A stretch of 41,040 nucleotides of DNA from Escherichia phage HeidiAbel_Bas97. The position numbers and the translations under genes are program-made. The stretch lies in the sequence record PQ850606.1. The stretch is one strand, 5' to 3'. Under the pieces are notes generated by a model, which was not told the origin of the DNA, ran no database searches, and was given only the letters and a program-made list of their open reading frames with translations. This document shows, one piece after another, positions 1 to 41,040 of the stretch (positions are counted from its first letter, which is position 1; the number at the start of each line of letters is the position of its first letter).

Positions 1-525
1 TTGGCTAAGACTATTAAGGGCCGAACCGTTAACCGCACCGGCCTGGCGGAAGTTTTCGGGGTGGCATTGCCCACCGTGGATATGTGGAGAAAAGACGGCT
101 GCCCGGTGGTCACGATGGGTGGCCGTGGCAAAGAATGGGAGTTTGACACCGCCGAAGTTGCCAACTGGTTGCGTGACCGCGACGTGCGCGCCGCCACTGG
201 CGACAAGGTGACTGACCAGGAAGAATTGAAGCGCCGCAAGCTGGCAGCCGAAACCGAAAAAGCAGAACTGGAACTGGCCAAAGCCAAAGGCGAAGTGGCA
301 CCACTGGACCAGGTTGAACGCGCCGTTGCCCGCGCCTTCGCGGAAGTGCGCGCCGGTATGCGTAACCTGCCACAGCGCACCGTTTCAATGCTTATCGGTG
401 AAACCGATGAACGCCGGTTCAAATCGGTGATGATGGGCGAAATTGACGAAGTGCTGAAATCGCTGGTGACCGCTTCCCTGCTGGATGGCTATGACGAAGG
501 GGGCGACGGTGACAGCGAAGAATAA
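1..525 (+). CDS. Terminase small subunit (lambda Nu1-like); TTG start at window edge, may be 5' truncated or rotated
   Basis: N-terminal HTH region (TVNRTGLAEVFGVALPTVDMWRKDGCPV) resembles lambda Nu1 N-terminus; sits directly upstream of and overlaps the large terminase gene. Confidence 0.75.
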   Translation: MAKTIKGRTVNRTGLAEVFGVALPTVDMWRKDGCPVVTMGGRGKEWEFDTAEVANWLRDRDVRAATGDKVTDQEELKRRKLAAETEKAELELAKAKGEVAPLDQVERAVARAFAEVRAGMRNLPQRTVSMLIGETDERRFKSVMMGEIDEVLKSLVTASLLDGYDEGGDGDSEE

Positions 526-2533
526 CCCGTTTGCCAACATTGAAGGCATTGACCAGGCCATCCGGCGCGCACAACAACAATTGTTGCCGCCGCCAGACAT
601 GAAGCCATCAGAGTGGGCGCAGGCCAATATCCGCATTCCGTCTGGCAACGCCGTGCCAGGACCGCTGCGCCTGGATAACGCGCCATACCAGCGCGAACCA
701 ATGGACATGCTGGTTGACCCGGATTGCTACCGCGTAACGCTGATGTGGGGCGCGCAGGTGGGCAAAACGATGCTGGCACTGTGCGTGCAGGCGTACAGCG
801 TAGCAGCGGAACCGCGCAGCCAGATGATGATGCAGCCAAGCCAGGATGACTTGCGCACCTGGCTGGAAACGAAATTCAACCCGCTGGCGGAAGAATGCGC
901 GCCGGTAAACAACGCCATTGCGAAGCCGCGAGGCCGCGATGGGGTGAACAACCAGAAAATGAAATCATACCCTGGCGGGTTCCTGATGTTCGCCTGGTCC
1001 GGTTCACCAAAGACCATGCGCGGGCGTTCAGCGCCGCTGATTGTATGTGACGAGGTAGACGGATATGAACGAACCAGCGAAGGGCACCCGGTTGGCCTGC
1101 TGTGGCAGCGTTCTGCCACCTTCGGTGACCAGCGGTTTTTGCTGGAAATCAGCACCCCTACCCTTAAGGGTGAATCGTACATCGAAAAAGCGTATGAAAT
1201 GGGCGACCAGCGGCACTTCTTTGTTTGCTGCCCGCACTGTGACGATCACGTTACGCTTGAATGGGAAAACATCAAATGGGATGGCCAGCGCGAAACCGAC
1301 GCGGAAACGCTGGCGGCCATCGAAGAACAGAAGCCGGAAACCGCGCACCTGTATTGCCCATCGTGCGGCGCGCAGTGGAATGACGGCGAACGGATAGCGG
1401 CTATCCGCCAGGCCGAAGGAAAGGGCGCAGGCTGGAAGGCATCCAGGCCGTTTGAAGGGCACGCCAGCTACCACCTGAACGAACTATACAGCACATTCCG
1501 TAAAGTGCCGGCCATCGTGCGTGACTACCTGGACAAGCTGAAAACCGACGACTTGCAAACCTTCACCAACGTGAGCCTGGCGCGCACCTGGGAAGAAGAA
1601 GGCGACAAGGTTGACCCGGATTCACTGATGGCGCGCCGCGAGGAATACGCAGCGCCGGTGCCTGCTGGTGGGCTGTATATCACCGCAGGCATAGACATGC
1701 AGGTTGACCGCCTGGAATGTGAGGTGGTGGCCTGGGGCGTGGGTGAAGAATCCTGGTCATTGGGTTACCACGTCCTGTGGGGCGACCCGCTGACGCCTGA
1801 CCCCTGGGATGCGCTGGATGACCTGCTGGCGGAAACCTACCAGCACGAAACCGGGGCCATCATGCCGATCATGGCCGCCTGCCTCGATACCGGGGGCACC
1901 AGCGGTTACACACAGGCCGCCTACGAATACGCCAGGGGGCGCACAGGCCGCCGCCTGTTTGCCATCAAAGGCGTGGGCGGATGGGGCCGCCCTATCGTGG
2001 AGAAGCCGCAGCGCAAGCAATCCGGGAAGGATGCCCGAAAGGTGGATTTATTCCTGGTGGGCACCGATGAAGCCAAGCTGATAACCGCAAGGCGTTTAAA
2101 CAAGACGGCACCGGGGCCGGGTTATTGCCACTTCCCTGCCGACCGCGATGAAGAATGGTTCAAGCAAATCACCGCTGAAAAGCTGACCATGCGTTACGTG
2201 AAGGGGCAGCCAATCCGCGAGTGGCGGAAACCGGACAAGGCGCGCAACGAAGCACTGGACTGCCGCAACTATGCGCTGGCCGCGCTGAAAATCATGCAGC
2301 CGTCATTCCGCCGCCTGGCTGAAAGGTTTGGTGTAGCCAACGACAACGCGCCACCGGAACGACGCAAGCGGCTGCCGAACGTAAAACCCATCGTGAAACC
2401 GGTGGAAGTGCCGCAACCGGCCAATGACAAACCCCAAGAAGAAGAAAAACAGCAAGTCACAGAGACTAAGCCCATTAAACGTTCCGCCAGGGCATCCAAA
2501 CGCCGTGGCGGTGGATGGGTTAGCCGCTGGTGA
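485..2533 (+). CDS. Terminase large subunit (lambda gpA-like)
   Basis: 682 aa; C-terminal region (KPDKARNEALDCRNYALAALKI) and overall length and order match the lambda gpA family; overlaps the small subunit gene. Confidence 0.9.
   Translation: MAMTKGATVTAKNNPFANIEGIDQAIRRAQQQLLPPPDMKPSEWAQANIRIPSGNAVPGPLRLDNAPYQREPMDMLVDPDCYRVTLMWGAQVGKTMLALCVQAYSVAAEPRSQMMMQPSQDDLRTWLETKFNPLAEECAPVNNAIAKPRGRDGVNNQKMKSYPGGFLMFAWSGSPKTMRGRSAPLIVCDEVDGYERTSEGHPVGLLWQRSATFGDQRFLLEISTPTLKGESYIEKAYEMGDQRHFFVCCPHCDDHVTLEWENIKWDGQRETDAETLAAIEEQKPETAHLYCPSCGAQWNDGERIAAIRQAEGKGAGWKASRPFEGHASYHLNELYSTFRKVPAIVRDYLDKLKTDDLQTFTNVSLARTWEEEGDKVDPDSLMARREEYAAPVPAGGLYITAGIDMQVDRLECEVVAWGVGEESWSLGYHVLWGDPLTPDPWDALDDLLAETYQHETGAIMPIMAACLDTGGTSGYTQAAYEYARGRTGRRLFAIKGVGGWGRPIVEKPQRKQSGKDARKVDLFLVGTDEAKLITARRLNKTAPGPGYCHFPADRDEEWFKQITAEKLTMRYVKGQPIREWRKPDKARNEALDCRNYALAALKIMQPSFRRLAERFGVANDNAPPERRKRLPNVKPIVKPVEVPQPANDKPQEEEKQQVTETKPIKRSARASKRRGGGWVSRW
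2426..2442 (+). promoter_or_regulatory. Conserved 17-mer GACAAACCCCAAGAAGA, copy 1
   Basis: Exact 17-nt match to three other sites; about 95 nt upstream of the ORF at 2540. Confidence 0.45.
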
Positions 2534-2539
2534 CAAATA

Positions 2540-3079
2540 GTGAAATGCAGCCAATTACCGCAGAAAATTACAGCCGGGTTGACGTTTGAATCACGTCTGA
2601 ACCTGCCAGACTACCCGGCTACTGAATGGGCTGTGCGGCTGCTGCTGCGCGGCCCGCAATCAATCGACGTTCCAGCAGTAGTTGACGGCAAAACCAGCGT
2701 CATCCGCGCCGCTGCTGGCGTTACTGGCACCTGGCCTGCTGGTGAATACTGGTATTCAATCCGCGCAACACGCGGTTCTGACGTTGTGGAAGTGGGCAGC
2801 GGCCAAATCACCATCATGCCGGACCTGGCAGCCGCCGAAGCTGGTTACACCGCAAAAACACACGCGCAACGCACCCTGGAAGCTATTGAAGCCGTCATAG
2901 AAAAGCGCGCGTCAATGGACCAGGAACGCTACCGCATCAATAACCGCGAGTTATACCGCACCCCGATTGCCGATCTGCTGAAACTGCGCGACCTGTACCG
3001 CCTGGAAGTAGCACGCGAACAGCAGGCACAGCGCGGATGCAATCCATTCGGGCGCAAAGTACGGGTGAGCCTTCGCTAA
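2540..3079 (+). CDS. Putative head-tail joining protein (gpW-like C-terminal region); GTG start, exact start uncertain
   Basis: Lies between terminase and portal as lambda W does; C-terminus is basic and Arg-rich like gpW; stop overlaps the portal ATG (TAATG). Confidence 0.4.
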   Translation: MKCSQLPQKITAGLTFESRLNLPDYPATEWAVRLLLRGPQSIDVPAVVDGKTSVIRAAAGVTGTWPAGEYWYSIRATRGSDVVEVGSGQITIMPDLAAAEAGYTAKTHAQRTLEAIEAVIEKRASMDQERYRINNRELYRTPIADLLKLRDLYRLEVAREQQAQRGCNPFGRKVRVSLR

Positions 3080-4635
3080 TGAAACTGTGGCCATTTACCA
3101 GAAATAAGCCTGCCGAACAGGCACAACAGCCGCGCACGCGGCGTTTACCGCTTAACCGCCTGGCTTCCCGCATGTTTACGGGTGCCAGTGTTGACCGGTT
3201 GGGCACCGCGTGGGGCACGCAGCCGCTGACGGCTGACGAGGTAATCAACAAAAATCAACGCATCCTGGTGGCCCGTTCCCGCGAACAGGCCGCCAATAAC
3301 GACTATGCCAAAAAATTCCTGCGCCTGTGCCGCAACAATATTGTTGGGCCAAAAGGCGTTCTGTTGCAGGCCAAAAGCACTGACAACACCGGAAAACTGG
3401 ACACCCTGGCCAACGAAGCCATTGAAACTGCCTTCGATAAGTGGGGGCACAAGTCAAACTGCGACGTGACCGGGAAGTTATCCTGGCGCGCCATCCAGGC
3501 TGCGTGCATCAACAGCGCGGCCAAAGATGGTGAATTCTTCGTGCGCCTGGTGTTCGGTGCCGATGCAGGGCCGTGGGGCTTTGCGCTGCAACTGCTGGAC
3601 CCGCAACGCTGCCCTGTAGACATGGTTGAAGATCGTCTGAATAACGGAAATTTCATTCGCCAGGGCATCGAGTTTAACCGCTACGGGCGGCCTGTTGCGT
3701 ACTATTTCAGCACGGTTGATGAATCCGATGATAATTACCGTTGGTCCGGGCGTGATTTCGTGCGCATTCCCGCTGATGAAATCCTTCACGGCTTCCTGGA
3801 TGACATGGTGGGGCAGAAACGCGGCCTGCCGTGGATGGCCACCAGCCTGTTTCGTATGCGCCACCTGGGTGGCATGGAAGAAGCCGCGCTGGTCAACGCG
3901 CGAGCCGGTGCCAACAAAATGGGTTTCATCGAATGGGATGAAAATTCCGCTGGTCCTGAGTTTGAAGATGATGACGAACTGATCATTGACAGTGAACCGG
4001 GTGAATTCCAGGTGCTGCCACAGGGCGCACGCGTCAAAGACTGGTCGCCACAGTACCCCAACGGCGAATTTGCCGTGTTCACCAAACAAATGCTGCGCGG
4101 CATGGCATCGGGTATGGGCGTTCCGTATAATGACCTTGCCAGCGACCTGGAAGGCGTCAATTTCAGTTCAATCCGCCAGGGAACGCTAGACAGCCGCGAA
4201 AACTGGAAAGAATTGCAGGAATGGTTGATTGAAAACCTGCATCAACCCGTTTTTGAAGCATGGTTGCCGCGTGCCCTGCTTGCTGGTCGCATCACCGTTA
4301 AAGGCCGCAGCCTGAAACCGGAACGCATCGACCGCTACAGCGATATTGAATGGCAGCCACGCCGTTGGGCCTGGATTGACCCGTCATCTGACGTGGCAGC
4401 CGCTGAACGGTCCAAAAACAACATGCTGCAATCGCCTGGCCGCATCATCCGTGAAGGTGGCAGCGACCCTGACACCGTTTGGAAGGAAACCGCCAGCGAC
4501 GTGGCGCGCATGATTGAGGCGTACACGCAGCACGGCATCAGCCGCGAAATGGCGGAAAAACTGGTCATGCAAAGCATGGGCATGGACAAACAACTGTTAA
4601 TGGGGCAGCAAAATGCAGAAAAACCCGCTGAATAG
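3079..4635 (+). CDS. Portal protein (lambda gpB-like)
   Basis: Recalled similarity to lambda gpB; ATG at 3079 overlaps the upstream stop; the track ORF starts 42 nt further upstream in the same frame. Confidence 0.85.
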   Translation: MKLWPFTRNKPAEQAQQPRTRRLPLNRLASRMFTGASVDRLGTAWGTQPLTADEVINKNQRILVARSREQAANNDYAKKFLRLCRNNIVGPKGVLLQAKSTDNTGKLDTLANEAIETAFDKWGHKSNCDVTGKLSWRAIQAACINSAAKDGEFFVRLVFGADAGPWGFALQLLDPQRCPVDMVEDRLNNGNFIRQGIEFNRYGRPVAYYFSTVDESDDNYRWSGRDFVRIPADEILHGFLDDMVGQKRGLPWMATSLFRMRHLGGMEEAALVNARAGANKMGFIEWDENSAGPEFEDDDELIIDSEPGEFQVLPQGARVKDWSPQYPNGEFAVFTKQMLRGMASGMGVPYNDLASDLEGVNFSSIRQGTLDSRENWKELQEWLIENLHQPVFEAWLPRALLAGRITVKGRSLKPERIDRYSDIEWQPRRWAWIDPSSDVAAAERSKNNMLQSPGRIIREGGSDPDTVWKETASDVARMIEAYTQHGISREMAEKLVMQSMGMDKQLLMGQQNAEKPAE

Positions 4636-6661
4636 CATCATTGGGGCCGAATTTACCCGCAAATCTGACAGCAAAACGCTGCCTGATTTCAACAAAGGCG
4701 GGCTGGTGCGCACTATGGAAGTGCGCAAGTTTGACACCGAAAAACGCACCGTAGAACTGGCTTTTTCATCCGAAATCGAGGTTGAACGCTGGTACGGTAT
4801 CGAAATTCTGGACCATTCGCCGGAAAGCGTGCGCCTGGACCGTCTGCGTGACGGTGGGGCGCTGCTGGTTGACCACGATTGGACTGACCAGGTGGGCGTT
4901 GTTGAATCCGTCAGCATTGACGCTGACCGCCGGGGGCGGGCCGTGGTGCGCTTTGGCCGAAGTGCACGCGCTGACGAGATTTTCCAGGACATCGTTGACG
5001 GCATTCGCAAGCATGTTTCCGTGGGCTACCGCGTGTTAGCGGCCAAGCTACAGGAAACGCGTGACGAGTGGCAGGATGTCTATCGCATCACTGAATGGGA
5101 ACCTTACGAAATTTCAATTGTGAGTGTTCCCGCTGACGCCAGCGTTGGCGTTGGGCGTGCGTTTGACAAACCCCAAGAAGAACAACGCGGCAGCAAATCC
5201 GATACTGCGGGCACCGTAGAGGTTCCAGCACCAACAAATATTGCATCTGAGGGCATTAGAATGGAAAAAATTCTGCGCGACGCAGCCGGTAACCTGGTGC
5301 GCGCAATGGTAGACGAAAAAGGCAACATCACGCAGGTTCTGGAAATGCTGGAACGTGCTGGCGATGATGCGCGCAACGCTGAACAGCGTGGCCGTGAAGC
5401 CGAAAAGGCGCGTGTTCGTTCCATCACTGAAATGGGCGAGAAGTACAACGCACGTGACCTGGCTTTGAAAGCTATTGGCGAAGGCACCACCGCCGAAGAT
5501 TTCCAGCGTTCCTTGCTGGACCACCTGAACAAGCCGAAAGACCCGGCACAACCGGCTGATGGCACCCGTTCCGGCAGCAAGCCGCTGTCAGAAATGCCGT
5601 CCAGCGTGATTGGTATGTCTGACAAAGACATCCGCCGCTATAGCATTTTCAACGTGGTTCGCGCGCTGGCTAACCCGAACGATGCAGCCGCACAGCGTGC
5701 CGCAGCGTTTGAAATCGAATGCAGCCACGCAGCGCAACAGCAGTATGGCCGCAGTGCAAAAGGCATCCTGATCCCCGACGATGTTCTGCGCGCATTCAAC
5801 GCTGGTGGCGCACCGAACACCCCGGCAGGTGCACAGACCGGTTCCAACCTGGTTGGCACTGACTTTATGGCCAGTTCGTTCATCGACCTGCTGCGCCCGC
5901 GTACCACCATCATGCGCCTGGCGCGTACTATGGGCGGCCTGGTTGGTAACGTTGAAATTCCGAAACAGACTGGCGGCGCTACTGCCTACTGGATTGGTGA
6001 AGGTGATGACGCAACCGAAACCACGCCGACCATCGGCCAGCTTGGTTTGTCACCGAAAACCGTTGCGGCTTACACCGACATTACCCGCCGCCTGCTGATG
6101 CAATCCACCCCTGACGCGGAAGCTATCGTGCGCGGTGACCTGGTGGCAGCTATCGCGCAGGCGATTGATTACGCTGGTTACTACGGCACCGGCACCAGCA
6201 ACCAGCCGCTGGGCCTGGCGAACTACACCGGCATTAATGCGGTAGACTTCGCAGCAGACAACCCGACTTATGCGGAACTGGTGCAGATGGAAACCGAAAT
6301 TGCGGCAGACAACGCAGACGTGAACAACATGGCGTATGTGTTGAACGCGCGTGGCCGTGGTGCAGCGAAAACCACGCCGAAGTTTGCCAGCGGTTCTTCC
6401 GTTGCTGACGCTGGCGTGATTTGGGAGCCGGGCAACACCCTGAACGGTTACCGCGCCGAAGTTACCAACCAGGTGCAGGATGGTGACGTGTTCTTTGGCA
6501 ACTTCGCTGACCTGGTGGTTGGTATGTGGGGCGGCCTGGACATGACGGTTGACCCGTACAGCCTGAGCAAATCCGGCGGCCTGCGCATCGTGGTGTTCCA
6601 GGACGTGGATTTTGCGGTGCGCCGCGTTGAATCCTTCGCGCTTGGCCGCAACGCAGAATAA
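4613..6661 (+). CDS. Prohead protease, scaffold (delta-like) and major capsid protein (HK97 fold) in one ORF
   Basis: N-terminal ~190 aa resemble an HK97-type prohead protease; central charged coiled-coil segment; C-terminal ~400 aa resemble an HK97-fold capsid protein; internal in-frame ATG at 5261 with a GAGGG RBS. Confidence 0.75.
   Translation: MQKNPLNSIIGAEFTRKSDSKTLPDFNKGGLVRTMEVRKFDTEKRTVELAFSSEIEVERWYGIEILDHSPESVRLDRLRDGGALLVDHDWTDQVGVVESVSIDADRRGRAVVRFGRSARADEIFQDIVDGIRKHVSVGYRVLAAKLQETRDEWQDVYRITEWEPYEISIVSVPADASVGVGRAFDKPQEEQRGSKSDTAGTVEVPAPTNIASEGIRMEKILRDAAGNLVRAMVDEKGNITQVLEMLERAGDDARNAEQRGREAEKARVRSITEMGEKYNARDLALKAIGEGTTAEDFQRSLLDHLNKPKDPAQPADGTRSGSKPLSEMPSSVIGMSDKDIRRYSIFNVVRALANPNDAAAQRAAAFEIECSHAAQQQYGRSAKGILIPDDVLRAFNAGGAPNTPAGAQTGSNLVGTDFMASSFIDLLRPRTTIMRLARTMGGLVGNVEIPKQTGGATAYWIGEGDDATETTPTIGQLGLSPKTVAAYTDITRRLLMQSTPDAEAIVRGDLVAAIAQAIDYAGYYGTGTSNQPLGLANYTGINAVDFAADNPTYAELVQMETEIAADNADVNNMAYVLNARGRGAAKTTPKFASGSSVADAGVIWEPGNTLNGYRAEVTNQVQDGDVFFGNFADLVVGMWGGLDMTVDPYSLSKSGGLRIVVFQDVDFAVRRVESFALGRNAE
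5165..5181 (+). promoter_or_regulatory. Conserved 17-mer GACAAACCCCAAGAAGA, copy 2
   Basis: Exact match; 80 nt upstream of the internal in-frame ATG at 5261. Confidence 0.45.
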
Positions 6662-6666
6662 CGATC

Positions 6667-6694
6667 ATGGCCGCTTCGGCGGCCATAGTCTTTT
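6667..6694 (+). terminator. Terminator/attenuator hairpin after the major capsid gene
   Basis: Perfect palindrome ATGGCCGC-TTCG-GCGGCCAT then a short T tract (TCTTTTCC). Confidence 0.5.
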
Positions 6695-6712
6695 CCGACA
6701 GGAGACAGTTTT

Positions 6713-7015
6713 ATGTCTGGTACTTACGTACTGAAATTGACTTCCGCCATTGCTATCAGCGGCGAAGTCATGAAAGCGGGTTCACTGGTTGAGGTTTCAG
6801 AGCTTGAGGCCAAAAATCTGTTGTCGCGCGGCAAGGCCGAGATGCACGACGAACAACCGGCGCGTGATGACGATGTTGAAATCACGAAAATGAACAAAGA
6901 TCAGCTTATCGCCATTGCAGAACAGATGGAAATTGAAGGCGCGGACAAAATGACCAAAGCGCAGTTGATTGAAGCCATCGAAGCCGCAGGCGAAACCAAA
7001 GAGGGTGACGAATAA
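6713..7015 (+). CDS. Small head-associated protein with Rho-N/HeH-like C-terminal motif
   Basis: AGGAGA RBS; follows the terminator hairpin after the capsid gene; C-terminus KMNKDQLIAIAEQMEIEGADKMTKAQLIEAIEAA resembles a Rho-N/SAP-type helix-extension-helix. Confidence 0.45.
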   Translation: MSGTYVLKLTSAIAISGEVMKAGSLVEVSELEAKNLLSRGKAEMHDEQPARDDDVEITKMNKDQLIAIAEQMEIEGADKMTKAQLIEAIEAAGETKEGDE

Positions 7016-7371
7016 TGCAACACGGCACATCTGTAACGGTTCTGGCCGCGCCAGCAACAATCATAGCCAGCGGCAACGGGGCAGCCGTCAACGTTGGTGA
7101 TTATCACGGCCTGTGCCTGCTGCACATGAACGGCATCGGCACTGCTGGCACCACTACTGTAAGCCTGCAACACAGTGATGACGGTTCAACCAATTGGGTT
7201 GACGTACCAAACACCACGTTTGCGCAGATCGGCACCGCCGCGAAGGCTGACGCTATCCTGTTTAACGCTGACCGATTCAAAAAATTTGTCCGCGTGAAGG
7301 ATGTTTCAGCCAGTTCCGGTTCGGCAATCCGCAGCGTTGTGCTGGTTGGCAATAAGCGGGAATCACAGTAA
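7015..7371 (+). CDS. Hypothetical head/neck structural protein
   Basis: Overlapped start (TAATG) in the head-completion block; no recognisable motif. Confidence 0.4.
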   Translation: MQHGTSVTVLAAPATIIASGNGAAVNVGDYHGLCLLHMNGIGTAGTTTVSLQHSDDGSTNWVDVPNTTFAQIGTAAKADAILFNADRFKKFVRVKDVSASSGSAIRSVVLVGNKRESQ

Positions 7372-7703
7372 TGCCCGCGCCGTCCTGGGAAAACCTGGAC
7401 GACTTTTTTGACCTTGACACCAACGGCGGGTTTGCATTTCCCACCGTTATTCATTCGCAAAAAGGTTGGACCAGAACAATTAACGCCATCTTTGATGATC
7501 CGTACTTCAACGCGCAAATTGGCGAGTATGAAGCGGACACCAGCAGCCCGCGCATCACGGCAAAGGAATCTGACCTGGCTGGCATCCTGCGTGGTGACAC
7601 AATCATTGTGGCCGGTGAAACCTTCGACGTGCTGGCATCCCCGGAACAGGATGGCACAGGCACTGCCGTGGTGAGGATGACGCGCCAAGATGCTGCACTT
7701 TGA
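7371..7703 (+). CDS. Putative head-tail joining / head closure protein
   Basis: Position plus conserved C-terminal pattern (RGDTIIVAGETFDV...DGTGTAVV) typical of phage head-tail joining proteins. Confidence 0.5.
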   Translation: MPAPSWENLDDFFDLDTNGGFAFPTVIHSQKGWTRTINAIFDDPYFNAQIGEYEADTSSPRITAKESDLAGILRGDTIIVAGETFDVLASPEQDGTGTAVVRMTRQDAAL

Positions 7704-8244
7704 CCTGGATTGGCAACAACTGCGCGGCGTAGCCACTGAACTGGAAGCCAGTGAAAAGCAGTTCAAAGCCTCATTAAGCCGCGCATGTAACCGGACGGCG
7801 GCAACCCTGCGCAAAATGTCTGGCCGTGGCCTGAAAGATGAACTGCAACTGCGCACAATGGCAGCTATGCGAAAGCGCCTGAAATCCATCAGGCTGCGCA
7901 CGCGCCAACAGGGCGTTGTGTTGTGGTACGGCTTAAATGATTTGCCGGTGAGTAGCTTTAAGGGCCGCGCCAAGCAGACCAGCGACGGGGCCACGTTCCG
8001 TGACCAGAAATTTGACGGTGCATTTGTGGGCCGCAGCACGGTGAAAGGCAAACGCACAGTGTTTAAACGTGCTGGCAAAGCACGCCTGCCAATCACTGAA
8101 CAGTTGATGCCCATTAAGGACAAAGCCGAAGTCTTCATTGAAGATGAAATCTTCACGCAGGTTGAAGAAATATTCTGGAAGCACTTCGAACGCGATATTA
8201 AGGCGCGCGTAAAATATTTTGATACATCTGACAGGTGGGCATAA
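7690..8244 (+). CDS. Putative virion morphogenesis / tail completion protein
   Basis: Basic 184-aa protein between head-completion and baseplate genes; translationally coupled to neighbours. Confidence 0.4.
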   Translation: MLHFDLDWQQLRGVATELEASEKQFKASLSRACNRTAATLRKMSGRGLKDELQLRTMAAMRKRLKSIRLRTRQQGVVLWYGLNDLPVSSFKGRAKQTSDGATFRDQKFDGAFVGRSTVKGKRTVFKRAGKARLPITEQLMPIKDKAEVFIEDEIFTQVEEIFWKHFERDIKARVKYFDTSDRWA

Positions 8245-8813
8245 TGAACGCCGATACTCACATTGATTTAGAAGTGCTGCACAACGCCATTGTGGCTGAC
8301 ATCAAAGCAGCATTCCCGCAACTGGTCACCGTGGAGTTTTACCAGGATGACCCGGAAGCGCGCAAAACACTGCCAATTCCCGCCTGCCTGCTGACCATCA
8401 GCGAACTGGAGGCAGACAACGAGATTGACCCCGGCACGGAACAGTTGGCCGTTGTGGCGACGTTTGAGGCGCATTTCATCATCAACAGCATCAGGACACC
8501 CCGCGCCGCCCTAGCCATCAGGACGCTGGCCGCTGCCTTCATGGCCTGGCTGCGCAAGCGCCGCTGGACCAACCCGGCAGACCCCGCCAGGAAACTGCCC
8601 ACAGGGCCAGCCAACGTGGTTGGCGGCTTCCCTGACGACTTCACCCCGGAGCTGGACAAATACGAGGTGTGGCGCGTGGAGTGGCAGCAAGTCATCCACC
8701 TGGGCGAAAGCGTGTGGAACGATGACGGCATAACCCCATCAGAGGTTTATTTCAGTTGGTCGCCTGAAATTGGCTTCGGCCATGAACAAGATTACGAAAA
8801 GGTGACACCATGA
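8244..8813 (+). CDS. Putative tail completion / neck protein
   Basis: ATG at 8244 overlaps the upstream stop (TAATG) with a GGTGGG RBS; immediately precedes the baseplate V gene. Confidence 0.4.
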   Translation: MNADTHIDLEVLHNAIVADIKAAFPQLVTVEFYQDDPEARKTLPIPACLLTISELEADNEIDPGTEQLAVVATFEAHFIINSIRTPRAALAIRTLAAAFMAWLRKRRWTNPADPARKLPTGPANVVGGFPDDFTPELDKYEVWRVEWQQVIHLGESVWNDDGITPSEVYFSWSPEIGFGHEQDYEKVTP

Positions 8814-9463
8814 GCGCAGACGTTAGCGAACTGAACCGCCAGCTAAACAACGTTGTGCGCATCGGCACCATTAAGCAACTGGACCTGGCCAACGCGCGTG
8901 CAAAGGTTTCCGTTGCTGGCTGCACCACTGACTGGCTGCCCTGGGGCACTAACCGCGCCGGTAAGCGCCGCGACTGGTCACCGCCTGTCATTGGTGAACA
9001 GGTGGTTTTGTTTGCGCCTTATGGCGATTTAGGCCAGGCGGTCATTGGGCCGTCAATCTTCCAGGAGGACCACGCCGCGCCAGCAGCCAGTGCCGACCAG
9101 GAAACAACCGTTTACCCTGACGGCACAACGGTGGACTACAACAGCGCCAGCAACACGCTGACCATCACCGTGGCTGGTGCTGGTAATGTCATCATCAATT
9201 GCAAACAAGCCAACGTGAACACTGAAACAGCCACCGTGACGGCATCCACCAGCGTCACCCTGGATACGCCTGACACGTTTTGCACCGGCAACCTGACCGT
9301 GGCCAAAAGCCTGACGATGGGCCAGGAGGGCGGAAGCGCGACTATGAAAGGCGCTGTTTCCATCGAAGGGCCAAGCCTGACCCACAACGGCAAAAACGTT
9401 GGCAGCGACCACAGCCACACCGGCGTGCAGCCAGGCGGCGGCAATACCGGCGCACCTGCCTGA
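8810..9463 (+). CDS. V: Baseplate assembly protein V (central spike), P2 gpV-like
   Basis: N-terminal gpV-like domain (VVRIGTIKQLDLANARAKV...DWLPWGT); ATGA overlap with the upstream gene. Confidence 0.8.
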   Translation: MSADVSELNRQLNNVVRIGTIKQLDLANARAKVSVAGCTTDWLPWGTNRAGKRRDWSPPVIGEQVVLFAPYGDLGQAVIGPSIFQEDHAAPAASADQETTVYPDGTTVDYNSASNTLTITVAGAGNVIINCKQANVNTETATVTASTSVTLDTPDTFCTGNLTVAKSLTMGQEGGSATMKGAVSIEGPSLTHNGKNVGSDHSHTGVQPGGGNTGAPA

Positions 9464-9466
9464 CCT

Positions 9467-9483
9467 GACAAACCCCAAGAAGA
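9467..9483 (+). promoter_or_regulatory. Conserved 17-mer GACAAACCCCAAGAAGA, copy 3
   Basis: Exact match in the V-W intergenic gap, 34 nt upstream of the W ATG. Confidence 0.45.
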
Positions 9484-9516
9484 TAAACCACCTACCATGC
9501 GGGCATCATTGCCCGC

Positions 9517-9855
9517 ATGAAAGGTACAAACGCGGCTACAGGCGCGCCGCTGGATGGCATGGACCATCTGCGCCAATCCATAAGAGACATACTCACGACG
9601 CCAATTGGCACGCGGGTGATGCGCCGCGACTACGGCAGCCGCCTGCCCTACCTGGTTGACGCGCCGATGAACCGCAGCACGCTGTTGGACCTGTACGCAG
9701 CGACGGCGGAAGCGTTGGAAACCTGGGAACCACGCATCAGCGTGCAGCAGGTGACAGCCACCGCAGCCGAACCAGGGCGCGTGGAATTGTCGATTTCTGG
9801 CGAATACCTGCCAGACGGCAAACCGATAACTATTGATGGCATAGTGGTGACCTAA
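9517..9855 (+). CDS. W: Baseplate protein W (GPW/gp25 family)
   Basis: 112 aa with the gpW/gp25 signature (MDHLRQSIRDILTTPIGTRVMRRDYGSRLPYLVD). Confidence 0.85.
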   Translation: MKGTNAATGAPLDGMDHLRQSIRDILTTPIGTRVMRRDYGSRLPYLVDAPMNRSTLLDLYAATAEALETWEPRISVQQVTATAAEPGRVELSISGEYLPDGKPITIDGIVVT

Positions 9856-10758
9856 ATGGCCGGTTCTTACACCGTTATTGACTTATCGCAGTTGCCAGCG
9901 CCAACCATCGTTGAACAACTGAGCTTTGAAACAATCCTGGCGGAAATGATTGCTGACCTGCAAGCGCGTGACAGCACGTTTACTGCGCTGGTGGAGTCTG
10001 ACCCCGCTTATAAAATCCTGGAGGTATGCGCGTTTCGTGAACTGCTGGTGCGCCAGCGCGCAAACGAAGAAGCCAAAGCCGTTATGCTGGCCTATGCCAG
10101 CGGCACTGACCTGGACCAGCTAGGGGCCAACGTTGGCGTGAAACGCCTGGTTATCCGACCCGCAGACCCTAACGCGGTGCCGCCAGTTCCGGCAGTCATG
10201 GAAAGTGACAACGAATTCCGCGCACGAATCCAGCTTGCACCGGAAGGCTACACCACGGCAGGTTCCGAAGGCAGTTACGCGTTCCACGCTTTGGGCGCTG
10301 ACGCTGACGTTAAGGACGTGCAGCCCACCAGCCCGACGCCTGGCCACGTGGTCGTTTATGTTCTGTCACGCACTGGCGACGGAGCAGCGCCACAACCATT
10401 GTTGGACAAGGTGAACGCTACGCTGACCAAAGAAGAAGTGCGACCGCTGACCGACAACGTGACGGTCCAATCCGCGCAGATCATCACCTACACCATCAGC
10501 GCGGAACTAACCCTGCTGCCTGGCCCTGATTCAGAAGTGGTGCGCCAGGCCGCGTTTGACGCCGTGGCGGCATACGCCGAAGGCCAGCGCCGCATTGGCT
10601 ATGATGTCACGATGTCGGGCTTGTATCGCGCATTGCATCAGCCAGGTGTGCAGAACGTCAAACTGACTGCGCCAACCGTTTCCCTGGTGTTGGGTGACGG
10701 ACAGGCCAGCTACTGCACTGGCATAACTGTGACCGTGGCAGGTGAAACAGATGTCTGA
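9856..10758 (+). CDS. J: Baseplate protein J
   Basis: 300 aa, P2 gpJ-like, in the conserved W-J-I order. Confidence 0.85.
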   Translation: MAGSYTVIDLSQLPAPTIVEQLSFETILAEMIADLQARDSTFTALVESDPAYKILEVCAFRELLVRQRANEEAKAVMLAYASGTDLDQLGANVGVKRLVIRPADPNAVPPVPAVMESDNEFRARIQLAPEGYTTAGSEGSYAFHALGADADVKDVQPTSPTPGHVVVYVLSRTGDGAAPQPLLDKVNATLTKEEVRPLTDNVTVQSAQIITYTISAELTLLPGPDSEVVRQAAFDAVAAYAEGQRRIGYDVTMSGLYRALHQPGVQNVKLTAPTVSLVLGDGQASYCTGITVTVAGETDV

Positions 10759-11368
10759 CCTGCTGCCACCGAACGCAACCGCGCAGGAACGCGCGCTGGC
10801 TAACACCATCGCCAGAATCAGCGATGTGCCACTGGCTGCGCGCAAGATGTGGAACCCTGACACCATCCCGGCAAACCTGCTGCCGTGGATGGCCTGGGCG
10901 TTCAGCGTTGATGACTGGAACAACAACTGGACCGAACAGGAAAAGCGGAACGTTATCAAAAACTCGCTTTTCGTTCACAAACACAAAGGCACGCTGGCAG
11001 CAATCAAGAGCGCCGTTGAACCGCTTGGCTACATCATTCGCATTGTTGAATGGTGGGAAGATACGCCACAGGCCGAGCCTTACACGTTCCGCCTGGAAGT
11101 TGGCCTGCTTGATAAGGGGGTTGATGAAAGCATTTACGACCAGTTTACAAGGCTGATTGAAACCAACAAAAACCTGCGTTCGCACATGAAGGCGCTGACG
11201 ATTAAATCCGAAATCAACGGCGTGGCTTATTTTGGCGCGGGCATGGTGAGTGGCATCACGACCACTGTTTACCCGTATATTGCAGAAAACCTGGAAAGCA
11301 CTGGCGGAGTGTTTACGGCAGCGGCTGAACAGTCTGTGGATGCGGTTTCTGTTTATCCATTTACTTAA
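10751..11368 (+). CDS. I: Tail/baseplate protein I (start may be 10742)
   Basis: P2 gpI-like; overlaps the J stop; followed by the tail fibre gene. Confidence 0.75.
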   Translation: MSDLLPPNATAQERALANTIARISDVPLAARKMWNPDTIPANLLPWMAWAFSVDDWNNNWTEQEKRNVIKNSLFVHKHKGTLAAIKSAVEPLGYIIRIVEWWEDTPQAEPYTFRLEVGLLDKGVDESIYDQFTRLIETNKNLRSHMKALTIKSEINGVAYFGAGMVSGITTTVYPYIAENLESTGGVFTAAAEQSVDAVSVYPFT

Positions 11369-11384
11369 TATCCGGTGATAATTG

Positions 11385-12656
11385 ATGGCTACTTATTACA
11401 CGCTTTTGACGAAGATTGGCCAGGCGCGCATCGCCAACGCTGTAGCGTTGAATCAGATGGTGAACCTGACCTACATGGCTGTTGGCGACGGTAACGGGAA
11501 CCCTACCACGCCAAATGAAAACCAGACTGCGCTTGTGCGCGAGAAATACCGCGCCACCATCAACCAGTTGACGGTTGACCCTGAAAACCCAAACTATTTG
11601 GTTGCTGAAATGATTGTTCCGACCACTGTTGGTGGCTGGTCAATTTATGAAGTTGGCGTGTTTGACGACCAAAACCAGTTGATCGCGGTGGCCAACTTCC
11701 CTGCGACCTACAAACCTGAACTGGTAGAAGGTTCTGGCCGTGACCTGATTGTGCGCATTATCATTCAGGTTTCAAACACCAGCGTTGTGACGCTTAAAAT
11801 TGACCCTGCTATCACCCTGGCAAGCCAGGCTTGGGTTGCTGCCAACTACGTGAAAAAAATCACGATGGCTGGCGGCACCACCGGCCAGGTGCTGGCGAAG
11901 AAAAGCAACGCCAATGAAGATTTTCAGTGGGTTGACCCGACGGCAGCGGTAAACGTGATCGTTGATTCACAGACTGAAGAACAGACCCTTGCCAGCGGCC
12001 AGACCATCATCAACCTGGCGAAATTGACCACGCAGGCAACGGCTATCTATGTTGAAGGTGTGCGCCTGTACCCGGTCACTCACTACACCATCAACAGTGA
12101 CACGCGGCTGACGCTGAAAACGCCATACCCAAACGGTTCAAAAATCCTGGCCGTTCAGAATGACCCAACCAGCACAATTTCGCTGGCTTCAACCACACAG
12201 AAGGGCTTTACGATTCTGAGCAGCGCCACCAACTCTGACGATGAAACGAAAGCTGCAACACCGAAGGCAGTCAATGATGCTGTAGCTGCACTGGCTTCAA
12301 CGCTAGGGAGCGCTTCCGGTAGAACTGTCGGAAATGGCGCTAACCAGATCCCTGACATGAATTTTTTCACATCAGGAACCAACTGGTTTAAGCAACCAAA
12401 CGGATTCATTGTTCAGCGAGGTGTGTCAGTTGCTGGCGCGATTGGGTCGCCAACATTCATAACTTTCCCGGTGCCGTTCACTGATTATGCCAACGTGCAA
12501 ATCGTGGTTTCATATGACAACGCGGAACCCTATGTGACTTCAATTCCGACATTTGCCGCAACTCCGGTTAACACTGGATCAGGCTTTAGCCTTATGGGTT
12601 CACAGGTTCCCGGTTCAAACACCACTTATGCACGCTGGATAGCAATAGGAAAATAA
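11385..12656 (+). CDS. H: Tail fibre protein (P2 gpH-like N-terminus)
   Basis: N-terminal motifs match P2 gpH (YMAVGDGNGN, LIAVANFPATYKPELVEGSGR, FTILSSATNSDDETKAATPKAV); shorter than P2 H. Confidence 0.8.
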   Translation: MATYYTLLTKIGQARIANAVALNQMVNLTYMAVGDGNGNPTTPNENQTALVREKYRATINQLTVDPENPNYLVAEMIVPTTVGGWSIYEVGVFDDQNQLIAVANFPATYKPELVEGSGRDLIVRIIIQVSNTSVVTLKIDPAITLASQAWVAANYVKKITMAGGTTGQVLAKKSNANEDFQWVDPTAAVNVIVDSQTEEQTLASGQTIINLAKLTTQATAIYVEGVRLYPVTHYTINSDTRLTLKTPYPNGSKILAVQNDPTSTISLASTTQKGFTILSSATNSDDETKAATPKAVNDAVAALASTLGSASGRTVGNGANQIPDMNFFTSGTNWFKQPNGFIVQRGVSVAGAIGSPTFITFPVPFTDYANVQIVVSYDNAEPYVTSIPTFAATPVNTGSGFSLMGSQVPGSNTTYARWIAIGK

Positions 12657-12659
12657 ATA

Positions 12660-13091
12660 ATGAGCAAGTATATGTTTAGTCCATCAACCAACGCGTTCTA
12701 TCCGGTTGCGCTTCAATCAATATACGAAGAAGCAAACATGTGGCCAAATGACGGCGTTGGCTGTGAAGAAGATGTTTTCTCTGAATTTACCGGCGTGCCA
12801 CCAGAAGGAAAGCGGCGCGGGTCTGACAAGGATGGTAACCCGGCATGGGTTGACGTTCCGCCACTTACTAAAGAACAGCAAATAGCCAACGCAAAATCAA
12901 TGCAACAGTATCTGATTGATCAGGCTAATGATTTCATGAATTCAAAACAGTGGCCTGGCAAGGCCGCTATTGGAAGGCTGAAAGATGCAGAGTTGAATCA
13001 ATACAAGATTTGGCTTGATTATCTTGATGCGCTTTACGCTGTAGACACATCGACCGCGCCAGAAATCACCTGGCCAGAACAACCACAATAA
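12660..13091 (+). CDS. G: Tail fibre assembly chaperone (gpG/Tfa family)
   Basis: Immediately downstream of the fibre gene; Tfa-like C-terminus (YKIWLDYLDALYAVDTSTAPEITWPEQP). Confidence 0.75.
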   Translation: MSKYMFSPSTNAFYPVALQSIYEEANMWPNDGVGCEEDVFSEFTGVPPEGKRRGSDKDGNPAWVDVPPLTKEQQIANAKSMQQYLIDQANDFMNSKQWPGKAAIGRLKDAELNQYKIWLDYLDALYAVDTSTAPEITWPEQPQ

Positions 13092-13098
13092 TTATTCA

Positions 13099-13128
13099 GG
13101 CGCTGTTCCCGCAGCGCCATTTTTATTT
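13099..13128 (+). terminator. Rho-independent terminator after the tail fibre assembly gene
   Basis: GGCGCTG-TTCCCG-CAGCGCC then ATTTTTATTT. Confidence 0.6.
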
Positions 13129-13208
13129 GTAATAACCCGTAGTAATAACATGGCCATTACATTATATTAACCTTGCGTTTTCGCATATCATCATAGGTGC
13201 TTCAATGT

Positions 13209-13874
13209 ATGAGTCAGATATTAGAGTTTTGGAAAGGATTGTCGGGCGCTGTTCTTCCATTCGCTGGCGCTAATGCACCGACCGGCTGGCTAATGTGCGA
13301 CGGTTCAGCAGTAAGCCGCACCACATTTGCCGAGTTGTTCGCGTCTATCGGAACCACCTATGGAACTGGTGATGGTTCAACTACTTTCAACCTTCCAGAC
13401 CTGCGCGGGCGCGTAGCGGCTGGCAAAGACAACATGGGCGGAACCCCTGCTAACCGGCTAACAGCAGCAGGCGCAGGAATTACCGGCACGGCACTTGGCG
13501 CAACTGGTGGAAGCCAGACGCACACCATGACAACGGGGCAGATGCCAGCGCATAGCCACGGCGTGAACGACCCTACGCACGCGCATTCTGTTTATGACCC
13601 TACACACACGCACGCCGTCTATGACCCCGGACACGTTCACTCTTATGGCAGGGTTACGACCGGTAACGGGCAGGGTTCTGATATTGGTACGGCAAACAAC
13701 CACGTCACCGCAAACACCGGGGCTGCAACAACTGGCATCAGCCTTTATGCTTCTGCAACTGGCATCGGGATTTATGGAGCCGCAACCGGAATCAGCATCC
13801 AGAACCAGGGCGGTGGGGCGGCACACAACATCACACAGCCAACAATTGTTCTGAATCACATCATCAAGATTTAA
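13209..13874 (+). CDS. Phage tail collar domain protein (MdpB-like) with His-rich tandem repeats
   Basis: Tail-collar signature ([53 protein letters not shown]); bracketed by terminator hairpins. Confidence 0.7.
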
Positions 13875-13896
13875 CCCCTGGTAACTTGTCGCCTTT

Positions 13897-13920
13897 GCCC
13901 GCATCACGCGGGCTTTTTTA
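13897..13920 (+). terminator. Rho-independent terminator after the tail collar gene
   Basis: GCCCGC-ATCAC-GCGGGC then TTTTTTA. Confidence 0.6.
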
Positions 13921-13922
13921 CG

Positions 13923-13939
13923 GACAAACCCCAAGAAGA
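13923..13939 (+). promoter_or_regulatory. Conserved 17-mer GACAAACCCCAAGAAGA, copy 4
   Basis: Exact match just after the terminator at 13897-13920, 73 nt upstream of the sheath ATG. Confidence 0.45.
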
Positions 13940-14011
13940 AGCCACGCACGGTTCCTGCGACCATCACACTGCGAATTTTCACTGTGTGCACAGTCAATAG
14001 GAAACCGAATA

Positions 14012-15439
14012 ATGGCAGGTACTGATTTTTTACATGGCGTGGAGGTGCTGGAAATTGATTCCGGTTCACGCGTCATTCAAACCGTTAAATCGAGCGTCAT
14101 CGGTATTGTTGGCACCGCGCCAAATGCTGACCCTGACGCATTCCCGCTAAACACCCCAACCCTGATTGCAGGCAGCCAGCGCGAAGCGGCCAAACTGGAC
14201 ATGCTTGGCACCGGTGAAGGCACCCTGCCCAAAGCACTGGATGCCATCCTGGACCAGATCGGCGCTGTGGTCATCGTTGTGCGTGTTGAAGAAGGCGAAT
14301 CCGACACCGCAACGCTGGCCAACATTATGGGCGGCGTAAACGCATCAACCGGCAAGTATGAAGGCGTTCACGCACTGCTTGGCGCTGAATCCGTTGTGGG
14401 CTACTCGCCGCGTATTCTGTGCGTGCCTGGCTTCACGCATACCCGCGTTCAGGATGGCGTCACAGCTATCTCCATCGGCAACGGCGGCAGCGGCTACACC
14501 GAAGCGCCTACAATCACCCTGGCTGGTGGCGGTGGCGGTTCTGGTGCAACTGCGCAAGCAACTGTGGTTGGCGGCGTCATCACCAAAATCACCGTCACCA
14601 ACGCGGGTATGGGCTACACCGAAGCGCCAACCGTTACCATCACTGGCGGCAACGGCACCGGCGCAACTGCAACCGCATCCGTTGGCATCGCAGCCAATGC
14701 CGTGGTTTCTGAACTGCTTGGCATCGCCAACCGCCTGCGTGCTGTCATCATCGCTGACGGTCCAAACACCAACGACGCTGACGCCATCGCGTACCGCAAA
14801 GACTTTGGCAGCAAGCGCGTTTATGTGGTTGACCCAAAAGTGCTGGTGCTTGACGAAGACGGCACCACAATTACTGATTGGGCATCGCCGCGCGTGGCTG
14901 GCCTAATTGCCCGCATCGACAACGAGCGCGGTTTCTGGTGGTCACCGTCAAACCAGGAAATCTATGGCATCCAGGGCACAGCCCGAACCATTGATTTCAC
15001 CCTGGGTGACACGTCCAGCCGTGCAAACCTGCTGAACGAAAACGAAGTCACCACCATCATTCGCCAGGACGGTTTTCGCCTGTGGGGCAACCGCACCACT
15101 TCCAGCGATCCGAAATGGGCGTTTCTGTGCGTTGTTCGCACGGCTGACATCATCAATGACAGCCTGCTGCGTGCACACCTGTGGGCCGTAGACCGTGGCA
15201 TCACCAAACAATACGTCAATGACGTGATTGAAGGCGTGAACGCGTACCTGCGTAACCTGGTGAGCCTGGGCGCAATTCTTGGCGGCACGTGTTGGGCTGA
15301 CCCTGACTTAAATACTGCTGACCAAATTGCTGACGGTAAGGTATACTTTGATTTTGATTTCACGCCTGTTTATCCGGCTGAACACATTATCTTCCGCAGC
15401 CAATTGACCAACGATTATATTAGTGAGGTATTCGAATAA
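14012..15439 (+). CDS. FI: Tail sheath protein (P2 FI-like) carrying an internal 40-aa tandem duplication
   Basis: ATG at 14012 with AGGAAA RBS; sheath-like N-terminus ([12 protein letters not shown]) and C-terminus; the track ORF 5' extension is rejected. Confidence 0.9.
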
Positions 15440-15945
15440 TGGCCGCACGTGACGTTTTGAAAAACATCAACTTATTTGTTGATGGCCGTGGTTACGCGGG
15501 CCAGGTGGAGAGCGTCACGCCGCCCACCTTAACCCTGCAAACCGAAGAATTCCGCGCAGGCGGCATGGACGCGCCCATTGATGTGACGTTGGGCATGGAA
15601 AAGCTGGAAGCCAGCTTTGCGCTGCGTGCTTATGATTCTGACGTGCTGGCGCTGTTTGGCCTGTCAGAAGGTGCAAGCGTTCCGCTGACGTTTCGCGGCG
15701 CGCTGGAATCGTATGACGGCAGCGTGAAAGCCGTTGTTATGAACATGCGCGGCAAGATCACCAGCATGGAGCCAGGCACCTGGACGCCTGGGGAGCTAAG
15801 TTCCCTTAACGTGACTGTCAGCCTGAACTACTTCAAACAGCAGCACAACGGAAAAACCATCCACGAAATCGACGTGGAAAACATGGTGCGCATCATCAAC
15901 GGTGTAGACACCCTGGCCGCCATCCGTTCCGCGCTGGCGATGTAA
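15439..15945 (+). CDS. FII: Tail tube protein (P2 FII-like)
   Basis: 168 aa directly after the sheath gene (TAATG overlap); typical tube size. Confidence 0.85.
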   Translation: MAARDVLKNINLFVDGRGYAGQVESVTPPTLTLQTEEFRAGGMDAPIDVTLGMEKLEASFALRAYDSDVLALFGLSEGASVPLTFRGALESYDGSVKAVVMNMRGKITSMEPGTWTPGELSSLNVTVSLNYFKQQHNGKTIHEIDVENMVRIINGVDTLAAIRSALAM

Positions 15946-15952
15946 TTTTTAC

Positions 15953-15977
15953 GGCCAGTCATTTGGCTGGCCATTTT
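15953..15977 (+). terminator. Putative attenuator hairpin after the tail tube gene
   Basis: GGCCAG-TCATTTGG-CTGGCC then ATTTTC; weak T tract. Confidence 0.35.
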
Positions 15978-16005
15978 CAACAATCATTGTTTAAGGCGAT
16001 AAGAA

Positions 16006-16290
16006 ATGGCTAAATTACCGGATTACCTGAAATTCAACCACGAAACCGGCCACTGTGACATCACCCTGTCACGACCGCTGAAAATTGCAGGCGTTGACGT
16101 TCCCGTGCTGCGTATGCGCGAACCAACCGTGGCTGACCAGGAAATTGCAAGCGACATGGGCGGCAGCGATGCTGCGCGAGAAATCCAGACGTTTGCCAAC
16201 CTGTGTGAACAGGCACCCGATGACATCCGCCGCCTGCCGCTGAAAGACTATAAGCGCCTACAGGCTGCCTACGTAAATTTTATCGACTAA
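16006..16290 (+). CDS. E: Tail assembly chaperone E
   Basis: 94-aa ORF immediately upstream of the tape measure gene; ends just after a slippery heptamer. Confidence 0.7.
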   Translation: MAKLPDYLKFNHETGHCDITLSRPLKIAGVDVPVLRMREPTVADQEIASDMGGSDAAREIQTFANLCEQAPDDIRRLPLKDYKRLQAAYVNFID

Positions 16291-16421
16291 GCCCGGAATA
16301 CATCCGCGCGGGAGCTTTGGCACTTGCCAGCCACACCGGCTGGCAACTGTCAGAGATTCAACGGTTGCGGGTTTCCCGCTTTGTCTGGTGGCTTGATGGA
16401 CTACCCAAGAAGCAAAACTAA
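16006..16421 (+). CDS. Tail assembly chaperone E+E' produced by programmed -1 frameshift at AAATTTT (16275-16281)
   Basis: The -1 frame stays open from the slip site to a TAA at 16419-16421, directly abutting the tape measure ATG; encodes ...FYRLSPEYIRAGALALASHTGWQLSEIQRLRVSRFVWWLDGLPKKQN. Confidence 0.55.
16275..16281 (+). promoter_or_regulatory. Programmed -1 ribosomal frameshift slippery heptamer A AAT TTT
   Basis: Canonical X XXY YYZ heptamer in the E frame, 7 nt before the E stop, with an open -1 frame downstream. Confidence 0.55.
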
Positions 16422-18779
16422 ATGGCAAATAAGAAACTAAACGCAACAATTACCATCGGCGGTGCCGTATCGAGTAGCCTTAAGGGCGCATTCGGCACCG
16501 TCAAATCATCTGTGGAACAGGTTGGCGCAGCAATGGCCAAACTGGAACGCGAGCAACGCACACTAACCAACGCCATCCAGACGTTTGGCCGCCAGGGCAA
16601 AAACGTTGATTCACTGCGCGCCAAATACGCCGCCAACGTTGCTGCGGTGGACAAACTGCGCACCGCCACCGAACGCCTGAAACGCGTGGAGGATGCCCGC
16701 GAACGCAACCTGGCGAAGCGTGAACAATACAAAGATGGCATCATGGGCACCATTGCCCTGGGTGCCACTATCGCCGCGCCAATCAAAGCCGCGATGGATT
16801 TTGAAAGCACCGTTGCCGACATCAAAAAGGTGGTGGACGCGCCGAAGGGTGCCGACGAAGATACTTTCTTCAAAGCCATCAGCAAACAGGTTTTGGATAT
16901 GTCCAAAACTCTGCCGATGACCGCCAACGAGATTGGCCGCATCTTCGCGCTTGGCGGCCAGTCTGGCATTGCCACCGAAGATTTGGGCAAGTTCACGGAA
17001 TCCGCAGTCAAAATGGGCGTGGCGTTTGATGTCAGCGCGGAACAGGCTGGCCAGTCAATGGCGGAACTGCGTTCTGCATTCGGCATGACGCAAGACCAGG
17101 TGAACACCCTGGCCGACCAGATGAACTACCTGGACAACAACGGCAGCGCCGCCGCCAAAGACATCATGGAAATTGTCCAGCGCATCGGGCCGCTGGCCAA
17201 AGTGGCTGGCGTTTCTGCTGGCCAGGTGGCCGCCCTGGGTTCAACGCTGCGCGGCATGGGTGTGCAAAACGAAATTGCCGCCACCGGCATCAAAAACCTG
17301 TTCCTGACCCTGGCATCCGGTGACGCTGCGACGAAGAAACAAAAGGAAGTGTTTAAACAGCTTGGCTACACGTCAAAAGAAGTGTCCAAGTCAATGCAGC
17401 TTGACGCAGAAAAGACCATGACGGTCATTCTGAAACAGATTTCCAAACTGCCGAAGCACGCACAGGCGGCAGCACTTACGGAACTGTTTGGCAAAGAGGT
17501 GGTGGGCAGTATCGCGCCGCTGATGACGCGGCTTGGCGAGTTGCAGAAAAACTTTGATGCCGTGGCCGACCGGACGAAATACGCCGGTTCCATGCAGAAA
17601 GAATTTGAAGCGCGCGCGGCCACCACTGCAAACCAGCTTATTTTGTTCCGCAACCAGATCACCGGCCTGGGCGTCACGATTGGTTCAGTCCTTCTGCCTG
17701 CGGTCAACAGCGTCCTGCAAACCGTTGGGCCGTGGATTGGCAAAATCACTGAACTGGCTGACGCGCACCCGGTTGTCACCAAAGCCATTGTGGCCACGGC
17801 TGGCGCACTGATTACCATGCGCATTGCCACGTTTGCTGCTGGCTTCGCTTTCACGTACCTGCGCGGCGGTGCGCTGCGTGTTGTGGGTGCCCTGGCTGGT
17901 GCCCGCGCACAGATGGCACTGACGGCGGTTTCCGCGCGTGCAGTGGGTGCCGCAGCTACCGTGGCCAACGGCGGCCTGGTGGGCATGGCATCGCGTGGAA
18001 TCCCTGCCGTTGTCACTGGCGTGCGCGCCATTGGTGCGGCGTTCATTTCCACCGGCATTGGTGCCCTGATTACCGGCCTGGCGCTTGGCGGCCTGTGGAT
18101 TTACCGCAATTGGGCTGGCGTCAAAGCGTTCATGACCGGCACGTTGCAGGGCATCCAGCAAGGGTTGCAGCCTGTAACGGAGAAATTCCAGGCGCTGTGG
18201 GATAGGTTAGGACCAGTAAAAACCGCATTCCAGTGGGTTGCTGACGCTGCTGGCAAGGCGTGGGATTGGTTCACCAAACTGGCCGAACCTGTGAGCTACA
18301 GCGGCGAAGAACTGAAAAAGGCCGGTGACGCTGGCCAGCAGTTCGGCAAGGCGCTGGCGGCAGGCATTGATTATGTTTTGGGGCCAATTCAGTTCCTGAT
18401 TGATAAGATCATTTGGGTTTCTGACAACATTGGCGCACTGACGCAAAAAGCCGTTGAGTTCAAAAACAGCGTTTCTGACATGGCTGGTGGTGCCTGGCAG
18501 AAAACGAAAGACTTTTTCAGCAACCCGTTTGGCAGTGATGACGTGCCAGAAGGCAACACGCTGGCCACACCGTTGACACCGAACAACGCATTGCCAGCGC
18601 CTGCCCTGGCGAACCGTGGCGGCAGTACATACACCGACAGCAGCACCACCACCATTCAGGTGACGCAGCGCCCTGGTGAGAACAACGCCGACCTGGCCAA
18701 ACGTATTGCCGACGAACAGGAGCGCCGCCGCCAGGTGCGCCAGCGCAGCATGATGAATGATGGAGTGACGGCACCATGA
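16422..18779 (+). CDS. T: Tail tape measure protein
   Basis: 785 aa, Ala/Gly-rich with coiled-coil and hydrophobic segments; follows E/E'. Confidence 0.9.
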   Translation: MANKKLNATITIGGAVSSSLKGAFGTVKSSVEQVGAAMAKLEREQRTLTNAIQTFGRQGKNVDSLRAKYAANVAAVDKLRTATERLKRVEDARERNLAKREQYKDGIMGTIALGATIAAPIKAAMDFESTVADIKKVVDAPKGADEDTFFKAISKQVLDMSKTLPMTANEIGRIFALGGQSGIATEDLGKFTESAVKMGVAFDVSAEQAGQSMAELRSAFGMTQDQVNTLADQMNYLDNNGSAAAKDIMEIVQRIGPLAKVAGVSAGQVAALGSTLRGMGVQNEIAATGIKNLFLTLASGDAATKKQKEVFKQLGYTSKEVSKSMQLDAEKTMTVILKQISKLPKHAQAAALTELFGKEVVGSIAPLMTRLGELQKNFDAVADRTKYAGSMQKEFEARAATTANQLILFRNQITGLGVTIGSVLLPAVNSVLQTVGPWIGKITELADAHPVVTKAIVATAGALITMRIATFAAGFAFTYLRGGALRVVGALAGARAQMALTAVSARAVGAAATVANGGLVGMASRGIPAVVTGVRAIGAAFISTGIGALITGLALGGLWIYRNWAGVKAFMTGTLQGIQQGLQPVTEKFQALWDRLGPVKTAFQWVADAAGKAWDWFTKLAEPVSYSGEELKKAGDAGQQFGKALAAGIDYVLGPIQFLIDKIIWVSDNIGALTQKAVEFKNSVSDMAGGAWQKTKDFFSNPFGSDDVPEGNTLATPLTPNNALPAPALANRGGSTYTDSSTTTIQVTQRPGENNADLAKRIADEQERRRQVRQRSMMNDGVTAP

Positions 18780-19186
18780 CCAGTTTCACGATTTTAACCG
18801 GGCAGACCAACATCATGATGATGTTGGGCGGTTTCCAGTTCTGCATCCTTACTGCGGCATATCAGGAACTGAACCGCCACAGCGAATATAAGTGGCCATC
18901 GCAGCACCGCTTTGGCCAGCGCCCATCATCGCAATTCGTGGGCATCGGAGAGGAAACAATCACCCTGGCTGGCATCATTTACCCTGAATACCGTGGCGGG
19001 TTTCAGCAGGTGGAGCAAATGCGCAGCATGGCTGGCCGTGGTCAGCCGCTGTTGCTGGTTGATGGCCTGGGCAAACTGTGGGGCCGTTGGGTGATTGAAG
19101 TTATTGACGAAAAACAATCATTGTTTGCGGCGTTCGGTGCACCGCGCAAACAGGAATTCAATTTGCAACTGCGGCGGTTCAACTGA
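18776..19186 (+). CDS. U: Tail protein U
   Basis: 136 aa, ATGA overlap with the tape measure gene; P2 T-U-X-D order. Confidence 0.8.
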   Translation: MTSFTILTGQTNIMMMLGGFQFCILTAAYQELNRHSEYKWPSQHRFGQRPSSQFVGIGEETITLAGIIYPEYRGGFQQVEQMRSMAGRGQPLLLVDGLGKLWGRWVIEVIDEKQSLFAAFGAPRKQEFNLQLRRFN

Positions 19187-19395
19187 TGCAAACTTACATT
19201 ACCAAAGACGGTGACACGGCGGATTACATCGCCTGGAAATACTACGGCAACCAGGACGCGGGCACCGTGGAAGCACTGGTGGACGCCAACAAAGGGCTGG
19301 CAGACCGTGGCCCTGTGCTGCCTGCTGGCCTGGTCATCAACCTGCCGGAAATCACGACACCAGCGACCACGCAGGGGGTGAAATTGTGGGATTAA
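19186..19395 (+). CDS. X: Tail protein X (LysM-like)
   Basis: 69 aa resembling P2 gpX (TKDGDTADYIAWKYYG...LWD). Confidence 0.8.
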   Translation: MQTYITKDGDTADYIAWKYYGNQDAGTVEALVDANKGLADRGPVLPAGLVINLPEITTPATTQGVKLWD

Positions 19396-20492
19396 CAGGA
19401 ATTGCGCCAGCGTTTCGCGTGCTGGCCAACGGCGGTGACATCACCGCCAAAATCAATGAACGCCTGATAAGTCTTAGCCTGTCCGATGGCGTGGGGCTGG
19501 AATCTGACACGCTGGAAATTAGCCTGGCGGATGATGAACCGGCTAACCCAATCCAGATGCCGGAAACCGGCGCAGAACTGGAACTGTTCCTGGGTTATGA
19601 CAACTGGACACAGCGCATGGGCCTGTTCATCTGTGACGAAGTTGAACTGGCTGGCTGGCCAGGCACCATGACCATCAGGGCGCGTGCTGCCACCTATGAC
19701 AAGTCAAAGGGCGGCAAAACCGACCTGCAAACGCAGAAATCACGTAGCTGGACCAAAGGCACGAAGTTTGGCGACATGGTGAAGAAGATAGCCAGCGAAC
19801 ACGGCATGGAATCCGCCGTGTCAGAAAGCATGGCCAAAATCACCCTGCCCCATACTGACCAGGCGGATGAATCTGACCTGAACCTGTTGCTGCGCCTGGC
19901 CAAGAAATATGACGGCGTAGTGAAGCCATCAGGCGGCAAAATCACGGTCACGAAGCGTGGCGAAGGCAAGACGGCCAGCGGTGAAGAACTGCCAACCATC
20001 ACGCTGACGGCGCAGGATTGCACCGCATTCAGGCTGACCAGCCAGAAGCGCGAAAACGCAGGCACGGTGGTAGCTTACTACCAGATGACGAAGAAGGCCG
20101 CGCGCAACGAAGTGAAGGTGGGCGAAGGTGAGCCGGTCAAACGGATTGGCAAATACTACCCAACGCAGGCAATGGCCCTGGACGCTGCAAAAGCAGAACT
20201 GGCCAAGCGCCAGCGCAACCAGGTGACCGTTGCCGTGACGCTGCCGGGTGACCCATCCATTGCCGCAGAATGCAAACTGGTGCTGGTTGGGTTCCGTGAT
20301 GGCATTGATGGGGAATGGCTGATTACCCGCGCAGATCACCGGCTGGATGACAACGGTTATTCGTGCGACGTGGAAGCAACAAAGCCGAACAGCGAAGAAG
20401 AACCGAAGGTGGAAGTTATCGAGCGCAAGAAGCCGCAAGAAAGCGACCCGCCTGACGATGATGGACCTGGGCACGTCATTGAAGAAAAATAG
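19386..20492 (+). CDS. D: Late control / tail protein D
   Basis: 368 aa, GTG start overlapping X; last gene of the P2-like tail operon. Confidence 0.85.
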   Translation: MGLTGIAPAFRVLANGGDITAKINERLISLSLSDGVGLESDTLEISLADDEPANPIQMPETGAELELFLGYDNWTQRMGLFICDEVELAGWPGTMTIRARAATYDKSKGGKTDLQTQKSRSWTKGTKFGDMVKKIASEHGMESAVSESMAKITLPHTDQADESDLNLLLRLAKKYDGVVKPSGGKITVTKRGEGKTASGEELPTITLTAQDCTAFRLTSQKRENAGTVVAYYQMTKKAARNEVKVGEGEPVKRIGKYYPTQAMALDAAKAELAKRQRNQVTVAVTLPGDPSIAAECKLVLVGFRDGIDGEWLITRADHRLDDNGYSCDVEATKPNSEEEPKVEVIERKKPQESDPPDDDGPGHVIEEK

Positions 20493-20504
20493 CAACAAAC
20501 ATTG

Positions 20505-20532
20505 TTGCAATCATTCTACATCATCGTATATC
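20505..20532 (+). promoter_or_regulatory. Putative sigma70-like promoter for the cargo operon (TTGCAA, 16-nt spacer, TATATC), overlapped by the palindrome CAACAAACATTGTTG
   Basis: Hexamer match and spacing in the AT-rich gap after gene D; a GAGG RBS precedes the ATG at 20587. Confidence 0.3.
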
Positions 20533-20586
20533 ATTACCTTAACCGGGCGGAATACCTGCCCGGATTAATAACGAGGTAATGCCCAC

Positions 20587-21288
20587 ATGAACACATCAAA
20601 TAAAACCCTGCTGCAAATACTGGTTGAAGAACTGCCGAAGCGCGGCGGGTGGCCGAAAGGTGCTGTAAAAATCCATCAAGACCATGACGGTGAAACTTGG
20701 GCGTGGTTAAATCACGATGGCACAGAACGGCTATTCAAGCTGGACCAGGTAGCAAAAAACGCAAGGCAATTTGCCAAAGATGAAACAGAAGAAAACATGG
20801 TCACCCGCGACCAGTACGAATCCGCGCTGGCAGAAAAAGAACATCCCTTGCCGTGGGACGAGAAAAACACCGACGCTGACGGCTGGATTTCCTGGCCTGG
20901 CGGTGAATGCCCGGTTGATGGTGACGCAATTGTTGAAGTCAAATACCGGAAACCGAATCCGTACCAATTCAATAATGACAGAGCTGGCGATTTTACATGG
21001 TCACATGATGGCTTTGACGGTGACATCATCGCCTACCGCCTACCACATCCGCACGAAGTCAAAACCGCTGGCATTGATGTGCAGCGCGATGCGGTCAAAT
21101 CCAACGATGCGCAGTTAGAAGCCGATCTGAATGATTGCATTGGGCAGCCGCAAAGCAATGACTATGCGCGTGATGAAATACTTTACGAACTGGCTAACTT
21201 TGCGGCCACTACAAAAACCAGTCTTGACATTGGTGTTGCCACAGAAATTGCAATTTGGCTTTCTGGCAAAGGTTATCGTAAACAATGA
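20587..21288 (+). CDS. Hypothetical acidic protein, first cargo gene
   Basis: 233-aa ORF with GAGG RBS in a lower-GC segment after the tail module; no recognisable motif. Confidence 0.6.
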   Translation: MNTSNKTLLQILVEELPKRGGWPKGAVKIHQDHDGETWAWLNHDGTERLFKLDQVAKNARQFAKDETEENMVTRDQYESALAEKEHPLPWDEKNTDADGWISWPGGECPVDGDAIVEVKYRKPNPYQFNNDRAGDFTWSHDGFDGDIIAYRLPHPHEVKTAGIDVQRDAVKSNDAQLEADLNDCIGQPQSNDYARDEILYELANFAATTKTSLDIGVATEIAIWLSGKGYRKQ

Positions 21289-21368
21289 TTGTTAAAAAAC
21301 GCGATCTGCCCATCATTATTGTATGGGCTTCATTTCTAATCACTTCATTTGTATTGGGGTTTATGTAA

Positions 21369-22244
21369 ATGGCTACTATTGGACAACTCTATAAAGCAGG
21401 TGCCACCGAAGCAAAGCCGCGCAAGGTGTTTTTCGTTCCGCTGGCGGAACTGTATGTGGAAGATGGCTACAACATCCGCGACGTGGACCAGGCGCACGTT
21501 GAAGAATTCCGCGATGCGTACCTGGCCGGTGAATATGTGCCGCCGCTGACCGTGGAAGTGACGCAGCAGGGCATCAAGGTGATTGACGGCCACCACCGCT
21601 TTGCCGGTGCCAAGATGGCCGCAGAAACCGGCCTGGAACTGCGCCTGGAAGTGAACGACATCACCGGCACCAGTGAGGCTGACAAAATCGCGCTGATGGT
21701 TACCAGTAGCCAGGGCAAGCCGCTGGAACCGCTGGAACGCGCCAAAGCCTATGCGCGCCTGAAAGCGCAGGGATGGACCAATGACGAGATAGCCAGGAAG
21801 GTGAAGCGCAGCCCGTCAGACGTGGCAAACATGCTGGCCCTGGCTGAATGCCCGGAACCAATCAAAGACATGGTGCGCGGCGGCCAGATGTCCTACGTGA
21901 CCGCCACCGAACTGACCCGCCAGCACGGCACCGAAGCCGAAGCCGTGGCCGCACAGGCGCTGGAAGAAGCCAAAGCCGCCGGAAAGGATAAAGTAACGAA
22001 GAAATTCACCGAACCGAAGGCACCGAAAGCGCCGAAGGCCAAGCCGGAAGCCATCCAGCCACCGTTCGGCAAAGACAAGCTGACGCGCCTGGCTGACCTG
22101 GCTGTGCAAATCGAACTGGTCCACAGCGATGACAGGCTGGAAGATGCCGAGCCTGACGAATCCATGACCCTGCGCGCACCTGCTGGCGTAGTGCGTGAAT
22201 TCATGGCGCTGGTGGCTGACTACGTGGGCGGGGTGCCGGAATGA
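21369..22244 (+). CDS. ParB/Srx-like N-terminal domain protein with central HTH (IDGHHR motif)
   Basis: VIDGHHRFAGAKMA matches the ParB/sulfiredoxin arginine-finger box; HTH-like WTNDEIARKVKRSPSDVANMLAL; Lys/Pro/Ala-rich linker; acidic C-terminus. Confidence 0.7.
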   Translation: MATIGQLYKAGATEAKPRKVFFVPLAELYVEDGYNIRDVDQAHVEEFRDAYLAGEYVPPLTVEVTQQGIKVIDGHHRFAGAKMAAETGLELRLEVNDITGTSEADKIALMVTSSQGKPLEPLERAKAYARLKAQGWTNDEIARKVKRSPSDVANMLALAECPEPIKDMVRGGQMSYVTATELTRQHGTEAEAVAAQALEEAKAAGKDKVTKKFTEPKAPKAPKAKPEAIQPPFGKDKLTRLADLAVQIELVHSDDRLEDAEPDESMTLRAPAGVVREFMALVADYVGGVPE

Positions 22245-22561
22245 AAGGCGAACTGAAAGCCGGTGGCCTGGCGCTGGTTTACGGGTTGCGCGTCAGACCG
22301 GAAGGGAACGGCAAGTGCGTGCGCCTGATTGAGCTTGCCAGTTACCGGCAATCAGAGTTGCTGGCTATGGCGCTAGGTGAACCAGTCGAACGCTGGTGGC
22401 GGGTTTATGGCCTGCTACCTGGTAATGAAGTTGCGCAGGTACGGGCGCAAAACCTGCTGCCAATCGACGGAGACGATCAGTTTCTGGACAGCGCAACAGG
22501 CGAAGGGCTGAACAGACTTGCTGAACAATTTGGATTCAAACCAGCCGAACTGACGGCGTAA
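22241..22561 (+). CDS. Hypothetical protein, cargo operon
   Basis: ATGA translational coupling to the ParB-like gene; 106 aa. Confidence 0.5.
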   Translation: MKGELKAGGLALVYGLRVRPEGNGKCVRLIELASYRQSELLAMALGEPVERWWRVYGLLPGNEVAQVRAQNLLPIDGDDQFLDSATGEGLNRLAEQFGFKPAELTA

Positions 22562-22570
22562 GGGGTAAGC

Positions 22571-22783
22571 GTGAAACTGACCAAAGCAACAGATAACGGC
22601 TTCAACCTGTGGGTGGTTGAGCATAAGGCACCAGGTGGCGGCATCATCAGAAACATGGTGCAGGTTTCCAGCCAGGATTTTCAGCAGGGCGGCCAGGAAG
22701 TGCGTGACGCGGTGGCGCTTAAATTGCTTGAGGCGCGAACACGATGCAGGGCGCTGGCCATGATACTGCCGCCCATCCAGTAA
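22571..22783 (+). CDS. Hypothetical small protein (GTG start), cargo operon
   Basis: 70-aa ORF followed by a strong terminator hairpin; start uncertain. Confidence 0.3.
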   Translation: MKLTKATDNGFNLWVVEHKAPGGGIIRNMVQVSSQDFQQGGQEVRDAVALKLLEARTRCRALAMILPPIQ

Positions 22784-22789
22784 CCAACA

Positions 22790-22812
22790 GCCCGCCACCT
22801 GGCGGGCTTTCT
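22790..22812. terminator. Rho-independent terminator between the cargo operon and the tRNA 3' end
   Basis: GCCCGCC-ACCT-GGCGGGC stem-loop followed by TTTCTGTT. Confidence 0.6.
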
Positions 22813-22818
22813 GTTGGG

Positions 22819-22895
22819 TGGCGACCCCTACAGGAATCGAACCTGTAACCTACAGCTTAGAAGGCTGTCGCTCTATCCGGTTGAGCTAAGGGGCC
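22819..22895 (-). tRNA. tRNA-Arg (anticodon UCU), 77 nt with encoded CCA
   Basis: Reverse complement folds by hand into a full cloverleaf: 7-bp acceptor stem with one G-U pair, D arm, anticodon loop CUUCUAA, T-loop TTCGATT, discriminator G and CCA. Confidence 0.85.
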
Positions 22896-22939
22896 GTGTA
22901 ATTATGTGGCGTTATTCGCGGTTAAGGTTTTGCACTACC

Positions 22940-22963
22940 ATACCCTAAACCATACCCTAAACC
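22940..22963 (+). repeat. Tandem direct repeat ATACCCTAAACC x2 (putative integrase arm-type sites)
   Basis: Exact 12-bp unit repeated in tandem between the tRNA and int; a related pair lies at 23164-23187. Confidence 0.45.
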
Positions 22964-23163
22964 GTTTTGCCTATCGGCTAAGTGCTTGTAATTCCTCGCT
23001 TATTAACACTGTTGCATTCCGCTTAGAAGGCGGTTACAGTGGCATAATCGCAAGTCATCACAAATCACGCGAACAGCCACTAAGCCACTGCGTTTAAACA
23101 TCATTCTGCATCATCCCCGGCTAAGTGTTTGCGTTCAGATCCTGTTTTGACTTGTGCCGAACC

Positions 23164-23187
23164 GTACCCTAAACCGTACCCAAAAAG
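23164..23187 (+). repeat. Direct repeat GTACCCTAAACC / GTACCCAAAAAG (putative arm-type sites)
   Basis: Same TACCCTAAACC core as 22940-22963, 13 bp upstream of the int start. Confidence 0.4.
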
Positions 23188-23199
23188 GGGGCATAAGCC

Positions 23200-24411
23200 A
23201 TGCTGACAGAACGCCAGATACAGGCGGCCATGCGCGCCGTGACCAGTGAAACAGTGTTGAACGATGGGGCCGCAGGACGTGGCAGCGGAAGCCTGCGCCT
23301 GCGCATCCGTGCCGGGGCCAAAGGGCCGAACGCTACCTGGCAGGCCGTCTGGTGGAACGCCGGAAAACAGACCAGCAAGGCGCTTGGCCGCTACCCGGAT
23401 TTGAGCCTGGCCGACGCGCGCCGGAAGTATGAAACCGAAGTGCGCGACGTGCTGACGGCTGGCCGCGACCCAAACGCAGTGGTTGCAATGGCCGAAAGCC
23501 CGACCATTGAAAAACTGTTCCAGGCTTACATCCAGTACCTGCGCGACAAAGAGACGGCGACCACCCACACATCAGAACATCTGCTGCTGACCGGCAAATA
23601 CAACGCCGCTGATTTGCTTGGCCGCAACACCATTGCGTCAACCATCGAACCTGCCGACATCGCCAACGTGCTGGCCAAAGGCGTGAAGCGTGGCGCACGC
23701 CGAACCACCGACATGCAGCGCACCGCCATGATGGCCGCATTTAATTGGGCGATGAAATCGACACACGATTACACGCAGGAAAACCGCATGGATTGGGGGC
23801 TGAAATATAACCCTGTTGCAGCCGTTCCGCGCGACCAGGCAGCCAACCGCACGCTGGATAGGAACCTGTCAGCGGAGGAAATGAAGCACGTATGGGATAA
23901 CGCGCCGGAACAAAGCGGCGACGTGATGCGCCTGGTGATGTGCACCGGCCAGCGCGTCATTGAAGTCATGCGCATAGCTGGTGCTGACGTGGACCTGAAA
24001 GCCAGGCTGTGGACGATGCCAGCCAGGAAAACAAAGGGCCGCAAGCATACCCACATGGTGCCGCTGACCACGCAGGCGGTTGACATCCTGACCACGCTGA
24101 TTGACCTGTACGGTGACGGTTACCTGTTCCCTGCCCGCGCTGGCGCTAAGGGTGACATTATCGGAATCCCAAGCGTCAGCCGTGGTGCCAGCCGCATGGC
24201 AGGCATTAAGCCGTTCACCCCGCGCGACCTGCGCCGCACCTGGAAGTCACGCGCCGGTGACGCTGGCATTGACAGGTTCACGCGTGACCTTATCCAGCAG
24301 CACGCGCAGACTGACACCGGCAGCAAACATTATGACCGGTTTGACTACCTGCCGCAGATGCGCGAGGCGATGAATAAATGGGAAATATGGTTGCGAAATG
24401 CTATAGCGTGA
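23200..24411 (+). CDS. int: Tyrosine-type site-specific integrase (P4-like, with N-terminal arm-binding domain)
   Basis: 403 aa; N-terminus matches the P4-type integrase arm-binding pattern (LTERQIQAA...LNDGAAGRGSGSLRLRIRAGAKGPNATWQAVWW...LGRYPDLSLADARRK); C-terminal catalytic region with R, H..H and Y; adjacent to a tRNA. Confidence 0.85.
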   Translation: MLTERQIQAAMRAVTSETVLNDGAAGRGSGSLRLRIRAGAKGPNATWQAVWWNAGKQTSKALGRYPDLSLADARRKYETEVRDVLTAGRDPNAVVAMAESPTIEKLFQAYIQYLRDKETATTHTSEHLLLTGKYNAADLLGRNTIASTIEPADIANVLAKGVKRGARRTTDMQRTAMMAAFNWAMKSTHDYTQENRMDWGLKYNPVAAVPRDQAANRTLDRNLSAEEMKHVWDNAPEQSGDVMRLVMCTGQRVIEVMRIAGADVDLKARLWTMPARKTKGRKHTHMVPLTTQAVDILTTLIDLYGDGYLFPARAGAKGDIIGIPSVSRGASRMAGIKPFTPRDLRRTWKSRAGDAGIDRFTRDLIQQHAQTDTGSKHYDRFDYLPQMREAMNKWEIWLRNAIA

Positions 24412-24634
24412 TGTAGAGTTATTTTAAGCAGACGGTGGAGGCGCTCCACGCCGGAGACGTAACCGGCACGCACCGTGATGCGCTTTTGCGAACACTTCCA
24501 ACCCCCAGGGTGTTACCTCGCAACGTGAAAGCGCATCGCAGTGCGACATTCGCACAGACTGGAACTTACCCGACAAGTGATTCCAATAAGGCAGGTGATC
24601 TGTATCTCGCATCACAGCGTCACGTGACACAAAA

Positions 24635-24655
24635 CCCCGCTTAGGCGGGGTTTTT
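24635..24655. terminator. Bidirectional rho-independent terminator between int and the convergent leftward operon
   Basis: AAAA-CCCCGC-TTAG-GCGGGG-TTTTTCTTT. Confidence 0.6.
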
Positions 24656-24661
24656 CTTTGG

Positions 24662-25345
24662 TCATTCGTCGCTGCTTTCGTCATCGCCTTCCGGCGTCAT
24701 CGCGCCATGTTCCGGGCAGTGAGGCGGCCCGACTTCCAGCCATTTTTGCGTGACCCGAACCGTGTAGCCACATTCCTGGCATTCACACTTTTTCAGCCTG
24801 GTGGTTTGCTTAGGCTTCGCTGTGGACGCGCCGCCGACCGGTGCAACTTCGATTTCTTCCCCTTCCCCATCGTCACCGCCTTCATCCAGGCCAATGCGCA
24901 GGCGTGGCACCTTTATGGACATGCCACGGTCAAACGTCAGCTTGGCGTGTGGCATCGGGCCAAGTTCGTCCAGGAACGGTTTGACGTACTCTTTGAATTT
25001 CTCGCCAGGCGTGGTGGCGGTCATCGGTCCATTCAGGCCAACAGCCTTGCACACCGTGGCAAACGCACCCTTATGGCCGCAGTCAAAACCAACGGTGGCG
25101 TGCGTCAGTTCGTGCCACAGGTGGTTTGCTACCAGGTACGGTTCCACCTGGTCTGGCATGATGAAAATTTCAAACGTGTTGTCTGAACTGCACTTGCTGT
25201 GCCAGCACTGTGCCGCCGTACTGGAACGCGCGCCGCTGCTGCAAAAGCCAACCGACACGCGGAATTTAGGCATTTCGTAGCCGAATTCTTTAAAGCGCGG
25301 CGCAAACTTCGCCGCCAAAGCATTTAACCAACCTTCACGGTCCAT
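24662..25345 (-). CDS. SprT-like zinc metallopeptidase domain protein with C-terminal zinc ribbon
   Basis: HExxH motif (WHELTHA) in the N-terminal domain; acidic Gly-rich linker; C-terminal CxxC...CPEH zinc-ribbon-like motif. Confidence 0.5.
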   Translation of the reverse strand: MDREGWLNALAAKFAPRFKEFGYEMPKFRVSVGFCSSGARSSTAAQCWHSKCSSDNTFEIFIMPDQVEPYLVANHLWHELTHATVGFDCGHKGAFATVCKAVGLNGPMTATTPGEKFKEYVKPFLDELGPMPHAKLTFDRGMSIKVPRLRIGLDEGGDDGEGEEIEVAPVGGASTAKPKQTTRLKKCECQECGYTVRVTQKWLEVGPPHCPEHGAMTPEGDDESSDE

Positions 25346-25443
25346 ATATATTTCCTCGCAATGCGTTTAAACGTGTTTAGATTATACAAAGCCAAAGAAA
25401 AACCCGCCATAACGGCGGGCTGATTACTTAGAATGATTTGGAA

Positions 25444-25932
25444 TTAAAACGGGATGTCATCGTCAAAATCCATCGGCGGTTCGTTTCCTGCGCCCTGTGC
25501 TGGTGGCCGCTGCTGGCCGCCACCGCTGAACTGCTGGCCGCCACCAGGTTGCTGCTGTTGGCGCTGCCCACCGGCCTGGTTATCGTTGGCCGCTGACAGC
25601 ATCAACAACCGGCCATTCATGCCCACCACGATTTCAGTTGTGTAGCGATCAACGCCAGCCTGGTCCTGCCACTTGCGCGTTTGCAGCGCGCCTTCAATGA
25701 ACACCTTGCTGCCTTTGCGCAGGTACTGGCTGGCGATTTCTGCCAGCTTTCCGAAGATGACCACGCGGTGCCATTCCGTTTTTTCTTTCTTCTCCCCTGT
25801 CTGCTTATCCTTCCAGGTTTCAGACGTGGCGATTGATAACTGTGCCACACCGTTGCCGTTCGGCAGCGTGCGGAATTCTGGATCGTTTCCTAAGTTGCCA
25901 ATGATTTCTACTTTGTTCAATGAACCGGCCAT
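25444..25932 (-). CDS. ssb: Single-stranded DNA-binding protein
   Basis: OB-fold SSB N-terminus, Gly/Gln-rich linker and acidic C-terminal tail ending DFDDDIPF. Confidence 0.9.
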
Positions 25933-25940
25933 AATTGCCC

Positions 25941-26150
25941 CTATTTACGTTTTAAGTGTGCGGCGTGGTCGTTGGCACAATCCGCATCGCAATAAATTTT
26001 CTTGCTGCCTTCCGGGAAATCTTCACCACAGTTCAGGCAGTAACCCCGCGCAACAGCTTTAACCGCTGGTGCCTTCTGCAAGTGCGCGGCAATCATCGCC
26101 GCGCGTTCCTGTTCTTCACGCTCGCAAGCGCGGTCAATATCATCAGCCAT
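25941..26150 (-). CDS. TraR/DksA-family C4 zinc-finger protein
   Basis: CLNCGEDF...CDADC four-cysteine motif in a ~70-aa product starting MADDID; the longer track ORF start is rejected. Confidence 0.6.
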
Positions 26151-26577
26151 TGTGCACCCCGAATTCACCAGGTGCAGCCGTGCACTTTTCGTGGTGGTAA
26201 CCATCCTGGAAACCGCAAACAGGGCAGCAATCGTGCGGCTGTTCGTTGTCATTACCAGCTACCGGCTGGCGGTGACGTTCCAGCCAGATAACCGCGCCAG
26301 ACAGGTAGACGATTGCGCCCAACAGTTCGCGCACTGCGGCGTCAACCTGGCCACGGTTGGCCATGCCCTGCGCTTCTTCGGATTTCTTATCCGCCTGACC
26401 CAAAATGAAGCCAACTCCACGGCGGTCACCAATGGTCTGCATAGGCTGCTGGTGGAATGGCTTGTCATCAGCGTGACGTTCCGCGCCTTTTCCGGTGGCG
26501 GCCTGGTCAAAGGCGCGTTCCAGTACATCAGCCAGACGTTCATAACCACTAACATTCTTCATTGTCGTTTGCCCCAA
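26143..26577 (-). CDS. Conserved hypothetical phage protein (start may be 26562)
   Basis: 144-aa ORF in the early-left operon; C-terminal Cys/His cluster (HDCCPVCG...HHEKC). Confidence 0.45.
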   Translation of the reverse strand: MGQTTMKNVSGYERLADVLERAFDQAATGKGAERHADDKPFHQQPMQTIGDRRGVGFILGQADKKSEEAQGMANRGQVDAAVRELLGAIVYLSGAVIWLERHRQPVAGNDNEQPHDCCPVCGFQDGYHHEKCTAAPGEFGVHNG

Positions 26578-26770
26578 TCATGTGTTTTGCTTCATACGCT
26601 TCCACGCTGGTGATGGAGTAGCGAACGCGTGAGCCAAATTTTGTATAGGCTGGCCCTTTGCCTTTGTTGCGCCAGTTCGCCAGGGTTCCGGTGGTAACTG
26701 CGCCGTTCCAGCGCAGAACCAGTTCCTGTGGCGTCAGATACGTGCTTTGTTTCTGTGCCGGTTGTGCCAT
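26549..26770 (-). CDS. Excisionase / AlpA-like HTH DNA-binding protein
   Basis: LTPQELVLRWNGAVTTGTLANWRNKGKGPAYTKFGSRVRYSITSVEAY matches the Xis/AlpA-type winged-helix pattern. Confidence 0.6.
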   Translation of the reverse strand: MAQPAQKQSTYLTPQELVLRWNGAVTTGTLANWRNKGKGPAYTKFGSRVRYSITSVEAYEAKHMIGANDNEEC

Positions 26771-26783
26771 TTTTTACCCTTTC

Positions 26784-27773
26784 TTACTGTGCGCCGGTGC
26801 CCATCACCTGGCTGTTTAAATCATCAACGTCCTGCGCATCGCCGTTGGCGTTGGCGCGCTGTTCGTCATATGCGCGGGCGGCTTGCAACAATGATTGTTT
26901 GAATTCATCGCCCAGCTTTTTGCGAATTGCTGGTGGTGTTTTGTCCCAGCATTCCTGCGTGTACTGCTCACCCTGTTCTGTAACGCCGCGCAGCTTGTTG
27001 CGGTAGGCTTCCACCTTCGGATCTAACTTGTTGCCACCCTGAACCCACTGACGCAGCGCCAAACCGTCCTGTGCACTGATGTAGCCAGTTTCACGCCCTA
27101 AGATGCCGCGCAACTCTTCCGGGCACTTCATGACCTGCTGCGCGCTGCCAGAATCCCACATCATCAGGCTGGCGGTCATTTCAAACATCACGTTCTTTTC
27201 CGTCACCGGCATGATGCCTTGCGGTTCATATTCCGTTTTACCGTTGACCTTCACCAGTTTCACTTTTTCACGTGCGCGGATGCAGCAGATGATGTGCATG
27301 TTGGATTGCAACAACGCGTTCATGAAGCGTTTGTGTTCAGCCTTCGCACGGTTCCACTGTGGCTTCATCGGGTTGGCCAGGGTGGCGATTTCTTCGCAGC
27401 CGCCTGTTCCTTCCCATTCGTGGCTGATGGAGTCGATCACCAGCACTTCAACGCCTGCCTGTTCAAATTCGCGGATGGCGTCAATGTATCGCTGCGGGCT
27501 GAAAGGCGGTTCTAAATCACCAATCCAAAACGCGTCCGGGCGTTCTTTCAGTCCAAGTGATTCCTGGATTTTGTCATAAGTGTCATCGCTGGCATACAGT
27601 GAGCCACGGCGGTTTTCAGTATCGAGAAACCCAACCTTTGTGCCGTCACCGTTGGCCAGGCCATATGCCAGCATAAGTGCTGACAGGGTTTTGCCACTGC
27701 CGCTGATACCTGCCAGGCCGATGACCAGGCGCGCGCCTTCACGTTCTGCTTTACGAATATTAATTACTGCCAT
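26784..27773 (-). CDS. Sak4-like RecA-fold ATPase (single-strand annealing / recombination)
   Basis: Walker A GISGSGKT near the N-terminus; ~330 aa; sits between an exonuclease and SSB. Confidence 0.6.
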   Translation of the reverse strand: MAVINIRKAEREGARLVIGLAGISGSGKTLSALMLAYGLANGDGTKVGFLDTENRRGSLYASDDTYDKIQESLGLKERPDAFWIGDLEPPFSPQRYIDAIREFEQAGVEVLVIDSISHEWEGTGGCEEIATLANPMKPQWNRAKAEHKRFMNALLQSNMHIICCIRAREKVKLVKVNGKTEYEPQGIMPVTEKNVMFEMTASLMMWDSGSAQQVMKCPEELRGILGRETGYISAQDGLALRQWVQGGNKLDPKVEAYRNKLRGVTEQGEQYTQECWDKTPPAIRKKLGDEFKQSLLQAARAYDEQRANANGDAQDVDDLNSQVMGTGAQ

Positions 27774-27942
27774 TATTGTTGCCCTTAAATGATTTATTGA
27801 ATTTCAGGCCAGCAAACACAATCAAACTGACTGGCCACAGAAGTGCACAAACAAAAGTTACAAAGTAATCCCGCTTATCCTTGTGGAACCAGCACCCATA
27901 GAAAAAGAGCACCAGAACCAGATAGATCAGGGCGTCCATCAC
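27760..27942 (-). CDS. Small hydrophobic membrane protein (hypothetical)
   Basis: 60-aa ORF with two hydrophobic segments, translationally coupled between the exonuclease and Sak4 genes. Confidence 0.3.
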   Translation of the reverse strand: MMDALIYLVLVLFFYGCWFHKDKRDYFVTFVCALLWPVSLIVFAGLKFNKSFKGNNNGSN

Positions 27943-29057
27943 ACCGCACCCAACAGGTGTTGATTCTTGTTGGCGTGCCAGCCTGGCAGGCTGATGGTCT
28001 GGATTTTATCGCCGTAGCCAGGCCAAACACCGGTGCGCACGCATTCAGCGTACACGCGCAAATCGTGCTGGTACTGCGCGCGGCCTAAATCCACGCTTTC
28101 AGAATCCAGAACGTAGACACCAACGCCATAAGGTGGCTTCTTCTCAACCGCGATAAACACAAACGCTTTTGGGCGCTTGCCAGTGGCCTGCTGCACGCCG
28201 TCCAGGTAGTAGGCTGCCTGCACGTCATAGCGCCAGTTGGCGATTGATTTTGCGAACCCTTCCGGGCTGGCATCTTCGGTGGTTTTCAAATCCACAATCA
28301 CGTTGTCATCGCGCCACCAGTCTGGACGGCAGCGGCACAGAACGCCGGTGGTTGCATCAATCCAGTAAACAGACTTTTCCGCTTCTCCAGGGCAACTGGT
28401 CAGCAGTGAGCCAGCAGCAGGGTGCGCATGAACTGCGGCGGCCATCGCGTGCAACTGGTCCCACGTTTCCGGCGTCAGCACCATGCGGCCTGGGTTGTTT
28501 TCGGTCCATTCTGCCAGCACGTCTGACCACAGGGTGACTTTTACGCCGTTGCTGCGCAGCAGGTATGCCAAATCGTGACGGCTGCCGCTGGTAGGTAGCA
28601 GGCCGGTGCGGCTTTCGTTCGCCTTCTCGATAATGGCTTTCAGTTCCGCACCCTTCATGGCTTCCAGTTCACTGGTTTCACCGGTCCAGCCTGTGAATTC
28701 CATGATGCGTGCAATCAGTTCGTTTTTGTTTCCGCTGGTGGGCAGCTTCGCCAGGCGGCCTTCGTTCAGCTTGTTGACCATTTCCACCAGCACTTCGCGG
28801 TCATCAATGGCATCAGGCACATCAGAACGGCGCAGCGCCAGGCAATACGTATCTGCGAACACATCCGGTTCTAAAATCAGCGCGTGCGCTGCGGTGCCGA
28901 GTTCCTGTGCTGCTGTTGGCGTGCGGTCATTCGCAGCCGTCACAACAGCGTGGTAGTGCATCGGGCTGCGGTGCACCAAATCCAGGCCAGATTTACTGAT
29001 GCCTGGGCCGCCGTGGTATTCAGCGTTTGGAATACCTTCGTAAACTCCTGGTTTCAT
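27939..29057 (-). CDS. PD-(D/E)XK exonuclease (RecE/YqaJ-like)
   Basis: Start MKPGVYEGIPNAEYHG with GAGG RBS; catalytic-like IVDLKTT; the track ORF extension to 29114 is rejected. Confidence 0.7.
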   Translation of the reverse strand: MKPGVYEGIPNAEYHGGPGISKSGLDLVHRSPMHYHAVVTAANDRTPTAAQELGTAAHALILEPDVFADTYCLALRRSDVPDAIDDREVLVEMVNKLNEGRLAKLPTSGNKNELIARIMEFTGWTGETSELEAMKGAELKAIIEKANESRTGLLPTSGSRHDLAYLLRSNGVKVTLWSDVLAEWTENNPGRMVLTPETWDQLHAMAAAVHAHPAAGSLLTSCPGEAEKSVYWIDATTGVLCRCRPDWWRDDNVIVDLKTTEDASPEGFAKSIANWRYDVQAAYYLDGVQQATGKRPKAFVFIAVEKKPPYGVGVYVLDSESVDLGRAQYQHDLRVYAECVRTGVWPGYGDKIQTISLPGWHANKNQHLLGAV

Positions 29058-29113
29058 TATGTTACCTCGCAATTGACTGATGATATAACGTGATACAGCG
29101 TGAAGATGAAGCA

Positions 29114-29143
29114 AGTATAATTAAGTAATATCGTTGCTGTCAA
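29114..29143 (-). promoter_or_regulatory. Putative sigma70 promoter for the leftward recombination operon (TTGACA, 18-nt spacer, TATACT on the minus strand)
   Basis: Near-consensus hexamers about 50 nt upstream of the exonuclease ATG, overlapping the repressor gene stop. Confidence 0.4.
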
Positions 29144-29682
29144 ATCTTTCTGTTCAGTCCAATTACTTTGCCGATTACTTCCAGATCGTCATCTGTGCAG
29201 ACTTCATCAAATTTATACAGTTCGTTGTCACAAAGGACGCGCACATTGCCATCAATCCTGCGCTGACACCTTACCATCCTGGCTTCGCCATTCATTGCAA
29301 TGGCGTATATCCCGGCGTTGTCTATCCACGAAATTGACTTGTCGATGACACAGCTATCACCATTCAACAATGTGGGTTCCATCGAGTCAGTCACGACCTT
29401 TACAACGGCCAGGCTTTCCGCTGGCAGGCCGTAAAAAGCCGACATTGTTGACATCACGCCGTCATTGAAAAAAAGCGCGTTTGCAGTGACTGCGGTTGCG
29501 CTCAGTAATTCTTCTTTACGGCAACCAATAGCGTCAGCCAGCCTGTCGAGAATGGGCAGCGTTACGCGCTGCGGTTCACGTTCCCACCGGCTGACCGTCA
29601 CGGCGGTGGTTCCGAGCTTTTCAGCCACGTCCTGCAACGTCATTCCTGCCGCCTGGCGGCGCTCCCTTATGCGGTTTGGCAT
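29140..29682 (-). CDS. CI-like repressor (HTH-XRE plus S24 LexA-like peptidase domain)
   Basis: N-terminal HTH (MTLQDVAEKLGTTAVTVSRWE); C-terminal S24-like domain with Ser in DSMEPT and a downstream Lys; divergent from the rightward operon. Confidence 0.8.
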   Translation of the reverse strand: MPNRIRERRQAAGMTLQDVAEKLGTTAVTVSRWEREPQRVTLPILDRLADAIGCRKEELLSATAVTANALFFNDGVMSTMSAFYGLPAESLAVVKVVTDSMEPTLLNGDSCVIDKSISWIDNAGIYAIAMNGEARMVRCQRRIDGNVRVLCDNELYKFDEVCTDDDLEVIGKVIGLNRKI

Positions 29683-29851
29683 CGCTGCAAATCCTTAACA
29701 ATCACGCTGAATGGACGGTTACCGATACGGTTGATTCGAGTCAATCCAGAGTCTATTTTCCTGACCGGTGTGGAAACTCGCAGACGTTCTGGTGTATGAT
29801 TATGTAAATCAATTAACCGTTACAGATAATGAATAACCGTGAAGGGTAATT

Positions 29852-31267
29852 ATGGGCGTTGTGCTGCGTGACTATCAACAGGACATTATTGACAAGGGCC
29901 GCCAGGCGATGCGGCGGCATAAAAGAATACTTCTCCAGGCACCGACCGGCGCGGGCAAAACGGCCCTGGCGTCATTCATGGCCGCGCAGACTTCACAGAA
30001 GGGCCAGCAGGTTTGGTTCATTTGTCACCGCGCAGAACTGGTGCTGCAAACCAGCCTGACGTTTCGCAAGTTCGGCATTGACCACGGCTTTATTGCAGCA
30101 GGCTACCCCATGAACCTGCGCGCCGGGGTGCAGGTGTGCAGCATCGACACCCTGAAAAACCGCCTGCATACCCTGCCCGCACCTAAGCTGGCCATCATGG
30201 ACGAAGCGCACCACTGTGGCGCGGCTGGTTGGGCGCGCGTCAACGCCTGGCTGTTTGAAAATGGCGCGTATGTCATCGGCCTGTCAGCTACGCCAAAGCG
30301 CCTGGACGGCACCGGCCTGGATGACCACTTTGATGACATCGTGCTGGGGCCATCGGTGCGCTGGCTGATGGATAACGGCCACCTGTCTGATTATCGCATG
30401 TTCTGCCCGGACATCCCTGACATGAAGGGTGTACGCAAACAGATGGGCGATTTCTCAAAAGGCGAAACCGCCGAGAAGATGGATAAGCCGAAACTAACCG
30501 GCAACATCATCAGCCACTGGCTGAAATACGCCAAAGGGATGAAAACGGTTGGCTTTGCGGTCAACATTGCGCACAGCCGCCACTTAACGCAGGCATTCAT
30601 TGATTCAGGCATCCGCGCCGCACACCTGGACGGCGGCACCGATAAGGCGGAACGCAAGCGCATCATCCAGGACTACGCCAACGACAACCTGGATGTGATT
30701 TTCAACGTGTCGCTGTTCGGTGAAGGTTTCGACCTGTCAGCCATCGCACAGACTGACGTGACGATTGACTGCCTGATTGACGCACAGCCCACACAATCAT
30801 TGTCGCTGGTGTTGCAGAAAGATGGCCGCGTGTTGCGACCGTCGAAAGGCAAAACCGCTATCATCCTGGACCACGCAGGCAATGCGCTGCGTCATGGCTT
30901 CCCTGACGATGAACGGGAATGGTCACTGGCTGGCGATGACAGCGGCAGCAAATCCAGCAGTGCTGGTGGTCCACCGCCGCCAGTCATCTGCAAAGGCTGT
31001 TTCAACGCCATCCGCCGACCACTGCCGCCGAAGTGCCCGCACTGCCAGAAGGAACTACAGGCTGAAGCCAAAGAAATTGAAGTGGCAGAAGGCGAACTGC
31101 GCGAAATGGACGAACGCGCCAAAGAAAGCCTGCGCGCCAAGATGAGGCGCGAAGAAGATGCGTGCAAAGACATTGGCGCACTGACCGCCCTGGCGATGAA
31201 ACGCGGGCTGCCGAACCCATCAGGGTGGGCCATAGCGAAGATGGGCGGAAGAAGATTTAAGCGATGA
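29852..31267 (+). CDS. SF2 DEAH-box helicase with C-terminal zinc ribbon
   Basis: Motif I QAPTGAGKT, motif II MDEAHH, motif III GLSATP; C-terminal CKGC...CPHC. Confidence 0.8.
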   Translation: MGVVLRDYQQDIIDKGRQAMRRHKRILLQAPTGAGKTALASFMAAQTSQKGQQVWFICHRAELVLQTSLTFRKFGIDHGFIAAGYPMNLRAGVQVCSIDTLKNRLHTLPAPKLAIMDEAHHCGAAGWARVNAWLFENGAYVIGLSATPKRLDGTGLDDHFDDIVLGPSVRWLMDNGHLSDYRMFCPDIPDMKGVRKQMGDFSKGETAEKMDKPKLTGNIISHWLKYAKGMKTVGFAVNIAHSRHLTQAFIDSGIRAAHLDGGTDKAERKRIIQDYANDNLDVIFNVSLFGEGFDLSAIAQTDVTIDCLIDAQPTQSLSLVLQKDGRVLRPSKGKTAIILDHAGNALRHGFPDDEREWSLAGDDSGSKSSSAGGPPPPVICKGCFNAIRRPLPPKCPHCQKELQAEAKEIEVAEGELREMDERAKESLRAKMRREEDACKDIGALTALAMKRGLPNPSGWAIAKMGGRRFKR

Positions 31268-31356
31268 ATTGCAGTTGATTAATAGGTTTAAACATTTGGA
31301 GTATTTACCTAAGTAAAGGTATTATTATTTCAACGACAACAAACAGGGGCAGCAAA

Positions 31357-31515
31357 ATGAATACTACACACGACATGGGCAACAACGAAACCATCAAAAC
31401 TGGCGTATTCCCGAACACTGACGGCACTTTCACTGCCCTGACTTTTACCAAAAGCAAGACATTCAAAACCGAAGCTGGCGCGCTGAAATGGTTCAACCGC
31501 CAGATGGCTGACTAA
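31357..31515 (+). CDS. Small hypothetical protein (52 aa)
   Basis: ATG with AGGGG RBS; below the ORF-track size cutoff. Confidence 0.3.
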   Translation: MNTTHDMGNNETIKTGVFPNTDGTFTALTFTKSKTFKTEAGALKWFNRQMAD

Positions 31516-31564
31516 GACACGATGCCCCGTAACAGGGGCCAACAACAAAAGAGGAAACACCCAA

Positions 31565-32212
31565 ATGGCACGTTTAACCGCTGCAATCCGTGACGGCATC
31601 ATTGCCAACGCAATCAAAACTAAAGACTTTGCAGGCCGTGATTTGGCAATCGTTCAAAAGCGCGCTGATTTTGCTGAACGTCTGCGCAAGTACGCGCTTG
31701 CACAATATGGCCTTACTGATGCGCGCCTTACTGAAATTAAAAAGCAGATTGAAGAACTGCAAAACGAAGTTAAGCACGAAGGCGCAAGGTTCGTTCGAAT
31801 TACTTTTGACTCAACTAACCGGGCTTGGGATGTGAACCTGGCAGGACAGACGCGCAGGCTTTATCTTGATGGTACTTGTTCGGGTGAAAGCGTAAAACCG
31901 CTTTATGGTGATTCACGCGTAGAATACAGCGACGATAAAATTACTCCGCATTTCCATGAATCTGATTTCACAGTGCGCGATCCTAAATGGCGCGAAGAAC
32001 TGGACGCCATTGACCTGGAAGCGGCGCAACTGCGTGAAGAATATAACACGCTGAAATCAACGCTACGGGCCACAATTTCAGCATTCACGACTGTGGAAAA
32101 ATTGCTGGAAGCATGGCCAGACGTAAAAGAACTGATTCCAGAAACAACGCCGATTGCTAAACAACCTGGCACCGGCATTGCGCTGTCAGTCGCTGACCTG
32201 AACGCTCTGTGA
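31565..32212 (+). CDS. Hypothetical protein
   Basis: 215-aa ORF with coiled-coil-like segments. Confidence 0.5.
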   Translation: MARLTAAIRDGIIANAIKTKDFAGRDLAIVQKRADFAERLRKYALAQYGLTDARLTEIKKQIEELQNEVKHEGARFVRITFDSTNRAWDVNLAGQTRRLYLDGTCSGESVKPLYGDSRVEYSDDKITPHFHESDFTVRDPKWREELDAIDLEAAQLREEYNTLKSTLRATISAFTTVEKLLEAWPDVKELIPETTPIAKQPGTGIALSVADLNAL

Positions 32213-32276
32213 GGGATTCCGACCGGCAAATAACAAACCATGCCCGGTGCGCCGGGCAGTTCTCACAGGTGACACC

Positions 32277-32669
32277 ATGAAAAAACTTATCATCGCCGCG
32301 TTCATCCTGGCGGCCACCAGCGCAGCAGCACAGGCGCGCGAATGCCTGCCAGGCATGGACCCGGCAAAGGACAACTGCCAGGTGACGGAAGAACAGGAAC
32401 CGGCACCACAGCCGGAATTGCAGGACGTTGACCAGGTTTACTACTGCCTGGAACTGCAAAAAATCGCCGTCAAAATCGCTGAACTGCGAGACAAAGGCGC
32501 AGGCGAACAGGGCGTGGTCACCCTGCTGGCCAACAACAACCAGAACCGCATCATTTGGGTGGCGCGCCAGGTGTTCTGGCCACAATCGGCAAGCCTTCGC
32601 CCTGAACAAGTTGGCCTGCGTGTGTGGATGCGCTGCAATTCTGGTGAATATCCGGGGGCCGTCAAATGA
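32277..32669 (+). CDS. Secreted/periplasmic protein with N-terminal signal peptide
   Basis: MKKLIIAAFILAATSAAAQA then a predicted AxA cleavage site; four Cys in the mature part. Confidence 0.55.
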   Translation: MKKLIIAAFILAATSAAAQARECLPGMDPAKDNCQVTEEQEPAPQPELQDVDQVYYCLELQKIAVKIAELRDKGAGEQGVVTLLANNNQNRIIWVARQVFWPQSASLRPEQVGLRVWMRCNSGEYPGAVK

Positions 32670-32773
32670 AACTGATGCTGCGTGGCATCCTGGCGATGCT
32701 GAAAGATGAATTATTCTGGCTGCTGGTGGTTCTGGCTGCTTGCGCTGTCCTGGTGGGGGTTATCTATGGCTAA
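32666..32773 (+). CDS. Small hydrophobic peptide (35 aa)
   Basis: ATGA-coupled to the upstream gene; one predicted transmembrane helix. Confidence 0.3.
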   Translation: MKLMLRGILAMLKDELFWLLVVLAACAVLVGVIYG

Positions 32774-33176
32774 CAAAGAACACGCGTTGCAGAACGCAAT
32801 CCGCAACGCCCTGGCAGGCCGCTGCCTGCTGTTTCGCGCTAACGTGGGCAAGGCGTACACCAGCAATGACGTGGTGAAGGTGCCGCGCCAGATGCCGGTT
32901 GTGATGGGGCCGCGTGACATCCTGCTGAAAAACGCCAGGCCGTTTGACACCGGTCTGCCGCCAGGGTTTTCCGACCTGTTCGGAATGGTCAGCGTCGAAA
33001 TCACGCCTGACATGGTGGGGCAGAAAGTGGCAATCTTCACCGGCCTGGAAGTCAAAGACGGTGCCCGCGTGTCACCATTGCAGCGCAACTTCATCAACGC
33101 GGTGAACGATAACGGGGGCCGCGCCGGTGTTGTGCGGTCAGTGGATGACGCTGAAAAACTGGTATTCGGTAAATGA
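32766..33176 (+). CDS. VRR-NUC domain nuclease (PD-(D/E)XK)
   Basis: GFSDLFGMV...TGLEVKDG...QRNFI pattern matches VRR-NUC D...E-x-K...Q. Confidence 0.6.
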   Translation: MANKEHALQNAIRNALAGRCLLFRANVGKAYTSNDVVKVPRQMPVVMGPRDILLKNARPFDTGLPPGFSDLFGMVSVEITPDMVGQKVAIFTGLEVKDGARVSPLQRNFINAVNDNGGRAGVVRSVDDAEKLVFGK

Positions 33177-33251
33177 GCATAAAACACATAGCAGCCGACG
33201 CACTGCGCTACAGCGTCGAAACCGGACGATCAATGATGGAGTGGCTAAACC

Positions 33252-33416
33252 ATGATGACAATCGAAAGCATTCGCAGACTGTTTGCAGAAGCACTGGTGA
33301 CCAGGAACCACATCACGTCCCTGGCAGCGAAAACGGCAATGTGGAATCTGAACCGTTACGGCATGTTGACGCCGCTGGACATTGAAAACCTGAAAAAGAC
33401 GTGGGGTGTTGAATGA
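33252..33416 (+). CDS. Small hypothetical protein (54 aa); the overlapping track ORF 33173-33385 is an alternative
   Basis: Ends in an ATGA overlap with the next gene; plausible helical sequence. Confidence 0.3.
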   Translation: MMTIESIRRLFAEALVTRNHITSLAAKTAMWNLNRYGMLTPLDIENLKKTWGVE

Positions 33417-33649
33417 ATATTTTCAAAGTAGCAGTGCAGCGGCTGGTTGACGCCTGGAAGTTATCAGCCAGGGAAATCAGCCTGGGTTTTCAAATGGCGC
33501 TGGTGCGCGCTGGATGGCGTCCAAAGGTGCGGTCAGTGCAAGTTGTTCTGGATTACCCGAAGCCAGGGCCGCGCCGTTCACGCTTCACCGGCATTGCAGC
33601 TATGCGCCGCAAGGCACGAAAGGAGCGCAACCGGAGGGCGGCAGCATGA
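33413..33649 (+). CDS. Hypothetical basic protein
   Basis: 78 aa with Arg/Lys-rich C-terminus, ATGA-coupled. Confidence 0.4.
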   Translation: MNIFKVAVQRLVDAWKLSAREISLGFQMALVRAGWRPKVRSVQVVLDYPKPGPRRSRFTGIAAMRRKARKERNRRAAA

Positions 33650-33870
33650 ACCCGGTAGACTTCATCAAAAAACAAGTGATGGCCGAACTGGTAAAGCAAG
33701 GCGCATCACCTGGCACAGCGCAGCACGCGGCTGACTACGCGGCGCAACAGTACCGCACCACATCAGCCATCGGAAAAGACCCGTTCGCTGAACTGATACG
33801 CCTGGCCGGTGCAATGGCCATGAAGCACCAGGCCGGTTTCCGTTTCGTGATGCCGCAATCATCAAGATGA
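33646..33870 (+). CDS. Hypothetical protein
   Basis: 74 aa, GGAGGG RBS, ATGA-coupled. Confidence 0.4.
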   Translation: MNPVDFIKKQVMAELVKQGASPGTAQHAADYAAQQYRTTSAIGKDPFAELIRLAGAMAMKHQAGFRFVMPQSSR

Positions 33871-33892
33871 CGTAAGATTATTTCAAAAGATA

Positions 33893-33927
33893 TTTACTTT
33901 CGGAAATGCGCCCTGTACTATGGGCGC
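33893..33927 (+). promoter_or_regulatory. Putative promoter (TTTACT, 17-nt spacer, TACTAT) with overlapping dyad GCGCCC-N8-GGGCGC
   Basis: Hexamers and spacing immediately upstream of the HTH gene at 33951; inverted repeat spans the -10. Confidence 0.4.
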
Positions 33928-33950
33928 ATTGTTATTACGAGGCTATTACT

Positions 33951-34139
33951 ATGGACGAAAGGACAGAACGACTTCACAACATTATGGCTGAACATGGCTT
34001 AACCTGCCGCGATGTTGGCCGTTTACTTGGCCGCACTGAACAAACGGTGCTTATCTGGCGCTGTAAGGGCGGGAAAGTCATTCCAACCCACCAGCTTGAA
34101 TTGCTTGAACTGAAACTGAACGCGCAGGCAGCGCAATGA
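33951..34139 (+). CDS. Small HTH DNA-binding regulator
   Basis: 62 aa; HTH-like LTCRDVGRLLGRTEQTVLIWRCKGG. Confidence 0.5.
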   Translation: MDERTERLHNIMAEHGLTCRDVGRLLGRTEQTVLIWRCKGGKVIPTHQLELLELKLNAQAAQ

Positions 34140-34366
34140 ACGCCTGCACCTGGCAGCCAACCACAGTGACGCTGCAAGATGGGCGCGAAGTGTTGAGCGA
34201 TAGCCGGGAATGGTTGCTGGAATGCGAAGCCAAATACGTTCTGAATCAGCCAACCATTGAAGCACGGCGCACCCTGCTGGCAGCGATAGAAAAACGGCGC
34301 GGAGCAACGGCCCGCGAAGAACTAGAACAACGCGCACTGGCCATATGGCGCGCTAACAGGCCATAA
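34136..34366 (+). CDS. Hypothetical protein
   Basis: 76 aa, ATGA-coupled, immediately upstream of the primase. Confidence 0.4.
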   Translation: MNACTWQPTTVTLQDGREVLSDSREWLLECEAKYVLNQPTIEARRTLLAAIEKRRGATAREELEQRALAIWRANRP

Positions 34367-34378
34367 AATCGGGGTTCT

Positions 34379-36688
34379 ATGAGTGCACAACAAAACTATA
34401 AGGATTTGACCGAACAGGAAATTGCAGAAGCACTTTCCTACATTGACGCCGGTTGCGACCGTGAAGCATGGGTGCGCATGGCGATGGCGGTCAAATCAGA
34501 ATTAGGCGACGGCGGTTTCACCGTCTGGAATGACTGGTCACGCCAGTCTGACAAGTACAACAGCAAAGACGCGCGCGACACCTGGAAATCAGTGAAGCGT
34601 CACGGCGGCATTGGCATTGGCACCCTGATTGGTGAGGCGCAGCAGTTCGGCTTTTCCCTGAACGATGAAGAACGCACCCCGCTGTCAGCGGAAGAAATCG
34701 AAGCACGCAAGCGCAAGCGCGAAGCCGAAGAAAAGGCAGAGCAGCAGCGCCGTGCCGAACGTATGGCGCAGGCAGCCGAACAGGCGCGCAACATATGGGA
34801 ATCAGCCACCGAACTGGAAGGCGATGAACACCCCTATTTGCAGCGCAAGAAGGTGCAGGCGTTTGGCCTTCGCGTTGGGCGGTTCTGGACAGAAAACCGC
34901 AGCATTGATGGCGCGCTGCTGGTTCCTGTGCGTAACATTGACGGGCAGATCACCAGTTTGCAGGCCATCTTCCCGAACGAAAACCCACAGCTAGGGCGTG
35001 ACCGTGATTATTTGCCTGGCGGCCAGAAGCGTGGATGCTTCCACGTCATCGGCGGCAAGCCGACTGGCGCAAACCCGGTCATTGTCATCTGTGAAGGCTA
35101 TTCAACCGGCGCGTCAATCCACCAGGCAACAGGCTACTGCGTTGTAGTGGCGTTTGATGCCGGTAACGTGCCGACCGTGGCCAAGCTGATGCGCCAGCAG
35201 TTCGGACGCGCAACAATTGTTGTGGCAGCCGATAACGACCAGTGGCACGAAGATGGCAAGCAAAATGATGGCGTTCACTACGCGCGCCAGGCCGCAACCA
35301 CTTGCGGCGGCCTGCTGGTGGTTCCGAAGTTCGCCGCACTGAGCGACAAGCCGACCGACTTCAACGACCTGCACAACCTGCAAGGGCTGGCAGAAGTTAA
35401 GCGCCAGATTAACGCCGCGATACCTGAACCGGCAAATGACAACTTTCTGCCGCTGGATGCCACGGTCAACCCGTTCATGTACCCGCACATGAGCCACCAG
35501 CAAAAGCCATTAAGCACCTGGGAAAACCTGGAATGGCTGCTGGACCAGTACGGCATCACGGCGCGTTATAACGAAATCAGCAAAGATGTGGTGGTGACCA
35601 TTCCAGGGCGTGACTATGGCGTTGACGCTTCGGCCAACTGTTCCCTGGCGGAAGTTTCCAGCCTGTGTGCCCGCAACGGTATGCCAAAAGGTGACGTGGG
35701 CGATTACATCAAGCTGATTGGCGTGGCCAACCGTTACAACCCGGCTGCTGAATTCATCACGTCACGGCCCTGGGATGGCGTCAGCCGCATTTATGACCTG
35801 GTTGACACCCTGGCCACACCTGCAGGCTTTGACCGTGGCCTGGTGCTGATGATGGTGCGCCGCTGGCTGATTTCTGCCGTGGCTGCCGTTATGAAGCCAA
35901 CCGGGTTCTGGTCCAAAGGCGTGCTGGTGTTACAGGGTGACCAGTCATTGGGGAAAACGTCCTGGTTCAAAGCACTGCTGCCGCCGACCATGCGCGACCT
36001 GGTGAAAGATGGCGCGACCATCGACCCTAGCAACAAAGACAGCGTGACCACCGCGATTGGCCACTGGATGGTTGAACTAGGCGAGCTTGACGCGACATTC
36101 CGCAAATCTGACATTGCCAGGCTGAAATCCTTCATCAGTTCTGACGTTGATATGCTGCGCCGCCCTTATGACCGGCTTGAATCGAAGTACCAGCGCCGCA
36201 CGGTGTTTTTTGCGTCAGTGAACCCCAAACACTTCCTGGCGGATGACACCGGGAACGTTCGCTGGTGGACCATTCCGGTGACCGGTGTGAACTATGCCCA
36301 CGACATCGACACGCAACAGCTATGGGCCGAAGTGGCGCAACTGTACCGTGACGGCGAACGCTGGTGGCTGGACCGTGACGAAGAAGCCATGCTGGAAGGC
36401 GTCAACAAGGAACACGAATCCATTGACCCGGTAGAGGAAATGATACTGGCGCGCTTTGAGTGGGGCAGCGAACGCATCAGCGCCTACCGAGAACATACCG
36501 CCAGCCAGGTGTTGCAGGAAATTGGCTTTGATAAGCCGAACAAGTCACAGGCCACGCATTGCAGCAACGTGCTGCGCAAGCTGACCGGGCAGGAACCGCG
36601 CAAGACGAAAAACGGGCGGTTCTTCAACCTGCCGCCAAAGGTGTTGCAGCCAGACTACCGGCGACCAGATGACGACAAGCCATTTTGA
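34379..36688 (+). CDS. DNA primase/helicase (P4 alpha-like: PriCT-2, TOPRIM, P-loop NTPase)
   Basis: N-terminal PriCT-2-like region, TOPRIM-like core (VIVICEGYSTGASI...VVAADNDQ) and P-loop GDQSLGKTS in a VirE/D5-like C-terminal half. Confidence 0.85.
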   Translation: MSAQQNYKDLTEQEIAEALSYIDAGCDREAWVRMAMAVKSELGDGGFTVWNDWSRQSDKYNSKDARDTWKSVKRHGGIGIGTLIGEAQQFGFSLNDEERTPLSAEEIEARKRKREAEEKAEQQRRAERMAQAAEQARNIWESATELEGDEHPYLQRKKVQAFGLRVGRFWTENRSIDGALLVPVRNIDGQITSLQAIFPNENPQLGRDRDYLPGGQKRGCFHVIGGKPTGANPVIVICEGYSTGASIHQATGYCVVVAFDAGNVPTVAKLMRQQFGRATIVVAADNDQWHEDGKQNDGVHYARQAATTCGGLLVVPKFAALSDKPTDFNDLHNLQGLAEVKRQINAAIPEPANDNFLPLDATVNPFMYPHMSHQQKPLSTWENLEWLLDQYGITARYNEISKDVVVTIPGRDYGVDASANCSLAEVSSLCARNGMPKGDVGDYIKLIGVANRYNPAAEFITSRPWDGVSRIYDLVDTLATPAGFDRGLVLMMVRRWLISAVAAVMKPTGFWSKGVLVLQGDQSLGKTSWFKALLPPTMRDLVKDGATIDPSNKDSVTTAIGHWMVELGELDATFRKSDIARLKSFISSDVDMLRRPYDRLESKYQRRTVFFASVNPKHFLADDTGNVRWWTIPVTGVNYAHDIDTQQLWAEVAQLYRDGERWWLDRDEEAMLEGVNKEHESIDPVEEMILARFEWGSERISAYREHTASQVLQEIGFDKPNKSQATHCSNVLRKLTGQEPRKTKNGRFFNLPPKVLQPDYRRPDDDKPF

Positions 36689-36694
36689 TTAATA

Positions 36695-36720
36695 ACCCGC
36701 TTCGGCGGGTTTTGTTTTTA
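36695..36720 (+). terminator. Rho-independent terminator after the primase
   Basis: ACCCGC-TTCG-GCGGGT then TTTTGTTTTTATT. Confidence 0.6.
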
Positions 36721-36979
36721 TTGATAGGTAGAAACGATTATGTATTTACCAAAGTAAAGGTGTAGTATTTATCACATAGGGCGGCGGCAGGATGCAGCCG
36801 GAGAGGAGCAACGCAGGGGCTTGATCGTAGTGTCAGGATTCCCAACCGTGAGGCCAGAACGCACACACTACCGGAAACGGAGAACGCTAGTGCGGTTACT
36901 GAACCGAGGCTACCGACGAAGCACGACGCCCGCCAATTAACCAACCTACCCCACCAGCGTGGGGCCACTGGTGAACACC

Positions 36980-37057
36980 ATGAACAACATCATTTTCATC
37001 TACGCCATCGGCGCACTGCTGGTGGCATATGCACTGATTGAATCGGGGGTTTTATGA
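36980..37057 (+). CDS. Putative leader / small hydrophobic peptide (25 aa)
   Basis: MNNIIFIYAIGALLVAYALIESGVL; stop overlaps the next ATG (ATGA). Confidence 0.25.
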   Translation: MNNIIFIYAIGALLVAYALIESGVL

Positions 37058-38106
37058 AACAGGTAACGATTGACACCGTGCGCGAGCGCATAGCGGAACT
37101 GGAAATGGTCAACAGTCACGGCGAACTGTCATTGCGCGGCGAATTCGAACTGGCGTGTTTGCGGATGCTGGCCGATTCAATGGGCGGCGTTGACGATGAC
37201 GTGCGCAACGTGGTGGTCCTGCTGGAAAACAACGAATGGGCAGAGCATTGCACCAACACGGTTTTAGGTTCACGCCTGGAAAGCGAAATAACCCGCCTGG
37301 TTGGCCACGTGCAGCCAGCGCCGGTAGCAAGCGATGCGGAACCATCATTTGACGCCATGATGCGCGCGCTTGATGCGTTCTATGCTGATGACGATGTGCC
37401 GGAACTTGCCATGCTGGCGGCGTTCAGAATCCTGCTGGCTGATGTGCGTAACCAGCCAGCGCCGGTTGTGATCGATGACGTTATGGAAGAAATCAACAGG
37501 TGGGCTACTGACCGCAGTTTGGTTGGTCGTAATAACTACACGCAGCAGCAAAACGCACTTATTGATGTTTACATTGGCCTGACTGAGCCGCAAGTGCCCG
37601 TGGCTGTGCCTGACGAAGTCACCAGCGAGCAGGCTTATCAAATTGGTGACTACTATGGCGACCCAATAGATGTATTCGCACGTGGGGCAAACTGGATGCG
37701 ATCAAAGATTATCGGCAACATGCTCCTGGCTGACATGGACCGCGCAGCAACGCGCAAGGTGCAGGAACTGACAACATGCAACACAGCGCAGCAGTTTGAA
37801 GCGTTGACCACCAACGGCAAGAGTGAAGACCTGTTGAATGCGGAACGGATAGCCAGGGAAGCAAAGGCGTTGTCTGACCGGCTGAACGACACCAGCGCGG
37901 TTCATCCTCGCGTCAGTGGTTGGTCAAAGCGTCAGCAGAAAGTGATTTCATATTCACTGTGGCGTTTCATGCACTCCGCTTATGAAATGGCAAAAGATGC
38001 AGCGCAGAAAGGCACAAAGGAAGATTTTGACAGGTTCATGCAGGATGCAAAATGCGCGGAGGAAATCAGGGAGGAATTCACCAGCGCGGGAAGCGGCAAG
38101 CCATGA
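37054..38106 (+). CDS. Hypothetical acidic protein
   Basis: 350-aa ORF with no recognisable motif. Confidence 0.55.
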   Translation: MKQVTIDTVRERIAELEMVNSHGELSLRGEFELACLRMLADSMGGVDDDVRNVVVLLENNEWAEHCTNTVLGSRLESEITRLVGHVQPAPVASDAEPSFDAMMRALDAFYADDDVPELAMLAAFRILLADVRNQPAPVVIDDVMEEINRWATDRSLVGRNNYTQQQNALIDVYIGLTEPQVPVAVPDEVTSEQAYQIGDYYGDPIDVFARGANWMRSKIIGNMLLADMDRAATRKVQELTTCNTAQQFEALTTNGKSEDLLNAERIAREAKALSDRLNDTSAVHPRVSGWSKRQQKVISYSLWRFMHSAYEMAKDAAQKGTKEDFDRFMQDAKCAEEIREEFTSAGSGKP

Positions 38107-38426
38107 GCCTGGCAACCGATATTCTGTGGCGCGCTTTTGTTACGCAGGCGAAACAGAAGCAGAAGCCAAAACCAGCACCAGTGGTGGCAAAACCAAAACC
38201 GGAAGTCACTGCAATCAGCAACCGCAACCTGCACCTTGCGCGCGTCCCTGGATGTCAGCGATTGGCGTGGGGTTGGCAGGTGACGTGCGGTGATGGCAAG
38301 AAGCAACACACCCTGGGAACATTCAAAACAATGCCACGCGCACGCATCGCATGGCGACTTTGGCACCTGTGGAAGCGCAGAGGATTTGCCGACATCCCCA
38401 CCGGTCCAACCACGCTTGAACACTAA
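38103..38426 (+). CDS. Putative AP2-like DNA-binding protein
   Basis: ATGA-coupled; segment WQVTCGDGKKQHTLGTFKTMPRARIAWRLW resembles the AP2 beta-sheet DNA-binding motif. Confidence 0.4.
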   Translation: MSLATDILWRAFVTQAKQKQKPKPAPVVAKPKPEVTAISNRNLHLARVPGCQRLAWGWQVTCGDGKKQHTLGTFKTMPRARIAWRLWHLWKRRGFADIPTGPTTLEH

Positions 38427-38449
38427 CCGCCTTCGGGCGGTTTTTTATT
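38427..38449 (+). terminator. Rho-independent terminator
   Basis: CCGCC-TTCG-GGCGG then TTTTTTATT directly after the stop. Confidence 0.65.
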
Positions 38450-38451
38450 GC

Positions 38452-38773
38452 GGTGACTAAAGTTGGTCACCTTGTCACCTAGTTGGTCACCTAGTTGGTC
38501 ACCACTTAAACCCCTGATATGACTATATAAATGACTAAAGGTGACTAAGGGTGACAAGGATTTATAAAGTTTAGATTGGGGGAAATACAAGGTGATAGGT
38601 ACAGCCTATCAATAGTGCGCACAGAGGGCAGAATGACATTAATATAGGAAATTGTTGTCACCTTAGTCACCCAAACCCAAAAACGCGCATTTTGTCTTTA
38701 TAAATCAAGATGATTGACGGGTGACAAGCGGGTGACCAACTCTTTGCCACCTTGTCACCCTTTTCTGGTCACC
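38452..38773. repeat. Iteron-like array: at least 14 copies of GGTGAC/GTCACC (including TTGGTCACC x4 and TTGTCACC x3) with AT-rich spacers
   Basis: Counted directly, both orientations, between the terminator at 38427 and the Mor-like gene. Confidence 0.7.
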
Positions 38774-38832
38774 GTTCATCTTTTCGGCTACAATCCCCAC
38801 ATTGACTTTTATTTATAATTATTGGGGGTTAC

Positions 38833-39267
38833 ATGGAATTACCGCGCACTGTGCAGGAAATAGCTGACGTTATTGGCCGTGAACGTGCGCTTTTTCTTAT
38901 CGGACAACTGCCAAAACTGTGGGTGCCATCGCAGCAGTACCACAAAGTCATCCTGTATGTACCAAAGCGGATTCGACCCAATGACCCGCTGGTGCAAATC
39001 CTGGGGTGGCAGGATGCCAGTAAGATGGTGCAGCACTTCGGGGGTGAAATGCTTCACCCTGCTAACTGTGAATACATTTACCGCCATTTCATTCACCGCA
39101 GCATTAAGCGGATGCACAGCGAAGGAATGGACGCAAAAGCCATTGCGGAACTGCTGGACGTGTCAGAACGCACCGTTAAGCGCCATTGCACTGACAAACC
39201 CCACAAAGACACATCACCTGCAAATGATAACACTCCGCAACGACTACTAACGGCTATGGGGCAATGA
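38833..39267 (+). CDS. Mor/C-family transcription activator (putative late-gene activator)
   Basis: C-terminal HTH (GMDAKAIAELLDVSERTVKRH) and upstream GGEMLHP segment resemble Mu Mor; sits just before the lysis cassette where lambdoid Q sits. Confidence 0.5.
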   Translation: MELPRTVQEIADVIGRERALFLIGQLPKLWVPSQQYHKVILYVPKRIRPNDPLVQILGWQDASKMVQHFGGEMLHPANCEYIYRHFIHRSIKRMHSEGMDAKAIAELLDVSERTVKRHCTDKPHKDTSPANDNTPQRLLTAMGQ

Positions 39268-39271
39268 CCAA

Positions 39272-39592
39272 ATGGAGTTCTTCCAGAAATTTCTAGATAA
39301 CATTGGGTGGGGCATCGCTGGCATAATGGGTTCGTTGGTTTCGCTCCCTTTCCACGATGACATCAAATCGGTGAAAGCGCGCATCTGGTTTGTGTGTACC
39401 GGTGCAATTTGCGCTTACTTCCTGACAGACCTGGTTTCTTTGTACTTCAAAATAGATCGCGGGCTGGCTGGTAGTGTTGGCTTTCTCCTGGGGGCGTTTG
39501 GCGGTTCGCTGCTTGCTGCTGTCATCCGGGCAATCAAAGCAGCAGACATCTGGCAACTCCTGAAAAACCGCTTCGGTGGGGGTAATGCATAA
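39272..39592 (+). CDS. Holin
   Basis: 106 aa with two or three hydrophobic segments and a charged C-terminus; first gene of the lysis cassette. Confidence 0.65.
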   Translation: MEFFQKFLDNIGWGIAGIMGSLVSLPFHDDIKSVKARIWFVCTGAICAYFLTDLVSLYFKIDRGLAGSVGFLLGAFGGSLLAAVIRAIKAADIWQLLKNRFGGGNA

Positions 39593-39870
39593 TGCTGTTA
39601 ACGGTCATCAATTTCATTTCCGTACTGGTTATATTCTGTTGGTCAACGTGGTGCGTACTTCACCACGGCGTGCGGGATGGCATTGTGGGAAAGATTCTAT
39701 TTTCCTGCGTGGCCATTTCCGCGCTGGCCGTAATTCTTCACGAGGTTCAGGGCGAGTATTTGACTCGCTCAACGGTGACATTGCACGCCACCATTGCTGC
39801 CGTGGCTGTCAGACATTTCTTTGTGAACACCGTCTGGAAGCCTTTTTTTTCAAAATATTTTCATGAGTGA
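39592..39870 (+). CDS. Second small membrane protein of the lysis cassette (holin/antiholin-like)
   Basis: 92 aa, two hydrophobic helices, TAATG overlap with the holin gene. Confidence 0.45.
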   Translation: MLLTVINFISVLVIFCWSTWCVLHHGVRDGIVGKILFSCVAISALAVILHEVQGEYLTRSTVTLHATIAAVAVRHFFVNTVWKPFFSKYFHE

Positions 39871-39878
39871 GGATTGAT

Positions 39879-40358
39879 ATGAAAATTTCATCCAACGGGA
39901 TTGCTGTTCTCAAATACTTTGAGGATTGCCACCTTAAGGCATATCCAGACCCTGCCACCGGTGGTGCGCCGTGGACGATTGGATGGGGCCACACAGGGCC
40001 AGAAGTAAAACGCGGCCTGGTGTGGACACAAAAGCAGGCTGATGATGCGCTGGTGTCCGACCTGGCACGATTTGAAAGCGCAGTGAGTGCCGCCGTTCGT
40101 GTTCCGCTGAACCAGGGCCAGTTTGATGCGCTGGTTTCGTTCACTTACAACCTGGGTGAAGGCAATCTGAAATCCAGCACGCTGCTGAAAATGGTCAACG
40201 CTGGCAACTTTGCCGGTGCCGCTGAACAGTTCAAACGCTGGAACAAGGCGAACGGCAAGACGATGCGCGGCCTGACCCGACGCCGTGCCGCTGAACAATG
40301 CTTGTTCCTGGGCATGGGTGGTGCGTCAGCTATTGAACGCGGCGTGGCAGCAGCATGA
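39879..40358 (+). CDS. Phage lysozyme (glycoside hydrolase family 24, T4 lysozyme-like)
   Basis: GH24-like E...D...T pattern (LKYFEDCHLKAYPDPATGGAPWTIGWGHT); ATG 39879 with GAGGA RBS. Confidence 0.9.
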   Translation: MKISSNGIAVLKYFEDCHLKAYPDPATGGAPWTIGWGHTGPEVKRGLVWTQKQADDALVSDLARFESAVSAAVRVPLNQGQFDALVSFTYNLGEGNLKSSTLLKMVNAGNFAGAAEQFKRWNKANGKTMRGLTRRRAAEQCLFLGMGGASAIERGVAAA

Positions 40359-40876
40359 TGGATAAATACGCTACTCCTGTGAAACTCATTGTGGCGATAA
40401 TCATCGCCTTTGCGCTGGTAGCCTTTGGGTATGTATCAGGGTTCAGCAAATCAGATCGTGAGTGGCAGGCCAAATGGTCTGCCCGCGATGCTGCTGACGC
40501 ACAGGCACACCAGCAATTTACCGAACAACAACGCCGCATTGAACAAGAGCGGCAGGGGGCTATTGATGCAATTCAGGAACAAGCACAGCAGGACATTGCT
40601 ACAGCGCAGCGTAATGCTGCCATTGCTGCTGCTGAGTCTAAGCGCCTGCAAGACGGTATCGCAGACGCCATCACCAGACTACAGGCAGATAGCGGCAATC
40701 CCGGCGCTACCATCAGCAGCAAGACAAGGGCCAGCAACAGCAGCCTGCTTGCCGAGTTGTTCAGAGAGATTGACACAGCAGCGGGCATCTATGCATCAGA
40801 GGCTGACAGGGCAAGAGCCGCAGGGCTGACGTGTGAACGGGCTTACGACGCAGTGAGAGCGACATCACAACAATGA
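40355..40876 (+). CDS. Rz-like i-spanin
   Basis: N-terminal transmembrane helix then a long coiled-coil periplasmic domain; ATGA-coupled to the lysozyme gene. Confidence 0.7.
   Translation: MMDKYATPVKLIVAIIIAFALVAFGYVSGFSKSDREWQAKWSARDAADAQAHQQFTEQQRRIEQERQGAIDAIQEQAQQDIATAQRNAAIAAAESKRLQDGIADAITRLQADSGNPGATISSKTRASNSSLLAELFREIDTAAGIYASEADRARAAGLTCERAYDAVRATSQQ
40614..40829 (+). CDS. Rz1-like o-spanin (lipoprotein) embedded in the +1 frame of Rz
   Basis: MLPLLLLSLSAC lipobox (LSAC), Pro-rich mature part, entirely within the Rz gene. Confidence 0.55.
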   Translation: MLPLLLLSLSACKTVSQTPSPDYRQIAAIPALPSAARQGPATAACLPSCSERLTQQRASMHQRLTGQEPQG

Positions 40877-41040
40877 AAATATTTTCACGCACGACGCAAA
40901 TAATGCTTGACATCGACCGAAGTCGAAAAAGTCAAGGTACTTCCGGAGGGGGTACAGCCTGCGGGGGCATTGGTCCCGCGTAATTCGCGTTGTGCGTGGA
41001 TAATCAAAATCGATTTTACAATTACATTTAGGCGGATTGA

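Follow-up and report, generated by a model that had tools for sequence, protein, structure and literature searches.

Introduction

Among the SprT-family proteases only the eukaryotic members are well understood: human Spartan (SPRTN, PDB 6MDX) and yeast Wss1 are DNA-dependent proteases that repair DNA-protein crosslinks by removing them. In bacteria, SprT (E. coli YggI; PF10263 plus PF17283; HAMAP MF_00746) is the product of a chromosomal housekeeping gene and comprises a small HExxH zincin and, C-terminal to it, a zinc ribbon. The minigluzincins (proabylysin 4JIU, projannalysin 4JIX and selecase 4QHF) are gluzincins, with a Glu as the third ligand. A metalloprotease domain is also found in the anti-restriction protein ArdC of plasmid R388 (PDB 6I89). 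The closest structural homolog of ArdC is Spartan; the third metal ligand of ArdC is, however, a Glu (E229), as in gluzincins, whereas Spartan has a third His, and the metal-site mutant E229A still promotes conjugation (PMC7213743). SprT-like peptidases with a patchy distribution in jumbo phages, whose membership in the family considered here is not established, have been proposed to target host proteins (PMC7824862). Our search of the literature on phage SprT-like peptidases recovered annotations or structural look-alikes and found no experiments.

Here we describe a SprT-like gene in the genome of Escherichia phage HeidiAbel_Bas97 (PQ850606.1), the whole analysed stretch of which (41,040 nucleotides) is referred to as the window. 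The window represents a Jilinvirus-like temperate myovirus, with PT1 as its nearest relative. A preliminary description made from the sequence alone had noticed the gene, and its claims are taken up below where the evidence bears on them.

The gene and its conservation

The gene is encoded as follows:

24662..25345, minus strand: coding sequence of the SprT-like zinc metalloprotease, 227 amino acids, with the stop codon at 24662-24664 (open reading frame listing)

Of the 684 nucleotides of the gene, 25 differ from those in Salmonella phage PT1, 24 of these occupy third codon positions, and the two encoded proteins are identical; 25 synonymous as against zero non-synonymous changes indicate a genuine gene under strong purifying selection. 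Searches with the window protein recovered 147 homologs at E<=1e-3, and a profile search at the same threshold expanded the wider family to 4056 cluster representatives (50% identity clusters). The sole library match of the window protein is PHROG 6361 (E=1e-74), a group with no assigned function. In an alignment of the query with 48 homologs (49 sequences; 44-89% identity to the query) the residues H78, E79, H82, H91, C189, C192, C210, P211 and H213 are invariant in all 49, and, as judged from this alignment, the conservation of the active-site and ribbon residues is well above chance.

Domain architecture

The protein can be divided into the following parts:

24911..25345, minus strand: catalytic SprT-like domain, residues 1-145
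25100..25114, minus strand: HExxH motif (H78-E79-L-T-H82), predicted to supply two zinc ligands and the catalytic Glu; present in 49 of 49 sequences
25073..25075, minus strand: codon of H91 in a GHKGxF motif (GHKGAF here), predicted third zinc ligand; invariant
24818..24910, minus strand: acidic, Gly-rich flexible linker, residues 146-176, net charge -6
24698..24817, minus strand: basic arm and zinc ribbon, residues 177-216, net charge +3
24665..24697, minus strand: acidic C-terminal tail, residues 217-227, net charge -6

The structure model (overall pLDDT 86.7) consists of two folded domains and a disordered linker. The domain spanning residues 1-145 is modeled as a helix, a three-stranded sheet, the active-site helix 69-89 and two further helices, with H78, E79 and H82 placed on the predicted helix 69-89. 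The HExxH motif had been singled out in the preliminary description as WHELTHA (residues 77-83), and its H78, E79 and H82 are indeed among the residues invariant in the 49 sequences. In a profile alignment H91 coincides with H95 of E. coli SprT (PHGKEW). The acidic Gly-rich linker, which had likewise been recognized earlier, contains ...LDEGGDDGEGEEIE..., is predicted to be disordered (pLDDT <50 at residues 152-170), and varies in both length and sequence among the 49 aligned proteins.

The basic arm and the aromatic-rich ribbon, with the sequence KPKQTTRLKK-CxC-QEC-GYTVRVTQKW...CPEHG and the C-terminal segment KKCECQECGYTVRVTQKWLEVGPPHCPEHG, constitute the most conserved stretch of the family, and both peptide patterns picked as most conserved fall within it. 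The invariant residues here are Q180, R183, K186, C189, C192, G193, Y194, T195, R197, W202, C210, P211, H213 and G214, so that the earlier claim of a C-terminal ribbon is borne out by the pattern C189-x2-C192...C210-P-E-H213 with its Cys and His residues invariant in 49 sequences. In the model, pLDDT reaches at least about 90 over residues 181 to about 220, with blockwise means of 77 for residues 171-180 and 90-94 thereafter. The tail at residues 217-227 retains its composition across the family, and not its sequence.

Relationship to SprT, Spartan and ArdC

The window protein is very probably a SprT-type metalloprotease, although this is not apparent from direct sequence comparisons: it has no match in Pfam (even at E<=10), NCBIfam or the PDB sequences, the 49-sequence profile recovered only noise from the PDB sequences (an invasin, E=0.15), and a Foldseek search of the PDB with the model returned nothing at E<=0.001. 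Matches to PF10263 that are weak and below threshold were obtained for 41 of the 49 family members, with a best E-value of 1e-4. One relative, P0253, which is detected by the family profile at E=7e-47, clears the PF10263 cut-off (32.6 versus 25.6 bits), and an hhalign comparison of a 238-sequence family profile with the E. coli SprT (YggI) family gave E=6e-6 at 85% probability over 84 columns. Since the window protein itself misses the PF10263 threshold, its membership rests on the bridge provided by P0253 and on the profile-profile comparison. Consistent with this, a search of predicted viral structures placed a Bordetella phage protein called SprT first (E=1e-15). In the model the catalytic domain (residues 1-145) adopts the minimal zincin fold that Spartan and Wss1 also have. 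The earlier assignment as a SprT-like HExxH metallopeptidase with a zinc ribbon is hence backed by profile, Pfam-bridge and fold evidence, and the similarity to SprT extends beyond the motif across the 84 aligned columns, within which the third His coincides.

With bacterial SprT the window protein shares the order of the two domains and a His beyond HExxH that is part of an H-G/K-x-x-F/W motif. It differs from SprT in an additional helical segment, the acidic disordered linker of about 30 residues, the acidic tail, and its residence on phages and plasmids rather than at a chromosomal housekeeping locus. The resemblance of 'CECQECGYTVRVTQKW' to 'CKCQEHQLTVRRHNRV' of E. coli SprT by eye raised the possibility of homology between the ribbons. 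However, a ribbon-to-ribbon profile comparison with the SprT ribbon gave E=0.011 at 4% probability, with controls at 0.17 and 0.41, and none of the 49 family members matches PF17283 (Zn_ribbon_SprT); as the profile test lent no support, the claim of homology with the SprT ribbon was dropped. Compared with Spartan and Wss1, the window protein lacks ubiquitin-, SUMO-, PCNA- and p97-binding motifs, and it carries its zinc module as a ribbon set apart by a flexible linker, whereas theirs is a sub-domain packed by the active site. The minigluzincins, at a sequence identity of 10-18%, differ as stand-alone archaeal proteins without a ribbon.

The window protein resembles ArdC in combining an HExxH zincin with a presumed nucleic-acid-binding module and in being borne on mobile elements. 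Nevertheless, neither it nor its 48 relatives has a Pfam match to ArdC-N (PF08401) or MPTase-PolyVal (PF18818), the modeled N-terminus is the protease domain itself rather than an ssDNA-binding domain of the ArdC-N type, and by both alignment and profile comparison the conserved candidate for the third ligand is H91 rather than a Glu of the ArdC type. On these sequence features the protein is SprT-like and not ArdC-like. Of the two kinships proposed in the preliminary description, the one with DNA-protein crosslink repair proteins is the better supported, while that with ArdC is disfavored by the absence of ArdC-N and by a predicted third ligand that is a His. Peptidase_M78 (ImmA/IrrE, COG2856) was matched weakly by 3 of the 49 members (best E=0.07).

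Phyletic spread and existing annotation

In deposited genomes the family is found in 163 phage records and 74 plasmids. The phage carriers include many Arthrobacter, Microbacterium and Streptomyces phages, in which the gene is labelled 'SprT-like protease', as is the homolog of Klebsiella phage KA2-1; the plasmid carriers are mostly sphingomonad and bear the labels 'SprT-like domain-containing protein' or 'transcription elongation protein SprT'. The homologs in PT1, Arya, ep3, ECO1230-10 and MQ-4 are labelled 'hypothetical protein'. The protein type is hence already annotated in many phages, and it is the cassette and palindromic control site detailed below that seem to be undescribed. Identity is 40-60% across elements of Alpha-, Beta- and Gammaproteobacteria hosts and 28-39% in phages of Actinobacteria.

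The actinobacteriophage 'SprT-like protease' (SEA-PHAGES; e.g. gp53 of Arthrobacter phage Crewmate) belongs to the same family, with tblastn identities of 28-39% over about 93-96% of the length, and keeps the ribbon motif KKQGTRMLK...GYVVRMTRKW. As in the window, its gene closes the replication module, adjoins an integrase and has a terminator and a promoter-like site, TTGCGT-N17-TACACT, ahead of it; it differs from the gene in the window in having no upstream GTTTAAAC palindrome and an integrase of the serine type.

Gene neighbourhoods

The genes flanking the protease gene in the window are:

29140-29682, minus strand: CI-like S24 repressor
27939-29114, minus strand: PD-(D/E)XK exonuclease with a SAP domain
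26784-27773, minus strand: AAA_24 ATPase
26549-26770, minus strand: HTH_17 protein, excisionase-like
25444-25932, minus strand: SSB, upstream of the protease gene
23200-24411, plus strand: int, convergent with the protease gene

Two small proteins are encoded in the same leftward string between the HTH_17 gene and ssb. The convergence with int that had been described earlier is evident from the opposite strands of the two genes. A survey of 83 related loci showed that the upstream genes on the same strand frequently code for SSB (39/83), an AAA_24 ATPase (35/83) or a PD-(D/E)XK exonuclease (34/83), with a convergent integrase located downstream in 22/83. A ParB gene adjoins the protease gene in 12 loci, and on other backbones the neighbours include a family A DNA polymerase with a clamp-loader-like ATPase, a 5'-3' exonuclease, a SNF2 helicase and a primase-helicase. 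On plasmids the gene is situated between the replication initiator gene (rep) and parA-parG. In some loci the protease gene adjoins the gpD end of a P2-like tail cluster, and in a few it occurs at a prophage edge beside defence-type cargo. The theme of these neighbourhoods is mostly the DNA replication, recombination and segregation/partition machinery of the element.

An insulated and exchangeable cassette

Two terminators delimit the gene in the window:

25401..25421, minus strand: intrinsic terminator, a hairpin and T-run directly after ssb (terminator scan)
24631..24654, no strand assigned: bidirectional terminator between the 3' ends of the protease gene and int, forming the downstream edge of the cassette (terminator scan; kept in relatives)

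The terminator on the ssb side is kept, with changes in the loop, in PT1, Arya, KA2-1 and MQ-4, and most loci of the SSB context possess equivalent hairpins (about -6 to -22 kcal/mol, mostly -11 to -20), with none in two. Given this terminator between ssb and the protease gene, the earlier depiction of the latter as the last gene of the leftward operon is right with respect to position and doubtful with respect to co-transcription, as a -10-like hexamer and a palindrome (see below) also precede the gene. The gene is dispensable: ECOO78 and PPpW-3 have an 'endonuclease' in the same slot, and in Alux-21 the slot is empty. Relatives devoid of the protease gene retain the flanking sequence, in which lie the downstream terminator (as in ECOO78) and a conserved non-coding block. 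The variation in the contents of the slot, together with the constancy of its flanks, implies that the gene behaves as an exchangeable, insulated cassette. This dispensability is no less compatible with an accessory or conflict function than with repair, and the prophage-edge position and defence-type cargo in some loci would also fit a role in conflict.

By analogy with ArdC, the protein might be an anti-defence protease, made early and cleaving a host restriction or defence protein, a reading that we regard as rather unlikely. A slot whose content changes between a SprT-like gene, an endonuclease and nothing in close relatives is of a kind often seen with accessory conflict genes, and the gene has promoter-like signals of its own. 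At the prophage edges its companions are a reverse transcriptase and an AAA_21 ATPase, or PAAR, DUF4123 and PycTM. One Bordetella phage record names the homolog 'antirestriction protein', by annotation only, and the proposal of host-protein targets for the jumbo-phage peptidases points in the same direction (PMC7824862). Against this, the family has neither the N-domain of ArdC nor a Pfam match to MPTase-PolyVal, and it has a His where ArdC has its ligand Glu. Moreover, with E229A still active in promoting conjugation, the model case of ArdC does not itself provide an instance of protease-dependent anti-restriction (PMC7213743). The plasmid copies are located in the rep-par maintenance region, and identities of 40-60% across classes of Proteobacteria and 28-39% in Actinobacteria phages, that is, conservation over a broad range of hosts, argue for a universal target and not for a fast-evolving defence protein. 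The role in countering defence or restriction put forward in the preliminary description finds no specific support.

It could also be imagined that the gene is expressed in the lysogen from its own promoter as an exclusion or abortive-infection protease triggered by incoming foreign DNA. The moron-like combination of insulation by terminators with a promoter-like element of its own, the prophage-edge position in several backbones and the defence-like genes alongside it in two loci (L066 and L073) are compatible with this scenario. However, a comparison with the PADLOC-DB 2.0 defence models returned no match at E<=1 for any of the four family members tested (the window protein and three diverse relatives), and the family also occurs in lytic-looking phages with terminase, primase-helicase and MoxR-VWA genes and in the maintenance regions of plasmids, all of which make such a role very unlikely.

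A conserved palindrome at the putative promoter

Between the upstream terminator and the start codon we identified two further elements:

25381..25386, minus strand: -10-like TATAAT of a putative own promoter, with a poor -35 in the window
25364..25373, no strand assigned: palindrome CGTTTAAACG (core GTTTAAAC), perfect and operator-like, situated between the -10-like hexamer, 7 nt away, and the RBS

A simple promoter scan of the window did not list the TATAAT site at 25381..25386; the aligned -10 hexamers in relatives are TATAAT, TAAAAT and TATTAT. CGTTTAAACG is unchanged in five aligned relatives, and its core GTTTAAAC occurs in the 150 bp preceding the gene at 64 of the 73 distinct loci compared (32/32 in the SSB context, 9/9 in the ParB context and 23/32 in others), at a density of 7.1 per kb upstream of the gene as against 0.06 per kb elsewhere in the same loci. 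The loci that bear it encode proteins with identities down to 40% and come from elements of Alpha-, Beta- and Gammaproteobacteria hosts with unrelated surrounding DNA. Across loci the palindrome is positioned 5-8 nt past the -10-like hexamer, and in 14 of them a second copy overlaps a -35-like TTGCGT in the configuration TTGCGTTTAAACG-N-TAGAAT-N-CGTTTAAAC; distant relatives display promoter-like layouts of the form TTGCGT-N17/18-TAGAAT. This arrangement is the layout of a putative repressor operator, and the comparison of loci furnishes good support for considering the palindrome a cis-element of the cassette.

Searches of Rfam at E<=1 recovered only the tRNA and terminator-driven noise and no RNA element for the palindrome, and the literature search gave no pertinent report of an operator with GTTTAAAC in it. 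A LexA box was considered and rejected, as the palindrome is identical across Alpha-, Beta- and Gammaproteobacteria hosts; SOS boxes differ between these classes, and none is known to match GTTTAAAC.

The window as a whole contains six copies of GTTTAAAC, of which three lie in coding regions and one, at 23092-23099, some 100 bp ahead of int. The latter copy occurs only in the closest relatives and persists in Alux-21, which has no protease gene; the three in coding regions, those of the terminase and further structural genes, are likewise found in at least one relative devoid of the protease gene. Their retention there indicates that the copies in the terminase and structural genes belong to the backbone, and a dependence of the copies in the window on the protease gene was rejected for the same reason.

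These observations also bear on a regulatory alternative, namely that the protein is a protease akin to ImmA/IrrE in a lysis-lysogeny or maintenance switch, cleaving a DNA-bound repressor, possibly the binder of GTTTAAAC, and thereby turning on its own gene or int. We consider this quite unlikely, even though a metalloprotease gene adjoining int and close to an excisionase-like HTH_17 gene, with a conserved operator-like palindrome at its own putative promoter and a further copy of GTTTAAAC upstream of int, would suit such a switch. The same could be said of plasmid pMI4, on which the gene adjoins an XRE-family regulator and a toxin-antitoxin pair, and of the weak Peptidase_M78 matches. However, the CI-like repressor, encoded about 4 kb from the protease gene, carries an S24 self-cleavage domain of its own and would not need a separate protease. 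Unlike in ImmA-ImmR pairs, no repressor is adjacent in most loci, fold and profile favor SprT/Spartan over M78, and the copy upstream of int survives in the protease-less Alux-21 and is restricted to the closest relatives.

The possibility that the ribbon of the protein itself reads GTTTAAAC is weakened by several of these comparisons: the ribbon residues do not covary with the presence of an upstream GTTTAAAC, the homologs from plasmids and actinophages keep the ribbon while the upstream GTTTAAAC is absent, and Alux-21 has the copy upstream of int without a protease gene.

Proposed function

The DNA-related neighbourhoods and the relationship to Spartan suggest, by analogy, that the protein may be a DNA-associated protease of the SprT/Spartan type that clears proteins from the element's own DNA, to which we assign close to an even chance. 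The ribbon and basic arm would anchor the enzyme on nucleic acid or on a partner bound to DNA, comparable to the zinc-binding and basic regions of Spartan. The protease would then degrade proteins stuck or crosslinked on the element's DNA, as Spartan, Wss1 and SprT would lead one to expect, and such clearing might let replication, recombination or segregation proceed. Spanning the predicted start of transcription, the palindrome could serve as an operator restraining a potentially harmful protease; expression is proposed to be low because a protease of this kind would be dangerous. Several observations speak against the DNA-clearing reading: the window protein has no sequence match in Pfam, NCBIfam or the PDB, its ribbon shows no significant profile similarity to that of SprT, and, as noted above, the gene is dispensable and in some loci occupies a prophage edge beside defence-type cargo.

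Extending this proposal, the cassette with its terminators, promoter and GTTTAAAC might amount to a self-contained, horizontally exchanged DNA-clearing protease module, tightly repressed by its own ribbon and basic arm or by another factor recognizing GTTTAAAC. In this complete form the proposal is unlikely; if it were true, regulated and DNA-targeted proteolysis of the Spartan type would for the first time have a counterpart in bacteria or phages. As a large family beside replication, recombination and partition genes, these proteins offer a tractable entry to the question of the mobile elements' own 'protein-off-DNA' protease, for which the conserved GTTTAAAC site provides a direct experimental handle; the cassette structure and the operator-like GTTTAAAC that travels with it are the parts worth following up. 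Were the protein an ordinary accessory protease, what would be gained is an improved annotation of PHROG 6361 and of the entries labelled 'hypothetical protein'.

The viral collection was also scanned for the 14-mer TGCGTTTAAACGCA, and 119 matching loci were sampled. These matches are mostly background, with a SprT-like homolog in 20 of the 119; in 18 of these 20 loci the octamer GTTTAAAC is found in 4 to 18 copies, versus 0.1-0.5 expected, situated in promoter spacers, just upstream of the RBS and inside genes. In a second, lytic-looking group of phages the octamer is scattered at about 0.4-1.3 copies per kb, and under the extended proposal above such scattered octamers could direct a protease or a regulator to specific sequences in the genome. 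In this group the protease gene is followed by genes for a MoxR AAA+ ATPase and a VWA protein, a pairing that recalls the protease-plus-unfoldase combination of SPRTN with p97 (PMC9127365).

A palindrome ahead of the SprT-like gene

The SprT-like gene of the window (24662-25345, minus strand) is preceded by a palindrome that recurs before its homologs:
25364-25373, palindrome CGTTTAAACG with core GTTTAAAC, upstream of the SprT-like gene

Of 73 distinct loci, 64 have CGTTTAAACG placed 5-8 nt 3' of a -10-like hexamer ahead of the SprT-like gene (noted in the window and also among the related loci L002, L004, L005 and L011-L083), and in 14 loci a second palindrome copy overlaps a -35-like TTGCGT. 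This combination of palindrome and SprT-like gene occurs in different host classes and on phage backbones that are unrelated to one another.

A second group of phages, lytic-looking (L092, L122, L130, L133, L196 and also L084-L090), is rich in GTTTAAAC: stretches of 8-14 kb contain 4-18 copies, where about 0.1-0.2 would be expected. The SprT-like protein of these phages is shorter, and its gene is followed by those for a MoxR AAA+ ATPase and a VWA protein; a primase-helicase and a terminase are encoded as well. Here the octamer is found in promoter spacers, directly 5' of ribosome-binding sites and within coding regions, where it often corresponds to Phe-Lys codons, and a second palindrome, CGAACGTTCG, adjoins some of the sites.

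Further copies are scattered over the window itself:
23092-23099, palindrome copy GCGTTTAAACA, about 100 bp 5' of the int start
2094, 8061, 17351 and 31286, four extra copies of GTTTAAAC

The copy before int is kept in the two closest viral contigs and in the phage Alux-21, which has int without the SprT-like gene; it is absent from the more distant relatives compared. Three of the four extra copies fall within structural genes and one is intergenic, after the helicase gene. The copies in the terminase gene and in the gene at 7690-8244 are conserved in relatives without the SprT-like gene. Across the whole window GTTTAAAC occurs six times against about 0.4-0.7 expected, a mild excess in the backbone.

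A variable slot between two terminators

Comparison of window 24655-25400 with the related loci L210 (15226-15760), L212 (22684-23267) and the end of L213 revealed that close relatives differ in what they carry between the ssb terminator and the bidirectional terminator. This slot is occupied by the SprT-like gene in the window and in the phages PT1, Arya, KA2-1, ep3 and MQ-4; ECOO78 and PPpW-3 have a gene annotated as an 'endonuclease' there, and in Alux-21 the slot is empty.

Members of the SprT-like family on plasmids (L214, the Sphingobium plasmid pMI4, and L215, a Ralstonia plasmid) are flanked by replication initiator and parA-parG partition genes, a placement that echoes the phage loci L031-L044, in which a ParB-like gene lies directly 3' of the SprT-like gene.

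The int neighborhood and the repressor region

Two non-protein-coding features flank int:
24470-24630, non-coding block 3' of int, conserved at the nucleotide level
22819-22895, minus strand, complete tRNA-Arg (anticodon TCT), between the ParB-like module and int

The block is highly conserved in PT1, Arya, KA2-1 and MQ-4 and is retained in ECOO78 and Alux-21, both of which are without the SprT-like gene; the Alux-21 counterpart has a tRNA-like fragment inserted beside it. An Rfam search with the block recovered no match; candidate identities for it are attP, a small RNA and a 3' regulatory element of int. The tRNA-Arg is also conserved, in PT1, Arya and MQ-4; it may serve to read rare codons or belong to the attachment site.

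Two features were also noted next to the exonuclease gene:
29140-29682, CI-like HTH plus S24 repressor gene
29114-29143, promoter-like site TTGACA-18-TATACT

In the short exonuclease-helicase gap of ep3, ECOO78 and Alux-21 (about 270 bp) the annotation lists no repressor gene of this kind. The promoter-like site, near-consensus with 11 of 12 matches, is located directly 5' of the exonuclease gene and within the 3' end of the repressor gene.

Follow-up and report, generated by a model that had tools for sequence, protein, structure and literature searches.

What occupies the interval between the terminator of a phage primase operon and the next credible gene? The question arises in the window, that is, the whole stretch of 41,040 nucleotides analysed here, from Escherichia phage HeidiAbel_Bas97 (PQ850606.1). 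It is a Jilinvirus-like (Iiscvirinae) genome, with Salmonella phage PT1, Escherichia phage Alux-21, Enterobacter phage Arya, and ECO1230-10 as relatives. From the letters of the sequence, an original prediction had read the interval as either a structured RNA or a leader-peptide attenuation device. The first of these readings is borne out by a seven-helix fold that is supported by covariation and found in many phages: positions 36776–36931 of the plus strand almost certainly hold a copy of a genuine structured RNA family of ~160 nt. In the following, we describe the evidence for this fold, the spread of the RNA among phages, and its promoter and gene context, and we weigh the roles that it may play.

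The locus and its annotation

The features of the locus are collected in Table 1. The terminator that closes the primase operon is common to the window, PT1, Alux-21, and ECO1230-10, and lies directly 5′ of the RNA's promoter. The view that no credible ORF exists between this terminator and the ATG at 36980 was upheld by an ORF check. Overlapping ORFs can be drawn at 36821–36940 (+) and 36738–36968 (−), with reading frames that are unconserved: the classes of related sequences differ by 1-nt indels, and the plus frame over the RNA ends at a stop after 12 codons in the Dhillonvirus copies. Because the frames are broken in this way between classes, by indels and stops, we regard the minus-strand CDS that is annotated over the RNA in PT1 as spurious. 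The description of the segment as GC-rich holds for the RNA core only (61.5%, against 55.3% for the window) and not for the full span to which it had been applied (54.1%).

The RNA family is previously unannotated and absent from Rfam 15, and a search of the full-text literature by 15–16-mer strings and keywords found no description of the RNA. At the gathering score, Rfam 15 gives tRNA-Arg (22822–22895) as the sole match in the whole window. At E ≤ 10 within 36500–37300, nothing covers 36776–36931, and the matches obtained are weak ones on the primase terminator and one of 18 nt at 36948–36965. ARAGORN found tRNA-Arg (22819–22895) alone in the window, with no tRNA- or tmRNA-like call on the RNA. 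A tRNA-like reading in which P1 is followed by ACC(A/U) was also discarded, as this ending is absent in some classes and no T-arm precedes the 3′ arm.

Table 1. Coordinates of the features at the primase-proximal locus of the window
Feature	Position	Strand	Remarks
Primase/helicase ORF, 769 aa	34379–36688		domains Toprim, PriCT-2, VapE-like
Intrinsic terminator closing the primase operon, AACCCGCTTCGGCGGGTT + T-run	36694–36719	+	stem 36694–36711
Promoter region, Jilinvirus-type motif TTGATAGGTAGAAACG ... ATTTACCAAAGTAAAG	36721–36768	+	−10-like TAGTAT at 36763–36768
Structured RNA core, seven helices	36776–36931	+	covariance-model match 36774–36939
P1 5′ arm, GGGCGGCG	36779–36786	+	partner 36924–36931; 5/5 modelled pairs changed on both sides
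P2 hairpin, GCA-GGA-UGC	36787–36795	+	3/3 pairs compensatory, 100% paired
Invariant strand GGAGA	within 36800–36804	+	invariant alignment columns
P4	36805–36809 (5′ arm GGAGC) / 36909–36914 (3′ arm GCU-A-CC)	+	bulged A
Invariant junction AACGCA	36810–36815	+	alignment columns
P3 hairpin, GGGG-CUUGAU-[CGUAGU]-GUCAGG-AU-UCCC	36816–36843	+	three independent rare variants compensated (L025, L139, L150)
Invariant junction AACCGUGA	36844–36851	+	within 18-mer CAGGAUUCCCAACCGUGA
P5	36852–36857 / 36899–36905	+	encloses P6 and P7
P6	36860–36864 / 36890–36894	+	4 pairs changed on both sides
P7 hairpin, CCG-GAAA-CGG	36871–36880	+	GAAA loop; 3 pairs changed on both sides
Invariant strand CGACGAAG	between P4 and P1 3′ arms (within 36909–36931)	+	alignment
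P1 3′ arm, CGACGCCC	36924–36931	+	partner 36779–36786
C/A-rich tail, AAUUAACCAACC	36935–36946	+	after P1
Hairpin 1, CCCCAC-CAGC-GTGGGG	36949–36964	+	lineage-specific
Hairpin 2, CACCAG-N10-CTGGTG	36952–36973	+	covers likely Shine-Dalgarno GGUGA (36970–36974) of the mini-ORF
Mini-ORF, 25 codons, hydrophobic	36980–37057	+	ATGA overlap with the 350-aa ORF
350-aa ORF	37054–38106	+	"EaA protein" in PT1 annotation
Next intrinsic terminator after the RNA, AACCGCCTTCGGGCGGTT + T-run	38425–38450	+	also placed at 38425–38442

Comparative evidence for the fold

The comparison set consisted of 37 distinct sequences in ~8 related classes. These were aligned (A1) to obtain a comparative fold, from which a covariance model (R1) and a realignment (A3) were prepared. 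R1 matches the window at one place only, with 173 bits (E = 2e-41). In A3, which is fitted to R1 and whose sequences fall into ~8 related classes, 91.7% of the pair cells are paired, against 25–46% when the 3′ partners are slid by 1–3 columns. Changes on both sides are present in 22 of the 36 pairs, with compensatory changes in every helix, and the covariation score is 0.46 compared to 0.15 in shuffles, of which none in 500 attains the observed values. Despite the relatedness of the sequences, independent changes are numerous, as the different stems of P1, P2, P6, and P7 given below show. The original prediction had named covariation across related phages as its own check, and this covariation was found for P1 and for other helices; indeed, the long-range complementarity that it had noticed near 36779 and 36929 is the closing helix P1, which covaries across phages.

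RNAalifold, applied independently to A3, recovered P1, P2, P6, and P7 and proposed a different centre. This alternative was rejected, and P3 and P4 were kept, because three rare variants (those of KA2-1, Lumpael, and contig L150; L025, L139, and L150) break the RNAalifold pairing yet compensate exactly in P3. Single-sequence MFE folding of the core is unremarkable (z = +0.42) and inconsistent between classes, so it is covariation, not energy, that carries the structural evidence. G·U pairs are invariant or dominant at 50:71, 52:67, and 56:63, which restricts the fold to the plus-strand transcript.

The same observations bear on the view that the segment is not an RNA but codes for protein or acts as DNA, for instance as an origin or a site where a protein binds. 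Its adjacency to replication genes in Jilinvirus-like phages and the minus-strand CDS of PT1 would fit such a view, but the helix substitutions are compensatory, the G·U pairs are valid on one strand only, every frame is broken between classes, and phages whose replication modules are unrelated share the sequence. We consider a coding or DNA-level role highly improbable.

Anatomy of the RNA

The structure is closed by P1, which is followed by the P2 hairpin and by the long-range helix P4, enclosing both the P3 hairpin and the P5–P6–P7 arm. P1 contains one G·A mismatch in the window and is perfect in PT1; at least four stem sequences were found across phages, with variants such as GACGGGC/GCCCGUC, GUCGAC/GUCGAC, and AGGCAG/CUGCCU. 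The loop of P2 is constantly (A)GGA(U/C) above a stem that covaries among four sequences (e.g., UGGCA/UGCUA, UGC/GCA, and AGCUAUA/UAUAGCU). In P4, pair 38:144 is A-U in 21 sequences and G-C in 16. P6 is represented by at least seven stems (CGCAC/GUGCG, CGCUGG/CCAGUG, CAUUGG/CCAAUG, CUAUC/GAUAG, CCAGGU/ACCUGG, CAUGAU/AUCAUG, and CAUAAC/GUUAUG) and P7 by four (CCG/CGG, GCC/GGC, CCC/GGG, and CUC/GAG), whereas P5 is modelled well in the non-Dhillonvirus classes only (64.9% paired). The internal-loop strands ACACU and AGAACGC within the P5–P7 arm are conserved, and 36 of the 37 distinct copies match the 18-mer CAGGAUUCCCAACCGUGA at every position, the exception being L150 with CAGAAUUCCC.

Beyond P1, a box of the form U(U/C)AACCA(A/G)C was seen in the tail in 7 of 13 contexts despite differing downstream genes; this is a bare count, to which no significance is attached. 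When the box (UUAACCA) is set beside the rrn boxA, IME279 has CUUUAAC in common with it and the other classes match poorly, an observation that we leave unexplained and do not count as evidence.

Distribution and mobility

When the segment was compared by blastn with 50,697 phage records, 171–178 of them gave matches. The primase and the downstream gene match close relatives only, whereas the core (~36776–36931) matches unrelated groups at ~80–95% identity. The groups with the RNA are Jilinvirus, Dhillonvirus (HK578 and many phages of the BASEL collection), and the Drexlerviridae subfamily Tempevirinae (swan01, Motto), and further carriers are Sortsnevirus (IME279, sortkaff, Lumpael), Serratia phage MQ-4, Klebsiella phage KA2-1, BUCT618, and others. 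In nearly all records, the annotation beneath the core matches is either "none" or a dubious hypothetical protein. Pattern scans added further IMG/VR contigs and ~15 metagenome contigs of 39–51 kb, and a scan of species-representative genomes gave seven matches, of which the one that is real is a phage-sized contig binned into a MAG. A looser IMG/VR pattern, GCAGGGGC-N-GGATTCCC, was abandoned, since it returned 120 mostly random loci and none of the 100 searched with the covariance model were homologues.

The core was not found in 5,426 complete E. coli genomes, prophages included (megablast and sensitive blastn), or in 72,556 plasmids (blastn), and the recorded hosts of the carriers, or of their relatives, are exclusively Enterobacterales. 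By this distribution, the RNA belongs to virulent-type phage genomes and is not found in the chromosomes and plasmids searched. The same searches found no similarity to any E. coli chromosomal or plasmid RNA, so the RNA does not mimic a host RNA in sequence.

Within a phage genome, the RNA is present as a single copy, as in the window; R1 likewise finds one in the complete KA2-1 genome. In the window, PT1, Alux-21, and Arya, its place is after the primase, whereas KA2-1 and MQ-4 have it behind the helicase. The primase terminator and the promoter recur in ECO1230-10 without the RNA, the promoter running directly into the RBS, and a second copy of the Jilinvirus-type promoter in the window (31279–31330), after the helicase gene and thus at the site that holds the RNA in KA2-1 and MQ-4, is also without the RNA. 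The window copy is 94–95% identical to that of the unrelated BUCT618-type phages as opposed to 84% for Arya, which is in the same genus; judged by these identities, the similarity of the RNA is incongruent with phage relatedness. The ECO1230-10 promoter without the RNA and the KA2-1 RNA behind a different promoter together mark the RNA as an optional module, horizontally exchanged among virulent-type phages of Enterobacterales.

Promoter and operon context

In every context, a −10 hexamer is found 9–11 nt 5′ of P1, and many classes have a consensus −35 (TTGACA/TTGACT); for HK578, the promoter TTGACT-17-TAATAT is annotated in its record. From this spacing, P1 would start within a few bases of the transcription start, which in the window is predicted to lie near A36776. 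The downstream order is a variable A/C-rich spacer, an RBS, and a start codon 20–60 nt after the RNA, constantly on the same strand, and the interval from the RNA to the first gene is without a terminator in the contexts compared. An all-against-all comparison of the ORFs within ±5 kb in 14 contexts found no shared protein families, except for pseudo-ORFs on the RNA itself. With unrelated first genes and no protein family in common, the RNA is tied to a promoter and operon start and not to a particular gene.

The longest view of such an operon is offered by HK578, where the RNA heads a ~12-kb same-strand array of 19 genes. The two top same-strand sigma-70-like sites (10/12) and the only annotated promoters there are at the head of the array; the promoter scan lists weaker candidates inside the array as well. 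A strong terminator is located 484 nt 3′ of the RNA, within a 49-nt gap that leaves no room for a promoter, and a second terminator follows at a greater distance. Canonical terminators are also found 0.4–2.5 kb 3′ of the RNA in most other contexts, including the window, where the terminator at 38425 is ~1.5 kb 3′ of the RNA on the RNA-led transcript and where a search for terminator-like sites on the plus strand between 36712 and 38424 found none. In these phages, however, a promoter can fit into a short gap alongside a terminator, as it does in the 88-nt gap from the terminator to the RNA in the window, and internal terminators are thus weak evidence outside HK578.

The hairpins and the mini-ORF

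Downstream of the tail, the original prediction had placed two mutually exclusive hairpins and a 25-codon leader ORF. The ORF, MNNIIFIYAIGALLVAYALIESGVL, is indeed present, and its stop overlaps the ATG of the 350-aa ORF (ATGA at 37054). The hairpins fared less well: both can be drawn, but they are no better than chance and are not conserved. Folding of 36936–36995 gives z = −1.67, with 16 of 200 shuffles folding equally well; hairpin 1 has an uncompensated A·C mismatch in PT1, and hairpin 2 has lost its partner arm in Alux-21. No U-tract accompanies the hairpins at 36949–36973. The hairpin at 36949–36964 bears only a weak resemblance to the type I-E CRISPR repeat, and mimicry of that repeat was not adopted as a reading.

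The mini-ORF (NNIIFIYAI.ALL.A.ALIE.GVL) is joined via GGGGGUUUUAUGA to an EaA-like gene in ECO1230-10, Alux-21, PT1, and Arya. An ORF of ~150 aa separates it from the RNA in Alux-21, ECO1230-10 has it without the RNA, and in KA2-1 another small hydrophobic ORF is found with the same junction. Because it accompanies the downstream gene even in genomes where the RNA is missing or distant, we interpret the mini-ORF as a translational-coupling feature of that gene and not of the RNA. The 350-aa ORF itself has no Pfam match and matches PHROGs of unknown function alone.

These observations decide the case for leader-peptide attenuation, in which translation of the 25-codon ORF would select one of the hairpins and thereby control the 350-aa gene. 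Such a device could draw on the mutual exclusivity of the hairpins and on the overlap of the second with the likely Shine-Dalgarno sequence of the mini-ORF. Nevertheless, the ORF begins at 36980, 3′ of the structure and beyond both hairpins without overlapping them; an attenuator would have nothing to act on, as neither the hairpins nor the mini-ORF is followed by a terminator; the hairpins are neither significant nor conserved; and the peptide lacks a run of regulatory codons. The ORF is kept in the absence of the RNA and the hairpins (ECO1230-10) or at a distance from them (Alux-21), and the RNA is found in at least eight other genomic contexts without the mini-ORF. Since the mini-ORF travels with the downstream gene even without the RNA, attenuation is rejected here as exceedingly unlikely.

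Possible roles of the RNA

Tentatively, we propose that the RNA acts in cis on the transcript or elongation complex that it heads, without a phage protein partner, a reading that we hold to be quite possible. The RNA forms the predicted 5′ leader of whichever same-strand gene array follows; in this reading, the nascent RNA would fold once P1 closes, and downstream expression would be made robust. The likeliest route would be that host RNA polymerase is rendered resistant to intrinsic or Rho-dependent terminators within the operon; alternatively, the 5′ end of the mRNA might be shielded from decay. Where the transcript would begin and end, and whether termination is affected, are predictions from sequence. 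What suggests a role in cis is the placement at the 5′ end, the constant orientation, the lack of a terminator of its own, the independence from gene identity, and the absence of a protein partner. The operon-internal terminators, the one at +484 in HK578 above all, are consistent with it, as is the Enterobacterales-only spread, which would be expected of an element fitted to a host machine. On the other hand, the RNA has no likeness in sequence or structure to the put RNA of HK022, a genome in which R1 finds nothing; it is dispensable at the same promoter in ECO1230-10; and in the window, the RNA-led unit is merely ~1.5 kb long, terminator-bounded, and reminiscent of a moron cassette. It is also present in one copy per genome, behind different promoters in related phages, and the single copy counts against a cis role because an element on which particular operons depend should recur at every one of them. 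As for protection of the 5′ end, the loops and junctions are more strongly conserved than that role would need.

A trans-acting RNA gene, functioning as a decoy or sponge, fits the single copy, the dispensability, the invariant loops, and the restriction to virulent-type phages almost as well as a cis role does, although we think it somewhat less probable. Here, a stable RNA would borrow a strong promoter, be released by processing in the A/C-rich tail, and bind or titrate a conserved host factor or a defence component; a candidate target would be a GGA-binding protein such as CsrA, recognized via the P2 loop and the GGAGAGGAG strand. The module is optional, single-copy, and horizontally exchanged, with different promoters in related phages and with the higher identity to unrelated BUCT618-type phages than to Arya noted above. 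Moreover, P1 brings the two ends of the RNA together, a feature of many stable RNAs, the loops and junctions are invariant while the stems drift, and absence from the E. coli genomes, plasmids, and species representatives searched amounts to a restriction to virulent-type phages that resembles that of many counter-defence genes. Yet across at least eight contexts no copy has a terminator of its own, and none stands apart from a downstream same-strand gene. In addition, a sponge would be expected to carry more than two or three GGA motifs, and these motifs leave the conserved three-way junction unexplained.

The junction invites two further readings, both of which we consider improbable. The RNA could be a new self-cleaving ribozyme or processing element, which would detach the leader and leave a downstream mRNA with a 5′-OH, as a natural insulator or stabiliser. 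Phage genomes commonly carry self-cleaving ribozymes, and the multi-helix junction with invariant nucleotides and freely covarying stems, in a constant 5′ UTR position before an unstructured A/C-rich spacer and the RBS of any gene, would suit one; against this, none of the ribozyme families in Rfam 15 match, ~160 nt is large for a self-cleaver, and the sequence reveals no cleavage site. Just as small a chance is given to a riboswitch in which the junction binds a small molecule and the formation of P1 controls the downstream operon. The 5′ UTR location, the closure by P1, and the conserved junction core are those of a structured aptamer, and an alternative pairing is conceivable, as RNAalifold lets GGGGC (47–51) pair with the 3′ arm of P4. 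This pairing, however, is without compensatory support and is contradicted by the three rare variants. No expression platform was found either: there is no terminator, the spacer and RBS are variable, and no pairing between RBS and aptamer is conserved. The downstream genes are unrelated across the 14 contexts, and the RNA is optional at the same promoter. All remaining readings together have, at most, a slim chance.

Significance of the RNA family

E. coli phages are among the best-studied genomes, yet a well-folded RNA of ~160 nt in more than 170 phages has escaped annotation. Some records bear spurious CDSs over the RNA. Whatever its role, the family merits an Rfam entry, and the CDSs drawn over it should be corrected. 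The RNAs would form a new family of phage promoter-proximal structured leader RNAs, with a real chance of mechanistic newness. It is possible, although doubtful, that they are complex-folded phage RNAs of a new class, able to commandeer a conserved host machine without a protein partner and traded among virulent coliphages as modules that plug in directly behind any strong promoter. Such a hijacking RNA could take the form of an RNA-only antitermination device for E. coli RNA polymerase that is structurally unrelated to put, a new ribozyme, or a decoy against a host factor or defence. Should RNA polymerase be its target, phages would have only a second known kind of antiterminator RNA that works independently of protein, and synthetic operons would gain a compact, portable tool; a decoy or ribozyme role would instead add one more RNA player to phage-host conflict.

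Comparison with known systems

The trp, his, and pheA leader attenuators resemble the locus in having a short ORF and overlapping hairpins before a gene. Here, in contrast, the terminator and the regulatory codons are absent, and the ORF lies off the hairpins and is conserved independently of the RNA. The Rfam Trp_leader match falls on the minus strand over the primase terminator, with 14.8 bits versus a gathering score of 41. A tentative likeness to sponges of the CsrB/RsmZ type lies in the P2 loop with its GGA, followed by GGAGAGGAG. The present RNA differs in having only two to three GGA motifs along with a large conserved architecture that is not built on GGA, and the Rfam rsmX match (19.5 bits) is over the primase terminator, not over the RNA. 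Moron cassettes are likewise optional, exchanged, and terminator-flanked in several contexts, with a promoter of their own, but in the present case the mobile unit is an RNA between an existing promoter and the first gene, rather than a protein gene with its own signals.

The put RNA of HK022 has 73 nt, folds into two stem-loops with defined bulges in a V shape, and binds the zinc-binding domain of beta′ (PMC9378689). Both RNAs are phage-encoded, promoter-proximal, and nascent, at the head of multi-gene operons with terminators in enterobacterial hosts; in HK578, the RNA has the placement of put, promoter-proximal, in cis, and before the terminators of a long operon. Furthermore, put needs no phage protein, and none is conserved near the RNA described here. 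The two differ in that put occurs as two copies per genome in temperate lambdoid phages, whereas this RNA occurs as one copy in virulent-type phages, and in that this RNA, with ~160 nt, seven helices, and a closing P1, does not have the architecture of put. On the complete HK022 genome, the best match of R1 (5.6 bits, E = 3.8) is inside a tail gene. As neither size, fold, nor sequence is in common, the RNA would be at most a functional analogue of put. Closer in the manner of discovery are the orphan leader RNAs (motif lists of Weinberg and Breaker; PMC10690425), which were likewise found by covariation and are likewise 5′ UTR elements with a multi-stem junction and a conserved core; compared to the riboswitch-like orphans, this RNA is without a coherent set of downstream genes and without an expression platform. 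In the survey of viruses by Fremin et al. (2023), 10,006 candidate structured RNAs were reported without names (PMC10690425), and the RNA described here may be among them.

Cassette-like architecture and flanking repeats

The structured RNA, orf25 (the 25-codon mini-ORF), orf350 and orf124 form a unit flanked by two terminators whose hairpins are nearly identical, an arrangement that gives the unit the look of a moron-like cassette. Its interior differs among Jilinvirus-like relatives: in Alux-21, an additional Ser/Gly/Asp-rich ORF of ~150 aa lies between the RNA and the mini-ORF (about 3345-3700 of locus L172), and in ECO1230-10 an ORF with an identical C-terminal sequence stops just upstream of the mini-ORF. 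Taken together, these two arrangements show that this site has undergone modular reshuffling.

Beyond the downstream terminator, in the noncoding gap before the 'late transcriptional activator' gene (phrog_836, HTH), the hexamer GGTGAC/GTCACC occurs 13 times between 38452 and 38773, with copies in each orientation; genome-wide it is found 69 times against 20.6 expected copies. The repeat is kept in PT1, Alux-21, and KA2-1, whereas the equivalent gap of ECO1230-10 has another repeat instead (GGGACTAT/GGTCCC). The arrangement resembles a set of iterons or operators covarying with a cognate DNA-binding protein.

Coordinates of features recorded in the window
Feature	Position	Strand	Remarks
tRNA-Arg (anticodon TCT)	22819-22895	-	Between structural genes and minus-strand gene block
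Phage-specific promoter-like motif, two copies	31279-31330 and 36721-36768		TTGATAGGTAnAAACG ... ATTTACCnAAGTAAAG ... TAnTAT
Terminator hairpin	36694-36711		AACCCGCTTCGGCGGGTT
76-aa ORF	36738-36968	-	Antisense to the RNA
Semi-conserved box U(U/C)AACCA(A/G)C	36935-36946		Just 3' of P1; also in L001, L003, L004, L024, L027, L139
Terminator hairpin	38425-38442		AACCGCCTTCGGGCGGTT
Noncoding gap, ~390 nt	38443-38832		Between terminator and 144-aa 'late transcriptional activator' gene

Putative promoter elements and annotation of the RNA

The promoter-like motif, whose -35 is poor, is common to the window, PT1, Arya, ECO1230-10, KA2-1, and MQ-4, and the RNA sits behind one or the other copy depending on the phage. 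The motif may represent a middle promoter dependent on a phage factor. Upstream of other copies of the RNA (L002, L004, L139, L150, and L153), a palindrome, ATAGCACGAATTGCTAAA, lies over the -35 region of the promoter; it is common to the Drexlerviridae-, Sortsnevirus-, and Lumpael-type copies and could serve as an operator bound by a regulator of phage or host origin.

The antisense ORF has a counterpart in Salmonella phage PT1 (QIG65642.1) annotated as a hypothetical protein, and several Dhillonvirus records likewise place a 'hypothetical protein' over the RNA. All of these calls are probably annotation artefacts.

The box downstream of P1

Immediately 3' of P1, the closing helix of the RNA, ACC(A/U) is often found, and the longer semi-conserved box recurs after this helix in 7 of the 13 contexts despite differing downstream genes. 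The box bears only a loose likeness to part of rrn boxA and to the T7 epsilon enhancer.

Follow-up and report, generated by a model that had tools for sequence, protein, structure and literature searches.

The window (the whole stretch of DNA that was analyzed, 41,040 bp) belongs to a Jilinvirus-type myophage of the subfamily Iiscvirinae. Between the end of its replication operon and a Mor-like gene it carries a dense array of the hexamer GGTGAC/GTCACC. The closest records are the Escherichia phages Alux-21 and vB_EcoM_ECOO78 and the Salmonella phage PT1, with ~95% identity over the array region.

Upstream of the array lies a primase-helicase gene whose end (36688) is 1764 bp before the first repeat, in agreement with the distance of about 1.7 kb given in a preliminary description of this DNA. 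Two ORFs and a terminator occupy the interval. The terminator ends the replication operon right before the array, and a 124-aa ORF (38052-38426) lies upstream of it. On the other side, the Mor-like gene encodes a 144-aa product assigned to phrog_836, “late transcriptional activator” (E = 1e-30), and is followed by genes for holins, an endolysin and a spanin. The last repeat of the array overlaps the -35-like hexamer of the putative mor promoter. The features of the locus are as follows.

34379 to 36688, plus strand: primase-helicase gene (769 aa), encoding the proposed origin-binding initiator
36341 to 36685, plus strand: C-terminal 115 residues of the primase-helicase (655-769), a predicted winged-helix DNA-binding domain (AlphaFold2 model)
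36608 to 36616, plus strand: codons K744-N745-G746, the wing-tip tripeptide that separates iteron classes (translation RKTKNGRFF)
38425 to 38450, plus strand: strong intrinsic terminator, a 7-bp G+C-rich stem and then a T run, conserved in relatives
38452 to 38503: left outer iteron cluster, five copies in the orientation + - - - -
38504 to 38539: AT-rich spacer, 72% AT
38540 to 38555, plus strand: left inner iteron pair, direct, GGTGACtaagGGTGAC, part of the putative origin core
38556 to 38656: central AT-rich spacer, 101 bp, 63% AT, the proposed DNA-unwinding region
38657 to 38671, minus strand: right inner iteron pair, GTCACCttaGTCACC, inverted relative to the left inner pair
38672 to 38719: AT-rich spacer, 65% AT, containing the conserved CTTTATAAATCAA (38696-38708)
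38720 to 38773: right outer iteron cluster, in the orientation + + and then - (degenerate, at 38746) - -
38766 to 38794, plus strand: sigma-70-like promoter of the Mor-like gene by sequence match, TGGTCA-17-TACAAT

The hexamer occurs in 13 exact copies between 38452 and 38773, five on the plus strand and eight on the minus strand, and two further iterons with one mismatch each are in register with them (GGTGAT at 38591 and GGTGGC at 38746). Elsewhere in the 41,040-bp sequence no 320-bp window has more than five copies. The 40.7 kb outside the array hold 56 copies, or ~0.44 per 322 bp, and the 13 copies of the array are therefore far beyond chance (Poisson ~1e-15, estimated from the counts outside the array). 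The extended iteron consensus is GGTGAC[C/T/A]A[A/G] and the iterons of each cluster are spaced 8-15 bp apart. They form four groups, two outer clusters and two inner pairs, with AT-rich spacers between the groups; the AT content of each of the three spacers is well above the 45% of the window. These observations bear out most of the preliminary description, which had reported a dense array in both orientations within about 320 bp, AT-rich stretches between the repeats, and tandem TAGTTGGTCACC units, found here at 38481-38503 with AAGTTGGTCACC just before them. Its count of “at least 14” copies exceeds the exact copies by one and falls one short of the total with near copies.

The 56 copies outside the array exceed the ~20 expected, and we considered the possibility that they are dispersed sites. 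This reading was rejected in favor of a codon effect: of the 56 copies, 24 are GGT-GAC codon pairs in frame, and the extended 9-mers are found only as single occurrences.

The central spacer contains the degenerate iteron at 38591, the hairpin GATAGG-TACAG-CCTATC with a 7-bp stem (38593-38611), and a TATAGGAAAT element. Nowhere in the 41 kb is a 150-bp window less stable as a duplex than the one that begins at 38516, and among 100-bp windows the one in this region ranks second. Other intergenic stretches are nearly as AT-rich, for example at about 31250. The hairpin is present as previously described but is only modestly unusual: its folding energy had a z of -2.3, with 3 of 200 shuffles equally stable, and in the alignment of relatives its sequence was not conserved in Arya or KA2-1.

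No DnaA box (with up to two mismatches), GATC or full IHF consensus was found between 38400 and 38850, which fits an initiator that loads itself. The conserved CTTTATAAATCAA includes an IHF-core-like WATCAA and falls short of the full IHF consensus. GC skew and cumulative skew gave no independent origin signal; the skew tracks gene orientation, and the cumulative minimum lies near 30-31 kb at a strand switch.

The 769-aa primase-helicase has the domain order PriCT_2, Toprim primase, VapE-type SF3 helicase and a predicted C-terminal winged helix. Its Pfam matches are PF08707, PF13362 and PF05272 (VapE-like_dom E = 4.5e-51), and its PHROG assignments are 2249 and 1313. By sequence, the only solved homologue is PriRep of a staphylococcal pathogenicity island, or SaPI (PDB 7pds_A; phmmer E = 6.8e-19 over residues 447-652). 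The last 115 residues were modeled with AlphaFold2 at a mean pLDDT of 74 (78-88 in the core), and the modeled topology, a1-b1-a2-a3-b2-b3, is that of a winged helix. The family profile of this domain matched no PDB sequence at E < 0.5, and a protein search with the 115 residues alone matched one protein. On the strength of the model, the C-terminal domain is predicted to be a winged helix that acts as the origin-recognition module.

Related genomes have the same array. In Arya and KA2-1, with ~71% identity to the window here, the GGTGAC array has the same layout, and GGTGAC arrays are also present in ECOO78, Alux-21, the metagenomic locus L111 and Burkholderia phage Mica. Mica belongs to another genus and infects another host than the window phage, and its GGTGAC layout is the same. 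Serratia phage MQ-4 has this layout with the hexamer GGTAAC/GTTACC. Other relatives have TGGGAC/GTCCCA (L138, L142, L151, L155 and others) or AGTGAC (L165, L167 and L169), and more distant ones carry GTACAC, GTTCCA, GTGTCA, GTGAAC, AGTGCA/GTTGCA, GGGTAA, CCTCAC and more, with the internal layout unchanged. The recurring layout in this helicase family consists of an outer cluster, two direct repeats, an AT-rich spacer, two inverted repeats and a second outer cluster. The left outer cluster is shared by Arya, KA2-1, Mica and L111, and distant relatives have this cluster with other hexamers.

Conservation within the array is concentrated in the iterons. In a comparison of five Jilinvirus genomes, invariant columns made up 61 of the 78 in iterons and 86 of the 244 elsewhere in the array (Fisher P = 2e-11). 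A strict pattern for the minimal core, namely two direct repeats, an AT-rich spacer and two inverted repeats, was found in 26 of 39 loci. The core spacers of these 26 loci were 56-154 bp long (mean 94) and their AT fraction was 0.19 above the locus average. Three loci with reduced arrays (L172, L145 and L141) have kept the minimal core alone.

To what gene is the array linked? Alignment of the helicase half led to 80 IMG/VR loci, among which 40 non-redundant loci were without any Mor-like gene (absence was judged within flanks of up to 7 kb per side, in loci of up to about 15 kb). In 26 of these 40 Mor-less loci the densest hexamer cluster of the locus starts between -200 and +400 bp from the helicase stop codon. 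The chance of this is ~5.7% per locus, which gives a binomial P of ~6e-23 if kinship among the loci is ignored. The genes downstream of the arrays in distant relatives are mixed (an HNH endonuclease, a resolvase-like protein, a DNA helicase and unknowns). With the array at the helicase stop codon and such a mixture of genes beyond it, the helicase is the sole constant partner of the array.

The same pair is present on two small circular plasmids. The Salmonella plasmid pR17.0904_9.3k (9.3 kb) encodes a PriCT_2-Toprim-VapE protein, 62% identical in the helicase half. Downstream is an array with the same arrangement and 11 copies of GTGTCA, and one small ORF lies between it and the helicase gene. 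The Stutzerimonas plasmid pPSEST02 (9.9 kb) likewise encodes a PriCT_2-Toprim-VapE protein, and here an array of the same layout, with nine copies of GTGGGA, directly follows the helicase gene. Each plasmid has a single array. No replicon type is listed for either one, the other annotated ORFs of pR17.0904_9.3k matched no Pfam family, and no other recognizable replication gene was found in either plasmid, with the qualification that the PLSDB gene tables are incomplete and several ORFs are of unknown function. As far as gene content can indicate, these plasmids suggest that helicase and array together constitute a sufficient replicon.

The sequence of the iteron co-varies with the predicted wing of the helicase. 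We compared six genomes with GGTGAC iterons and ten with (T)GGGAC iterons, from 16-19 related genomes overall and ignoring kinship. In the helicase half, just three of the 383 columns without gaps tell the two classes apart. These three columns are contiguous, correspond to residues 744-746, and map to the b2-b3 turn of the AlphaFold2 model, the tip of the wing. At the first position the GGTGAC genomes have K and the (T)GGGAC genomes G; at the second A, N or T is opposed to S; and at the third G is opposed to A, K, N or R.

The same comparison was made for other proteins. No column separated the classes in the Mor-like proteins (0/118), the Holliday-junction resolvase (0/104) or DUF7696 (0/60). 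One of 52 columns did so in a small HTH protein encoded upstream of the primase (33906-34139), and its residues were heterogeneous within each class. The 124-aa ORF (38052-38426) and a 350-aa ORF were also considered as array binders and were rejected as they are missing from array-bearing Mica-like and more distant genomes.

The hexamer classes are interleaved among the helicases, and in three pairs the nearest relative by helicase core is of another class. L137 and L138 are 93% identical in the core and their wings read RKTKNGRFF and RKSGSNRLF, respectively. L154 (Mica) and L155 are 90% identical, with the wings KRTKAGRFF and RKSGSRRVF, and L171 and L167 are 83% identical, with KKTKAGRFY and KRTGSGRYY. 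Phage MQ-4 provides a further case: its similarity to the window protein is confined to the primase half, its helicase and C-terminal half is unrelated, and its iterons differ too. It may be that a swap of the wing-tip tripeptide (TK-x-G for SG-S-x) suffices to switch the initiator between GGTGAC and TGGGAC origins. If so, these phages constitute a natural set of orthogonal replicons.

The most probable interpretation, to which we assign a probability of about 0.78, is that the array at 38452-38773 is the replication origin of the phage and that it is used in a SaPI-type mechanism by the phage's own primase-helicase. Four lines of evidence point to this: the array and the helicase family stay linked even between deeply diverged relatives, changes in hexamer class go with changes in the predicted helicase wing, the architecture matches that of the experimentally defined SaPI Rep/PriRep origins, and small plasmids carry the helicase-plus-array module. 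The preliminary description had likewise proposed a candidate origin served by the upstream primase/helicase, and comparative genomics supports that proposal. Counting against it are the 1.76 kb between the helicase gene and the array of the window, the direct contact of the array with the mor promoter, the lack of a GC-skew signal and the nearly equal AT content of other intergenic stretches.

By analogy with SaPI Rep and PriRep, the 769-aa primase-helicase would be a self-loading SF3 initiator whose C-terminal winged helix recognizes the GGTGAC[N]A hexamers. The convergent inner pairs (38540-38555 and 38657-38671) would be occupied, with the outer clusters assisting, and helicase hexamers would assemble on either side of the 101-bp AT-rich spacer. 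This spacer (38556-38656) would then melt, and the helicase and its fused Toprim primase would begin synthesis there. We infer binding, melting and initiation at the array from this analogy.

An extension of this interpretation is that the array also gates late expression, such that helicase occupancy, or clearance or origin melting when replication fires, switches mor transcription. It is prompted by the overlap between the outermost iteron and the -35-like hexamer of the mor promoter, and we consider it unlikely. If it were true, the late program (lysis and structural genes) would be coupled to origin firing.

It could also be speculated that the helicase binds the array but that synthesis starts elsewhere, the array being a replication enhancer, like crr of phage P4, or a site for copy control or handcuffing. 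P4 offers a precedent: its crr lies directly downstream of the alpha terminator and has a unit layout like that of the left half of our array, and according to the annotation of the P4 record a separate ori, 4.5 kb away, is needed. However, the 41 kb contain no second cluster of the motif (at most five copies per 320 bp outside the array, with the extended 9-mers single), the array has the full SaPI-type layout of convergent pairs around an AT-rich center, and the small plasmids manage with one array each. An accessory role of this kind is therefore quite improbable.

Another possibility, also raised in the preliminary description, is that the array is primarily an operator or enhancer of the Mor-like late-activator gene, to which the Mor-like protein itself or some other phage regulator would bind. 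The position of the array is suggestive in this respect. It ends 15 nt before the TACAAT -10 element, with its last iteron in the -35 region, and every Jilinvirus-, Mica- and MQ-4-like genome has it upstream of the mor homologue; in L173, where the mor gene is inverted relative to the primase operon, the array adjoins mor. On the other hand, none of the 118 Mor-like columns separates the iteron classes, and the 26 of 40 Mor-less helicase loci described above keep the array at the helicase stop codon. Mor-like similarity does not follow the motif either, as identity to the window protein is 62% in MQ-4 (GGTAAC), 63% in L138 (TGGGAC), 61% in Arya (GGTGAC) and 49% in Mica (GGTGAC).

The spacing at the promoter argues in the same direction. 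The TACAAT element is conserved across genera, yet its distance from the last iteron varies, being 15 nt in the window, Arya and KA2-1 and 26-49 nt in L014, L013 and L032. Achromobacter phage Mano has an ORF of 246 nt interposed between its repeat region and the mor promoter and leader, which are conserved. (When viral contigs were scanned for the conserved mor leader with the pattern TACAATCCC-N4/5-TTGAC, the matches were mostly due to chance and few loci were true relatives.) Among other regulators, the small HTH protein has just the one discriminating column and that column is heterogeneous. Control of mor as the primary function of the array is thus disfavored and, in our view, very unlikely, while a secondary effect of iteron occupancy on mor transcription is possible.

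Finally, a partition (centromere-like) or packaging site is extremely unlikely: short repeats in both orientations do surround a bend site in P1 parS and P1 pac, terminase genes lie ~2 kb downstream in the close relative Alux-21, and phage Mica encodes a ParB-like protein, but the motif co-varies with the helicase wing, the first ORFs downstream of the array in the seven distant loci scanned are not terminase or partition genes, and the 16 genomes compared have no conserved ParB-like protein in common.

Phages of Jilinvirus and the Iiscvirinae have been called poorly characterized (10.1101/2024.09.12.612763). A literature search found no paper describing an origin for either group, and the Jilinvirus origin appears to be undescribed in the searchable literature. 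The assignment of the array as an origin places a candidate origin in a Jilinvirus-type phage and names its candidate initiator and specificity domain. The class of mechanism is already established; what this analysis adds is the link between the wing tip and the iteron class, together with the placement of the candidate origin. In Gram-negative phages and small plasmids, judging from the related loci, SaPI-type self-loading primase-helicase replicons with an iteron module are probably widespread. Since the wing tip correlates with the iteron class, it is a directly testable specificity determinant that could be used for the automatic annotation of origins beside VapE-type helicases, and further for building orthogonal minimal replicons.

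How does this locus compare with known replication systems? In iteron plasmids (pPS10 with RepA, R6K with pi, RK2 with TrfA) and at the lambda origin with its O protein, the sites of the initiator adjoin an AT-rich unwinding region, as they would here, and the winged-helix fold of the initiator, in our case a prediction, is common to these systems and the window. Their iterons, however, are 17-22 bp long and mostly direct, and they use DnaA boxes and the loading of host DnaB, whereas the window has hexamers in both orientations and the proposed initiator is itself the helicase.

The relationship to phage P4 is closer but partial. The P4 alpha protein has the same domain logic of primase, SF3 helicase and C-terminal DNA-binding domain (predicted here), and alpha reportedly binds its own repeats via the C-terminal domain. 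The label “P4-alpha-like”, which the preliminary description had given to the primase-helicase, holds for the Toprim region, which is 31% identical to alpha over 242 aa (BLASTP E = 2e-18). It does not extend further: outside the primase domain BLASTP gave no significant alignment with alpha, the helicase half included, the helicase is of the VapE/PriRep type, and the C-terminal family profile shows no detectable relation to the last 130 residues of alpha (hhalign probability 0.1).

A similar distinction applies to the DNA sites. The type 1 repeat in the annotated P4 record, GGTGAACA/TGTTCACC, resembles the GGTGAC[C/T/A]A of the window, as had been suggested, and the two are related without being identical; the repeat of the distant relative L190 is GTGAACA/TGTTCAC. 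In the P4 record crr, just after the alpha terminator, and the distant ori both consist of type 1 repeats. The 120-bp unit of crr, with the orientation (+ - - -) spacer (+ +), resembles the left half of the window array. On the other hand, P4 has both an ori and a crr where the 41-kb window has a single array, the repeats of P4 are octamers, and its crr is duplicated directly, not arranged convergently.

The staphylococcal-type comparison most relevant to this locus is with the SaPI islands. The SaPI Rep and PriRep helicases double as initiators, and their C-terminal winged-helix domain recognizes penta- or hexanucleotide iterons without the need for ATP (PMC9371898). SaPI origins have 6-12 iterons immediately downstream of rep and an AT-rich center with at least two iterons per side in opposite directions (PMC9371898). 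The primase-helicase of the window resembles PriRep in its homologous VapE-type SF3 core, in the fusion of primase and helicase, and in its C-terminal winged helix, predicted in this case from the model. The array likewise consists of hexanucleotide iterons, at least two per side of an AT-rich center and in opposite orientation, it has no DnaA boxes, and in many relatives (26 of 40 distant loci) it directly follows the helicase gene.

There are also differences. The array of the window is 1764 bp past the helicase stop codon and abuts the promoter of the late activator, and it is larger than those of the SaPIs, with 13-15 iterons in four groups. The SaPIs are satellite islands whereas the window is a Gram-negative myophage with PriCT_2 plus Toprim as the N-terminus of its primase, and binding of its primase-helicase to the array is a prediction. 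As far as sequence can tell, the SaPI Rep/PriRep origin is the nearest characterized system, and every sequence feature of that system named above, except gene adjacency, is found at this locus.

The stretch of the window that separates the primase-helicase gene from the iteron array (36689-38426) is a mosaic segment and carries two ORFs:

37054-38106: ORF of 350 aa
38052-38426: ORF of 124 aa, overlapping the first in a different frame

In the Jilinvirus-type relatives Alux-21 and Arya, and in the relative L138, the genes at this position are replacements or are weakly similar, and in the genome comparison the Mica-like genomes had neither ORF. This mosaicism suggests insertions that parted the putative origin from its helicase gene.

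The array also occupies a changed position in two relatives:

L152 (the same as L016), 104-383: 13 copies of AGGGAC, preceding the primase ORF by approximately 1.5 kb
L173, 4597-4901: 12 copies of GGTGAC(G), with the mor gene on one side and the primase operon on the other

In L173 the mor gene and the primase operon are divergently transcribed and the array lies between them.

A further kind of rearrangement is likely in Serratia phage MQ-4, at two stretches:

MQ-4, 37050-39743: primase-helicase gene
MQ-4, 41400-41700: array

Only the N-terminal primase half of the MQ-4 protein is shared with that of the window (40% identity over residues 5-375); its C-terminal half is longer than, and unrelated to, the window protein's. 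The iteron hexamer of the MQ-4 array is GGTAAC. From the sequence comparison, the unrelated C-terminal half together with this hexamer looks like a joint exchange, in which helicase and origin would have been swapped as one module.

Within the array, the central AT-rich spacer bears a GTACAG-containing palindrome and a TATAGGAAAT-like element, at two places:

38593-38611 and 38636-38650: GTACAG-bearing palindrome / TATAGGAAAT-like element

Such palindromes are frequent in the central spacers of the window and of the array centers of Burkholderia phage Mica, L111, L141, L145, and L214. The TATAGGAAAT-like element is frequent directly ahead of the right inner iteron pair in this set of arrays. 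These elements could constitute a priming or melting signal.

Beyond the array lies the leader of the Mor-like gene:

38789-38832: TACAATCCC-N4/5-TTGAC, with equivalents in the compared loci L002, L003, L004, L005, and L006

This leader is kept across Jilinvirus, Mica, Achromobacter phage Mano, and MQ-4, and a longer stretch, CATTGACTTTTATTTATAATTA, does not vary in 5 Jilinvirus genomes. The longer stretch contains TTGACT and TATAAT separated by only 6 nt, a non-canonical promoter spacing.

Outside the array, GGTGAC occurs 56 times in the rest of the window against approximately 20 expected (~2.7-fold excess). Dispersed binding sites are a disfavored source of this excess, which looks like an effect of codon usage because 24 of the 56 copies fall on the coding strand and in frame, as the codon pair GGT-GAC.

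The lowest-stability 30-100-bp stretch of the window, located by a duplex stability scan, is at ~31250-31350, near the upward turn that the cumulative GC skew takes at the leftward/rightward strand switch (~30-31 kb). No repeat array was found at these coordinates, which are probably an early promoter region. One copy of a 19-nt element, TATTTACC[T/A]AAGTAAAGGT, also falls inside them:

31302-31320, + strand: first copy, downstream of a helicase ORF (end at 31267)
36743-36761, + strand: second copy, downstream of the primase terminator (~36693-36718)

These are its only two occurrences, compared with 0.01 expected. Both lie directly past a gene end or terminator and ahead of the next + strand ORF. 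The element could serve as a promoter or as a regulatory site, in either case phage-specific.

Phage P4 offers a comparison for the array itself. Each 120-bp unit of its crr element (L217, 4291-4590) consists of type 1 repeats (+ - - -), an A-rich spacer of ~40 bp, and two more repeats (+ +), the same order that the array of the window shows in its left half. Although the DNA-binding domains of P4 alpha and the window primase-helicase are unrelated, the crr unit and the array half may descend from a common ancestral half-origin unit.

Follow-up and report, generated by a model that had tools for sequence, protein, structure and literature searches.

In phage lambda, the o-spanin Rz1 is a lipoprotein encoded wholly within the gene of the type-II i-spanin Rz, in the +1 frame, after the genes of the holin and the endolysin; the lambda i-spanin is helical with a linker, and cysteines are found in the periplasmic parts (PMC5295617, PMC6139136). 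The lambda Rz1 precursor measures 60 aa, contains a PPPPP run and, according to Berry et al. as quoted in PMC6139136, has its sole Cys at position 29. Work on lambda and T4 provides the basis for lipidation, sorting, binding through the C-terminal parts, disulfide-linked dimers and membrane fusion by spanins (PMC6139136, PMC5295617). The T4 genes pseT.2/pseT.3 were used there in complementation of lambda RzamRz1am (PMC6139136). SpaninDataBase (Kongari et al. 2018, PMC6139136) also includes the coliphage vB_EcoM_ECO1230-10 (hereafter ECO1230-10), whose pair is entered as 'Emb', with the i-spanin at 26409-26907 and the o-spanin at 26429-26720 (96 aa, with a 69-aa periplasmic part). The database entry for its i-spanin has a helicity of 82.7% and one coiled coil (PMC6139136). 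The same paper, which uses a 40%/40% threshold for families, places the phages PPpW-3 and phiPSA1 in the 'Bcep176' spanin family and counts LNGC among the deviant o-spanin lipoboxes (PMC6139136); in the supplement, PPpW-3 appears as 'emb'.

We analyzed a stretch of 41,040 nucleotides, here called the window. Its last 1.8 kb were 92% identical at the nucleotide level to Escherichia phage vB_EcoM-ep3 (ep3) and, over partial length, 84-93% identical to the Jilinvirus (Iiscvirinae) myophages Alux-21, PT1, Arya, ECOO78 and ECO1230-10. Judged by its sequence, the source is a Jilinvirus-like coliphage. The window starts with a 525-nt ORF, equal in length to the annotated small-terminase gene (terS) of the relatives, and the 682-aa ORF that follows apparently encodes the large terminase. 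With putative terminase ORFs at its start and a lysis cassette at its end, the window looks like a whole phage genome that was opened at terS. It ends 164 nt past Rz. The resulting spacer between Rz and terS shows stronger conservation than the genes on either side and contains a 26-nt inverted repeat (RNA fold z = -6.0). This spacer had no match in Rfam, and it showed no covariation support because the available sequences are too similar. A 36-aa ORF in the spacer is broken by a 4-nt indel in Alux-21.

The lysis cassette runs holin-holin-endolysin-Rz (Table 1). Rz is its last gene and adjoins the endolysin, which is where a spanin gene is expected. The counterpart of the first cassette gene is annotated as a holin in ep3, Alux-21 and Arya. 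For the endolysin, the true start is likely the ATG at 39879 rather than the GTG at 39867, the predicted Shine-Dalgarno (SD) duplex being -8.5 kcal/mol at the former and +2.2 at the latter. The endolysin stop and the Rz start overlap in the sequence ATGA.

Table 1. Predicted features of the lysis region and of the nested spanin genes (positions in the window).
Feature	Position	Strand	Basis or remark
Late transcriptional activator	38833-39267		phrog_836
Holin, 106 aa, lysis cassette gene 1	39272..39592	+	phrog_2359, E=1.3e-33
Second holin / antiholin-like membrane protein, 92 aa	39592..39870	+	phrog_2508, E=1.4e-28
Endolysin (phage lysozyme)	39867..40358	+	PF00959, E=6.6e-48; phrog_7
Rz i-spanin gene, 173 aa, ATG...TGA	40355..40876	+	PF10721, phrog_312
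Rz N-terminal TMD, residues ~9-27, VKLIVAIIIAFALVAFGYV	40379..40435	+	Kyte-Doolittle; AF2 helix 6-29
Shine-Dalgarno-like AGGGGG, 6 nt 5' of the Rz1 ATG	40554..40559	+	anti-SD duplex
Rz1 o-spanin gene, +1 frame, 87-aa precursor plus stop	40566..40829	+	phrog_11621
Rz1 lipoprotein signal peptide, 27 aa	40566..40646	+	PROSITE PS51257-like rule
Lipobox Cys28 codon, predicted acylated N-terminus of mature Rz1	40647..40649	+	invariant, 15/15
Rz1 C-L-P-S-C, periplasmic Cys pair, mature positions 34 and 38	40746..40760	+	invariant, 15/15
Only Cys of Rz, C160	40832..40834	+	near C-terminus, just 3' of Rz1 stop

The Rz protein matched PF10721 (DUF2514) over profile positions 5-160 of 161 (E=1.1e-27, 97.5 bits with the cut-off at 26), as well as the PHROG family phrog_312, described as 'Rz-like spanin' (E=5e-48, 8-171 of 173). 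Residues 9-27 form its sole hydrophobic segment, with a maximum of 2.61 in a 19-residue Kyte-Doolittle window. In a single-sequence AlphaFold2 (AF2) model, whose pLDDT averages 78 and rises to 96 in the central part, helices span residues 6-29, 32-112, 122-155 and 160-172, and residues 113-121 are unstructured. Rz thus combines the single TMD of a type-II protein with a helical periplasmic domain that includes a linker, and its modelled layout, an N-terminal membrane anchor followed by linker-separated helical periplasmic segments, is that of an i-spanin. The single cysteine C160 sits in a G-x-x-C-E motif that was conserved in all 15 Rz genes compared (see below).

Within this gene, the +1 frame provides an open stretch that covers 40425-40829; in the +2 frame, the longest such stretch is 31 codons. 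The earlier note had described an Rz1 ORF lying entirely inside the i-spanin gene in the +1 frame, with an LSAC lipobox and a Pro-rich mature peptide. Both the frame ((40566-40355) mod 3 = 1) and the full nesting hold: the ORF stops at 40829, 47 nt ahead of the Rz stop at 40876. The range 40355-40876 that had been assigned to Rz1 is correct for Rz, with Rz1 itself occupying 40566-40829. The Rz1 precursor consists of MQFRNKHSRTLLQRSVMLPLLLLSLSA, ending immediately before Cys28, and a 60-aa mature peptide of ~6 kDa. Around the lipobox, the +1-frame translation includes MLPLLLLSLSAC, and reading through to the stop gives MQFRNKHSRTLLQRSVMLPLLLLSLSACKTVSQTPSPDYRQIAAIPALPSAARQGPATAACLPSCSERLTQQRASMHQRLTGQEPQG. 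We assessed the lipoprotein signal with a self-coded rule modelled on PROSITE PS51257, which it passed: the Cys is at position 28, K/R occurs within the first seven residues, and positions -5 to -10 are uncharged. The predicted signal comprises the positively charged, K/R-rich n-region MQFRNKHSRTLLQRS, the 10-residue h-region VMLPLLLLSL and the lipobox LSAC (nt 40638-40649), with cleavage between A and C, so that the lipobox of the earlier description was borne out. Its Pro-rich mature peptide was so in part: 7 of the 60 residues are Pro (12%), a moderate content rather than a strong enrichment. Mature Rz1 has two further Cys, carries Lys at +2 and lacks the Lol-avoidance Asp; its C-terminus is polar (…RLTGQEPQG) and has no TMD. 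Disulfide-capable periplasmic cysteines are therefore present in both proteins, namely C160 of Rz and C34 and C38 of mature Rz1. The precursor also matched phrog_11621, again a 'Rz-like spanin' family (E=1e-16, 2-77 of 88).

Taken by their profile matches, the two proteins are a DUF2514/phrog_312 i-spanin and a phrog_11621 o-spanin. We are highly confident that 40355-40876 with the nested 40566-40829 is an embedded two-component spanin that provides the last function of the lysis cassette, as the earlier note had proposed. This reading draws on the TMD of Rz, the lipobox of Rz1, their place in the cassette, the phrog_11621 match, the 'Emb' entry of ECO1230-10 and the constraint on both reading frames described below.

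We placed the start of Rz1 at ATG 40566 because of its stronger SD, the rules for signal peptides, the starts in homologues and the entry in SpaninDataBase. The anti-SD duplex at this ATG is -9.4 kcal/mol, which ranks in the top 1% among the 667 plus-strand ATGs of the window. A real Rz1 could instead start at the internal ATG 40614, as the earlier description had implied, giving a 71-aa precursor with the 11-residue signal MLPLLLLSLSA before the Cys. This ATG is in frame and directly ahead of the hydrophobic core, a Met is found at the same position (-11) in most enterobacterial and Pseudomonas homologues, and the 71-aa form still matches the PHROG profile at 1.4e-14. However, its signal of 11 residues has no positive n-region and falls outside PS51257, which asks for Cys at 15-35 and K/R among the first seven residues, and the codon has no SD, with a duplex of +1.0 kcal/mol as opposed to the value at 40566. 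The homologues speak against it as well: position -11 is Leu in the phages Pappous and Taid, and the counterpart of ATG 40566 directly follows a stop codon in Arya and KA2-1. Moreover, the PHROG profile alignment begins at residue 9 of the long form, which scores above the short form. SpaninDataBase uses the upstream ATG for ECO1230-10, and its o-spanin coordinates and start codon for that phage are the same as those of the orthologue that we extracted. We consider a start at 40614 very improbable and retain ATG 40566.

The +1 ORF might also be a non-coding by-product of Rz, with LSAC arising fortuitously and Rz acting by itself or together with an o-spanin from another locus. Open reading alone does not argue strongly against this, since an Rz rich in GCN, CAG and CGN codons seldom yields stops in the +1 frame. 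When the codon order of Rz was shuffled, the longest +1 open stretch was 70 ± 22 codons and reached at least 135 codons in 1.4% of cases; when synonymous codons were shuffled and the Rz protein was kept, it was 109 ± 27 codons, with at least 87 codons in 74% and at least 135 in 24%. The length of the Rz1 ORF is thus weak evidence, the +1 frame of the Ala/Gln/Arg-rich Rz being naturally stop-poor. Also in keeping with a by-product, Rz1 matched no Pfam or NCBIfam model, and a search of a collection of 5.8 billion proteins returned no called homologue, although the latter is consistent with gene callers passing over fully embedded ORFs. The signal itself is much rarer than an open frame. A lipoprotein signal was counted as complete if it had an ATG, K/R among the first seven residues, a hydrophobic core, a lipobox of the PS51257 type whose Cys falls at 15-35, and a mature part of at least 25 aa. 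Such a signal appeared in only 0.19% (codon order) and 0.30% (synonymous codons) of the shuffles, and only five times when the 41 kb window was read in all six frames. The four other occurrences (+39014, -686, -17824 and -7030), which could be counted in favour of a fortuitous LSAC, lie in frames or on strands that differ from those of the long ORFs at their positions and were judged to be chance; one of them sits antisense inside a 785-aa ORF (16422-18779). The six-frame pattern scan of the window found no convincing second lipoprotein gene that could supply the o-spanin from elsewhere.

Conservation was decisive. By tblastn, Rz1 matched 39 phage records, in every annotated case beneath an Rz-type gene, from phages of Escherichia, Salmonella, Enterobacter, Klebsiella, Pectobacterium/Dickeya, Pantoea, Erwinia and Pseudomonas. 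For closer comparison we used 15 Rz genes, that of the window and 14 homologues, from phages of Escherichia, Salmonella, Enterobacter, Klebsiella, Pantoea, Pectobacterium and Pseudomonas. In all 15, the +1 frame was open for 81-151 codons, a lipobox stood at the homologous position and the ORF was fully embedded. The +2 frame was closed in 14 of them, the exception being the high-GC PPpW-3, where 88 codons are open at the 5' end of Rz. The lipobox varied (LSAC, LTGC, LLGC, LNGC, LAAC, LTAC, ATGC, LVGC and VTGC), with LNGC found in Pappous and Taid, while its Cys, the C-x-P-[ST]-C pair, a P-x-L motif and LT..R were invariant. The +2 residue was K, N, A or T and never D. A candidate Rz1 ATG lay at -21 to -27, and an SD-like purine-rich tract (GGGGG, AAGGTG, AAGGAGG and variants) preceded it in 14 of the 15, all except that of Pantoea phage MED16.

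Because the conservation of Rz itself accounts for part of the similarity in the +1 frame, we examined variability separately for each codon position. Third positions in the non-overlapping flanks of Rz were 1.4-2.1 times as variable as first and second positions, whereas across the overlap with mature Rz1 this ratio dropped to 1.03-1.09 in all three taxon sets. Within the overlap, Rz position 1, which is the wobble position of Rz1, was the most variable. The wobble position of Rz is the second codon position of Rz1, and the loss of its excess variability specifically over the overlap indicates selection on both frames. An embedded ORF conserved at the same position in all 15 genes, as far as those of the Pseudomonas phages, with an invariant Cys and an SD-preceded ATG, rules out chance, and together with the o-spanin PHROG match it makes a non-coding +1 frame scarcely credible.

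Among the known spanins, the pairs of ep3, Alux-21, PT1, Arya and ECO1230-10 are orthologous to the embedded pair of the window, with Rz1 proteins 88-95% identical to that of the window (94% for ECO1230-10). These Jilinvirus relatives share the start codon, the LSAC lipobox, the cysteines, the embedded architecture and the cassette order. The Rz1 of ECO1230-10 is nine codons longer, which gives a mature peptide of 69 aa. Three unrelated versions of the TMD module occur among these otherwise near-identical Rz genes: the window has the ep3 type, ECO1230-10 and KA2-1 have a second type, and Alux-21, PT1 and Arya a third.

More distantly, both Rz and Rz1 were detectably homologous to those of the 'Bcep176' family phages PPpW-3 and phiPSA1 and of MED16, with Rz1 identities of 41-53% over 55-70% of its length. 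Common to these pairs are a DUF2514 i-spanin, the embedded architecture and the motifs [IV]P-x-L, ARQ, C-x-P-[ST]-C and LT..R. The 'Bcep176' and MED16 Rz1 proteins differ from that of the window in being only 40-50% identical and in their shorter signal peptide (22 aa).

The architecture is also that of lambda, where a lipoprotein gene nested in the +1 frame likewise follows the holin and endolysin genes. Homology to the lambda proteins was nevertheless rejected. BLASTP against lambda was non-significant for Rz (E=4.8), and for Rz1 (E=0.012) the match was limited to the signal peptide. Neither protein of the window reached the gathering score of the lambda families PF03245 and PF06085 in Pfam, in which Rz matched PF10721 only; the lambda controls matched these two families at 2.6e-54 and 2.9e-20, respectively. 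The two Rz1 proteins differ in size and composition, the 60 aa of the window corresponding to the mature peptide (12% Pro, two Cys) and those of lambda to the whole precursor, and the lambda PPPPP run has no equivalent in the window. Sharing the architecture without sequence homology, the pair is an analogue of lambda Rz/Rz1 that belongs to the same functional class and lies outside the lambda sequence families. The names Rz and Rz1 given in the earlier note thus apply to function and not to lambda family membership.

A u-spanin carries both an N-terminal lipobox and a C-terminal TMD on one polypeptide. The T1 gp11-type u-spanin serves the same lysis step, disruption of the outer membrane, and also uses a lipobox. 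Unlike in T1 gp11, the TMD and the lipobox of the window are on separate polypeptides, at the N-terminus of Rz and in Rz1, respectively. A unimolecular spanin was rejected, since Rz, with its TMD at the N-terminus, lacks a lipobox and Rz1 lacks a TMD.

How the embedded pair would act can be outlined from its predicted features. Rz would insert into the inner membrane through its single N-terminal TMD and extend a largely alpha-helical domain into the periplasm, in which a long helix is followed by a short linker and two C-terminal helices. Translation of Rz1 would be independent, starting at ATG 40566 with an SD of its own. By analogy with lambda and T4, export would be followed by lipidation at Cys28 and cleavage by signal peptidase II, and with Lys at +2 the Lol system would sort Rz1 to the outer membrane. 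On the same analogy, Rz and Rz1 are expected to bind each other across the periplasm through their C-terminal parts, and disulfides would likely form through C160 of Rz and the C-x3-C pair of Rz1. Once the holin releases the endolysin and the latter strips away the peptidoglycan mesh, the spanin complexes would be free to move and collapse. By the same analogy with lambda and T4, this collapse would bring about fusion of the inner with the outer membrane and let the progeny out. Phages with defective spanins normally leave spherical cells unlysed when millimolar Mg2+ is present.

Two further ideas, which we put forward jointly and regard as rather unlikely, concern activation and evolution. 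Activation may be a disulfide isomerization, in which the intramolecular C-x3-C bond gives way to intermolecular or heterotypic Rz-Rz1 bonds; this reading is closer to the T4 PseT.2 proposal than to the lambda scheme. In evolution, the periplasmic module that bears Rz1 appears to pass between phages separately from the TMD module of Rz.

The arrangement as such is an ordinary, textbook one, and a 94%-identical orthologue had already been catalogued in 2018. An Rz1 annotation is nonetheless absent from the GenBank/RefSeq records of ep3, Alux-21, Arya, KA2-1, ECO1230-10, PT1 and ECOO78. In the record of MED16, the homologous ORF is annotated as 'outer-membrane spanin protein Rz1'. Compared with complete genomes of E. 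coli, the Rz gene gave one partial prophage match, labelled only 'DUF2514 family protein', and a literature search pairing spanin with DUF2514 found no papers. With Rz1 omitted from these records, no called homologue in the protein collection and no Pfam or NCBIfam model, o-spanins of this kind are effectively invisible to standard pipelines. The practical value of the present analysis lies in annotation, namely in closing a recurrent Rz1 gap in Jilinvirus records: the alignment fixes the start codon, the lipobox and the conserved cysteines, which is enough to annotate Rz1 correctly.

A comparison of window positions 40355-40465 with the records of five relatives (L002, L003 (Enterobacter phage Arya), L004, L012 and L013) revealed that Jilinviruses carry three unrelated sequence types of the N-terminal TMD module of the i-spanin gene Rz, which lies there. 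The remainder of Rz, which bears the embedded o-spanin lipoprotein gene Rz1, shares at least 90% identity in the nearest relatives (ep3, Alux-21, PT1 and ECO1230-10), with lower values in Arya and KA2-1. The combination of three unrelated TMD types with a conserved Rz1-bearing remainder suggests recombination within the spanin gene, upstream of Rz1. We also searched Rz against 5,426 complete E. coli genomes and obtained a single match, in the YZLc4-1 chromosome, where a stretch labelled 'DUF2514 family protein' matches 58% of Rz at 90% identity. A prophage-like region of this strain thus carries the spanin module too, with this phage type otherwise absent from the E. coli chromosomes searched with Rz.

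Features of the window and of related records
Feature	Location	Strand	Remark
Rz TMD module type			window and ep3
Rz TMD module type			Alux-21, PT1 and Arya
Rz TMD module type			KA2-1 and ECO1230-10
Match to Rz in E. coli YZLc4-1	NZ_CP123260.1 1319326-1319626
Rz homologue of Escherichia phage vB_EcoM_ECOO78	L014 832-1376		two annotated ORFs: 832-993 and 990-1376
Arya gp34, 41-aa 'hypothetical protein'	L003 1775-1900		annotated across endolysin/Rz junction
36-aa ORF	window 40873-40983	+	overlaps Rz stop (ATGA)
Intergenic stretch	window 40877-41040		Rz stop to window end; terS begins at window 1
Inverted repeat, 26 nt	window 40886-40911 / 40973-40998		arms, within intergenic stretch
Endolysin start region	window 39867-39881		GTG 39867 vs ATG 39879
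tRNA gene	window 22822-22895	-	Rfam RF00005, 70 bits; middle of phage genome
Other ATG and lipobox patterns (n=4)	window +39014, -686, -7030, -17824		PS51257-like scan

Annotation of this region varies among the relatives. In the ECOO78 record, the tblastn match to Rz1 is split into two pieces, and the divided Rz homologue is explained by a frameshift or by a sequencing error in that record. The conserved embedded Rz1 is unannotated in the Arya record, although gp34 is annotated there. Public records also differ in the endolysin start. In the window, the mechanical ORF begins at the GTG, which is without an SD (+2.2 kcal/mol), whereas the ATG has a GAGGA SD (-8.5 kcal/mol) and agrees with the ep3 annotation. 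At the Rz stop, the 36-aa ORF is probably non-coding; its counterpart in the Alux-21 record is labelled as a hypothetical protein, and a 4-nt indel in that phage shifts the frame relative to the other phages.

Across Jilinviruses, the stretch between Rz and terS shows stronger conservation than the genes on either side; it contains an inverted repeat. Its predicted RNA fold is a three-way junction (-57.3 kcal/mol, z = -6.0 vs shuffles). It matched no Rfam family, and its fold showed no compensatory changes among the Jilinvirus sequences compared, since these are too alike. The stretch may act as a pac/cos-proximal element, as a terminator or regulatory RNA, or as a late-activator site.

The four other lipobox patterns, found by scanning all six frames, differ in frame or strand from the long ORFs at their positions (one, for instance, is antisense inside the 785-aa ORF at 16422-18779). 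These matches probably arose by chance, and they calibrate the background rate of the ATG and lipobox pattern.
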